In this document: positions 1 through 60,000 of the stretch, piece after piece | Numbering within the stretch: the stretch's first letter is position 1 | How the letters are laid out: every line of letters begins with the position of its first letter | NCBI GenBank assembly: GCA_038087875.1 | Contig: CM075987.1 | Location: 20,276,001-20,336,000, forward strand | Direction: 5' to 3' | Source: Malacoraja senta | Taxonomy: Eukaryota | DNA length: 60,000 bases | Notes under the pieces: generated by a model | What the model saw: the letters and a program-made list of their open reading frames with translations, nothing else | What the model was told of the DNA's origin: nothing | Databases searched by the model: none | Position numbers and translations under genes: made by a program

Positions 1-1314
1 CAGTGAATGTTACCATTCAAGCATGTTCATTTTCATCAGCGAATATTTGCTTTTGTTGATCTGTGATTGGTTAAAGGCAAAAACCTTTTTAATTCTATTG
101 AAAGGTCATGGCATCTTGATAGTAAATGCAATCATTCTTAGCTCGGAAGCAGTTAAACTGATTTCTGGTGCACATATCATGACCCAATTCTCAAGTAATT
201 TGAATTATTGCGTTCTCGGGTTAAGCATGGCTAAGCACATTAAGACTGATTACGTTATTTCTGGAATTATCCTGAGTTAAGTAATATATCCTGAATTACT
301 TGTGCAAGAAGAAATTAATTTAATCTTCACTTGCTGCTGGATACTTTCTTGTCTGAGCAAGGGCTTATTTTTCTTTTATCTGACGGTGGCAAGTGTTGTA
401 ATGAAACAGAAAATTAAAGTTATTTGAAATGTTTAATTTTTCTTTGGAAAACTCACATAAATGTAAGCATGTGGCAAGTATCATTCAGAAAAACTGTTCC
501 ACACATACCCCCCCCCCCCCCCCCCCAAGGACATCAGAAGGGTTAGCTGCTCTCCATGATGAATTTGTTATGACTTTTAAAATCCATTCAGTGATACATG
601 CATTTATTTATGCAAGTCTGGAACTTTCATGCGTGGCTACTGTTTGTCTGATTTTATTTTGCCCAGCCCAAATTATATAATTTCAAAACTATGAATTTGG
701 AAGAATTAACATTAAGCATTATAAAATCTGTGATATAATTTATGATATAAGTTTGTAGTTGCAATAACAGATCACTGCTGAGAACCTTTCCATACTGTTC
801 AGCTTGCAGTTAGTGCATTACGTCTGCTCGCAGCTCCATCAGAATTCTGGTAATTAGGCTGCTCTGATTATCAGTCAGTTTCCACATATTCTTGTTTTCG
901 AAAATGGGAATCCTGCTAGATTTAGAAGTTTATAATTCTCTTGATGTATCTTATGGAAAGTTGAAGTTAACAGTGTTAAACATTGTTAGGGCTTCAGATT
1001 TTAATGGGATGATGAGATTTTTAACTACTGCGATTAATGAAAATGTATATTGTAGAATGTAGTTCCTTTCAATATGTTAGACCAATGAGATTGCCATTAA
1101 ATTGCTGAAGTAATATCTTTACTGTTATTTTCCCTTAACTTGGAAGCTTTATAAAATGTTCTCAATTGAAGGATGCTACTATACGAGAAACAAACCCAGC
1201 TACCGGTTATTCCCATATAATTCTCTCGAGTCAACTAAAAGAAGAAAAATCCTTGGGTTGGTTTGCCAAAATGTGTGGAATATTTATTTGAGATGTAAAT
1301 CCCAGCAGGAAATG

Positions 1315-4137
1315 CTAGGACTATGATATAGTTGGGATCACGGAGACATGGCTCCAGGGGAACCAAGGCTGGGAGCTGAACATCCAGGGATATTCAATAT
1401 TCAGGAGGGATAGACAGAAAGGGAAAGGAGGTGGGGTAGCGTTGCTGGTTAGAGAGCAGATTAACGCAATAGAAAGGAAGGACATTAGCTTGGAGGATGT
1501 GGAATCGATATGGGTAGAGCTGCAAAACACTAAGGGGCAGAAAATGCTAGTGGGAGTTGTGTACAGGCCACCTAACAGTAGTAGTGGAGTTGGGGATGGC
1601 ATCAAACAGGAAATTAGAAATGCGTGCAACAAAGGTAAAACAGTTATAATGGGTGACTTCAATCTACATATAGATTGGGTGAATCAAATTGGCAAGGGTG
1701 CTGAGGGAGAGGATTTCTTGGAATGTATGCGGGATAGTTTTCTAAACCAACATGTAGAGGAACCAACGAGAGAGCAGGCTATTCTAGACTGGGTATTGAG
1801 TAATGAGGAAGGGTTAGTTAGCAGTCTTGTTGTGCGTGGCCCCTTGGGCAAGAGTGACCATAATATGGTTGAGTTCTTCATTAGGATGGAGAGTGACATT
1901 GTTAATTCAGAAACAAGGGTCCTGAACTTAAAGAAAGGTAACTTAGAGGGTATGAGAAGTGAATTGGCCAAGATAGACTGGCAATTGATTCTTAATGGGT
2001 TGATGGTAGATATGCAATGGAAGGCATTTAAAGACTGCATGGATGAACTACAACAATTGTTCATCCCAGTTTGGCAAAAAAATAAATCGGGGAAGGTAGT
2101 GCATCCATGGATAACAAGGGAAATCAGGGATAGTATCAAAACAAAAGATGAAGCGTACAAATTAGCCAGAAAAAGCAGCCTACCAGAGGAATGGGAGAAA
2201 TTCAGAGTCCAGCAGAGGAGGACAAAGGGCTTTATTAGGAAAGGGAAAATAGATTATGAAAGAAAACTGGCAGGGAACATAAAAATTGACTGCAAAACCT
2301 TTTATAGATATGTGAAGACAAAAAGATTAGTTAAAAGAAATGTAGGTCCCTTGCCATCAGAAACAGGTGAATTGATCATGGGGAACAAGGACATGGCAGA
2401 CCAATTGAATAACTACTTTGGTTATGTCTTCACTAAGGAAGACATAAATAATCTGCCGGAAATAGCAGGGGACCGGGGGTCAAATGAGATGGAGGAACTG
2501 AGTGAAATCCAGGTTAGCCGGGAAGTGGTGTTCGGTAAATTGAATGGATTAAAGGCCAATAAATCCCCAGGGCCAGGTAGGCTGCATCCCAGAGTACTTA
2601 AGGAAGTAGCCCCAGAAATAGTGGATGCATTAGTGATAATTTTTCAAAACTCTTTAGATTCTGGAGTAGTTCCTGAGGATTGGAGGGTAGCTAATGTAAC
2701 CCCACTTTTTAAAAAGGGAGGGAGAGAGAAAACGGGGAATTACAGACCAGTTAGGCTAATGTCGGTAGTGGGGAAACTGCTAGAATCAGTTATTAAAGAT
2801 GGGATAGCAGCACATTTGGAAAGTGGTGAAATCATTGGACAAAGTCAGCATGGATTTATGAAAGGTAAATCATGTCTGACGAATCTTATAGAATTTTTCG
2901 AGGATGTAACTAGTAGAGTGGATAAGGGAGAACCAGTGGATGTGTTATATCTGGACTTTCAGAAGGCTTTCGACAAGGTCCCACTTAAGAGATTAGTATA
3001 CAAACTTAAAGCACACGGTATTGGGGGTTCAGTATTGATGTGGATAGAGAACTGGCTGGCAGACAGGAAGCAAAGAGTAGGAGTAAACGGGTCCTTTTCA
3101 CAATGGCAGGCAGTGACTAGTGGGGTACCGCAAGGCTCATTGCTGGGACCCCAGCTATTTACGATATATATTAATGATTTGGATGAGGGAATTGAATGCA
3201 ACATCTCCAAGTTTGCGGATGACACGAAGCTGGGGGCAGTGTTAGCTGTGAGGAGGATGCTCGGAGGCTGCAAGGTGACTTGGATAGGCTGGGTGAGTGG
3301 GCAAATGCATGGCAGATGCAGTATAATGTGGATAAATGTGAGGTTATCCACTTTGGTGGCAAAAACAGGAAAGTAGACTATTATCTGAATGGTGGCCGAT
3401 TAGGAAAAGGGGAGATGCAACGAGACCTGGGTGTCATGGTACACCAGTCATTAAAAGTAGGCATGCAGGTGCAGCAGGCAGTGAAGAAGGCGAATGGTAT
3501 GTTAGCATTCATAGCAAAAGGATTTGAGTATAGGAGCAGGGAGGTTCTACTGCAGTTGTACAGGGTCTTGGTGAGACCACACCTGGAGTATTGCGTACAG
3601 TTTTGGTCTCCTAATCTGAGGAAAGACATTCTTGCCATAGAGGGAGTACAGAGAAGGTTCACCAGACTGATTCCTGGGATGTCAGGACTTTCATATGAAG
3701 AAAGACTGGATAGACTCGGTTTGTACTCGTTAGAATTTAGAAGATTGAGGGGGGATCTTATAGAAACGTACAAAATCTTAAGGGGTTGGACAGGCTAGAT
3801 GCAGGAAGATTGTTCCCGATGTTGGGGAAGTCCAGAACAAGGGGTCACAGTTTAAGGATAAGGGGGAAATCTTTTAGGACCGTGATGAGGAAAACAGTTT
3901 TCACACAGAGAGTGGTGAATCTCTGGAATTCTCTGGCACAGAAGGTAGTTGAGGCCAGTTCATTGGCTATATTTAAGAGGGAGTTAGATGTGGCCCTTGT
4001 GGCTAAAAGGATCAGGGCGTATGGAGAGAAAGCAGGTACAGGATACTGAGTTGGATGATCAGCCATGATCATATCGAATGGCGGTGCAGGCTTGAAGGGC
4101 CGAATGGCCTACTGCACCTATTTTCTATGTTTCTATG
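1315..4137 (+). mobile_element. CR1-clade LINE (HER1-like), 5'-truncated, young; ORF2 APE endonuclease plus RT with two frameshifts
   Basis: ORFs 1442-3376, 3280-3798 and 3786-4049 carry APE motifs (VYRPP, MGDFN, SDH) and RT motifs (QGS, FADD); 3' tail TTTCTATG x2; possible TSD GAAATG at 1309-1314 and 4137-4142. Confidence 0.95.
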
Positions 4138-5429
4138 AAATGATATTAAATTAATCAAATCATTGTTTCATAGAAGATCTTTCCTGCAAGACGACAGGAG
4201 AAACTTCCAACCTATTACTTTGGATATAATTTGTGTGATGGCCCTGTATGTAACCCACCAAACCCAATAAATCCCCAATTACTCAAATGTACTGTCTTCC
4301 AATATTTTTGTTGTAGCAAACAAAATCCTGGTTGTACTTTGTATGAAGTGAAATGGAAGCATATAAAGGCTTTTGAGAGTGCAAGGAAAAATCCACTAAA
4401 GCAGATCTCATGGTGAATGATTCCAAACAAAATTGTTTCTTTATAGCCCCAAACAGAAATTTAATAAATATATTTTAAATAATTTTTAAAATAGATTATT
4501 AAGATAAACTCTTTCTTGTGGCTGACTAGTCAAGATTCAGAAAACATTAATTTCAACTAATACACATCACAATAATTGGAGATGGTATTAGGAAAAACAT
4601 TTTTATACAAGGAGTTGTTTGGGATTTCAGCGTGCGTGTGGGTAGTATAAAGTTATTGCCTTTTGAATGTGCAGCTTTAAGACATCAGGTATTTTTTCTA
4701 TTTCATTAATTTTATATTTTTCTGTAATATCTTTGAATACATTCTAAAATAGCACCTTCAACAACAGCAAAGTGCATCACTGAGCCTGCGGTTGTGCTGA
4801 TTATGAACAAAGGTTATTGCTGAAGAGGAACTGAGAAGTACTGTCATTTGATCTTTGACATAGTTAACGTGGAAAGTGCTGCGATGGTGACGTTGCATTG
4901 AGAAGAATCCTTTTGATCTGTTATTCTTTTAGAGGCAAGGTAAATTCTAAGAGCTGGTGCACTTTTATTTTTGCTGGGCTTTTGTAAGCAGAAGATGCTA
5001 AGTTTTCAGTGCCACCCCAAATAGTCCTCCTGCTACTTGAACAATCCAGGGTCAGGAATTCTGTTGAGTTCATAGGAATGTTACTTATTTTGCAAAGAAG
5101 CCTTTGAGAATATCCTTAAATTATTTCATTTGTTGTTCTGGTCATTGTTTCCTGTGACATAGTTTGGAGTGTGTGTTTTGGCAATATGTGTTGAGTATGA
5201 CATGGGCTCTCCACTGGTCAGCCAAACCTAATTAAATTATGCCTGAAGAAGGGTCTAGACCTGAATCATCACCCATTCCTCTCCAGAGATGCTGCCTGTC
5301 CTGCTGAGTTACTCCAGCTCTTTATGTCTACTATAATTATATTAAAGATTGATTCTGTTAAGACCAACCTTTCAAGTAATGAATTTCAGATTCAGACTAC
5401 TCACATTAAAAATATTTTTTCCTCACCTT

Positions 5430-6130
5430 GTCCTTGACAGGCCCGTTTAATTGAACTACCATCTTTCTATTTACTCTTTCTAAATCAGCCACACATCCCA
5501 TCAATTCTACCTTTAAGCTGCTTTGCTCCAAAGAAAATAGCCGAGCTTCTCCATTTATTCTTTAACTGAAATCAGTAATCCCTGGAACCATTCCAATAAA
5601 TGCTTCCTGTATCCTCTCCAGGCCCTTTTGCATCCTTCCTGAAGTGTGGTGACCAGAATTGGAAACAATACTCCAATAGTGGTGTTAGCAGTGTTTTGAA
5701 AAAGTTCAACACAACTTTCCTGCCTTTGTAATCTCTGCCTCCATTTACGAATTTCGGGGTCCCATATGTTTTACTAACTCTGAACATAACCTTTCCACTT
5801 TCAAATACTTTTGCATGTGTGGAACCAAGTCCCTCGGCTCCAGCACATTCTTTGACCCTGCCATTTAGTCTGTAATGCGTCTCCTTATTCTTTATGCTAA
5901 TATATATTACGTCACTATTAAATTTATTTTACCAATTGTTTCCCTGTTCAGCCAGCCCAATACATGCAGTGTAATCTATTACTTTCTCCCTCACTATTTT
6001 ACCACGTTGCCAGGTTATCTGCACATTTGAACATTCTACCCTGCACACCCATGCCCAAATCATTACAAAATATCATCTACCCTCAATCATCCTCCCGTCT
6101 GAAAGAAACTGATTATCACAATTCTCTACA
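5430..6130 (-). mobile_element. degenerate CR1 LINE fragment
   Basis: minus ORF 5572-5787 contains LEYCFQFWSPHFRKD, the CR1 RT C-terminal motif. Confidence 0.75.
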
Positions 6131-7202
6131 TTCTTCCTTCTAAACCAATTTCTTACCCTTGCCACCATGACCATGGTAAAGCAGAATGGCATGAATCATA
6201 ACTAAATCTCTCACTCGCACACTATATGTCATTAAGCAACTCTGCTGAGCAGAACTTCAGTCAAAAATGATGACTTGTGAATTTCTCATGCACTCTGCAG
6301 AAAGGGCAATGGAGATTAAGTTACCCATGCTGTGATTAATGTTTTACTTCTGAGAGACAATTTCCAGTATCATTGCAGATGATCTTTTTCTGCCTTAGCC
6401 CCATTTTGCTTTGCACGATCATATTAAATCAATTTGCGTACCATGCCAATTCAGGAGCTTGTTATATCTTACTTTTATGTCATTCCATGCTGGTTTATAG
6501 ACACTGATAGCTTCAAATTAACATTGCTGCTTTAACATTTTCTATATTGGATTGTTTAATTTTCCATGCAAGGTTCAGTTACGTTTTAAAAGGTAATTTT
6601 CATCACTGATTTTGAGAGTAGCAGATTGAGTTGATCCCAAATTTGCCATATTGTTTTATCGCTGTGCTTTAACAGTCAAAAGCAACAGCACTTGCTTTTG
6701 ACTGTTTGACATTCCTGTTTAGGAATGCAACTATTTGAGAGGAAAGTTAATATTTAAAAAAAAACAATAACCGCTCACCAGGTTTTAATATATTCCACGA
6801 GTTAGGAGCTGCATGCTGTGGCATGAAATATCATGTTTTAAGTGGCTTTTCCGTGCACCACTAAATTTGTAAAGATGCATGCAGTTCTGCTATTGAGAAT
6901 AACAGCTGAATCTGGGCAGGTTTTACTTTGATAAGTTCACTTTGCACCTGCATTGTTTTGATAGTGTTCCAAAAGAATAAAATGCAATAAACTTGAATGC
7001 CCTGAAGTGAAGTTGCTATATCTGAGAATAGCAGGAATTTGGATGTTAGAACTGTACTTAATATGTACAAAATGTGTAACTGGATCCAAACCTAACTTTG
7101 ATTTTGATCAATGCATTGGAAAGCATGGACGTCTGTAGATTATGACAGTGCATTTATTAATGGAAGAATGTAAATCTTTTAATTCTGTGTAATCTCCAGG
7201 AA

Positions 7203-8463
7203 ATGTTTCCCCCTCTACCCTCAAGCTCTGTGCCGAACAACTGGCACCAGTCTACACAGACATTTTCAACCAGTCCCTGCAAACCTGCACTGTCCCTGCC
7301 TGTTTCAAAGTCTCCATTATTGTTCCTGTACCCAAAAAGCCAAGGATTACTGGTCTTAATGACCGCGGGCCTCTCGCACTGACCCCTGTAATCATGAAGA
7401 CTCTTGAAAGACTTGTGCTGGTCCACCTGAAAAATATCACGAACCCCCTGCTAGAACCCTTGTAGTTTGCATACCAGGCCAATAGATCAGTCAACCTCGG
7501 CCTGCACTTCATCCTCCAGCACCTAGACCACCAGGGGACCTATGCAAGGATTTTGTTTGTGGATTTTACCTCTGCATCCAACACCATTGTGCCAGAGCTT
7601 CTACATTCCAAACTCTCCCAGTTGTCTGTGCCTGAACCCCTCTGTCAGTGAATCATCAACTTCCTGACAGACAGGAAGCAGCATGTGAGGCTGGGAAAGC
7701 ACATCTCGGACCCGCTGACCATCAGCATAGGAGCACGGCTCCTTTACTCACTCTACACCAACGACTGCACCTCCACAGACTCTGTCAAGCTTCTCAAGTT
7801 TGTGGACGACACAACCCTGATTGGACTGATCCAGGATGGGGAGGAATCTGCCTACAAACAGGAAGTGACACAGCTGGCGTCCTGGTGCCATCGCAACAAC
7901 CTAGAGCTCAATGCACTTATGACAGTGAAGTTGATTGTAGACTTTAGGAGAGCTTTCCCCCCCCCCCCCACTCACCATCAACAACACCACAGTCACATCT
8001 GTGGAGTCATTTAAGTTCTTTGGAACCATCATCTCCAGGGACCTCAAATGGGACGCCACCATCGCCTGTTCGATCAGCCGAGAAGGTTGTTAGCTGCAAC
8101 CCCCCCCCCCCCCATCGACGAACTGTACACTGCAAGGGCCGGGGTAAGATCATCTCAGACCCCTCTCACCCTGGCCACAAGCTCTGAAGCACTTCCCTCT
8201 GCAAGGCGACTCCGGACTGTCAAAATCGCCATGGCCAGACATAAAAGCAGCTTTATTCCACGGGCAGTAGCTATACTCAACAACCAAAAGTCTGTAGCCT
8301 CCATTTCCTCTGGTATTTTATTTCATTCTTCACATGTTTAAATTATAATGTTTTATTCCTAATTGTTAACTGTATATCGTGGTGTTACTTGCGAGCAAAG
8401 CACCAAGGCAAATTCCTTGTATGTATACATACTTGTCTAATAAAAATGTATTCAATTCAATTA
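7203..8463 (+). mobile_element. Rex1/Babar-type LINE, 5'-truncated, disrupted RT
   Basis: [33 protein letters not shown] and KFVDDTTLIGLI; 3' end AATAAA followed by an ATTCA-repeat tail. Confidence 0.88.
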
Positions 8464-8534
8464 GTTTATCTGAATTTAATCCTGTAACATGGCATGAGTC
8501 ATGTTCCAGCGCAAAATATAAATTTAAATCCAGC

Positions 8535-9325
8535 CATGCATGAGATTTCTCCGCGGACCCGCGGATTTTGAAATTAGTTTAAACAAATCTCTATAAATCT
8601 ATAAATGGCTTTCCACGCGAGACAGTGGGGGCGGGACTGATGATCGAGGGCGCAAATTGGACGAGAGGACGTCGGTCAGCAGGCAGTGGGGGGGGGCGGG
8701 ACATGATGATTCAGCACGAGGATTGGAGGAGGGAGGTGTCCGGGAGCGGGCTAGGCCTGGTGGAGTGAGGGACCGGGAGCACAGTTAGCGCAGGTAGCGG
8801 CGGCCCCAGGGGAGGGCAGCGGGAGAGTGGGCACTGGGCCTTGTAGGTGTCAATAAGCACTTTAAAGCAAGTAGAGGGAGTGTGTGTGAGCCTGGTGAGC
8901 AGAGGGGGGGGGAGTCTCTGAGTGTGAGTAAAGGTGAGGGGACGTCCCTATGAGTGTGAGCAGTGAGGGGTTCCCTGTGAGTATAAGCATTGAGGGGTTC
9001 CCTGTGATTGTGAGCAGTGAGGGGGTTCCTGTGAGTGTGAGCAGTGAGGGGGTCCTTGTGAGTGAGCAAAGGCTTCCTGTGAGTGAGCAGTGAGGGGTTC
9101 CCTGTGTGTGAGTGGGGAAGACCCTGTGAGAAATTAAGGGTAAACAGGCAAGAAAACGGTGTAATTTCAAGGTACAATTATCAAAAAAAATCTGCATAAA
9201 GGGAGTGCTGCCCCCTTTTACCCCTGCCAAGGGCATTGCCCCTTGGAATCCTACCAGGGGGCAATTCCCCCTGGACTCTCATCTCTCTTCCTCTTCGTCC
9301 ATTTTTTTTCTCCGTCTCATGCCTG
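8535..9325. mobile_element. putative non-autonomous TIR element with internal minisatellite
   Basis: CATGCATGAGA at 8535 and TCTCATGCCTG ending 9325 form a 10/11 inverted match; GC-rich interior in AT-rich surroundings; no TSD found. Confidence 0.45.
8915..9130 (+). repeat. minisatellite, ~27-nt unit GTGAGTGTGAGCAGTGAGGGGTTCCCT
   Basis: about 8 degenerate tandem units visible. Confidence 0.85.
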
Positions 9326-9521
9326 TGGAGCATTTCATACGATACGATAGAACTTTATTCATCCCTGGAGGAAAATTAATTTGGTCATCATAAAGTTGTT
9401 ACTTTTGAATGCAAAAATATGAAAAAGTCCATACCTTGCCACCGTGAGTGTGTGATTATCTTTAAACTGGGATTTATTTGCTAATGTATCTCAAATGCAC
9501 ATTGAAGTGTATGACAATACA

Positions 9522-10562
9522 TAGCAATGTTACAAAATTTTGAGATTTTAAAAATAAAGTCTGCAATTTATCCCATCAGATAAAGCATAAAAAGAAGTTT
9601 AATTTGACACTTAATGCACTTTCATATCTTCAGTATTAAAAAAGTTATGGCCATTATCATACTCAGAAATTAGCATCTAGTTCCCTATTGCTTTTCCATT
9701 GACTTAACACAAAAGCTGTGATCGAGGACAGTTAAAAGCCCATAACTTTCTTAAAAATTATGATAACTGAAAGAAATCTTCAGTTATTATAGATTGAAGC
9801 ATTCTGAAACAAATATGAAACAATCTTACTTCGAAGACATGAAAGTAAAGCATATAATTAGTTAGTTACCTAATTGTAGCTAATTACAAAATTCAATTAC
9901 TAGATCTAAACATCTATCAATTTCTTAAGAATAGATTAACATTTTTAAATAGCCTAAGTGTCCAAATAACATTCACACAATAATTCACAATATAACATAA
10001 TTTTTAAATCTAATTTTCATGAATTTACAGGCCAAATGGAAGGAATTGAATGTTTAATACCTGTAAATTAATGGGGATTTAATTCATCTTGCAAGTGAGG
10101 ATTTCTGGAACGCGATCTTTTGGAACGTTCATTTGCGGTGAATTTAACCCCGTATTGTCATGAAAAATACTGCCGTTAATTCGGGGAATAAAATCACCGT
10201 GTCGCATGAAAAAATGTGAATTAAAGGCTTCTTAAGAAGCACTTTTATACATTTAAAGAAACCACTTTCGTTTACCTGTCCCGTGTGTGAAATCCGTCCC
10301 CGTTATCGGCGTTGAAGCTTCAGGAGCTGCTTTTAAAATTACTCTAGCGCTGACATTGACGATTTAATAATAAAACAAAATTCACAAAACGCCGGTAGGA
10401 ACGATTTGTCAGCCAAGGCTTGTACTCCAACAAAATATTAACCAGAACAAGGGAGGAGAAACCCGCGTTTTAACCCCGCCCCCCCTTAAAGGCGCCAAAA
10501 TCGCGCACACGGCCAGTGGCAGAATTACAGCACGACTGAAGGTAAGTTTTGTAACATACCTA
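9522..10562. mobile_element. unclassified non-autonomous DNA transposon
   Basis: TIRs TAGCAATGTTACAAAA and TTTTGTAACATACCTA; direct repeat CAATACA at 9515-9521 and 10563-10569. Confidence 0.8.
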
Positions 10563-13500
10563 CAATACACATAGAAGTGATTGACAATTTTTTACCTGTG
10601 TAAAATGTGATATTATTGAAGCCTGCTCATGTTGAGTTCTATGGTGTGTGGTACTTAAACATTTTGTCTAATAAAACTAACTTGAGAAGCAATGATCGAG
10701 TGGCATAATTACAATTTTACTTTAGTGATGAAGAAAAGTTGCATCAAACAGTATGTTACAATGTTAGCAGAGCAAATCTATATGTCTTATTTCTAAGAAG
10801 GCAACTGATTTGGGACATTTTATAACTCAAGCTTTAAATTCCCCTGTACAAAATTATTTTCCATTTCTCATGTTACAAATAATTTCTTGGCCTGTGTCAA
10901 AGGTAAATGCATATTCCTAATTTTGGCACAAACCTTTCTATAATTATTTCCTTAATGACACAACAGTCTATCACTTTTGTGAAATGAGTTTGATTATAAT
11001 TACTAGAAATTTTATTTTATTTTGATTAAGTGCAGTGCACTACAGATTATTAAGCAGGCTGACTGTACAAATGCTGATCCAAGCAAAACGTTTATTGGCA
11101 AGCCAGTCCTGTAGCTTTCCAAATTCAGCTGTACTGGGCCATCAGTTCTCAATAGGGCAGATTGTTCCACTAAATTATTGAATATTTTAGTTGAAACAAT
11201 GGTTAATCAACAGCAGCTTTTGAATTGTGGAAAAGTGAATGTAAAAAGGTGTCTATCTTAACATGGCACCAGACTGCCACAGCATTGCACAGACAATATT
11301 AATCTTATTCTTATTCCACTCGCATTTTACAATACAGTAACTTCGTTATGTGTAAGAGCTCAAGTTCAGCCTAATTAATCCTTTAGTTGTAATGTCTGCA
11401 GTTCTCAGTTGAACACTAATGTCACATGGTACACAACCATGATGTTATGTGAATATAACCGCAAAAGCTATTTTGATTTATCCTGAGCTGTAGAATTTGC
11501 CCACTTTGCCGTACAATCATTTCTCTTTTGGGGAAAAAAAATTCTCCCAATCAAAAAAATCCACAGAACTTGCTTTGTAATCAGAGATTAAAGATATTAT
11601 GTGCTCATTAAAATGCAAAGGAATTGTCACAGTTATGATATTTAGTAATTAACATGGTTTAAAAAAATATCACTTGAGCAGTAGCTTGATTAGAGTAGCT
11701 TATGAAAATATCAACTAATTTCCTTCAAAGCATGGGTTTCATAGCTTTTGCTGACCTGTTTAATCTCTCAATAAGGCGACATACTAATTTACAATAACAG
11801 GAAAATACTCCAGAGTAAGACAATAGGTGGGTGTGTTTTTAACTATGGTAATTAGAGATAACGAGAAGGCAAAATGTCTGCACTTGGCCATGAGATCACA
11901 TGAAGAGTGATATCCTTATCTGACCTGTTGGAGGAACCAATGCTATGCCTGATTAGCTCTACCAATTACTGAGATGCTGCACAATTGGTGAGGTGGTGCC
12001 ATAATAGACAGTATTCCAATTGTAATTGCCTGACGATTAATGAAATGGATCAACCCTGGATTGTTGTTGTGGTACTGTCTCGGACGAGGCGAGTAGAAGG
12101 AATGGTAGGGAGATGTTCCTTAGAAACGGGGTTTTAACTCTTTATTAAATCCATGCATAGCACTTGAACCTGGGACCATAGAGCTCTTCAGACCAAAGTG
12201 CACAAGGAGAGATCTTGTGCCTAGAAGTAAAAAAAAACAAGGGAAGGTGCAAATCTAACTTATTGATCGTTGTGTGTCTTAAGGTTGTATATTGTGCAAG
12301 GTTTGAGGGATTGTACATTGTCTTTAAAATTAAGAGTTTGAGTAAAGCCAAGTATACCTTTCACCAAATGTCACCAGTAAGTTTCCAATAAAAGTACAAA
12401 TTCAGCAGTACATTCCTACCCCAGTAGCCAATCTCACCAATAATATGATTCCTCTTCCATCTGTGTAATGCAATGCAAAGCAATGGAATTGAACTGATGC
12501 CAATATTTTATTGACCCGCAGCCACTGGATCAGACTTGGAGGGAACCATATTGGTACTGTTGTCTGCTACTATCAACAGAGTAGAGATGTTACTGTCGAA
12601 TTATTTAAAAGCTGAGTTGCTATGTCTTAGAGCAGACTAACTTTGTTTGTCCAGTCTCCTCTTTAGTGGATGTCAGTATTATATTGCAACATTTATGAAT
12701 TGTATTTCTAAGTAAGTAATTGTTTAGAATAATACATAAATATTTATAGTTTTTAAGTTTTATCTTGATAAGGAAGTTTATAAGCAGAGGAATTTGCAAT
12801 CAATTGCGCCATCAGTACAGTGTTGACTAACCCTTCTTCCTGAGTCTATTTCCACAAAACTTGTGCAGAATTAAAGGAGATGTTTTGAGTTTATAGCCTT
12901 ATTTAGATCGCAGGTCTTTCTTTAGATTGATTTTAAAAGGCAACTTCAATGCTGTTCAAATGTAGTAATAGATAATGTAATGTTTATCAGTGTTCTCAGA
13001 ATCCCTTCATGTAGATGCATTGGGCTACAGATGAATTATGACAGTTTTTTTTAACTTTAATGATCAGGAAATCTTAGATTTTACAATTTTTTAATTTCCT
13101 TTTTAATTCTCCTTTCGCCAACCCTATTTGCGAGTGATTGGGAAGAGTACAGCCAGGTTCAGCTTGTTATCGTGCTCCTCCTGCCCTTTTCTTCAAAATT
13201 TAAATTTTCGTCCAGGCCATTGGCCATTTCTAAACCGCATTTGACATTGATAAATCTGATTTTAGTCTAAGTCATCGATTTTGTTCCACACATCAATCTA
13301 TGATTTAATTGAATAGAATTTAATGCATTTCTGTGAGAGATCCACCCCAGTTAAACGCAATCGATACCGACTAGTTTCCTCTCGGTATGTTCGGAATGCG
13401 TTCTCTGGAGATGTTGTAACAATTACGTTTTTCAAACATTGTGTTTTTGTATGCTGTATGAAGCAGCTCCATTACTTTCTGCTTTTCTAATTGCTGGCAA

Positions 13501-13818
13501 AGCACTGGGGCATTTGTTATTAAAATGTATCTTTTGTAATATTAAATTGTTGCACTATGACAGCAGTTTTTTCAGCTCTCCTGTAACAAATCACAGAGCT
13601 TTTAAAACTATAATAATACTGGAGCATCATTGCCTCCAAGTCACACCACTTCATATCTAATCACATTCTTTATGTGCTGATCACAATCTTAGAATTCTAT
13701 ACTTAACACTGTGTGGTCTGAAATGTTTCAAGTGTGCAGACGACCAAAATCATCTCTTGGGGTGGGTAATATTTGTTAATTGCCATAGTAGGCAACGATG
13801 CTACCTGTCAGAATACTT

Positions 13819-13956
13819 GCGTAGGAAAGAACTGCAGATGCTGGTTTAAATCGAAGACTGATCAGTCTGAAGATGGGTCTCGACCCAAAAGGTCACCCAT
13901 TCCTTTTCTCCAGAGATGCTGCCTGTCCTGCTGAGTTACTCCAGCATTTTGTGTCG
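13819..13956. mobile_element. Penelope-type short repeat, inverted arrangement
   Basis: two oppositely oriented pieces of the CTGAAGA...AGATGCTG repeat; TSD ACCTGT(CA/TG)GAATACTT at 13803-13818 and 13957-13972. Confidence 0.75.
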
Positions 13957-14828
13957 ACCTGTTGGAATACTTTCTACATTGCATATGTAGCTGTTTGAGT
14001 ATTCAGTGATATGCTGAATAAAAAATATTAATGTATTAATTAAAGTTAATGTTACAAAATATTTATCATAATCTTATCCCTATGGCGTTGAGCAAAACGT
14101 TCGGATTAATGCGTATTTAATAATCTGTTAATTTAGCAGTGGAGAATACAACAGTGTAATGTGGTTCAATCTCTGATTGTAGAGGAGGTCATTGCTATTG
14201 GCAAAACCAACGGGGATGTCGGGCGGGGGGGGGGGGGGGGGGGGGTATTTTGCTGGAGAGGAGAAATCTCAAGCCTTTCGCATGCTTTTAAATATTGGCC
14301 AGTCAGAATTTGATCCAATATTGGGCAACTTAAGCGACCTGAAATGTAGATATTGAATTAAAACAACTGTTGTCAAGCTCTGCAAAAATCACGTAAATCC
14401 ATTCATAGCTTGATACAGCATTTGTTTTACTGTTGCCCCAATATTTCATTAAGCCAGCTAAACCTGATTGAATATAAACTAAATTTATCAACCCTCATAA
14501 ATTAACTCAGTTAACCCTTGTGGTATAACATATGGTCTGTAAGCAGCATCTAATTATCAGGATAGGTCCTTCTAATCTATCCACATTTGTTACTTGTGCA
14601 TATGACAATAAACTTTACTGTATTGAGCTGGTTGATCCAGTTATTCTTTAGCCAATTGGCATAATGTTATTGTGAAAGGGATGCGTTTGGACTCTTGGTG
14701 TGTGAGGGTGCTTGATCCTTTGAGGTCATCAATGTTTCTGCTTCATTTTCTGAAGATATATGTGTGGAACTGCACTACTTCTGACCTAATGAAGGGGAGT
14801 AATTGCAGAAGCAGCTGAAAATGCTTGG

Positions 14829-14949
14829 TGTTTAAGAAGGAACTGCAGATGCTGGAAAATCGAAGGTAGACAAAAATGCTGGAGAAATTCAGTGGGTGAG
14901 GCAGCATCTATGGAGCCAAGGAAATAGGCTAATAGGAAATAAGGAAATA
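14829..14949 (-). mobile_element. Penelope-type short repeat
   Basis: same family as 45130-45353; flanked by GAAAATG(C/A)TTGG; junction has GGAAATA stutter. Confidence 0.7.
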
Positions 14950-16164
14950 GAAAATGATTGGACTTGGTTTACTTCTCTGATGTCATTTGCAGAATGACAT
15001 TCCAGTGAAGGAGGCCTTTTGGCTGACGGCTCTTGTGCCTGTTCTGAGCTGCCAGTTTAGTCCCATATCCCAGCCTTTTCTTCATATTCCTCTAAATAGA
15101 TGTTGAATTGCTTTTCGAGGTTTCTATCGGTCTGATTTTTGTTTAGTCCATGCACTCCACATTTTAACATCTATGCATATAAAAAACGTTCTCAGCAATT
15201 GCCCTCTAGTTCTTTGCTGATATTTTAAATCTTTGACCTTGTTGACCAGATGAAATGTTTTTGTTTCCCACTAATTAAATAAAACACTCAAAATTGGATG
15301 GTCTTGATTAGCACTCTATTACACCCATTACTCCTATTGCTGCACCAGTGCAACATTTTGAGGGTTGCAGCACTCTTAAGCATGTGACATTAAATCAAAC
15401 CACCTTCTAGTCTGGTGCCACTGATCCTTTTGTGCCTCTTAAGTGCAGGGGGAATCTTCACAATTGCAATTTAAATTAGCAAAACTGAAAGTAGCTGATC
15501 ATTATCATATTGGCTACCATGCTTCCTAAACCATACTTCCAAACGTATTTAGTCAGCTGCAAAGTGTGTTGACATCCTAAGGCTGTGAATAGTTATGAAT
15601 GCAAATTCTTTCTTCCCAGTCTGATAATCTGCATGGAAATCAGTGGGAACTTGCATTATGCTGCTTTGACCTTTCCAAACTGGAATATTCCAGTTCATTA
15701 TCTTGACCTTGTTCTTTAGGATGGGAGAAAAGTATTTATTTGGCATCGACCCCTAGTGTCTTGTGCAAACTATTGAATATGAAGTTGGCTTGGAGCAAAT
15801 ACCTTTTCGTCTTTACTTGCTAAGCATCCAAGATTGACATGTGTTTGTGTTAATAGCAGAGGAGGTGTTGATGAGCAGGATTCACTCATTTCTTGATGGT
15901 AATATTTACCATGTTTCAAGTAGCCATATCGTTTATCTGTGTTCTACTACCATAAATGTTGAAAGAGATTTTAAGCTTAAGTACTTAACAGTGGAACTGC
16001 AGTTTTTTAAAATAAATGTTAAAGCTATGCTGGGTATCCTATCAACTTTTCAGTTCCTGTATATTTTAGTATTGTTTCAGACTTGCTTGATGCCACATTC
16101 AATCCTATGTTGTTTTAATGACAAGAGAGGTCACTGTCACTTTGCATCTTGGACTGCATTAAGG

Positions 16165-17200
16165 ATAGGTGATCAAACGTACACCATGATAATTCTCAAC
16201 ACTGATGCCCAGCTAGGGTGTGTGCTCATTCCCTTGCCATACTCCCCATATACTTGCGATGTGTGGCGAAATTCTGGTCTAACTGCATTACAAGTTTGCA
16301 GTTGACACCACAGAAGTGGGCTGGATCTCAAACAGTGACAAAACTACATGAAGGAGATAGAGAGCTAGATGACATGGTGTCAAAACATCCAATGTCAGCA
16401 AAACAAAGGAGATGGTTATTGACCTCAGGAAGTGAGATGGAGTATTTCCCTCCAGTTCATTGCAATGGTGCTGTAATTGAGATGGTCGAAAGCTTCAAAT
16501 ACGCAAGTATAAATATCAACACCAATTTGTCCTGGTCCAACCACATTGACGTAATGGCAAAGAAAGCACATCAAATGCTCTCCTTCCTTAGAAGGCGAAG
16601 GAAATTCAGCATCCAACTACTCTTAGCAATTTCTACCAGATATACCATAGAAATCCAGATGCATCGCAACATGGTATGGCAACTGTTCCGCCCAATACTG
16701 CAACAAATTACAGAGCGTTATGAACATTTCCCAGTATATGGTGCAAACCAGGCTCCCCCCCCCCCCCCCCCCCCCGGGCCCTCATCCTCATACATTTCAC
16801 TTCGTACTGCCTTGGGAAAGCAGTGCATTCAAGGGTCACTCACTTGCAGTGCATTCAAGGGTCAAGAGAGGATATTTTCTCTTCAATCTCCTGTGTACAA
16901 AAGATGCAAAATCTTGAAGGTGGGTACCACCAGATCCTAGGATGGGTACATGGACACGTACATGGATAGGAAAAGTTTAGAGGGGCCAAATGCGGGCAGG
17001 TGGGACTAGTGCAGATGGGGCATCTTGCTTGGCAAGTTGGGCCAAAGGACCTATTTTCATGCTGTATGACTAGAACAGCTTCTTCCCCACTATGATCGGA
17101 CTCTCGTTTGCTAAGGATGTATTCCCAGTCTCCCAATGTACCTCGTTGTGGCCTTTGCACTTTTATTTTAAGCAGTGCTTTCTCTGTAGTTGTAATTCTG
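16165..17200 (+). mobile_element. old Rex1/L2-like LINE remnant with a HER1/CR1 3'-tail insertion (~16940-17070)
   Basis: EMVESFKY, NLSWSNHID, AKKAHQ motifs; frameshifted. Confidence 0.7.
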
Positions 17201-18214
17201 GGTGTCTCATTCAAATTTTTAGCTGCCCCAGTAATTTTGAAAACTTGGCTTGATCATTATTTCCAAAATGTTCTGTTCGATTCATAAAGTTAGAAGCTCT
17301 GTAACAAAAAAAATGCTTGCAATTATAATTGTGCTTGGATAATTACCTGCTGAAATAACATTTACTTTTGGGAGAAATCTGATTTTCCGAAAGTCACATT
17401 CAGAAAGTAATGCATGACCTAACATTCCTCTTTGCGTAAATGGATGAGATTTAGCTGTGACTATTTCCAAAAGACTGATTCCATCTGAACATTAGCACCC
17501 AACCAATGGTTCCAGGTCAAAAGCAAATTATGATTGTTCTTTTAACCCTTTTAAGAATTGATATATACTTTGAATTGATATATACTTTTAATGATTGGGA
17601 TTTCGGTCTCATATTTTGTATGAGATTTTTGTTCCTATTTTTGAAAATTACATTTTCATATTTTCAACTATATTGAAAAAATCGACAACTGTATTTCTGT
17701 AGGATTGCTTTCAAAAGGTTATTGCGACAAGATGAAAATAAAATTCGCCTGCATCATACTGTGATACCCTACTGATAATGGTCGTTAATACAACAATAAT
17801 GATCTGTTATCAAATTGTTTAATGTTGATTTGGAAACAATGGAAAGTAGGTGTAGCTGAAAAATATGAAGGGCAAAGTTACTTTGTTAGTATAATAATCA
17901 TGAGTAAAATCAATATTGTCAAGTACACCACTTCAATCTTGCAGGCTAGCTATTTGATCTGCAGGAATACGTTTGAAATCTTGCCCTTTCTCCAAGAAAA
18001 AAAACCATTATGCGTGAAAGCCATGTCTTTTTTATCATCTTATCTGGCAAAAAAAACTGCAAAGGATCCCTTTTCATCCAGCCATCATCAAATAATATAT
18101 CTCGTCCAAATACTCAGTGAAGTATTCCACCACTTACCAACACTGACTTCTACATATGGAAAATATCTTATGTTCTCTGCCTTCCCTGTGCTATGATTCA
18201 ATTTTATCTAGAGT

Positions 18215-18479
18215 AAGTCGCAACCAACAGCTAACAATGGCCTGTTTCCTTTATCATCGTTACTTTTTTGCATATCTTTCATTCATTATTCTATATATCT
18301 CTACATCATCGTCTATATCTCTTGTTTCCCTTTTCCGTGACTTTCAGTCTGAAGAAGGGTCTCGACCCGAAAGTCACCCATTTCTTCTCTCCAGAGATGC
18401 TGTCTGTCCCGCTGAGTTACTCCAGTTTTTGGTATCAATCTTCGGTTTAAACCAGCATCTGCAGTTTCTTCCGACACAT
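18215..18479 (+). mobile_element. longer Penelope-type repeat copy
   Basis: contains the CTGAAGAAGGGTCTCGACCCGAAA core at 18349; similar sequence occurs in reverse at 24358-24556. Confidence 0.75.
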
Positions 18480-19929
18480 AGTACCCGTTAATTGGTTTGT
18501 ATAACTGACTGCTTATCATTGACTATCATTGTAAATTTTGGCTGAAGAGGCTTTCCAATGGCTGACATGATCTCCAGCGTACTAACGTGAAGCTACCGGA
18601 GAGCTTGTAGTACAGTGCTGTCAAGAAAAAACACTATGGAAGGGTATGATGAGGAATCATTTTAATCAATTCGTTTTGGTATCTGTTTCATTGGGTGTTT
18701 GGAATTGGGCTTTGGGAGACATAGCTGCAGTATTAATAGCACCAGATCCACGTGGAAACAACATGTACAGCTGGCCTGGAATCAATAAACATTCATCTTT
18801 AGGACTTGGAAGTGTGGAGAAAGAGCCTCTTCGCCCATTGAGGACAAATTTCCAGCATTTCTGCCTGAAGTAATATTGTCATTAGTAGTTGAGATTTGCA
18901 CCTTATTTTGCTGTTGTGTTTCTTTTTTCCATACCTCGAAGACAGCTTATTGTTTGCAGCCATGGAGCTGTCAACTTGGCTATGATTTCCAAGCCTGGTA
19001 CAGATGATCTACTCTGCATGACAGCTCCATGAAAAATGTAGACTGTTGCACTAGCAATTATATTAGACCTTTTTCAAGCTCACCACAGCCTTTGACTTTA
19101 CCATTTGTCAGGTACAGTGGAAAACCCTCCCCGTTTTCAGCTATCCACAGAAATTTATCGCCATCTTATGCTTAGTCTGCAATTGTACACAAGCTGTGAC
19201 ATTAACTAATGGTCTACAAAGTCCTAGTGGACTGATTAACAAGGAGATAGACCAGATATGGAGAAGGATATATTTCTGATTTGCCCAAAACATTTACCCT
19301 AGCTGATTCCGGTAACGCAATAGAATTTCATGACATTTACAACTTCCAAGGTGATCTAGCCTCTTTAAAAATAGCATAACCTATTTATCTTTTATAGATT
19401 TTTTTAAATCTGACCTTTATAAAGTACAAAGTCAATCAGATGTCTGTCTATTAAATACATTTTGGCTGCTTTCCATTCTTGATTTCCACCTCTGCAATGA
19501 TATTATATTGCTCAAGGTCTTATAACCTTGAGCAAAGTAGTTTATTTTTGGAGTTTAATTCAGTCACTTAAAAACGTTAGTGTACCATAAGTGAGTTAGA
19601 ACAAGAAATGGTTTGATGTCAGAATTTCCCTGGACGATTCATTGAATAAATACTGGTTTAAAATTATTCTTGTATGAAGCAAGTAATAAAATAAATTTAG
19701 AACTCCAAACTGTAGGTACCATAACTATTCCACTGTACAAAGAGAATCTGTGTTCCGATTTCTTAGTTGAAAGGCATGGATTTCTTTACCTCATCTGTTG
19801 CTCTGTATAAATATTGGCTAGATTAGTTTAGCTTAGTTTATTTGTTTATGTTTTATCACCTATAGAGATATAGTGAAATGCTTGTTCTCCATGCTATCCA
19901 ATCGAATCATACTAACATGAGTACAATAG

Positions 19930-20632
19930 ATTCTCTCCCAGAACAGCATGCAGAATATTGCTACATTCCGGTGCCATCGTGCAACTTGTAAGTCTGTTTA
20001 AAAATCCAATCTTGGCTCAAGAAGGTGTGCAATATCGCATTTTCTCACTTTACAGGCCATGTCCAGGCGGCACTGGATCAATAAAATAGGGGTCGGCCTG
20101 GCCAGCGTGATGTGCAACATCTGTGTAGGGTGCTCTCATTACTCATTCATCCTGCAGTAGTGGGATCGCCCAAGACTGCCTCTGCCAATACCATGACCTG
20201 TGACCACTGCAAAATGCATCATCCAACCACTCCAGCATATTTGGAAGTTGCAAGATATCACTGGTATGCCCTGAACGCTGTCCTGAAGAGGATCACCTGT
20301 GGCATCCTCCTTGAGCTGATCATGGAACTTTAGTTTTTTTTCCAAAGGTGTGGGTGTTGAGTTTACATTCCAACGATTCACTGAATCAGTTTGGTTCATA
20401 GCATGCAAATGTAAGTTATTGTATGATTTGAATATCGGTATTAAATGGCGTGCAGCTGACGTGTTTATTTAATAAATTTAAAAAAGAATTGTTTTTTTGT
20501 AATGGGAAATGTTGGTAGTGTATGGAGTAACATTTTTTTTGTAATGGGCTGGAGTTTGGAATCCTAAAGCCAATGAATTGCACGATGGCACCGGAATGTA
20601 GCGATACTCTGCATGCTGTTCTGGGAGAGAAT
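19930..20632. mobile_element. unclassified TIR element (~55-bp TIRs)
   Basis: ATTCTCTCCCAGAACAGCATGCAGAATATTGCTACATTCCGGTGCCATCGTGCAA at 19930-19984 is nearly the perfect reverse complement of 20578-20632. Confidence 0.85.
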
Positions 20633-20780
20633 TTTATTATAGTGTCTTTCTATAGTTTCCAGCAAACTGTTCCAACATCAGCAAACATTAGTGCCATGAC
20701 CTATAAGGAGGTGTTAAGCAGATCACCAATAGTTTATTGGTGAATTTTTTTTATGGATTCGAAAAAATATCTTAATGGAT

Positions 20781-20924
20781 CTTCCTCTTCTTCTTGCGTA
20801 TGGCGTGCACAGCCTAAAGTTGTAGGACAACTTGTTCTATTTGATCTTATTTGACTGTGCATGCCAGGTTGATTGCATTTGTCGAAAAAGGGCGGACCAT
20901 GTAAAGGTTGCAATCTTCCACTCC
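20781..20924 (-). mobile_element. short non-autonomous retroposon with GAA tail (RTE-like) and 5' HDV-like ribozyme fold
   Basis: perfect 12-bp TSD ATCTTAATGGAT at 20769-20780 and 20925-20936; minus-strand 3' end CAAGAAGAAGAGGAAG. Confidence 0.85.
20871..20924 (-). ncRNA. HDV/CPEB3-like ribozyme fold (probably a decayed copy)
   Basis: GGAGUGG(P1) AA GAUUGCA(P2) ACC(P3) UUUACAU(L3) GGU(P3') CCGCCCU(P1') UUUUCGA C AAA UGCAAUC(P2'). Confidence 0.75.
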
Positions 20925-21159
20925 ATCTTAATGGATGAAACATGCCTTCAGAGGCAGAGAGATATGGGAGGGAGTTTTGGAGCACGGGTTTATGGTAGCC
21001 CAAGCTATGGCCACAAAGTTTTAAAAAGAAAAAATAAATGAAGGGAGAGAAAAAACTCTGAAGGGAAGACTTTTGATATTGAATGAGATTATGGGCATAG
21101 TTAGAAGCTGTACAAACAGGGACATGCTGCTTGAATGGGTGGTGGAGGCAGAGATCACC

Positions 21160-21945
21160 AGCTGCAGGAGTTCCTCTGGGCAGGATCCTAGGTTCAACCA
21201 TCTTCAGCTGCTTCATCAAGGACCTTCCTTCAATTATGAGGTCAGAAGTAGGCATGTCTGTTGTAATGGTTTTTTGTCAGATATTACCCCCTGACATTCA
21301 GAGGCATGACCATCACTGGCTCCAACCCCCCCCCCCCCCCCCCCCCCCGACCACACTATCAATATCCTGGGAGCAATAACAAAAACTGAATTGGAGTAAC
21401 TATATGAACAATGTAACTACAAGAACAGATCAAAGGCTAGGAATTCTGCAGTGAGTAACTCTCTTCCTCTTCCCAAAGCTTGTCCACAATCTACAAGGCT
21501 TAAGTTAGGAGTGTGATGGAATAATCTCCACTTGGCTGGATGCTTGCAACTTCTACAATGCTCGACACAATACCGGGCATAGTAACCGGCTTAATAGGCA
21601 CACCCCATCCACAACCATCCACTCACTCCACCACTGACACATTGAAGTAGTTTGTACCATCTGCAGAATGCATTGCAGAACTTACCAAGCTTATTTAGAC
21701 GGTATCTTTCAAACCCTGAACACTACCAGCTGGAAGGACAAGGGCAGCAAAGCATAGGAACACCGCCACCTGTAAGTCACCCTCCAAGCCACGCACCATC
21801 AAGAGTTAGAAATATATTGTCGTTCTTAACCGTCGTTGGGTCAAAATCCTAGAATTCTCTCCTGAACAGTTTAGTGGGTATACTCGCGCCTCAAGGACTG
21901 CAGAGGTTCAAGAAAGCAGCTCACCAGCACGTGTTCAAGGGCAGT
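21160..21945 (+). mobile_element. old CR1/L2-group LINE remnant
   Basis: GVPLGRILGSTIFSCFIKDLP, a degenerate RT GVPQGSVLGP motif. Confidence 0.7.
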
Positions 21946-23869
21946 CTCCAAAGCCCACATCCCTTTAAGAACCATTAAAAGAGTGCTTGAATCTCCCTTG
22001 GCTTGGAAGGCTACCTACCTAGTTGTTGGTAAATAGTAGTACAGATGGGTGCTTGATGGTTGGTGTGGGCATGGTGGGCTGAAAGAGATGTGTCTCTGCT
22101 GTATGACTCAGAGAAGCAGGTCACTGATTTGAAAAGCAAGATTAAAGTATTTAAAATTAAGTTGGGAATGATAATTGTATATTTTTCCTTGGTACTTTCC
22201 TGTAGAAAGAAAGGGAGCGGATGAATACCTCTACGGTATTTAGTACTGTATACTGTGTTTTCCTATGGTAAAGGGGGATCGAGGCCTTGTGATAAATTTA
22301 CAAAGTTGTAGCACCTGGGTTTAGTCTTCATTTATATTATGCATTTGGTTCATATTTTTAGTTTTTCTTTCTACCCATTTGAGTCATGTATAATAGAAAT
22401 GATCTATGTAAACTTGGCAGGTTGAAGGTGCAAGTGTGTTATTACAAGATGCTGGTGGGAGGTGTAATTACAATGTGACAAAATTACATACGCAGTTTCC
22501 ATTATAAATGTGCATTCAGGAATATGTAATGGAGGAAGTTGCCAGGAAATGGTTATTGCTGGAAGATTTTTTTCGCATCTTTTAAATTATTTTACTTGCT
22601 TCTCTTTCCAGAACTAACAGCAATTTTTGGCCCCCTTTAGAAATAATTTTTTGAATCCTGCGAATGCTCTCATTGTAGATTTTGGTAAAACCTTTGGCTT
22701 CTGATGCGGGAAGAAATCTTTGTAACCTTTCTCTAACACTTCATTGTCCTTGTTCATACAAGCCTCTTGCACACAAGCCCCATGATTTAACACTTGCCAT
22801 GTATTTGATTATATAAGGGAAAATGTCAGTTCCTGGCCTCGGACAAGCTGAGAATTTTGTCTTCTATCCCAGGACGCTGGAGTTTGCAATATTCGTACTG
22901 CTAGTTCAGCTGACTAGAGAATTAGATTCTTCTTTTCACAATATCATAATACATTAATATGTGGAGGATTTTTCCCCTGGATAGAGAAGCTCGAACCAGG
23001 GCTCCGTTTCAGAATAAGGAATACGTCATTTACCACTGAAATTATGAGAAATTTCTTTAGTTATAGGTGGTGAATACAAATATATGAAATGGGAAAGGGG
23101 GTTGGCATTTCAGTCCCTCGAGCCTCATGGATGATCTGATTGTAATCTCAACCCCTCATTCCCGTGCTAAACTTTTGTCCCATTGATTCTTCCTCTGCCT
23201 TTGAAATTTGCAAAAACTACTTCCACTGCCCTTTGACAAAAGGCACTTCGAAGATATATAGGCCACATTACCACCATTTGGTTAACGGAAATTCACTTGC
23301 ACCAGATTTGCAAATCGCCACCCAAAAATTTGAAATGCGGAATAAAATTTGTACTCACTGAATTATAAATATATAAACACTTTTATTTTCAACTCTTGTT
23401 TGTTGACACTAGTGCAGATAACGCAGTTTCACATTATGGAAAATAATGAAGGGTCAGTTTTGAAGAAAACTGACCCTTCCCTTCCCATAATATGAGGGTC
23501 ACTTGTCCAGCCCTAACGAGAAATTTCGCCTCCTGTGTTTCTAAATGTATGGCCACCTATTTTTAATCGAATCCCTGGTCAAGGCCCCTCACTCTGCCTG
23601 ACCCGCTGAGTTCCTCCCACTTTTTTTTGTTCAAGGTTCCAGCATCTACAGTTTCTTGTGCATTTCAATCAAGTCCCCACTCTTTCTTGTACCAGAGAAA
23701 AACCAAGCCTATCTTGCCTTTCCCCATGTCAGCCCACCTATTCCAGATATTCTCCTACTTCCAACACATGAAATCCTGAAATAAGCAAAACAATGCAGTG
23801 TCAATTGTCAGTGGTAGGACAATTATTGGGGGGGGGGGGGGGGATATGATTAATTAATCAGATTATCTA

Positions 23870-24355
23870 CAGAGTTTTGATTGGGGAAGATCCAGTTTGA
23901 CCAATTTAGTTACATTTTCTGAAGATGTAACAAAATGTGTTTGAGGGCAGTGTGATTGATGTGGGCTACGTAGACTTAAGGTGTTTGACAAAGTCCCACA
24001 TGGGAGACGGGTCCAAGAGGTCAGTGAGTCCATGTGATCCAGAACAAGTTGGCAAATTAGGTCCAAAATTGCCTTGGGAACATTGGTATTGTTGATAGTG
24101 AGGAGATGGTTATAAGCTACAGGATGTTGTTAATCAGTGGTGGGCAGAGCAATCGCATGTGGCATTTAACCAGAAAAGTGTAAATTAATGCATTTAGGAA
24201 GGACTACGAAGGTCAGGAAATGATAGGCTCCTAGGGAATATTGTGGCACTGAGAAACCTCAATGTACAAATACAAGATTTCTGACGAGCCCAGATAAAAG
24301 TTTTGGGCGTTGAAGACATTAAGAATCTAGGACTTCATTAGCCAGGGTTTATAAT
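23870..24355 (+). mobile_element. degenerate CR1 fragment
   Basis: nucleotide similarity to the LTNL..FFE.VT / FDKVPH region of the 1315-4137 copy. Confidence 0.65.
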
Positions 24356-24357
24356 GT

Positions 24358-24556
24358 TAGAAAAGAGACACAACATGCTGGAGTATTTCTCAGCAGGCAG
24401 CATCTCTGGAGAGAAGGAATGGGTGATGTTTCGGGTCGAAACCCTTCTTCAGACGAGAGTCAGGGGAAATAGAAATGAGAGATATAGACAGAGATATAGA
24501 ACAAAGAAATGAAAGAAATGCAAAAAAAGTAACGATCAAGGAAACAGTCCATTGTT
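24358..24556 (-). mobile_element. Penelope-type repeat
   Basis: reverse strand CTGAAGAAGGGTTTCGACCCGAAACATC. Confidence 0.75.
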
Positions 24557-26892
24557 ATACTGGAACTAAGGGTTACACGGCAGGACAGGAAAGTAGTGTC
24601 AAGATAGAGTATGGGCCATTAAATTGTTGAATTGTGGAGCAGGTTTGAGAGGCTGAGTGGCCGCCTACTGCTCCCATTTCTTGTGTGCTTTACAAGCTGG
24701 CTAAGCATTTGTAATACATTTCAATTAAACCTCTGCAGTTCTTGTGCAAATAGCAAGCCTAAGTTATTTAAACGTTAATATCTATTGCACATAACAGCCT
24801 TGTCAATGGTTGTGTACTTAATCTCAAAAAGAGTTAATAACAAATTTAACTTTAAAGGCTGAAGTAACTCGTTTTATTGTTGAATCGAAGTTGAGGCAGG
24901 GAAAGTTAAGAATTTGCTCTGAATTAATCTCCATTGACCATAAATCTGAATGTTAAAATGATACAAAATTCCTTCCATGTCACTGTGGACGTGGCAGATA
25001 TAGAAGGCATGCATGATGTAAATGTTGACACTGCATTCATGGAACAAAATTTTGAAGCCAAACTTTTTTTTTTGTTCCTCTTGATTCCCAGTGGCTTTGT
25101 TTCAAAAGTATAAACAGGGAATGGGGGAGGGATCTTGAATTATCCCAGCATTAGAAAACCTTGTAAATGGAACTTTAGTTCTAGCCTCTGACTTTTATCA
25201 ATCCTGTTTACATGCCAAACTATTCATGAGACCACTGGGAACATGATGCAGATTTATTTTGTTTAAAGCGCACCAGTAAAGATTTGATTGTACAAATGTT
25301 ACATTTTGTGAATAGTTTTGGGCTGTTTTTATCCTATTACCAGAGCGATAGTCCTTCCATTGTAAGTGTATATGGGTGTGAGTTATCTCTCAAGATCGAT
25401 GAAAATAATTGTTGTATAACTTACAGTAAAGCTCAAACAATTGGCCTGCTCATATTTTTCTGGACTGAGATGGTTTATCTATTAATATCCTAGTGCACTT
25501 TAAATCGGTGTTTTATATGTTCCATAGTATTATTATTTTTGAAATGCAGTGTGAAAATCGGGTTCCCAGTGAATAGAAAGGAAGCACAGGAAACATCGCT
25601 CAAAGTCACATTATGGATCATTGGGATTTCTGAATAGTGGACGTTTTATTGTATTTGTAGTTGGTGATGTGACTTTGATCAGGACTCAATGCTAAGGATT
25701 CAGTATTGGTGCACGGTTTACAAAATTGTTCAGTATTAATTCCACTCAGATTTTTAAAATATTTAAAGTTCTGGGAATGGTATATTTTTCCTTTCTTCCT
25801 GCCAAAACACTGCAGTTGAAATTTAACATTGACCACTTTGTGTCTATTTTTAAAGAGGTTAAAGTTGTTATTTTGTGGAGCTTAAAGAAACACCAATTTT
25901 TTACTTGCCACTGATCGGGTTACCACCACTGTGCTGGGTCCATCCGTGATCTCGCCCCTTTCAATCAAAATTACTTTTATATTCATCACAGATAAACATT
26001 GTATTGCCTGACAGACCAAATGTGCTAGCTGATTGTTGTGTGCAGTTCACCGCCTCAAGTTTGAATTTCGTTTTATTCTCTAGCCTGTTCTCACATGTGA
26101 CCCAATCATCCCAGTTTTACATTGTTTCATACTAAACACGTATGCCACTCTGAAGGAAAGGTAGTATAAAACATCATCCTGTCAAATGCACAGGGTAAGA
26201 ATGTTGTATTAAAATTGTTGCCAATTAGTCATTGCAGCAAAATATGAATTTCAAACTGTATTATGCTGGTCCTGGAAGACTGATGCTGAGAAATAGAATT
26301 TATCATTTTTCATTTTGTTTTTGCATTTTGCTATCACAGAAAAAATATGAAATATAGCACACACCTCATACTCCCTGTTTCTTTATTTCTTTGTCTGTCA
26401 GTCTGTGTTTCCAGAAGAAAGGTACAATATTTTTTGACCAAGCAAAACCCAAAGTTGGGTTATGTACTGGACCTTTTCTGTGTCCACTGAATGTTTTATT
26501 GATGTTTTTTGAGCAGTTGGCTTTATCTGGCTAAATCTTAATTGCAATTCACTTGATGGAAAATCTATTAAATTGTAACCTCTGTAGGACTGCACCTTTC
26601 ACAACTGTGGCCCTAACTGCCATAGGCCATATAAAAGAAAAAATCTTGCATTGTTACATGTCTATCGGAGTTTGGAAGCTCTCCCACCCTTACTACCTGC
26701 AATTTCCTGCACATATTTGCCGATACGGGTATGTTGGTGCTATTAAACAGGAATATAGAGGTGAACACAACACATACACTGTCTTGATTGGAAGACATGT
26801 GCACTGGTGGTTATGCCAAAGAACAACTGGTCAAGAGAGGATGGGAAGGATGACACACCCAGGGGAAAAAACGAATTTTAAGTTATGCTTGA

Positions 26893-27099
<207 letters not shown>

Positions 27100-27355
27100 T
27101 AATTTCTAAGTGAATGTTTACACTGAGGTAAAATACATTTCCCTTTCTGGTGAACTTTATTTTTGTGTGAAAAGTGATTGTTTCCACATGATCCGCATTG
27201 ATTACAGAAAGTATAGACCAGGGTCTTCGCAAAAGTGTATGATAACCAAATTAAAGTAATGGAGAAACAAATAACTGTATATGTTGCCTTACCAAACAAG
27301 GCACGGTGCAGGAGTAACTCAGTGGGTCAGGCAGCATCTCAGGAAAACAGAGATA

Positions 27356-29176
27356 CAATGCCCTCCATAATGTTTGGGACAAAGACCCATCATTTATTTA
27401 TTTGCCTCTGTACTTCAGAATTTGAGATTTGTAATAGAAAAAAATCACGTGGTTAAAGTGCACATTGTCAGATTTTAATAATACATTTTGGTTTCACCAT
27501 GTAGAAATTACAGTAGTGCTTATACATAGTCCCCCATTTCAGGGCAGCATAATGTTTGGGACACAGCAATGTCATGTAAATGAAAGTCAAGTTTAGTATT
27601 TTGTTGCATATCCTTTGCATGCAATGACTGCTTGAAGTCTGCGATTCATGGACATCACCAGTTGCTGGGTGTCGTCTCTGGTGATGCTTTGCCAGGCCTG
27701 TATTACAGTCATCTTTAGGTTATGCTTGTTCTGGGGGATAGTCCCCTTCAGTTTTCTCTTCAGCATATAAAAGACATACTAAATCACTTTCCATTGTGCC
27801 ACTCAAGAATTGACCATTTTTTAGCTTTGAAAAACTCCTTTGTTGCTTTAGCAGTATGTTGGGATCATTGTCTTGCTGTAGAATGAACCGCTGGCCAATG
27901 AGAGACTAGTGTTTCTCCCACTAGTCTTACTGTCTCTGCCTACATTCTATCTTTGTCCCGCCCCCTCCCCGACATTAGTCTGAAGAAGGGTCTCAACCCG
28001 AAACGTCGCCCATTCCTTCTCTCCAGAGATGCTGCCTCACCCACTGAGTTACTCCAGCATTTTGTGTTTACCTTCGATTTAAACCAGCATCTGCAGTTCT
28101 TTTTTCCACAATGAGTTTTGAGGCATATGTTTGAACTTGAGCAGATAGGATGTGTCTATACACTTCAGAATACATTATGCTACTACCATCAGCAGTTGTA
28201 TCATCAATGAAGATAAGTGAGCCAGTACCTTCAGCAGCCATACATGCCCAGGCCATAAAACCCCCACCACCGTGTTTTCACAGATGAGGTGGTATGCTTT
28301 GGATCTTGGGCAGTTCCTTCTCTCCTCCATACTTTGCTCTTGCCATCACTCTGATACAAGTTAATCTTTGTCTCATCTGTCTCCACGGCCTTTTTCCAGA
28401 ACTGTGGTTACTCTTTTAAGTAGTTCTTGGCAATCTGTAACCAGGCCATCCTATTTTTGCGGTTAATCAGTGGTTTACATCTTGCAGTGTAGTCTCTGTA
28501 TTCCTGTTCATGAAGTCTTCTGCGGACAGTGGTCATTGACAAATCCACACCTGACTCCTGAAGAGTGTTTCTGATCTGTCGGACAGATGTTTGGGGATTT
28601 TTCTTTATTATAGAGAGAATACTTCTGTCATCCGCTGTGGAGGTCTTCCTTGGCCTGCCAATCCCATTGTTATTAGTAAGCTCACCAGTGCTCTCTTTCT
28701 TCTTAATGATGTTCCAAACAGTTGATTTTGGTAAGACTAAGGTTTGGCTGATGTCTCTAACAGTTTTATTCTTGTTTCTCAGTCTCATAATGGCTTATTT
28801 GACTTTCATTGGCACAACTTAGTTCCTCATGTTGATAAACAGCAATAAAAGTTTCCAATGGTGATGGAAAGACTAGGTGCTGAGAACTCACTTATACCTG
28901 CATTAAGAAGGCAATTAAACACACCTGACCAATTACAAACACCTGTGAAGCCATGTGTCCCAAACATTATGGTGCCCAGAAATGGGGGGACTATGTATAA
29001 ACACAGCTGTAATTTCTAAATGGCGAAACCAAAATGTATAAAAATAGCCTTTAATAAAATCTGACAATGTGCACTTTAACCACGTGTGATTTAAAAAAAA
29101 TTACAAATCTCAAATTGTGGAATACAGAGGCAAATAAATAAATATGGGTCTGTCCCAAACATTATGGAGGGCACTT
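27356..29176 (-). mobile_element. Tc1-like IR/DR transposon with inactivated transposase
   Basis: ~210-bp TIRs with internal direct repeat CATAATGTTTGGGACA; TA at 27354-27355 and 29177-29178; minus ORFs show the HTH region with GRPRKTS, the WACMAA motif and QQDNDP; in-frame stops present. Confidence 0.93.
27902..28108 (+). mobile_element. Penelope-type repeat inserted in the Tc1
   Basis: CTGAAGA core at 27980; CAATGAG duplicated at both flanks. Confidence 0.75.
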
Positions 29177-29676
29177 TAGGTGACTTTCACTCTGAAGAAG
29201 TGTCCTGACCTGAAACATCAGCTATCCGTGTTCTCCAGAGATGCTGTCTGCCCAGTTGAGTTACTCTGGTATTTAGTGTCTAATTAAAAGAATGTTCCCC
29301 AATAATACTAAATCACTTTCCTTTGTCCACAAAAATAAGAAATCTTATTGGACATTTTGATCTTTCATTTACCCTTTTTGTTTTTGCTGTTCTCAAAATT
29401 TTGGCTCTTAATGCACAAGATGCTTCACCTGCTTAAATAGTTGATACATTTTGTAATCTAATAACATTTTCATCATCGTGACTGTCGTTTTCCAGTTAAA
29501 ATCTTGTTTTAAAATTATATTAATTTTTTGGGGGTTTCATTTAAAAGTCCGATATCTCTAGAGCACTTTCAGATACTTAACAATATACTAGTGATCTTCC
29601 ATATATTCATATTGTCCTTGTATAAAGCTAATAATAGATATTAAAATAATTATTAATCCTTCCTATTTTGTTGCAG

Positions 29677-29706
29677 GAACTCAAAGGTGGAAAGGCATTC
29701 TCTAAG
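29677..29706 (+). CDS. FAM102A: FAM102A 30-nt micro-exon
   Basis: ttgttgcag|GAACTC...TCTAAG|gtaat; ELKGGKAFSK, phase 0-0, joins the neighbouring exons in frame. Confidence 0.93.
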
Positions 29707-29820
29707 GTAATGTTACACACCTCCTGCATATGATGTGTGTAAGCCTGAGGCTATGATGCAAAATTCAAGAGTTAATTTGGTCCAGATGTTAGTACTGTTC
29801 AACATTCAAATTGACAAATT

Positions 29821-30111
29821 GGCAAAGTGGCAGGTTGAGTAGCTGCCTTACAGAACCAGAGACCCGGGTTCAATCCTGACTACGGGTGCTGTCTGTTCAG
29901 AATTTGTACATTCTCCATGTGACTGCGTGGGTTTTCTCTCGAGGTGCTCTGGTTTCCTCCCACACTCCAAAGACGTACAAGTTTGTAGGTTAATTGGCTT
30001 CTGTAAATTGTCCCTAATGTGTTGGATATTGGGAGCATATGGGGTGATCTCTGGTCAGTGCAGACTTGGTGGGCCGAAGGGCCTGTTTCCACACTATCTC
30101 TAAATTCTAAA
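29821..30111 (+). mobile_element. HE1-like V-SINE
   Basis: tRNA-derived head with B box GGTTCAATCC, V-domain GGTTTCCTCCCACACTCCAAAGAC, CR1-type tail GGGCCGAAGGGCCTGTTTCC...CTAAA. Confidence 0.85.
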
Positions 30112-30269
30112 GCAAGAAAGAAAATGCTAATTTGTTAGGAAACCGCTTTGCTTAAGGGCATCAATTTATCAAGCCTGCTCCCATTCCTGTTACTACTATT
30201 TTTAGCACAAATTTCCACTTGTCAAATCAATTGCAAATGTTGCTTTCAAACCAGAGACTCGTGTTTCAG

Positions 30270-30450
30270 GTAATACAATTCTTACTCGTGTCAAATGTTT
30301 ATGGGTTTATTCCCAATCCTGACCTTCAGAACATAATTTCAATTGATACTCCCAACGCTCTAGTGAGTGAATACTGTACTTGTAAACACCATATCCCTTT
30401 GGATATGATGTTTAACCAAGATCGGTGTCTGCATATTTTCCCAGTTGTGG
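30270..30450 (+). mobile_element. possible ancient Deu-domain (SacSINE1-like) SINE remnant
   Basis: weak resemblance to the recalled Deu-domain consensus (GATACTCCC...GAGTGAATACTGTACT...GATGTTTAACCAAG). Confidence 0.35.
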
Positions 30451-31318
30451 CAAACATTAAAGAAGTCACCTAGTAGCTAAGTCACCTCCTGATTTTCCAC
30501 AGATTTAGATTGTAATTCATTTAATTTAAAAAATAATGATAAATATGATCTCTCAGTCCCCCTTTCTATCCAGCTATGCGCAAAATGATGTGCTTGCTGT
30601 ATTCCCCATAATTTTAAATAAGCCACATCAACTATAATGATTTAAAATGATTTTTGAGAAATATGGTGAATTTCAATATAAATGCAACCCCTTTTTAGTC
30701 ACTCTTCAGATTAACTGTGAGATTAGTAAATGCAGTAGATCAGGAAAATTAGGCCATGCTTATTGTCATCTCCAGATGTACTAAGATTTTTAGCTCCTAG
30801 TAAACATATAGTAAATAGCTTCCAGTTAAAAAAACATAATTTTTATTCCAGTAAAATGGAGCAAAAAAAAATATGTTTGTCTTCACAAAAGTGGATGGTA
30901 ATCAAATTAAAATAATGTTCCTCAATAATACTAAATCACTTTCCATTGTGCACGAAAGGAATAAATTGAATTATCCATCATTCTGGTTCTCAACAGTGAA
31001 ATAATTTTTCTAGCAGTCACAATGTTGCCAGTTACAGTCGCTATGGTGAGGCTGCAGTTAATTTAAATGCACATTTCCCTTTGACCATGACCTCAGCTGG
31101 GTTATTCGATATGCACCGTTTGTCACTGAATTTTTAAGGGTATCATTTTGCTACAAATAGTGAATATTCATCCTGAGACTTATATCATCAAGGCAGTGAT
31201 GCAAATAAAAACGCTTATCTTTAGATCATCTCTTGCTAGGCAGTAATTGAGGATATCTTTTAAGTACTTTTTGAAAAACGTAGAAGAATGTGGTCTGTAT
31301 TTTTATCAAATAAGCTAA

Positions 31319-31968
31319 AGGGGCTGTCCCACTTTGGCGACCTAATCTGCGAGTTTTGAAAAGTGTCTTCTACCTTCAAACTCGCAGCATGGTCGACACG
31401 TGGTCCTAGGATGTCCTATGAGGACGCTGGAACTCTCCTTCATGCTCGAGGGAAGTTCCTGAATACTCGTGGCCTCAGCTAGGTAGCGGAAAGTTTTTCA
31501 GCATGTTGAAAATCTTTCCGCGAGTAAAATTTGAACTCGGGGTCGCTATGTAGTTACAGGCAGTCTTGGGCAGCCGTAGGCAATCTCCCTTGCTGACCGG
31601 GCATTTTGATTGGCTCATTGGAGTTTTCAGGACCCAGGGAAACCGACCGGTAGGTAAAATGCCTGCTAAACTTTATTATACTTCTTAAAAGTGTCTCCAC
31701 TCCTTCTCCCCACCCTTCTCTCTTCCCCCCCCACCCCCCCCCCACCCCCGCTCTCTTAAGGACTTACCGTACACTGTGGCAGCCGTTTACCTTCCTCTTC
31801 ATCTCGCAGACAGGGCTCCCCCGCTTTCCCTGGCCCCTGCCTTTGCGATGTGTGTGTGTGTGGTCGGTCGATCCAGCTCGCGGTTTTCCAGGCGAGTGCC
31901 CTCGAGCTTGAAGGTCGAAGACACTCTTCTTAACTGGTGGATTAGGACGCTGCAGTGGGACAGCCCCT
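31319..31968. mobile_element. PIF/Harbinger MITE
   Basis: perfect 15-bp TIRs AGGGGCTGTCCCACT and AGTGGGACAGCCCCT; TAA TSD at 31316-31318 and 31969-31971. Confidence 0.9.
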
Positions 31969-33382
31969 TAAGGGAGAGGAGTGTTTCCATGATACATAAT
32001 ATTTTTGTATTGTTTCATGTAGAGCAAGCATTTTAAATGTGGTATAACATTTTGAGATTCTAAGGTTGAATATTGCATGCCGATCTGGACTTTATTTTAA
32101 TTACCCTAAACCTTTAATTACCCTGAACTGGTTTTTCTTCTTGGGGAATGAATCCTTTCCTTACCCTCCCCTACCCTCCCTCCATTTAAAAAAATGTTTG
32201 CACATATTCATCTATTTTCTGCTGGTCTTCCTGCTCTGGTTTCTAGGGTCATCAGCGCAGAACGTTGGCTGCTTCATGCTGCTAAATGATTCAAGGAATT
32301 TTCCTTCTGCCAGATACTGCATACTAAGAAATTCACTACATTTGATATCTTGATATTAAAATTGGTAGGGTCAATAAATGTGTTAGTGCACTAAAGGAGG
32401 AAACTAAATGAGGAATTGCATGCTTAGACTCTGATAATTTGTGATAGATTTGCCTCCTTAGTTTTATTGACCTTGAGTTTCGGATCAAGTACAATACAGT
32501 GAATTTAAATGACAGCTTGCCCACGAAAAATCTGGACAGTGAAAGGTGTTTTTTATATGCATATATCTGAAAAACTATATAAATATGGATTATTTTTGGT
32601 ACAGACAACACTGGTTTTCCTGCTGTTTTGTATCTGTATTTTCTGTGAACAAGGGCTTAGTGCTTTTTTTGCCATGGTGAATTATGTTAGAATGATTCTT
32701 TTAAGATAAATTATATCTTTTTCTCAATCATTTTGCCTATCCTTGCCCTACCACCAGACAGTTTTAAAGCACATTATTTTCCCCCTCCATTCCCCCACTT
32801 CATTCCTTGTATTTGGTGCCTTCTGTTAATTACATTATGTTTGCAGCATGTTAAAGATGAAACAATCAGAAGCACTGCTGAAGGACTTTTCAATTTCTTT
32901 CCCTCCATCTCCAGAAATGAGCTTGCCTGACATTTCAACTACAAATGGATCAAGCTACAATGGATACTTGTGCATTTAATAATTTCAGCATATTTTTGCC
33001 TCAGGAACAATGCAACCTTTCCTGGCATTTGCTTACTATGATAGGTTTTCTGACACAAATCTCTCATATTTCTTGAATGACAAGATACTTTTAAGTTTCC
33101 CCAGCCTGAGGAAGTATTTGTGCACCATGCTGATAAGGCAATCCTCTTGTTAGAAACTCATTAAGAATCCACTTGACTCTTTGGAGATTTGTGTAGTTCG
33201 TAGTTTGAATTTATTATCTTACCTTTCTCCTGTTCTTCCGTTCATACTTGCTGTAATGACAGCACGGTAAAGGGCAACACGGTACTTGTATGATGTCCAA
33301 TATGGGTTGGTTATGGGATAACTATATTGCATTGACCCTTAGAAGCATTTGTCTATTTTTGGGTACATTGAATATCAGATAG

Positions 33383-33695
33383 CTTAGTTTAGTTTAGAGA
33401 TACAACACGGAAACAGTCCCTTCGGCCCACAGAGTCCACACCGACCCGCGATCCCCACACATTAACACTACCCTACACACATTAGGGACAATTTTTACAT
33501 TTATACCAAGCCAATTAACCTACAAACCTGTATGTCGCTGGAATGTGGGAGGAAACCAAAGTTCTTGGAGAAAACCCACGCAGGTCACAGGGAGAACGTA
33601 CAAACTTCGTACAGACAAGCACCCGTAGCCAGGATCGAACCCGGGTCTCAGGTGCTATAAGGCAGCAACTCTACTGCTGCGCCACCATGACACCC
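33383..33695 (-). mobile_element. HE1-like V-SINE
   Basis: reverse copy of the 29821 family; B box GGTTCGATCC; CTAAA-repeat tail. Confidence 0.88.
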
Positions 33696-33967
33696 TCATA
33701 GCTGGGAAAGTAGAGTGCTGTATTACGATAACCCAAATGCACAAGTGCACTTTTACCTCTATTGAGAAAGCACAGTATAATATTGTGTATGTGATGGGGT
33801 GGGAGACAAAAATGATGAACATTCATATGAACGAACTAAAAGCAGGGGGAGACTATGCAACCTCACAAGCCAGCTCTGCAAATTCATTATATTGTAGATC
33901 TGATTGTAATCACAATTACCCTTTCCCGTGTAACCTTCCATCCCCTTGCTTATCAAGAACCTATCTA

Positions 33968-34098
33968 TCTGAAGAAGGGTCTCGACCCAAAACGTCACCT
34001 ATTTCCTTCGCTCCATAGATGCTGCTTCACCCGCTGAGTTTCTCCAGCATTTTTGTCTACCATCGATTTTTCCAACATCTGCAGTTCTTTCTTAAATA
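33968..34098 (+). mobile_element. Penelope-type repeat within degenerate CR1 sequence
   Basis: CTGAAGAAGGGTCTCGACCCAAAACGTCACC...GTTCTTTCTTAAA. Confidence 0.75.
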
Positions 34099-34960
34099 TC
34101 TCTGTCTCACATATTTTAAAGACTCTGGTTCCATCTCCCTTCTTGAGGAGGAAAGTTCCAAAGACTTGCAACCCCTCCCAGACAAAACAATGCACCTCAA
34201 TTGTGTCTTAAATGGGCAATCCCTTATTTTTAAACAATGGCCCATGGATCTAAATTTACCACAGGAGGAAATATCTTCTTCATGTCCACTCTTTTATGAT
34301 CCCTCAGTATCTTGTGTTTAATCAAGTCACTTCTTACTCTTCTAAATACCAGCCAGATCAAGTCCAGTCAGTCCAACCTTTCCTGATGACAAACTAGTCA
34401 TTCCAGGTACAAGTTTGGTAAATCCTCTTCTGAATTATTTCCAAGGCATTTATATCGTTCCTTAAATGAAGGGACCAATATTACAAGCAGTAGCGCACAA
34501 TGTGTCTTGCCAGTGCCCTACTTAACTGAAGCATAACCTCCCTGCTTTTGTACTCAATTCACCTAGCAAAAAATTATAATGTTCTCTGTTTGCTTTAGTT
34601 GATTAGCAACCGGATAAGAACTGATCAATTATGGTAATTAGTTTGAATCACGGGTAGTTGATTGTTATTCACGACTGTAGATCAATGCATCTGTAAATTA
34701 TGTTAATGGATACACATTTGAACACCGTGCTTGTTTTTTCATTATAAAGACAGCGACTTACCCTGACTCCCTATGTACATAACAGCCTTAAAGAGGATTT
34801 AAAAAAAATTATAATGTAATTTTTTTTTTTGCAGTAGCTAGCTGTTTTACCTGACCTCATAGTAAAGGAGAAAATGTGTCACTCTGACAATAACAGGGAC
34901 ATCTTCATTGAAAACACTTTGATATAATTGTTGTTAGGATATTTTTCCAAATACTTTGTA

Positions 34961-37597
34961 CAATACAATACAGTACCGTTTATTGTCATTTGAACCTCAA
35001 ATTAAGTTCAAATGAAATTTGGTTTCTGCAAGTTTTACAACAAGAAAAAAAAAAACAAGACACACAATTAACACAATTTACACAAATATCCATCACAGTG
35101 AATCTCCTCCTTACTGTGATGGAAGGCAAAGTCATTGTCTCTCCCCTGTTTTCCATTCTTCTCCCGATGTTAAAGCCCCCAGCAGGCGATGGCAAGTCCC
35201 GTGGCCGTTAAGGCCGCGCCAGGTGATGTAAGGCCCTGCTCCGGGTCTTGATGTTGGAGCCCCCGGCTGGCGATGGCAAGTCCCGCGGCCGTTAAAGCCA
35301 CGCCGGACGCAATAAAAATGATCTTTTTACCACAAATTTTATACCTATTTCAATCAATTCCTATATACTTACCTAAGAAGTTTTTTAAAAAACTCGACTC
35401 AGATATCACTAATTTTATATGGGACTATAAATCACATAGAATACAAAAAACCCATCTGAATAAACCTAAAGTATTGGGGGGTCTAGCACTACCTAATTTT
35501 ATGTATTATTATTGGTCAGTAAATATTAAAAACATGATTCAACTGATGGATAACTCCGCCCAGCAAGTAGACTGGATTGTAATGGAGAAAGAGGATTGCT
35601 CCTCTAGAAACATTGGAGCGATCCTCCTCTCTCCAATGAAATTGAATAACATAAACTATAATAAGAACCCAATTATTCATAGTACAATCCGTATTTGGAA
35701 ACAAATAAAACAAAATTTAAAATTAAGAAACTTATCACTTTTATTACCTATAGTCAATAACCCTTTGTTTAGTCCTTCTATTATAGATAAAGCTTATACA
35801 CAATGGGATAGACTAGGAATTAAAACGCTTGGTGACTTGTATGAAACTGGAAAATTACTTTAATTTCAACAATTACAAATAAAATATAAACTCGGAAATA
35901 ATCAATATTTTAAATACTTTCAAATATGCGACTATTTGAAAAAATATACAAAAGATCATCATAATAACCCAGCAGATGTACTGGACGAGGCAATGCAGAT
36001 AAAAGCGGAATCAGCAAACTTAATATCATATTTGTATAATATTATCTTAAATGCACAAATACCATCTACGGAGGGTATCAGAAGAGACTGGGAACAAGAG
36101 TTAGCTATTAAAATTTCAAAGGAAAGTTGGAATGAATACTTATTAAACGTGCATAAATGCTCGATTAATGTAAGACACACTTTAATACAATTTAAAATTT
36201 TACATAGATTATATTATTCGAAAACTAAAATTCATAAAATTTTCCCAAACGTATCATCTATTTGTGATAAATGTCAATCCCAAGAAGCAACTATAGCGCA
36301 CTCATTTGTCTTTTGTACAAAAATTCAAAAATTTTGGAATGAAATTTTTGAAATCTTTACAAAGTTATTTAAAACAAGACTGATACCCAAAGCAGAATGG
36401 ATTATCTTCGGAATAACGGAAGATGATCCAGAACTAAATGTGTTTCAAAAGAAATTAATGGACTATGGGTTAATAACTGGAAAAAAGCTAATTCTAAAAT
36501 TTTGGAAGAAGGCTCCAATACCAACTATAAATATGTGGATTTCAAATATGTTTGAAACATTACACCTAGAAGAGATAAGACTCCTCCTAGCAGGTAAACC
36601 AGATCACTTCCACCTGACGTGGTCTGCATTTATAGAATTATTACAAACATAGGGTGCAAAAGTACTTTAAAAAAAATAAAAAATTGAGGTCAGGTAAGGG
36701 GGGATGATAGTTGAAGAGTTGGTATGTCCTATTTACGTGATGCTCAAAAAAAAAACATTTGTTTCTTTTTTTCTCTTTCTCTTTTCTTTTCTTAGGGCCT
36801 ATTTCTTAACTCTTTTTCTTTTTGTTTTTAATTTCGCTCTTATAGGGTCTTCGTCCTCTTTTGTTGTTACATTTTCTACACTTTTCTACACTTGCACTTT
36901 TTCCTTCACTTTCTTCTCTCTTTCAATCTTTTCTTTTTCTAGTGTAAAAAAATAAATAAAGGGAGTACATTAATTGTAAGAAGATATAAATGACGAGTAT
37001 TAATGTATGTGGTTGTAATGTAATGTACTTCTAATAAATAAAAATTAAAAAAAATAAAATAAAAAATAAAAAAAAATAAAAAAAAAAAGCCACGCCGGGC
37101 GATGTAAGGCCCCGCTCCAGGTCGTTTTCAACCCCGGAATTCGGGTGGGAGAAGTTGTCTTTGCGGGAGCTCCGAAAAGCGGTCTCCCACCAGGGACCCG
37201 CGAGCTCCTGATGTCACCATCCACCGGGCCTGCGGCTGGAGCCTCCGAAGCTCCGAAGTCAGGTCGCATCCGCGCGCCACCACGGCTCTCCACACTCCGA
37301 AGCCGGCCAGCTCCACGATGGTGGGTCCGCAGGCTCCGCGACTGGAGCCCCCAGGTCGTCCCGGTTGGAGGCCGCTCCACGGTGCTAGGCCCCAACGACA
37401 ATGGAGACCCGACAGGGAAAAGGTCGGGCCCCCCGTACAGGGAAGAGATTTAAACGTTTCCCCCCCCCCGCCCCCCACATATACACAGCTAAAAACAATA
37501 TATAAACTACAACCAAACTATACACTCAACAGGACAAAAATTAAAAAAAGACAGACGGACTGCAGAGAGGCCGCTGTCGCGAGGCGCCGCCATCTTG
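34961..37597 (-). mobile_element. GC-rich non-autonomous retroposon (~850 bp) split by an L1 insertion
   Basis: 5' CAAGATGGCGG at 37597; 3' AATAAA plus TATTG-repeat tail at ~34961; shares ACTGTGATGGAAGGC with the 42098-42720 element. Confidence 0.7.
35307..37085 (+). mobile_element. L1-clade LINE, 5'-truncated (ORF2 C-terminus, 3' UTR, poly-A)
   Basis: KMIFLPQILYLFQSIP, GGLALPN and CCHC knuckle CDKC..HSFVFC; one in-frame stop at 35861; TSD AAAGCCACGCCGG at 35294-35306 and 37086-37098 at a TT/AAAG site. Confidence 0.93.
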
Positions 37598-38418
37598 CCC
37601 ACCAATGTAAACCAGATGAAACCAGATTTAGATTTTCTCAAATATCTTGATATCTTTTCACCAATATCCCTTCATGAATCTGGTTTTCACGTTCACAGGA
37701 TAGGTTTAGAGTGTAATTAATTTGTTTTCAAATTTTTAGTGATGGATATAGTTACAATAATGCCACGTGGAACACGGCCATATCTGCAAAATAGAATTTG
37801 CAGTTTTACTGATGGACAATATTTTTTTTGTTTAAATCCCATTGTAAATAAACCACCTTCTTAAGTCTTTTAAATTTCTGTAATTTTTCCCCCCATTTAT
37901 CAACAAGAGTCTGAATTTTGGATTTGACCTGAACTTGTAGTTTACAAAGAAATGCAGCTTTAAGGTCTGAATTTTCATGTCATTGTACACCTATGTTTTT
38001 AGTTTATGTTTAATTGTTAAGAGTGATTATAGAATAGTTTTTGCTGTTGCTTGACCAAATCGGCATGTACAGTGCATTTTGCTGGTTAATCATTACTGCA
38101 TAAGCATTGTTTTACAGTACTTCCTGGAAAAAGCCTGCCTGTTTGTAGAGACATCTATCTGCTCAGGCAGTTTTCCTGCCCGTGGAAACTTATTTTTATT
38201 GTAGAATGGAAAAATGAAGTTTAGGATTAAGGACTTAAATCTGAATAACAATAAACCTATTGTGTGTTAGACTGTTTCCAGTAATGGTTATAGTCAACAC
38301 AGTGTTTTAGAAAAAGTGAGAACATCTTATAGTTATGGTTTAAAAACATGAAGATAAATTACCTTTGGTTTCAATGGGTTTTGTTTTTCACAACTACTGG
38401 TCAGGATAACTATGTTAA

Positions 38419-38565
<147 letters not shown>

Positions 38566-40021
38566 TAATTGCTGATAGAGAACATTGATGTTTAAAGTAG
38601 AAAAAGCAATGACATGTTTAAAACAAAGTCTTAGCTCCTGTGTGAATGTTCAAAATTATTCCGTTTCTTATAAAATCAGGGCAGGTTTTATGCCTTGCCC
38701 AATTTTTTATCTGGTGTCACACCCTTGTGATTCCCTGCGTGATCTTGGCTTCAATCTTGGCCTTAAATATATTAAATTACCATTGAAATTCTATACTTCA
38801 AGGAACTATGGATGCCCAAACATCTGCAACTTGCTGAGTTGGTGAAAAACAAATCCCTTTAGTTTCTGATCCGGAGACTAAAGACCCTAGTAGCTCTGGA
38901 CCACAGTTATAGGAAATGGCTGCTTGGCATTTACCTTGTCACTGCCTGAGAATCTTGTATGTTTCAACGTGGTCACCTCTCATTCTTCTAAAAAAGGGAA
39001 TGGTACTTGTGTAACATTTTTCATGCATGCATTCCTTGAAAGGGAGGGATTAAATAAAATCTCAATTGCATTGTTCCAACGTGATGTATTCTTAGGCAAG
39101 GAGACAAGAATAGTGCAATGTTATCAGATATTGTCATATAAAAGCCCCACACTATTGCAGCATGAATTCCATTCCTTTGTGCTCCAACTGCCTATGAGTT
39201 GTACCAGCATACTAACATGTTGCAATATACTCCCTGTGCCTTGATAGCAGGTGGATTGCTGTCTGGACTCTAGACTGCAGAACCTTTGAAGAAATATTGC
39301 ACTGTGGTCATCAGTAGATCACCACACCACTAACAATGCGGAAGCAAATAAACCCCCCAGCTTCCAATACATAATAGGGCTGAAGGCACTGGATAGCATG
39401 CAATTCCATTGAGGAACACCAGTTGGCTGCAGTGTTTGTGGGATTGTGTTCTGGATTTCTGCACTTGCACATCGGGACGTGATAGCACTCAGAGTTCCAT
39501 AACACACTGGGCTGAATGACCAGATTTACTTAATAACTATTCCTACAGCTTTATGACTGCCACAGCTGGAACATCTGGCATAACACACTCATGAGTAGGA
39601 TCACCAATCTTCTCCAAAAGTATTTTATAATACCTCATTAAAGCCTTAAAGATAATTAAAATACATTTGTAAAGTTGAATGCAGTTCTGAGTTTTAATTT
39701 CATTAATTTTTTTAATTTCTATCATTATTTAAATGTTATTCTGTTGTACCTAAATATCTTTGATTGTAAACATTTGGAAACATTAGAAAGGCCAGGCAGC
39801 ACAAGCCTTCAGTAAGCCATCGGGGTAGTCTGTGGCCTTCATTTGGTCTAGGCGTTGTTTGCAAACTGCTCTGTCTTGCTTAGCTGCCACAACAGTACAG
39901 CCAGCAGGGCACTGCCAGCCCTGCAACAAAATATAAGATGTGACTGACCATCCCAGGAGAAATGCAGGTTTGGTCCAACCCACTTTCAAAATATATTATT
40001 AAGCTGGAAGTAATTATAGGA

Positions 40022-40114
40022 GGTAGACATAAATGCTGGAGAAACTCAGCGGGTGAGGCAGCATCTATGCAGCGAAGGAAATAGGCAACGTTTCGGGCCG
40101 AAACCCTTCTTCAG
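40022..40114 (-). mobile_element. Penelope-type repeat
   Basis: TSD AGTAATTATAGGA at 40009-40021 and 40121-40133; intact CTGAAGA...GAAAC core. Confidence 0.8.
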
Positions 40115-40204
40115 AATTATAGTAATTATAGGACTTGAGTTTTTGATGACTTCTAGTATTTCTGTTTGAGATTATTTGATTCCGGATTAAATTACTAGAG
40201 CAAA

Positions 40205-40590
40205 TAAGTCATATGGGCTGGAAACAGGCCCTTTGGCTCAACTTGCCCATGCCAACCAACATGCCCCATCTACACTAGTCCCAACTGCCTGCATTTGATC
40301 CATATCCTTCTAAATCTATCCTATCCATGTACCAATCAAATTTTTTTTAACGTGTGATAGTACCCACAACTACCTCCTCTGGCAGCTCGTTCCATATACC
40401 CCCCACACTTTGTGTAAAGAAAAGTTACCCATCTGTGTTCATATTAAATCTTTCCCCCCCCCCCCTACCTTAAACCTATGTCCACTGGTTCTTGATTCCC
40501 CTTTTCTGGTTAAAAGACTCTGCATTTACACAATCTATTGCCCTCATGATTTTATACACCTCTATAAGATCACCCCTCATCCTCCCGATG
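40205..40590 (-). mobile_element. CR1/HER1 3' end fragment
   Basis: reverse-strand similarity to the 3' ends of the CR1 copies. Confidence 0.75.
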
Positions 40591-40701
40591 AGCAGATTGC
40601 TGCTTAATCCTTCAATCCGTTGCTATTCTCAGGGCTACAGGTGATGATTATTTTAGCAGATGTCTTATCATGTTTTTTACACTAGCTGTTTTGTTTTGCA
40701 G

Positions 40702-40748
40702 GTCACTATAGGTATGCAACTATTGTCAGGAGATCCATGCTTCAAAAC
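40702..40748 (+). CDS. FAM102A: FAM102A coding exon
   Basis: ttttgcag|GTCACT...AAAAC|gtgagt; VTIGMQLLSGDPCFK(T). Confidence 0.95.
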
Positions 40749-41032
40749 GTGAGTGTTTTAATGCCCACCTTAGTTCATGAATTCTGCACAGATGTGGCTG
40801 GGTTCATACAACAAAAGAAAGCAGGTTTTCCAAATATTATAGTTTAAGAACAATTAATTCACTGCCATATCTCAAATGTCTATTTGACGATCTAATGTTC
40901 TATAGAGACATTTATTGGTGCAGGGTTACCAGCAGAGTAACAGTCCACGGAGACCTAGGTCTATGCCTCATTCTTCTTGTTTGCAATAACTATGAATCAG
41001 CAGTTGATGGGAGAGCAGTAGAAGTCTATTTG

Positions 41033-41126
41033 TAGGTAGACACAAAATGCTGGAGTAACTCGGCGGGACAGGCAGCAACTCTGGAGAGAAGGAATGGGTG
41101 ACGTTTCGGGTTGAGACCCTTCTTCA
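41033..41126 (-). mobile_element. Penelope-type repeat
   Basis: family sequence; TCTATTTG on both flanks. Confidence 0.75.
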
Positions 41127-41984
41127 ATCTTGCCCTATCTATTTGCACTTTGGCTGTCCTCGCACCCACAAATCCAGGTGCTAGATGTTATGAGAGACAA
41201 AGATTGAAAATGAAAATCTAGGTCATCTGTCCTCCAATATACAAAATGAAACAGTTACTAATAATATAATTAAATAATGTTATGTCTTTGTAAAGAAATG
41301 AGCTTTCCAAACATTGGAAACTGAAATAAAAAGCACACATTGAAAACTGGTTTAATTTGAGTGTTTGATCACTTGCCTCCAAATAGAAACCTTTCAACAA
41401 AATGGCCAAAATAGGATTCTCTGTTGGCATTATCTGCAATTTGTGATGCAATTGTTTGAAGAGTAGAGAGTTGGAAGCAAGAGTTGGTAAAAATGTATAC
41501 AAGCAAACTGGTGAATCGAGCATCTAATTTGTGCTAATTTTAGTGGGGTTGTGAATTCTATAGTCTCTAGAAAGCCTCGGTTGTCTGTCTCTGTAAGATT
41601 GGGATGTTCTCAAATAGACTACTTTTTCAGGGATTCCTGTAGATCAATGATGGTAATAATGCATTCTTTTGGGGATTGCCATATGTGACCGGAAAGAAAT
41701 CAGTGAATCTTTCAAAATGGATGTGTGTTGCACTGTGTTAGATGGTGCTAATTGGTTTTAAACTCTCCTGCCGTGGGAATTTACTTTTATCGATTTAGTT
41801 GCATTCCAAAAATAAATATTGAGTGTAGTGGAGCTGCACATCGCTCTCTATATACTAAGTGTAGACTTCTGATATTTAAAGAAACTTATAGAAACAATAT
41901 TTTTTTAAAATTAATAGTCACTAATCTAAATATTTCTCTCTGATAAATTTTAATGAAACAATTGTGCAATTATGATGGATATGA

Positions 41985-42947
41985 GCAGCACAGTGGTGCA
42001 GCTGGTAGAGCTGCTGCCTCATAGCGCGGGAAACGTGGGCTCAATCCTAACCTTAGGTGCTGTCTGTGTGGAGTTTGTACATTCTTCTTGTGACCATAAA
42101 ACAATACAATAATACTTTATTAACCAGGTATGTTTTGCAACATACGAGGAATTTCATTTGCCAAGTCAGACATACAAATAAAAAGCAACAAGGCACACAA
42201 AATACATTTTAACATAAACATCCACCACAGTGACTCCTCCACATTCCTCACTGTGATGGAAGGCGAAAAAAAAGTTCAATCTCTTCCCTTCTTTGTCCTC
42301 CCTCTGTCGGGGGCCTTAAGCCTTCCGTTGACGGGACGATCTTACTCCCGTAGCCGGCGACGTTCGGGCCCTCCTCGCTCGGGCGATCACTCCTGCATCG
42401 GGGGGGGGGGGTTAATCTCAGTACCCCCGCGCCAAGCGATCTGACCCTGGGTCGGGGCTGGTCGAACCTTCTGTGTCATTGGAGCTCCTGACATCCATGG
42501 TCTCTCCCGAGACTGCGAGCTCTTGATGGTAAAGTTTGCAGGCCGCATTGGAGCGATCCCAGGAAAGTAATTGCATCTCTGGCAGGGTAAGAGATTGAAA
42601 ACCGATCCCCCTCCCCCACATAAGACAAAACAGAGAACATTAAAACAAACTTTCAAAACAGACCAAAAAGTAACAAAAAAAAAGACAAAAAAAACCGGCA
42701 GACTGTTGGCGAGGCTGCCAATCCCTGGATTAGTGTTTCCAATAATAAGTGTTTCTTCTGGGTACTGTGTCCTCCCACATCCCAAAAACATACAGGTGTG
42801 TAGGTTGTTTGGCCTCTGTAAATTGCCCGTAGGGTGTTGGGAGTGGATGCGAAAGTGGATAACAGAACTAGTGTGAATAGGTGATCGATGATCGGTGTGG
42901 ACTTGGTGGGCCGTAGGGCCTGTTTCCATGCCGTAACTCTAAACTAA
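41985..42947 (+). mobile_element. HE1 SINE split by a minus-strand non-autonomous retroposon (~42098-42720)
   Basis: tRNA head at 41985-42097; V-domain and tail resume at ~42735. Confidence 0.78.
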
Positions 42948-45129
42948 AAAACATAAACTAGTGAAAGTTTGTTTGTAGGCAATGTGAGGGAGAATGGACG
43001 TCAGAAGATTTCATGACAGTAGTAGCATTAAATCATTATTCCTTGCAAAATAACCTGTTCAAGGAAGTTCCTGTCAAACTAACTTTATTGATGATTGCAA
43101 TCATTTTTTAAAACTGGATCCACTCTGACAGTGAAAAGATGTAAGAGGTTTCCATCTAAAGGTGATGGAATGAAAAAGTGATCAATTGGTGAGTGGAAAC
43201 ATTTCATGCTCGGGTTTTTGTCAACAGATTACGTAAAGAATCAAGTGATCTGTTAATGCAGCTATTGTGATGGATGAATTCCTGACCCTACTCTTGTTCT
43301 AAGTGCATTCAATATATTGAACAATAGCTGAATGACAGCCAAACCACGGGTCGGGTGACATTTTTCAGATGCATATACGCCAATTGTCCAGATAATGAAC
43401 TGCACACTAAAAATACACTTGAGTAAGTGTCTTGTTGACGTGACAACCGGGAAAAGTGATAAAGTGAGATAAACATGGAATAAATATGCGGTACTACACA
43501 TAACATATACTGGTTGAACACAGCAACCCCCTGCTTATCAAAATTATAATCATTGTTAAATTTCACATTATTTCGCAAAAATCTTATTGGGGAATGGAAA
43601 TTGTAAAATAGTTCATTGAGTCAATGACTAGAATTGTCTTAAATATTGTTCTAAATCACCATTTAATATCAATTAACATTTGATATTAAAGGCACGTAGA
43701 TTACTTCTGAAGATCCTACTAAAAAGTACATGTTGAAATCCTCAAATTAAATTCTGAGAGTACATTGTTAAATAACCGTAATCCCATAAAGGATATTTTC
43801 CTTCCTTCCTGGACATTATTTGGTTCAAGGTTTGAGATGGGGAATATTTCAATCTCTCCCTGCCCATTCCACTCCTCCTTTGTTCATGAAGGGATGGGGA
43901 AAACGCTATTGATGGAACAGCGTTTTTCTCATGCTGCCACCTCCAATTTTCTCTTTTCTCTCCTGTAGGGAATTTTTGTTATATTTTGAACTCGTGCTTT
44001 GCTGGGGGGTTTTCTACATGCATGAAATTTAATTGGATGGTGAAGTAATGAGAGAGGATATCTAATCTTCATCATGCAGTGAGCCAAAAGCCAATAAATA
44101 TTATCTCCAAATCCAGAAGGTCAAGGTTATTTCTCTCTTTTCATTTTGGTGTACTAAATCATGCTCCCTCCAAATCATGCTGGAAATGCCCAGGATCCAC
44201 AGGGTTGAGATAGACACAAAATGCTGGAGTAACTCAGCGGGTCAGGCAGCATCTCTGGAGAAAATGGATAAGTGACCATAGGGTTAAATTTGAATTTGAG
44301 GATTCAAATGAAAATGAGTGTTGTCATCTCATTTAAAATTCATAAAATTCTGATCTTTCTGATCAGCAGTCAAAACTGAAACAATTGCCCTTTATGATAG
44401 TAACAACCGTAGCAACAGGCACGAGTTTTGTAGCACTGGATATAGTACAAACATTTGCCAAGACTCTTAAATAAAAATATAAAGGTTTATTGAGAGGATC
44501 ACTATTTTGTTTTTTAATTTTCAGTTTTGTTCACATTAAATTGATTGTTCAGCTTTATTAAAAAATCAAAATTTGTTAACTTTTAGGGTTACTTTACAAC
44601 CACAGAAAATATGTTTTTTTTTAAAAAGAACAGTTTTTGAGAGCTCCAATTTATCCCAAAAGATGTTTCAAAATAGATTCCAAAAATACTTCTGAAAAGT
44701 TCAAAATATCAACTACAGCAGGATGGGAAAACTAATTTTCAGCATTGTGTAAAATCTTGCTTCTGTTCTTGTGATTGCTCCCTTCAAACTGCACAGTTTT
44801 ATACATGAACACCATGTTTGGGGTTCCTAATGATTAGCAGTGAAAGATACAATTTGGTATGTTACTATGTCCAAAAGTATATAAAAGCCGTGTCTTTGAT
44901 AAAATGTGTGGAATAATTGGATGAGATCAAGACTATTGTTGGCCTGTGTTGAGCCAGCATAAAGAATGATTTTATGAACAAGTATTGGGAAGGTTGCCCA
45001 TCTCCAACAAACCTTATACCCAAATAATAATCCACAAGGCAAAGAAGGATGGGTGAAAGAGAAATGCTGCAAGTTGTTGCAGAGAATTTAATCTTGTATT
45101 TCCTCATAGTTTGACATACTATTTAGGTA

Positions 45130-45353
45130 TAGGTAGACAAATGTGCTGGAGAAACTCAGCAGATGAGGCAGCATTTATGGAGCGAAGGAAATAGGCAACG
45201 TTTCGGGCCAAAACCCTTCTTCAGTCTGAAGAAGGGTTTCGGCCCGAAACGTTGACTATTTCCTTCGCTCCATAGATGCTGCCTCACCCGCTGAGTTTCT
45301 CCAGCACTTTTGTCTACCTTCGATTTTCCAGCATCTGCAGTTCCTTCTTAAAC
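45130..45353. mobile_element. Penelope-type repeat, head-to-head palindromic insertion
   Basis: ~95-bp arms centred at CTTCAG|TCTGAAG; TSD ATTTAGGTATAGGT at 45121-45134 and 45354-45367. Confidence 0.85.
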
Positions 45354-46949
45354 ATTTAGGTATAGGTCTCTGACTTACAAGCCTTGCATGTCCCCATTAG
45401 GTGTTACTTGCTGTCCTTTTTCTCTCATTCTAAACTTTTCATGTTAATAACATATTTTAACATTTATCTTAATATCTTCAAGAATTTGTTTACTTCAATG
45501 CATATTTTGTGGGAAGAAATGGTGTTCTCACACAGCTGATTTAAATCATCAGAGATTATGCTCAGTTCCTTGAAATGGGACTTGGATCCTCAGGCTTCTA
45601 ACTTTAAGCCTGAGGATAGTGTAATCGTAGTGGTTGCAGCAGATAGTGTAATCGTAGTGGTTGGAGCACACAGCTGTGGCAGAAAGCTGTGAGTTCACAA
45701 ACACCCGTTTGTCCAAGCCAACCTTTTCAACAGCCCTTGCTGTTTTTTATCTGCACAGCATTTTACAAAACATTGATTTGTCATGTAATTAGTTAATTCA
45801 ACAGAGGATTCCAATCTGATGTTGGGGATAATTTACTGTAGTTTCCAAGGCAATTAAAGAGGAATCTTCACCAGTTGGATCTCTCCATTTTGTTTCACTG
45901 TTGTCGAGTTTGACTCTGCATATGTTTTCTCATTCGCTCTGTGCTGCCCTCTGGTGATGCTGTCCTGTGTATTGTGTTCCACAACAACCACATTACCCAA
46001 GAGAGCACAAAGTGCTGGAGTAATTTAGCGAGTCAGGCAGCATCTCTGGAGAACATGGAAAAGTGACATTTTGTGTTGGGATCCTGCTTCAGATCTCACA
46101 ATCCCGTTACTCAAGTAGTATGATCACTGCAAATGAAGAAGGTTGTTGGGATCATTGATGCAGGGGGGAGAAAACTTAGTATGGCTTCCAAACGCCAATG
46201 AGAGTTTAATAAAAGTGTTTTTATTCATTCCTGTTTTTGCTCTGGAATGTCAGAGGTTGAGGGGAGACCTGATAAAAGTATATAAAATTCATGTTCATAA
46301 GTGTTAGGAGCAGAATTAGGCCATTTGACCCATCAAGTGGACTCCGCCATAGTCAGGATGAAACTGGGGTCTCTGGTGCACTAAGGCAGCAACTCTGTCA
46401 CTGTGATGCCCTGTTCTATGTCCAATGTCTATGTCTAACTGTTTAGATAGTTTCTCTTTATTTATTCTAATTCCTTTATCTGAAGGGACATTAAGAAGGG
46501 ATTTGATTAAATGGGACCTTTGCCTACATCTGCCCCTCTGATACCAAATTAATCCACACTCATTGGGCTCAGACTGTACGGCAGAATTTACTACTTCTGA
46601 TCAAGTGGAATCTGTCAGGAAGTTCACAACTTCCAGGTTTGGAAGTAGACCTCATATTTACTGCCAATTTGTTTAAATCTCAGCAGTTTGCCATAGAACT
46701 GCTGGTGTTTCCTGGGTAAATACGGACTATTTGGCAAAAGATCCAGAGATGGTGTGAAATAAGCTTTTTTTACGACATAAAAAGGGCCCTGAATACATTC
46801 CCTGATATACTCGATAAAATTGGATACATTCACAAAGGAAAAAAGATTGCAGAGAGGTGGAACTAGCCTGGATTGCACTTTAGAATCAAAACAGAAAGTG
46901 CTGGAAATACTCTGCAGTTCAGGCTGCCGCACATGTGGAAAGAAAAACG

Positions 46950-47633
46950 AGTAAGTAAGTAAGTTTATTGGCCAAGTATTCACATACAAGGAATTTGCCT
47001 TGTTGCTCCGCCCACAAGTAACAACATGGCATACAGTGACAGTTACGAATGACTCAGAAAACACTAAACATTAATAATAATAAAACATTAATGATAAAAC
47101 ACCATTGATCATGTGAACCAACAAAATACCAGATCAAAGGGGGGCTACAGATTTTTGGCTGTTGAGTAGAGCAACTACTCGTGGATAAAAACTGTTTTTA
47201 TGTCTGGCTGTGGCAGCTTTGACAATCCGGAGTCGCCTTCCAGAGGGAAGTGATTCAAAGAGTTTGTGGCCAGGGTGAGAGGGGTCAGAGATGATCTTGC
47301 TCGCTCGCTTCCTGGCCCTTGCAGTGTACAGTTCATCAATGGAGGGAAGGTTGCATCCAATAACCTTCTCTGCTGATCGGACGATTCGCTGCAGCCTCCA
47401 GATGTCGTGCTTGGCGGCTGAGCCAAACCAGACCATGATGGAGAAGGTGAGAACAGACTCTACGATGGCCGTGTAGAATTGGACCATCATTGCCTGTGGC
47501 AGATTGTGCTTCCTCAGCTGCCGTAGGAAGTACATCCTCTGTTGTGCCTTTATGACTGTGGAGTCGATGGTCGTCCCCCACTTAAGGTCCTTGGAGATGA
47601 TGGTTCCCAGGAACTTAAAAGACTCCACAGATG
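46950..47633 (-). mobile_element. Rex1/Babar LINE 3' fragment
   Basis: ORF with VESFKFLGTIIS..LKW, KAQQRMYFLRQL, LPSGRRLR; ACTT-repeat tail; homologous to 7990-8445. Confidence 0.88.
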
Positions 47634-48213
47634 GGGTCCAAGACATGTTATTAGAACTGGAAAGGGAAAACAAGTTGACTATCCGTGACAGGCAAACTTG
47701 GTGGAGGGATGTGTAGAACAGAAGGAATATTACTGATAGCATAAGCCCAAACAAATTAATGCAGCAGAGTAGTGGGTAGGATTAGATTTTCTTTGTATTT
47801 CTAATTGCAAGGTTGTGCGACATACTCGGGCAGCCAGGCTATACAAAGAGCAAAATAAAAACGGAGTCAAAATGATGATGGACAGTAATGGTCAGTTCTG
47901 AAACAGGAAGAAAAAGGGCAAATTATCTAAAGAGAGAATTAAATATTGAGTTGCAATGTTGCAGTGTGCCGCTATGAAAATTAAGGTTCTCTTCCAAAAA
48001 TTGAGATCTTGAACTAATAAGATTGTCTATTGATTGCCTTGGAAGTAATTACACTGATGCTGGAAGTACAGAATGTTTAAGGGTGGTTAATCACACGCTA
48101 ATCAATAGCAGCTTTACTGTGGATGATGTCAAAGCTGTTGAGCATTGTTGCATTTATTTTAAGGTGAAATGTCTAAACATTGCTAAAAAAAAATCTTCTG
48201 TTGCATTTTGCAG

Positions 48214-48365
48214 GCCCGCATGTACTGCCAAGTCCATCTCGATTCCAGGCCAAGATAGCTCCTTGCAGCTGGACTGTAAAGGAGATGGGACCACGGGCAA
48301 TAATGTTGCCTCTGGGGGCTTGAATTCAGTAAGGCAGCCAAAACCTCGGCCTCCACTCAACTCAG
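48214..48365 (+). CDS. FAM102A: FAM102A coding exon
   Basis: ttttgcag|GCCC...TCAG|gtaaaa; PACTAKSISIPGQDSSLQLDCKGDG...RPPLNS; the KSISIPGQDSSLQL motif favours FAM102A over FAM102B. Confidence 0.93.
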
Positions 48366-50121
48366 GTAAAAGAAACTCCAATTGTATGAAAGCCAAACTT
48401 AAATGTATGTAGAGCCCATTCAGTACAACTTTCTTGCAGTGAAGAACTGCTGAGTAGATGGCTATAAATGGTATTTGTTACAATATGAGGGTAGTCTTAA
48501 CAAAATAATGATACTAATTGAAAATATTAACAATGATCTTGTAGAACAAACCCGTTTGATTAATCAGGGCAAACATCATTGTTATTACTCTGTCCTGTTT
48601 GCCTGTAGGTTACAGTGAAATGTTAGCATTTGCACTATCCAGCTTTAATTTAGTCTGACATTTGAGATTGTTGTAACACTAAATGGTCAGAACTGGGAGT
48701 TTGTATAAAGCATTGGACATTAATCTAAAGGCTTGACATTTTTCTGAGCTGGTATATTTTAATTTCCCTTGATTTTACGACCGGTTGTTTTACAGACTGA
48801 GTGCTGTTCCCTTTTACTGTTGTTGACTGAGATAACCTCATTCATTTCACTCTGCCTCCGTAAACCGAGTGCTGATGTAAGATTTCACATAGACTCTAAA
48901 CAATGTGCTAATATCTTTATGGAAACTTATTGTTCTTAAAGGTTTCCCAATATATTGATGTTATGATCCAAAATTCACTATCTGAGTGGGTTGATGGAAC
49001 CTGATTCCACAAATCATTAATAATTGGTGGATTTATATTTCAACTATTTGACAAAGAACTCTTAAATATTATGAGGGAATTTAGATTTCTTGTTAAAGTA
49101 AGACTCAGACGAGTTGTAATTTGTTGCTAGATCTGCTGAATATGTTGATCAGCAAGTTTTACATTTTAGTAGTTCACTAACCTTTGTATGAGAGTTCTTT
49201 GCTCACTTAGCAGTGGTCCCATTTCCCCGTGAATGAAGTTTTTTTTTTAATGCAGATGCTAGAAATCTGGAATAAAAGCAAAAACTGCTAGAAACACTCA
49301 GCAGGTCAGGCAGCATAGAACTGAAACTCTGAAATGTTCTGACAAAGGATCTTGGACCTTAAACTTTAACTCTCTCTCTCTCTTTCCACAGATGTTGCCT
49401 GATTTGAGTTTTTCTAGCATTTTCTGCATTTAGTACCACTTCCCCGCTCTTTCCCTGTAGCCAAGAAATGTTATGCATTTTTCAGTTATTTAAACCATTC
49501 CTTTTGAAACTTACTATGGAATTTAGTTTCACCAACCCTTTCAGGCAAATAATTTTAGATTAAAAGAACTCAATGCATAAAGACACCTCCCCTCAACTCT
49601 GAAATAGAAGCAAAAATTCTGCAAATGTTCAGGATGTGAGGAACAACCTACGAAAGGAGAAACAGAAGTAATGTTTGCAGATGAAGGTTCTCTTTCCACA
49701 GGCGATGCCTGACCTGCAGTGTTTCCAATATTTTCTACTTTTTTTTCCAGATTTCCAGCATCTTTTTATCCAATACCTGAAATACAGTGCCAGATTTGAT
49801 AGAATGTATATCTTTCCCCAATACCTTGTTAAAAGTGCACAAACTGAGATTTTGAACACCAAGATTATATAATGTGTATTGTAGCATTTGATTTATTGTA
49901 TGCATTGAATATTTAAGTAGCGGATGATTGTGACGTTTATCAACTCCAGTAAAGCAGTTTATGCTTCATTCCTTTCTGCTAGTCTATATGGACGCTTCTA
50001 CCCAGCTCAGTATATCCTCAACAGTAAGCCAAGCAAAGAAATACTTGTTTTTTTTCTCTTAATTCTTCATTCTTTTGGTTCCATTATATTACCTTTTGCC
50101 TTTGCCTTGAATTTTATTTAA

Positions 50122-50265
<144 letters not shown>

Positions 50266-52109
50266 TAGTTTCCTCTATGTTCAGTCTCTGTCTTCTATTG
50301 TGCCACTCCCTGTGGGTTGTGCAGTTCCGCTTGAAGAACATTTTCAAAGGAATTGAATCTATGATTGCTGAGTAGCTCAATGCAGACCTGATGACAGTGG
50401 TATGGGGTTCAATTTCTTTTGAATATTTTTTCCTTAACTGGCCTCGCAGTTCAGTGCATAGGAATGTTAAAAGATATATTCATAAAGGTTAAAAAAAAAT
50501 GGTGTGCTGCTGGGCAGTGCAATCAATGTAGAAAGATGACTAATGTGTATAAAGTCATGATTTTGATTTGAGCAAATAAATAGGCCAGTTTTCAAAAGCT
50601 TAAAAGTATGTGACTAAGAATGGAACAAACACTCAGTTTTGTCTTGGGATTTGGAGGGATTCCTCATCCTTGCCTCCTCCAAATGTATTATCCTTACAGA
50701 GGTATTATTCAATATGAGATTTGTTTTTTTAATCAATATTGCATAAGGAATGAACCATAGGGGGGAAGAAAATAATTATTTGACGTTCGTACAATACGTT
50801 GGTGCTCCCATATTTAATATATCAGAAATTTCAATAGATTCAGATTCCAAAAGTGAATTGTATCCTTTATCCACCAACGACACCTGCAATATAGGCCTTC
50901 ATGGTAGTGGGGCTAATACTGATTCATAAAATTATTACTATTCTGAAAATAATGCATTTTGTTCATTGTGCAGCTAAAACAATTAATTTAATTAAGTCAG
51001 TGAGTTCAAATTATAAAGGATGACCAGATGAAGACACATATGGTGAAGCAAATAGAAGGAATTTGCTGCAGTAAGTTCTTCAAAGGTTTTACTGCAGACC
51101 TTCATTATTAATCTTTAAAATAATGCTGACTTATTTTGCGGATGGGTATACTAGAGTTACTGATTGCTCTTTTTTTTTCTTTTAATTTATTTTTATGGTA
51201 TAACCTTTCCATGTCCTATGTAGATCCTGACTCATCATCTTTTGTGTTATTGCATCAGGTTTGTTTTAAAGAAACAATTTCCATTCCCATGAGCAGTTGC
51301 TTGGTGTCTATTTGAGATCTGTGTTAGTTAATACCAGATTAGAGTTTTAAACTATATATATGCTTGGATAATGAGCTCAATCTGCCCATTCCCTATCATG
51401 TTGGAGCATTAAAGTCAGCAGAAGGGTGAAACTGTTATGATCTGGGTGAGATTCAATCTTGAGGTGCAGTAGTGAAAGAGCATTATGTTATACTATTCTG
51501 CCGTCTAATTCACTCTGTTATTTCCTATTTGCCTAAACAACGTTTGCTATTAAATTGGTGAATGATTTTGTCCTCAAATGACACCTTTTTTAAAGTTGAG
51601 CAATAATTTCAGATTTCAAACTGGGCAGATGGATGAAATGGACACTGTTAACCATTTCATGGCAAATCTCAAACAAGAACAATGTCGTAGTTTACAGCAC
51701 TAAAACTCTCTTGGGTTTAGCTCATGAGGCGTTATCCATCCTTATCACACAAATCTACACACACAGGAATGCAGAGTAATCAGAGTAGTCCATCGTGCCC
51801 TTCAGGATCAAAATCTGCTGCATTTCAAATTTTATTATCACTGTTGCTGTCAGAACTAGATGCAGAAATGAAATTCCATCTTTAGTAATGACCTTGTACT
51901 GCAATGAAAACTGATGGTTCGGCATTAACGTTTCCCTGCCAGTGAAATAGATGTAATCTAGAACAGGTCATCTGTACATAACCGGTGGAGTCGATAGATT
52001 TGGCCAGCCAAGTCTAGGGATCTGGGCATTGCATCATGAATTTCTAATAAGGCTGGCAGTTATTCCTCTCTCAACTCCTCGCAGGAGAAAAACATATTTA
52101 TTTTTAATC

Positions 52110-52475
52110 AACTCTGTAGGAATTATAAAGAGCGAGGTTGGACTGACTTGGATTGTTTTCTCTGGAATGCCAGAGGTTGAGGGAAGACCTGATAGAAGTA
52201 TATCAAATTATGAGACATAAATAGGGTGGACAGTCTGAACCTTCCCAGGGTGGAATTGTAAGATTAGAGGGCAAAACTTAAAGGAGATATACGGGGCAGC
52301 TTTTTTACACAGAGGGAGGTGGATACCTGGAACGTGCTGCCAAGGATAGTGGTGTAGGCATAGTGGTATTGTGTGCAGGCAAATAAGATTAGTGTATCTT
52401 GGCATCATGTTCTGCATGGATCTTGTGGGTCGAGGGGCTTTTTCTTGTGCTATAGAAAAGTACTTGTCTATGTTC
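52110..52475 (+). mobile_element. CR1 3' fragment
   Basis: similar to the CR1 C-terminus and 3' UTR. Confidence 0.7.
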
Positions 52476-52641
52476 TAATTACAAGGTAGAAGGATTTATA
52501 AGCATTTGCAACCATAATTTCTTCCTCCTGAGATCCTCTTCGCCACAGGAGAAGGCCTTAAGCCATTTCTATTCATTTTGAATGATATCAAGATATACCT
52601 GGGAGCATCAGGTACTGCCTAATAATATAAAACAAATATAG

Positions 52642-53019
<378 letters not shown>

Positions 53020-54196
53020 TGAGACCACGGAACATTATACGTACAGTTTGATTTGAAGAATGTTAATGTTATGATCTGTAATCCATTCTGTCCTTATTAC
53101 ATTTTTCAAACTCCACACTGTACAGTCTTAGATATGTGTTTGTCCCAGATCAGAAAATGTTTGTCTGAAGTCTTATGTTTATGTAAACAATCTCTAAATG
53201 GGTTTTTATACCATTCAATATTTTCTTATCTGCTAATATATTCATATTTTGCAACATTCGGCTATATGGCAATTTCTTCATATTGGATTTTCTAACTGAC
53301 TAAATGTGAGTTTATTGATTCGGTCTTAAGGGCACTCTACTCCACTCAAGTTGTTTCATTAGGATCGCATATTCCTTTGACTAAAGCTGTGCCATTCTAT
53401 TACATTTTTGCTCCCACTTGATGATTCATTTTATTTTAACCAAAAGATGGTTTCAATCTATACCATTTGGATCCTAGATTTGCTCAATTTTGCTTGATGA
53501 TTTGACTCTGGTTGTCCCATCCACTGACCAAGAGCTTCTGCTTCCAGGTGCTATGTTACCTTATATCTAAACCTGTCCTTACAGAGAAGGGAGGCAAGTT
53601 GATTTTTCATTTCAACAAGCTGGGTTCAAATCTAACCCATATTGATCGAATCAAACTTGTCTCTCTCGACAGCAAAAGTCCTCCGTGGAATGAATTTGTG
53701 GAATCTGCACGTCTTATTTTTGATCATCTGTGCCTCAACACAATCTATTACTAATTGATAGCAAATTTGCACCCTTCTCCAAGATACAGTAATTGCTATG
53801 ATATGAGTATGAGCAGAGAAGAAAGTACTTGAATCTTTATCCAAACTATTATATAAGACTTGCAAAAATTGTTTTAAAAATGTAGAAATAAATAGTAAGG
53901 AGGTCATCAGCATTGTTTTTTTTTTCAATCATGGATTTGTAAAACAATGCTTCATAAGTGCATTTACTTACCTTTGACTAACTTTATTTTTGAGTGAGCC
54001 ACTAAATATTTTGCAATCAATGGGAATAAAATAATAATATGAATTCCAATCTGATCTGGGATGGGGAAAAGGCCATAGAAACTCTAACTTCTGTTGTCTT
54101 AATAGCTTACTGAGAAATGCTTGGTTTGGTATTAGGCTAAACTGATCATGAAGGTGTTGGATTTGTTTTTGCACTGAACCAGCTAACCTCTCCTGA

Positions 54197-54410
54197 AGAT
54201 AGACACAAAAAGCTGCAGTAACTCAGCGGGGCAGGCAGCATCACTGGAGAGAAGAAATGGGTGACGTTTCAGGTCGAGACCCTTCTTCAGTCTTGCCCTG
54301 AAATGTCACCCATTCCTTCCCTCCAGAGATGAAACCTGTCCGACTAAGTTACTCCAGCTTTTTGTGTCTATCTTCAATTTAAAACAGCATCTGCAGTTCC
54401 TTCCTACACA
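54197..54410. mobile_element. Penelope-type repeat, inverted pair
   Basis: TSD TAAC(C/T)TCTCCTGA at 54184-54196 and 54411-54423. Confidence 0.8.
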
Positions 54411-54574
54411 TAACTTCTCCTGAGGCAGTTATGTGGATACTGCAATTGGCCTTGTGGCCAACTGCTGCATAGGGAAATCATAGTTTGTGTTCCTGATCAT
54501 ATAGATGCCCCTGGAAAAAAGCACCAGTACACTTGTTGGGCATCCACTGGACTGACTTTCAGTGATTTGCTTAA

Positions 54575-54925
<351 letters not shown>

Positions 54926-55979
54926 TAAATGTCACCACATCTCGCACAAAAAAACACAAAAAAAACTGGAGGAACTTGTAGGGCTGAGGGGTGCATGTGC
55001 ATGTATGCGTGTCTGCAGAATTTCAGCATTTGCAATATCTTGCTGTATCTACCTCATCTAAGTAGCTATTCGTTAGCGGCCATAATAGCAGTCAGACATT
55101 AAAATAATAACCAATTTAGAAACTGCCTCCTTTCTAGAAGGCTCCTTTTTTGTTGCTTACTTTTAGTATGTGAATGATATGACTAAGTTCATTAGAAATG
55201 CAAAGTACTATTTAAATGTCTCTGTTGATCTGCTCGATTTATGCTCAACAGCATGACTAATGCAACTGCGGAGAGCCTGGCACAATAATGGTCATGTGCC
55301 TTGGCTTCTGCTGAGGGTGACCACAATGATGTGTGGTCCTTTGATGAGACGATTGTGGAAATATGCAGATTCAACAGTTGCCAAATTTTATATTCTTTTA
55401 TTCTCAATAAGGCCACGCAAGTAAATCATCTTGAAGAAATTACTGACAGCAGAATTACTCATTATATCCACGAGTTCATTACATCTTAGCTCGTCAGTTA
55501 AATGTCATCCTTGTAGTCTTTTATATTTCCTTTTTAAATATGAATCCAGTCACTTTTAAATGATTGTATAGTTCCAGTCTCGACATGTAACACACCAAAC
55601 ATCAGCAATCTCTAATATTTTAGTGAATCACCAAAAGAACTAAAGGCAAAATGAATAGATTTTATTTAGCAAGATGTTATAATCTAAAATGTGCTACCAA
55701 AAGAATGGATTTGATTCAGTAATAACTTTCATAAGGAATTGGAAAAAGTACTTAGAAGGAGAAAGCATTTTCAACATTAAACGGGAAGGATGAGGGGGTG
55801 GCTGCAACTAATTGTTTAATTGAATATGTAATTAAAAAGTTCAGGTATAATGGTCAAACAGGCATCCTATATTTCAAAAGTTTTATTATTTCATTCAGAG
55901 TGTGTCACGTATATCAATGTGCCAATCAATGGTAACAATCTTACACTGCTTGTCCTTTCCAAATATTTCACAGATTTTG

Positions 55980-57537
55980 TTAGTGTAGAAATAGCAGGGG
56001 CTATGACAGAAATATTTCAAATGTCATTAGAAACGGGAATAGTGCTGGAGGATTGGCGTACTGCGCATGTTGTTCCGTTGTTTAAAAAGGGTTCTAAGAG
56101 TAAACCTAGCAATTATAGACCTGTTAGTTTGACGTCAGTGGTGGGCAAATTAATGGAAAGGATACTTAAAGATAATATATATAAGCATCTGGATAAGCAG
56201 GGTCTGATTAGGAACAGTCAACATGGATTTGTGCCTGGAAGGTCATGTTTGACTAATCTTCTAGAATTTTTCGAAGAGGTTACTAGGGAAACTGATGAGG
56301 GTAAAGCAGAGGATGTTGTCTATATGGATGCCAGAGAGTAATGGTGGATGGCTGTTTGTCAGGTTGGAGGCCGGTGACTAGTGGGGTGCCTCGGGGGTCT
56401 GTGTTGGGTCCACTGTTGTTTGTCATGTACATCAATGATCTGGATGATGGTGTGGAAAATTGGATTAGTAAGTATGCAGATGGTACTAAGATAGGTGGTG
56501 TGGTGGATAATGAAGTAGATTTTCAAAGTCTACAGAGAGAGTTAGGCCATTTGGAAGAGTGGGCTGAAAGATGGCAGATGGAGTTTAATGGTGATAAATG
56601 TGAGGTACTACATCTCGGCAGGACAAATCAAAATAGGACGTACATGGTAAACGGTAGAGAATTGAGGAAGGTACACAAAAATGCTGGAGAAACTCAGCGG
56701 GTGCAGCAGCATCTATGGAGCGAAGGAAATAGGCAACGTTTCGGGCCGAAACCCTTCTTCAGACTCAATTCAGACTTCTTCAGAGAATTGAGGAATGCAG
56801 TTGAACAGAGGGATCTAGGAATAACTGTGCATAGTTCCCTGAAGGTGGAATCTCATGTAGATAGGGTGGTAAAGAAAGCTTTTGGGGTGCTGGCCTTTAT
56901 AAATCAGAGCATTGAATATAGAAGTTGGGATGTAATGTTAAAATTGTACAAGGCATTGATGAGGCCAATTCTGGAGTATGGAGTACAATTTTGGTCGCCT
57001 AATTATAGGAAGGATGTCAACAAAATAGAGAGAGTACAGAGGAGATTTACTAGAATGTTGCCTGGGTTTCAGCAACTAAGTTACAGAGAAAGGTTGAACA
57101 AGTTAGGTCTTTATTCTTTGGAGCGCAGAAGGTTAAGAGGGGACTTGATAGAGGTCTTTAAAATTATGAGCGGGTTAGACAGAGTTGACGTGGATAAGCT
57201 TTTTCCATTGAGAGTAGGGAAGATTCAAACAAGGGGACATGACTTGAGAATTAAGGGACAGAAGTTTAGGGGGAACATTAGGGGGAACTTCTTTACTCAG
57301 AGAGTGGTAGCTATGTGGAATGAGCTTCCAGTGGAAGTGGTGGAGGCTGGTTCGATTTTATCCTTTAAAAATAGATTGGATGGGTATATGGACGGGAAAG
57401 GAATGGAGAGTTATGGTCTGAGTGCAGGTAGATGGGACTAGGGGGAAGTATTTTTTTTTTTTTTTAAATTTAATGTTCGGCACGGACTTGAAGGGCCGAG
57501 ATGGCCTGTTTCCGTGCTGTAATGGTTATATGGTTAC
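55980..57537 (+). mobile_element. CR1 LINE, 5'-truncated, with an internal deletion (~56330) and a nested Penelope-type insertion
   Basis: RT motifs NYRPVSLTS, QHGF, GVPRGSVLGP, LEYGVQFW; ATGGTT-type tail. Confidence 0.92.
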
Positions 57538-59957
57538 ATCTCTCTGGTTAGAACTAATTGCACTTAATTGACATTCTTGTTTTCTTTTATATTTTCTTTT
57601 CAATTCAGACAACATTTGAGAAAGATACTCCATACATACCAACGCTACCCAATTGATTTTATTTTCATGCTGTGAAAACACAAGTTTTTCTTTCCAAATC
57701 TATACTGACAATTCCTGAATAGTCTCTCGAAATGTACATTAATTTCATCCCTAAATGGATTAGATGTTTTGACATACAGGAGATGATTTCCTAGTATACC
57801 CTGACTAAACAGTAGTACAACATTTGCCGCTCTGTAAATCCTTGTCACAATTCCTAGAATTTTTAGAAAATGATGATTGTTTTCTCTTATCTTACCTCTC
57901 TTTTTAGCATTTGGATTGCAGGCTGCTAAAAAAATATCATTTCTTAGTACAGAATGCTAACTTTCAAAGTGAAGGAAACAAATGATCATAAACATCACCA
58001 TGGAGATCACAAGTATCTTCACTGTTTTACTAGTTTTGAAACTAGACATTTTCTGGTGATGTGGTACTCACGAACATGAATACAGTTGATGAGAAGTTCA
58101 GGCTCTTGCAACATCTACTGTTGCCATTTTGAATGAACAGTACCAAATTCTCCAGTAAAAATTAATGAAGATCAATTTGATTCAATCATGATGTTCTTAA
58201 TTGGAAAACACATTTTTCCTGACACGACTACAGCAGTGACTGATCTATAAACATTTAGGTCTTTAACCATGTTTCAATTCAGAAGATTGTGTTTAGAAGA
58301 CAAAATCTATAATTTTGCTGCTGAGTATTTCATTTTGAACCTTGTATGCACAGTTCAAATACCATATATTTCATTTCAGTGAAATCTGGGTGATTTTTAT
58401 CATAGTGCTCTCTGGTGCAATTTAATTTTACTCCTTTATAATATTTCATTGTTATTGACACAGGGGTGTCCTGTACAAATATGAATAATATGACATGACA
58501 AGTGATGTTCATTTGTTTAGAAACAAAGGTGGACCAAAATGTTTCCAGTTCTTCAGAGATTGCAGTCCATAATCTGGAAAAGCAAACTGAATGTGCCTGC
58601 TGAAACACTGGTCAAGTCAAATGGAACTTCAGTGCAGCAGTAATGCAAATAAGGCAACTGACATATTTGTTTGAGGGAGTAAAGACTAAAATATCAGTTT
58701 TAACCTGTTTGCTACTGCAATGGAAAATATTTTCTGTGTATTTTTTATTTGATTTTTAAATATTAGCAGAGACCGATTATAGTAAAGGAAATAATATGGT
58801 TGGAACTGTTTCCATGTTTATGTTTTTAAAGAAAATAAATAGATAAGAACTCTTGCCTATTTTCCTAAGTTTGATAAAACAGCAATTGTTTGACCTGTTC
58901 TAGACAAGCTGACCTTTCATCCATGCTTCTTAACACAATATTTTTAAAGTAAAAAAACAGCATTCTCAGGATTCTTAGTGCCGGAGATAAAACGGGTGTT
59001 AGAGCCATGGGGCAGAGAATAGAGCTGCCTGTCAGAGATATCTAATTAGTTATGTGACCCTGCTTTTTGTTTCTTTTTTCTGATCTACAGTATTTTACGT
59101 TTTATATATTTGTTCAAACCCTTTTTGAAAATTACCATAATCTTCTTCAATCATGCTTTGACGAATAGCATCATCAAAGCTCCCTGCGTGGAAACTTTTT
59201 CACTCATTCCCATAAAGCCCCCAATAAAATTTGCAACCATTTTCAAATCATTCACTTCACTGTAAACATTCTGTAAACACACTGTAAAGAGCAAGTGATG
59301 TAAGCTCTTTGAAATAAAGTACTTTTTGAAAAAACCTACTTTTGATTAAAATATTGCATTACAAGTTTTTAATGTTCAAGAACTTCCGACTTAGACTTTT
59401 TTACGTTGTGTTTTTCTTTCTTTCTATTGTTCCCTGGTTCTCTCCTTTTTCAGCAATTAAGTGTGTTTATAATTTTATAGAAAAATGCCTTTTGACAAAC
59501 AGTTAATTTAGTAGACATAGTATTTCAATGAATGAACTTTTAATTCAAGGTTCAGTTGCCGCATTCAACAGGATCAGGCGTATGTCAAAAAAAACTATTT
59601 AAGGGAGAACAGTATTTTCCTCTTTATCAACAAATTTGATCATACAACAATTAATGATTTCTTTCCTTGTTATTTTTGAAAAGTTGCTGTGGTTACGTGA
59701 AATTCAGCAATCACTGCAGAGCACTGGAGCAGGTGTGGGTTGGTAGTCGTTGGTCGACATGGACTGGATGGGCCGAAAGGCCTGATTCCATGCTGTATCT
59801 CTAAACTAAACTAAGATTATAATTCACTGTGGTTTCTGATATGTTAAACTCTAATCTGAAAATGAGAGTTGTCATCAATAGCATTAGCAGTTTTCTTAAT
59901 GGTGCTTTTAAGTTTATTTTCTGCAACATGTTAATGTTTTCTACACTTCATTTTCAG

Positions 59958-60000
59958 ACAGTAATCTAAGGTTGTTTGTGAATAGAGATGGAACTACAGC
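59958..60000 (+). CDS. FAM102A: FAM102A coding exon, runs off the window end
   Basis: ttttcag|ACAGT...; (D)SNLRLFVNRDGTTA matches recalled FAM102A DSNLRLFVSRDG. Confidence 0.92.

Follow-up and report, generated by a model that had tools for sequence, protein, structure and literature searches.

What sets the first base of a retroposon that is only 144 nt long? The question is raised by one locus in the window, i.e., the whole stretch of 60,000 nt of Malacoraja senta DNA that was analysed, in which the preliminary description had recognized a tiny retroposon whose first nucleotide would be the cleavage site of a minimal HDV-like ribozyme. We consider it likely that these 144 bp are a mutated copy of an abundant ribozyme-headed retroposon, internally deleted from an RTE-like LINE and acting by the mechanism proposed below. 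The features of the copy are as follows, with window coordinates and with element nucleotides (nt) counted from G1:

20925..20936, no strand: target-site duplication (TSD) at the element's 5' side, atcttaatggat, which adjoins G1 (20924) and is the same as 20769-20780
20769..20780, no strand: TSD at the element's 3' side, atcttaatggat, 12 of 12 bases the same
20781..20924, minus strand: copy of the 144-nt non-autonomous retroposon, 94-96% identical to the 39 other scored copies
20871..20924, minus strand: minimal P4-less HDV-like ribozyme motif, element nt 1-54, predicted from sequence, descriptor and family alignment
20918..20924, minus strand: 5' strand of P1, nt 1-7, with the predicted cleavage site just 5' of G1 (20924)
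20889..20895, minus strand: 3' strand of P1, nt 30-36
20909..20915, minus strand: 5' strand of P2, nt 10-16
20871..20877, minus strand: 3' strand of P2, nt 48-54
20896..20908, minus strand: P3 (nt 17-19 with nt 27-29) and L3 (nt 20-26), the latter UUUACAU here and UUCACGU in the family
20881, minus strand: C44, site of the putative catalytic cytosine and first base of J4/2 (C-N-A-A), numbered by analogy to C57 of CPEB3
20781..20825, minus strand: nt 100-144, common to the 3' end of the partner LINE by alignment to LINE 3' ends
20814-20816, minus strand: stop TAG of the LINE frame, with the last codons before it and ~33 nt of 3' UTR after it
20781-20795, minus strand: (GAA)n tail, an imperfect repeat
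20845..20924, minus strand: nt 1 to ~80 (ribozyme motif and start of the 5' UTR), common to the 5' end of the partner LINE

The 144-nt copy and its family

The perfect 12-bp TSD reported for this locus was borne out, with all 12 bases of 20769-20780 and 20925-20936 the same, and re-reading the first 54 nt of the minus strand gave the sequence and the segmentation that had been written down. All seven pairs of P2 and all three of P3 can form in this copy, L3 has 7 nt, a further 7 nt follow P1', and a C stands at 20881 with three A behind it, each as described before. P1 contains the G1.U36 wobble and the A3-C34 mismatch that the preliminary description had pointed out, and in addition a U5.G32 wobble that it had missed. 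The GAA repeats that end the element are likewise present, as an imperfect run. BLAST with the element detected no second copy within the 60-kb window.

Relative to the family majority sequence, the window copy carries G3A, G8A, C22U, G25A, G37U and G45A, of which positions 8 (G or A) and 45 (any base) also differ among subfamilies. Because it carries G3A, C22U, G25A and G37U, the window copy is most likely catalytically dead, with C22, G25 and G37 lost; the earlier wording that it is probably inactive was reasonable on the same grounds.

The host assembly comprises 1.94 Gb in 6,182 contigs, in which the 144 bp gave 1,758 initial candidates; all of the 40 scored were 94-100% identical. When up to 2 mismatches were allowed, a 28-nt core pattern matched the genome 7,472 times, vs. 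0 times for the reversed control. A 28-nt 3' pattern matched 9,480 times, and the whole 54-nt head had 1,560 matches with at most 1 mismatch, the first 100 listed being all exact.

The majority head was derived from the 30 best copies, 40 copies that were required to have an exact core only and 20 copies that were required to have an exact 3' pattern only. It has the L3 sequence UUCACGU, the P1.1 pair C22-G37 and the J4/2 sequence CGAA, all three of which the preliminary description had expected a consensus to restore, and its P1 starts with GGGGUGG, which restores G3-C34. Among the 90 sequences, C44, U20, C22, G25 and G37 were invariant or at least 90% conserved, although conservation in nt 17-44 is biased in this sample by the 40 copies selected for an exact core, and 94.7% of the 988 counted cells were paired. 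Roles for C44, U20, G25 and C22-G37 are proposed by analogy to the CPEB3 and HDV ribozymes, as described in passages of PMC4836649. Some subfamilies have CUAA, CAAA or CCAA in J4/2, in which only the second base varies. P4 is reduced, as G37 and C44 are separated by only 6 nt (UUUCGA), and no P4 helix was found there. P4-less HDV-like forms can be catalytically active.

The main subfamilies, which account for 69 and 13 of 86 copies, differ at 2 of the 54 head positions vs. 11 of the 78 positions in nt 55-132. The head differences are at position 8 (in J1/2) and position 45 (the N of C-N-A-A), and neither is a paired or an L3 position. No covariation was found in the family alignment, where changes on both sides occurred in 0 of 18 pairs and the shuffles equalled the observed values; this is expected because the family copies are only ~5% diverged.

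The ends of the element were examined in 60 copies sampled irrespective of their 5' ends (40 with the exact core and 20 with the exact 3' pattern). The head was present in 57 of them, and the exceptions were L101 and L103, which are LINE 3' ends, and L108, which is truncated at nt 89. The preliminary description had asked whether 5' ends stack at G1, and they do: nt 1 is the first base in 50 of the 57 head-bearing copies, nt 2 in 5, and nt 3 and nt 5 in 1 each. In 37 of the 57, the start is adjoined by an exact TSD of 8-15 nt that ends at -1 to +2 of the first base, vs. 5 of 1,122 when flanks were mismatched, and the upstream flanks of the copies are unrelated to each other. It should be noted that L002/L003, L009/L010, L023/L026 and L063/L064 are duplicate loci with identical flanks, so the independent insertions in the samples are slightly fewer than the loci.

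A partner LINE with both ends in common

As candidates for a partner, the genome's 30 best RVT_1 loci were rejected; they had nothing in common with the element and contained no GAA/TTC run of 3 or more units. The partner LINE was located by sampling matches of the 3' pattern without the exact core, as 2 of the 20 copies that matched only the 3' pattern (L101 and L103) were LINE 3' ends. Its ORF ends with LDLQL, and the TAG falls within the element at nt 109-111 and is followed by ~33 nt of 3' UTR and (GAA)n. Identity of 87-100% to element nt 100-144 was found for 12 LINE 3' ends. The C-terminal 85 aa of the LINE gave at least 2,098 initial candidates in the genome, with protein identity of 74-88%. 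The 150 scored matches included no intact LINE ORF, and their longest open frame had 449 aa.

Only 28 candidates for the LINE 5' region were found in the genome. In one of them (L135), element nt 8-77 are present at 91-95% identity and are followed by LINE-specific 5' UTR/leader sequence; its ATG is ~107 nt from G1 and leads into the endonuclease domain. The same head was found in L135 and in 13 of 16 further LINE 5' regions; in 7 of these 16 the head starts at nt 1-5, in 6 it is truncated at about nt 8-17, and in 3 the truncation lies further in. LINE heads have U5-A32 vs. U5.G32 in the short element, a one-sided change by which the pair is kept, and the J4/2 of the LINE head reads CUAA. A minimal P4-less HDV-like ribozyme of 54 nt is predicted at the start of both the LINE and the short element.

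Pfam identified Exo_endo_phos_2 (33.5 bits) and RVT_1 (83.4 bits) in the LINE protein. Its homologues have ~1,000 aa with both domains and are encoded on contigs of 3.1-3.6 kb, and the closest is 73% identical. None of the 120 homologues among the matches listed was named RTE. Elements of the RTE clade have a single ORF of ~1,000 aa that encodes both an AP-endonuclease and a reverse transcriptase (RT), a total length of ~3.3 kb, a very short 3' UTR and a tail of short repeats. The clade's architecture was reportedly set out by Malik and Eickbush in 1998. In domains, length, ATG and short 3' UTR the partner LINE has the features of this architecture. An RTE LINE sharing both ends with the element had been predicted in the preliminary description; a LINE that shares nt 1 to ~80 and the last 45 nt was indeed found, and it looks RTE-like, with the clade name taken from architecture rather than from a tree.

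The short element retains the first ~80 nt and the last 45 nt of the LINE. Because both ends are common to one LINE and the coding region is missing, the short element is an internal-deletion derivative. It has what characterizes SIDE-like elements, i.e., both ends from one autonomous element and no coding region. A locus of intermediate size between the LINE and the short element (L132) was also observed.

Fold of the head, chance controls and relatives

Two descriptors, designed with the sequence already known, were run on both strands of the 60-kb window and of 30 dinucleotide-preserving shuffles of it (3.6 Mb). The loose descriptor covers structure only, i.e., a nested double pseudoknot with one P1 mismatch allowed, and the window copy passes it. 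The strict descriptor allows no P1 mismatch and requires G1, C22-G37 and C-N-A-A directly before P2'. The loose descriptor found 49 sites in the real window vs. 1,030 in the 30 shuffles, i.e., ~34 per shuffle (~34 per 120 kb), and a site starting at one given base would be found by chance ~3 times in 10,000. Because 49 loose sites were found vs. ~34 per shuffle, the fold of the single window copy, taken alone, is within chance expectation. The strict descriptor had 0 matches in the 60-kb window and 0 in the 30 shuffles (3.6 Mb), and the family majority passes it at nt 1 with zero mismatch. The majority also has the elements of the nested double pseudoknot in the order P1, P2, P3, L3, P3', P1', P1.1, (P4), J4/2 and P2', and as far as sequence goes its head fits the definition of an HDV-like ribozyme.

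Nested minimum free energy (MFE) folding, which leaves pseudoknots unscored, gave energies no better than those of shuffles (z from -0.18 to +0.92). For the first 59 nt of the window copy, z was -0.18 and P2 and P3 were recovered; for the majority head, P1 and P3 were recovered and both strands of P2 were left free.

Scoring with Infernal models of HDV and CPEB3 ribozymes, which the preliminary description had suggested, gave no significant result. With E up to 10, the window copy had no HDV-family or CPEB3 match in Rfam. A good family copy scored 14.4 bits (E = 2.2) on RF02682, for which the gathering score is 44, over exactly nt 1-54, and gave nothing on RF00622 or RF00094 in E-value mode.

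Further analyses covered 77 metagenome loci coding for relatives of the LINE protein, 15 of which include the N-terminal region. HDV-like motifs with a P4 were found ~100 nt before the ORF in 2 of these 15 (L151:54-131 and L201:280-357). Their P4 has 5-7 bp, and their P1, P2 and P3 differ in sequence but are fully paired in L151 and have one P1 mismatch in L201. Over both strands of the 77 loci (349,526 bases), 3 sites were found vs. 4 matches in 10 block-shuffled sets (0.4 per set). At the gathering score, Rfam had 0 matches in the 15 related LINE loci, the P4-bearing motif of L151 included. The L151 motif scored 15.8 bits on RF00622 and was the sole feature that the CPEB3 model found in the L151 locus. 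Given that Rfam also misses the P4-bearing motifs of the relatives, a weak Rfam score is poor evidence against the element.

RNA 5' ends, mechanism and known systems

In the proposed mechanism, a copy without its own promoter would be transcribed within a longer host transcript, in which the head would fold as a nested double pseudoknot and cut just 5' of G1. The product RNA would begin exactly at the first base of the element. The LINE protein would then recognize the common 3' end with (GAA)n and copy the RNA by target-primed reverse transcription, and the insertion would leave a target duplication of 8-15 bp. A predicted catalytic RNA of 54 nt would set the 5' end and 45 nt of LINE tail would recruit the RT. 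HDV-like ribozymes are described at the 5' ends of RTE, Baggins, R2, R4 and L1Tc elements (Ruminski et al. 2011, as reported in passages of PMC6765202 and PMC3774820), and a review passage among the same two sources gives RTE elements as having no promoter of their own.

Words of the element were found in RNA runs of five organisms from ten studies. Raw single-cell RNA reads (run X23) were aligned to a majority-like copy with its flanks (L054), in which G1 is place 240. Among the 4,040 aligned reads, 1,524 continue past G1 with one common sequence (agreement 0.8), and the reverse complement of this sequence proved to be the 5 prime SMART adapter used in Drop-seq pipelines, as given in a passage of PMC8408944. 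In these reads, the GGG of the adapter is followed by the full set of four Gs with which the element begins. Since strand invasion would have replaced these four Gs, the RNA molecules end at G1. Another 237 reads continue at place 241 with no sequence in common and represent read-through from many loci, and 419 reads have loose poly-T ends at the start of the tail (places 107 and 110); these poly-T ends reflect oligo-dT priming or A-tails there. RNAs from G1 to the tail exist in vivo, and an end at G1 would result alike from a cleaved 5'-OH and from a transcription start. Public single-cell data already contain RNAs that start at the predicted cut. The contig-based RNA runs X15, X19 and X20 contain the family, with flanks that continue, and do not give ends.

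G1 might instead be the start of transcription from an internal promoter (Pr77-like or with box A/B), and the HDV-like fold might be inactive or have another role, e.g., in protein binding or translation initiation. Such a promoter would agree with the template-switch reads, which prove just an RNA 5' end at G1, with the lack of covariation within the family and of a significant Rfam score, and with the reports that the head of L1Tc/NARTc is both a promoter (Pr77) and a ribozyme (passages of PMC3383444 and PMC3185411). We nevertheless regard it as unlikely. ARAGORN called 0 genes in 6 of 6 loci and Rfam gave no small-RNA family with E up to 10, which upholds the earlier description of the head as tRNA-less and argues against a tRNA-like internal promoter. 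The strict descriptor matches exactly at nt 1, related LINEs have this fold in the equivalent position, built from other helix sequences, and RTE elements are stated, in the review passage mentioned above, to lack their own promoter. A promoter could also coexist with a ribozyme, and the two readings are exclusive only if the fold is inactive. An HDV-like appearance that arose by chance in an ordinary short repeat derived from a LINE would fit the counts of the loose descriptor and the MFE z-scores near zero, but it is highly improbable, given that the strict descriptor is matched at the family's first nucleotide and nowhere in 3.6 Mb of shuffles, that the unpaired core is the CPEB3 consensus (7 of 7 bases of L3, GU after P1' and J4/2 CGAA), that the head is more conserved than the body between subfamilies and that the relatives bear canonical versions of the motif.

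Read as a ribozyme-headed derivative of an RTE-like LINE, the element resembles the RTE-type elements with 5' HDV-like ribozymes in several ways. The ribozyme would come first in the element, with the predicted cleavage site at the element's 5' end; the parent would be a single-ORF LINE with endonuclease and RT, a very short 3' UTR and a microsatellite-like tail; and release would presumably be from host co-transcripts. It differs in that only 6 nt stand in place of P4, vs. a P4 of 5-7 bp in the two relatives, and in that the short derivative is present in more than 7,000 copies vs. 28 candidate LINE 5' regions in the 1.94-Gb genome. Internally deleted derivatives with a ribozyme head are described as R2 SIDEs (passages of PMC3414825) and as NARTc of L1Tc (passages of PMC3383444 and PMC3185411). 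Like the element, they are described there as having kept a 5' ribozyme and the 3' end for reverse transcription and as having lost the coding region. As far as those passages go, the element differs from them in that its parent looks like RTE and not like R2 or the L1Tc/ingi clade, in that its insertion is not site-specific (flanks and TSDs vary between copies) and in that, with 144 nt, it is far smaller and far more abundant.

P4-less HDV-like ribozymes are also reported from metagenomes, together with the theta ribozymes of phages, and a passage of PMC10879173 gives their origin and function as undetermined. The head shares with them the missing P4 domain and a total of ~54 nt, whereas no eukaryotic or retrotransposon setting is given for them in that passage and the head here belongs to a LINE and its derivative.

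In the core, the head is like the mammalian CPEB3 ribozyme (RF00622), with which it is colinear over nt 1-38. Both have G1.U36 and a GGGG start, L3 UUCACGU, G37/U38 after P1', and J4/2 CGAA followed by U, so every unpaired core base is the same, and P1.1 is one C22-G37 pair beside U21/U38 (numbering as in a passage of PMC4836649). In contrast, the helix sequences differ, P4 is absent, RF00622 gave no match with E up to 10, and the element has thousands of dispersed copies vs. the single copy in the second intron of CPEB3. Because it is multi-copy, non-intronic and without an RF00622 match, the element is outside the CPEB3 family in the Rfam sense. The identity of the cores is much explained by common functional constraint.

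According to a passage of PMC8233481, the CPEB3 ribozyme is reported from no host outside the mammals, and a retrotransposon lineage with the same core is therefore a lead on its origin. Because every unpaired core base is the same and the CPEB3 model picked up L151, we propose, as a long shot, that the RTE-like heads are non-mammalian relatives of the CPEB3 ribozyme and that the mammalian CPEB3 ribozyme is an exapted retrotransposon 5' end. As a side claim of this long shot, P4-less HDV-like ribozymes would have a natural eukaryotic home as heads of retrotransposons. With a CPEB3-type core in a retrotransposon lineage, the origin of the CPEB3 ribozyme can be tested by comparative genomics.

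The mechanism and the kind of element are already known. The new points are the host family, a P4-less form of 54 nt in a retrotransposon of a eukaryote, the high copy number at 144 nt and the G1 end at the level of reads. No prior description of the family was found in the literature searched, by which its absence from print is not proven. Under the proposed mechanism, the family would be an abundant natural example of a retroposon that needs neither a promoter nor a small-RNA head. Its more than 1,500 near-perfect heads provide, within a single genome, a naturally mutated library of a minimal HDV-like ribozyme.

Like the classical SINEs, the element is short and non-autonomous, has many copies and TSDs, and derives its 3' end from a LINE. 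Unlike them, it takes its head from a LINE, whereas theirs is derived from tRNA, 7SL or 5S RNA and has an internal Pol III promoter. Of the preliminary term ribozyme-headed SINE, the ribozyme-like head and the lack of a tRNA were sustained, and internally deleted LINE derivative is the better term than classical SINE. In annotation, the family belongs under LINE-derived non-autonomous elements and not under unknown repeats or SINE/tRNA.

Rearranged copies of the partner LINE

Several copies of the RTE-like LINE that shares its head (the HDV-like ribozyme motif) and 3' end with the 144-nt element are rearranged internally or at their 5' ends.

L132:1335-1959, minus strand: mid-size, internally deleted LINE
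L218, L220, L223 and L226, viewed on the opposite strand: LINE copies with an inverted 5' arm

The copy at locus L132 consists, in order, of head nt 13-76, the LINE 5' leader, the final ~430 nt of the ORF and the tail, and represents an intermediate that links the LINE to the 144-nt element.

An inverted 5' arm was found in several LINE copies, including L126:912-1329 and L127:26-116, in which the reverse-complemented head and leader adjoin a directly oriented, 5'-truncated LINE body. Viewed on the opposite strand, the flank preceding the LINE head on its upstream side consists of the reverse-complemented C-terminal coding region of that LINE itself. These copies look like products of a 5' inversion of the twin-priming type. 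The inverted arm terminates at head nt 1-10, and in L220 exactly at G1, the first nucleotide of the element, which fits an RNA template that terminated at G1.

Neighbouring and duplicated copies and RNA reads at the tail

At locus L025, a young copy of the element is followed 55 nt downstream by an older one (L025:1699-1833), which is 85.5% identical. Identical copies with identical flanks were found in the locus pairs L002/L003, L009/L010, L023/L026 and L063/L064, which are either segmental duplications or duplicated assembly pieces.

In the single-cell RNA run X23, 419 raw reads turn into an extended stretch of T (A in the RNA sense) at places 107 and 110 of L054, a majority-like copy with its flanks. 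These switch points correspond to element nt 131-134, exactly at the start of the (GAA)n tail, and reflect genuine A-tails or else priming by oligo-dT within the A-rich tail.

Other open frames in the window

52642-53022 and 54575-54928: a pair of open frames resembling host-gene exons
1319-3798 and 55832-57441: long open frames from other LINE families
20734-21276, minus strand: 180-aa stop-to-stop open frame spanning the element and its flanks

The first two frames, with a serine-rich stretch and a segment containing a 21-residue string (not shown), have the appearance of host-gene exons; if they are, the element may lie in or close to a transcription unit. The second two comprise a frame of 685 aa that shows endonuclease and reverse-transcriptase features and a C-terminal part of 378 aa. 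The window holds abundant LINE debris that has no relation to the partner LINE. The 180-aa frame is no gene but arises artefactually from read-through across the repeat.
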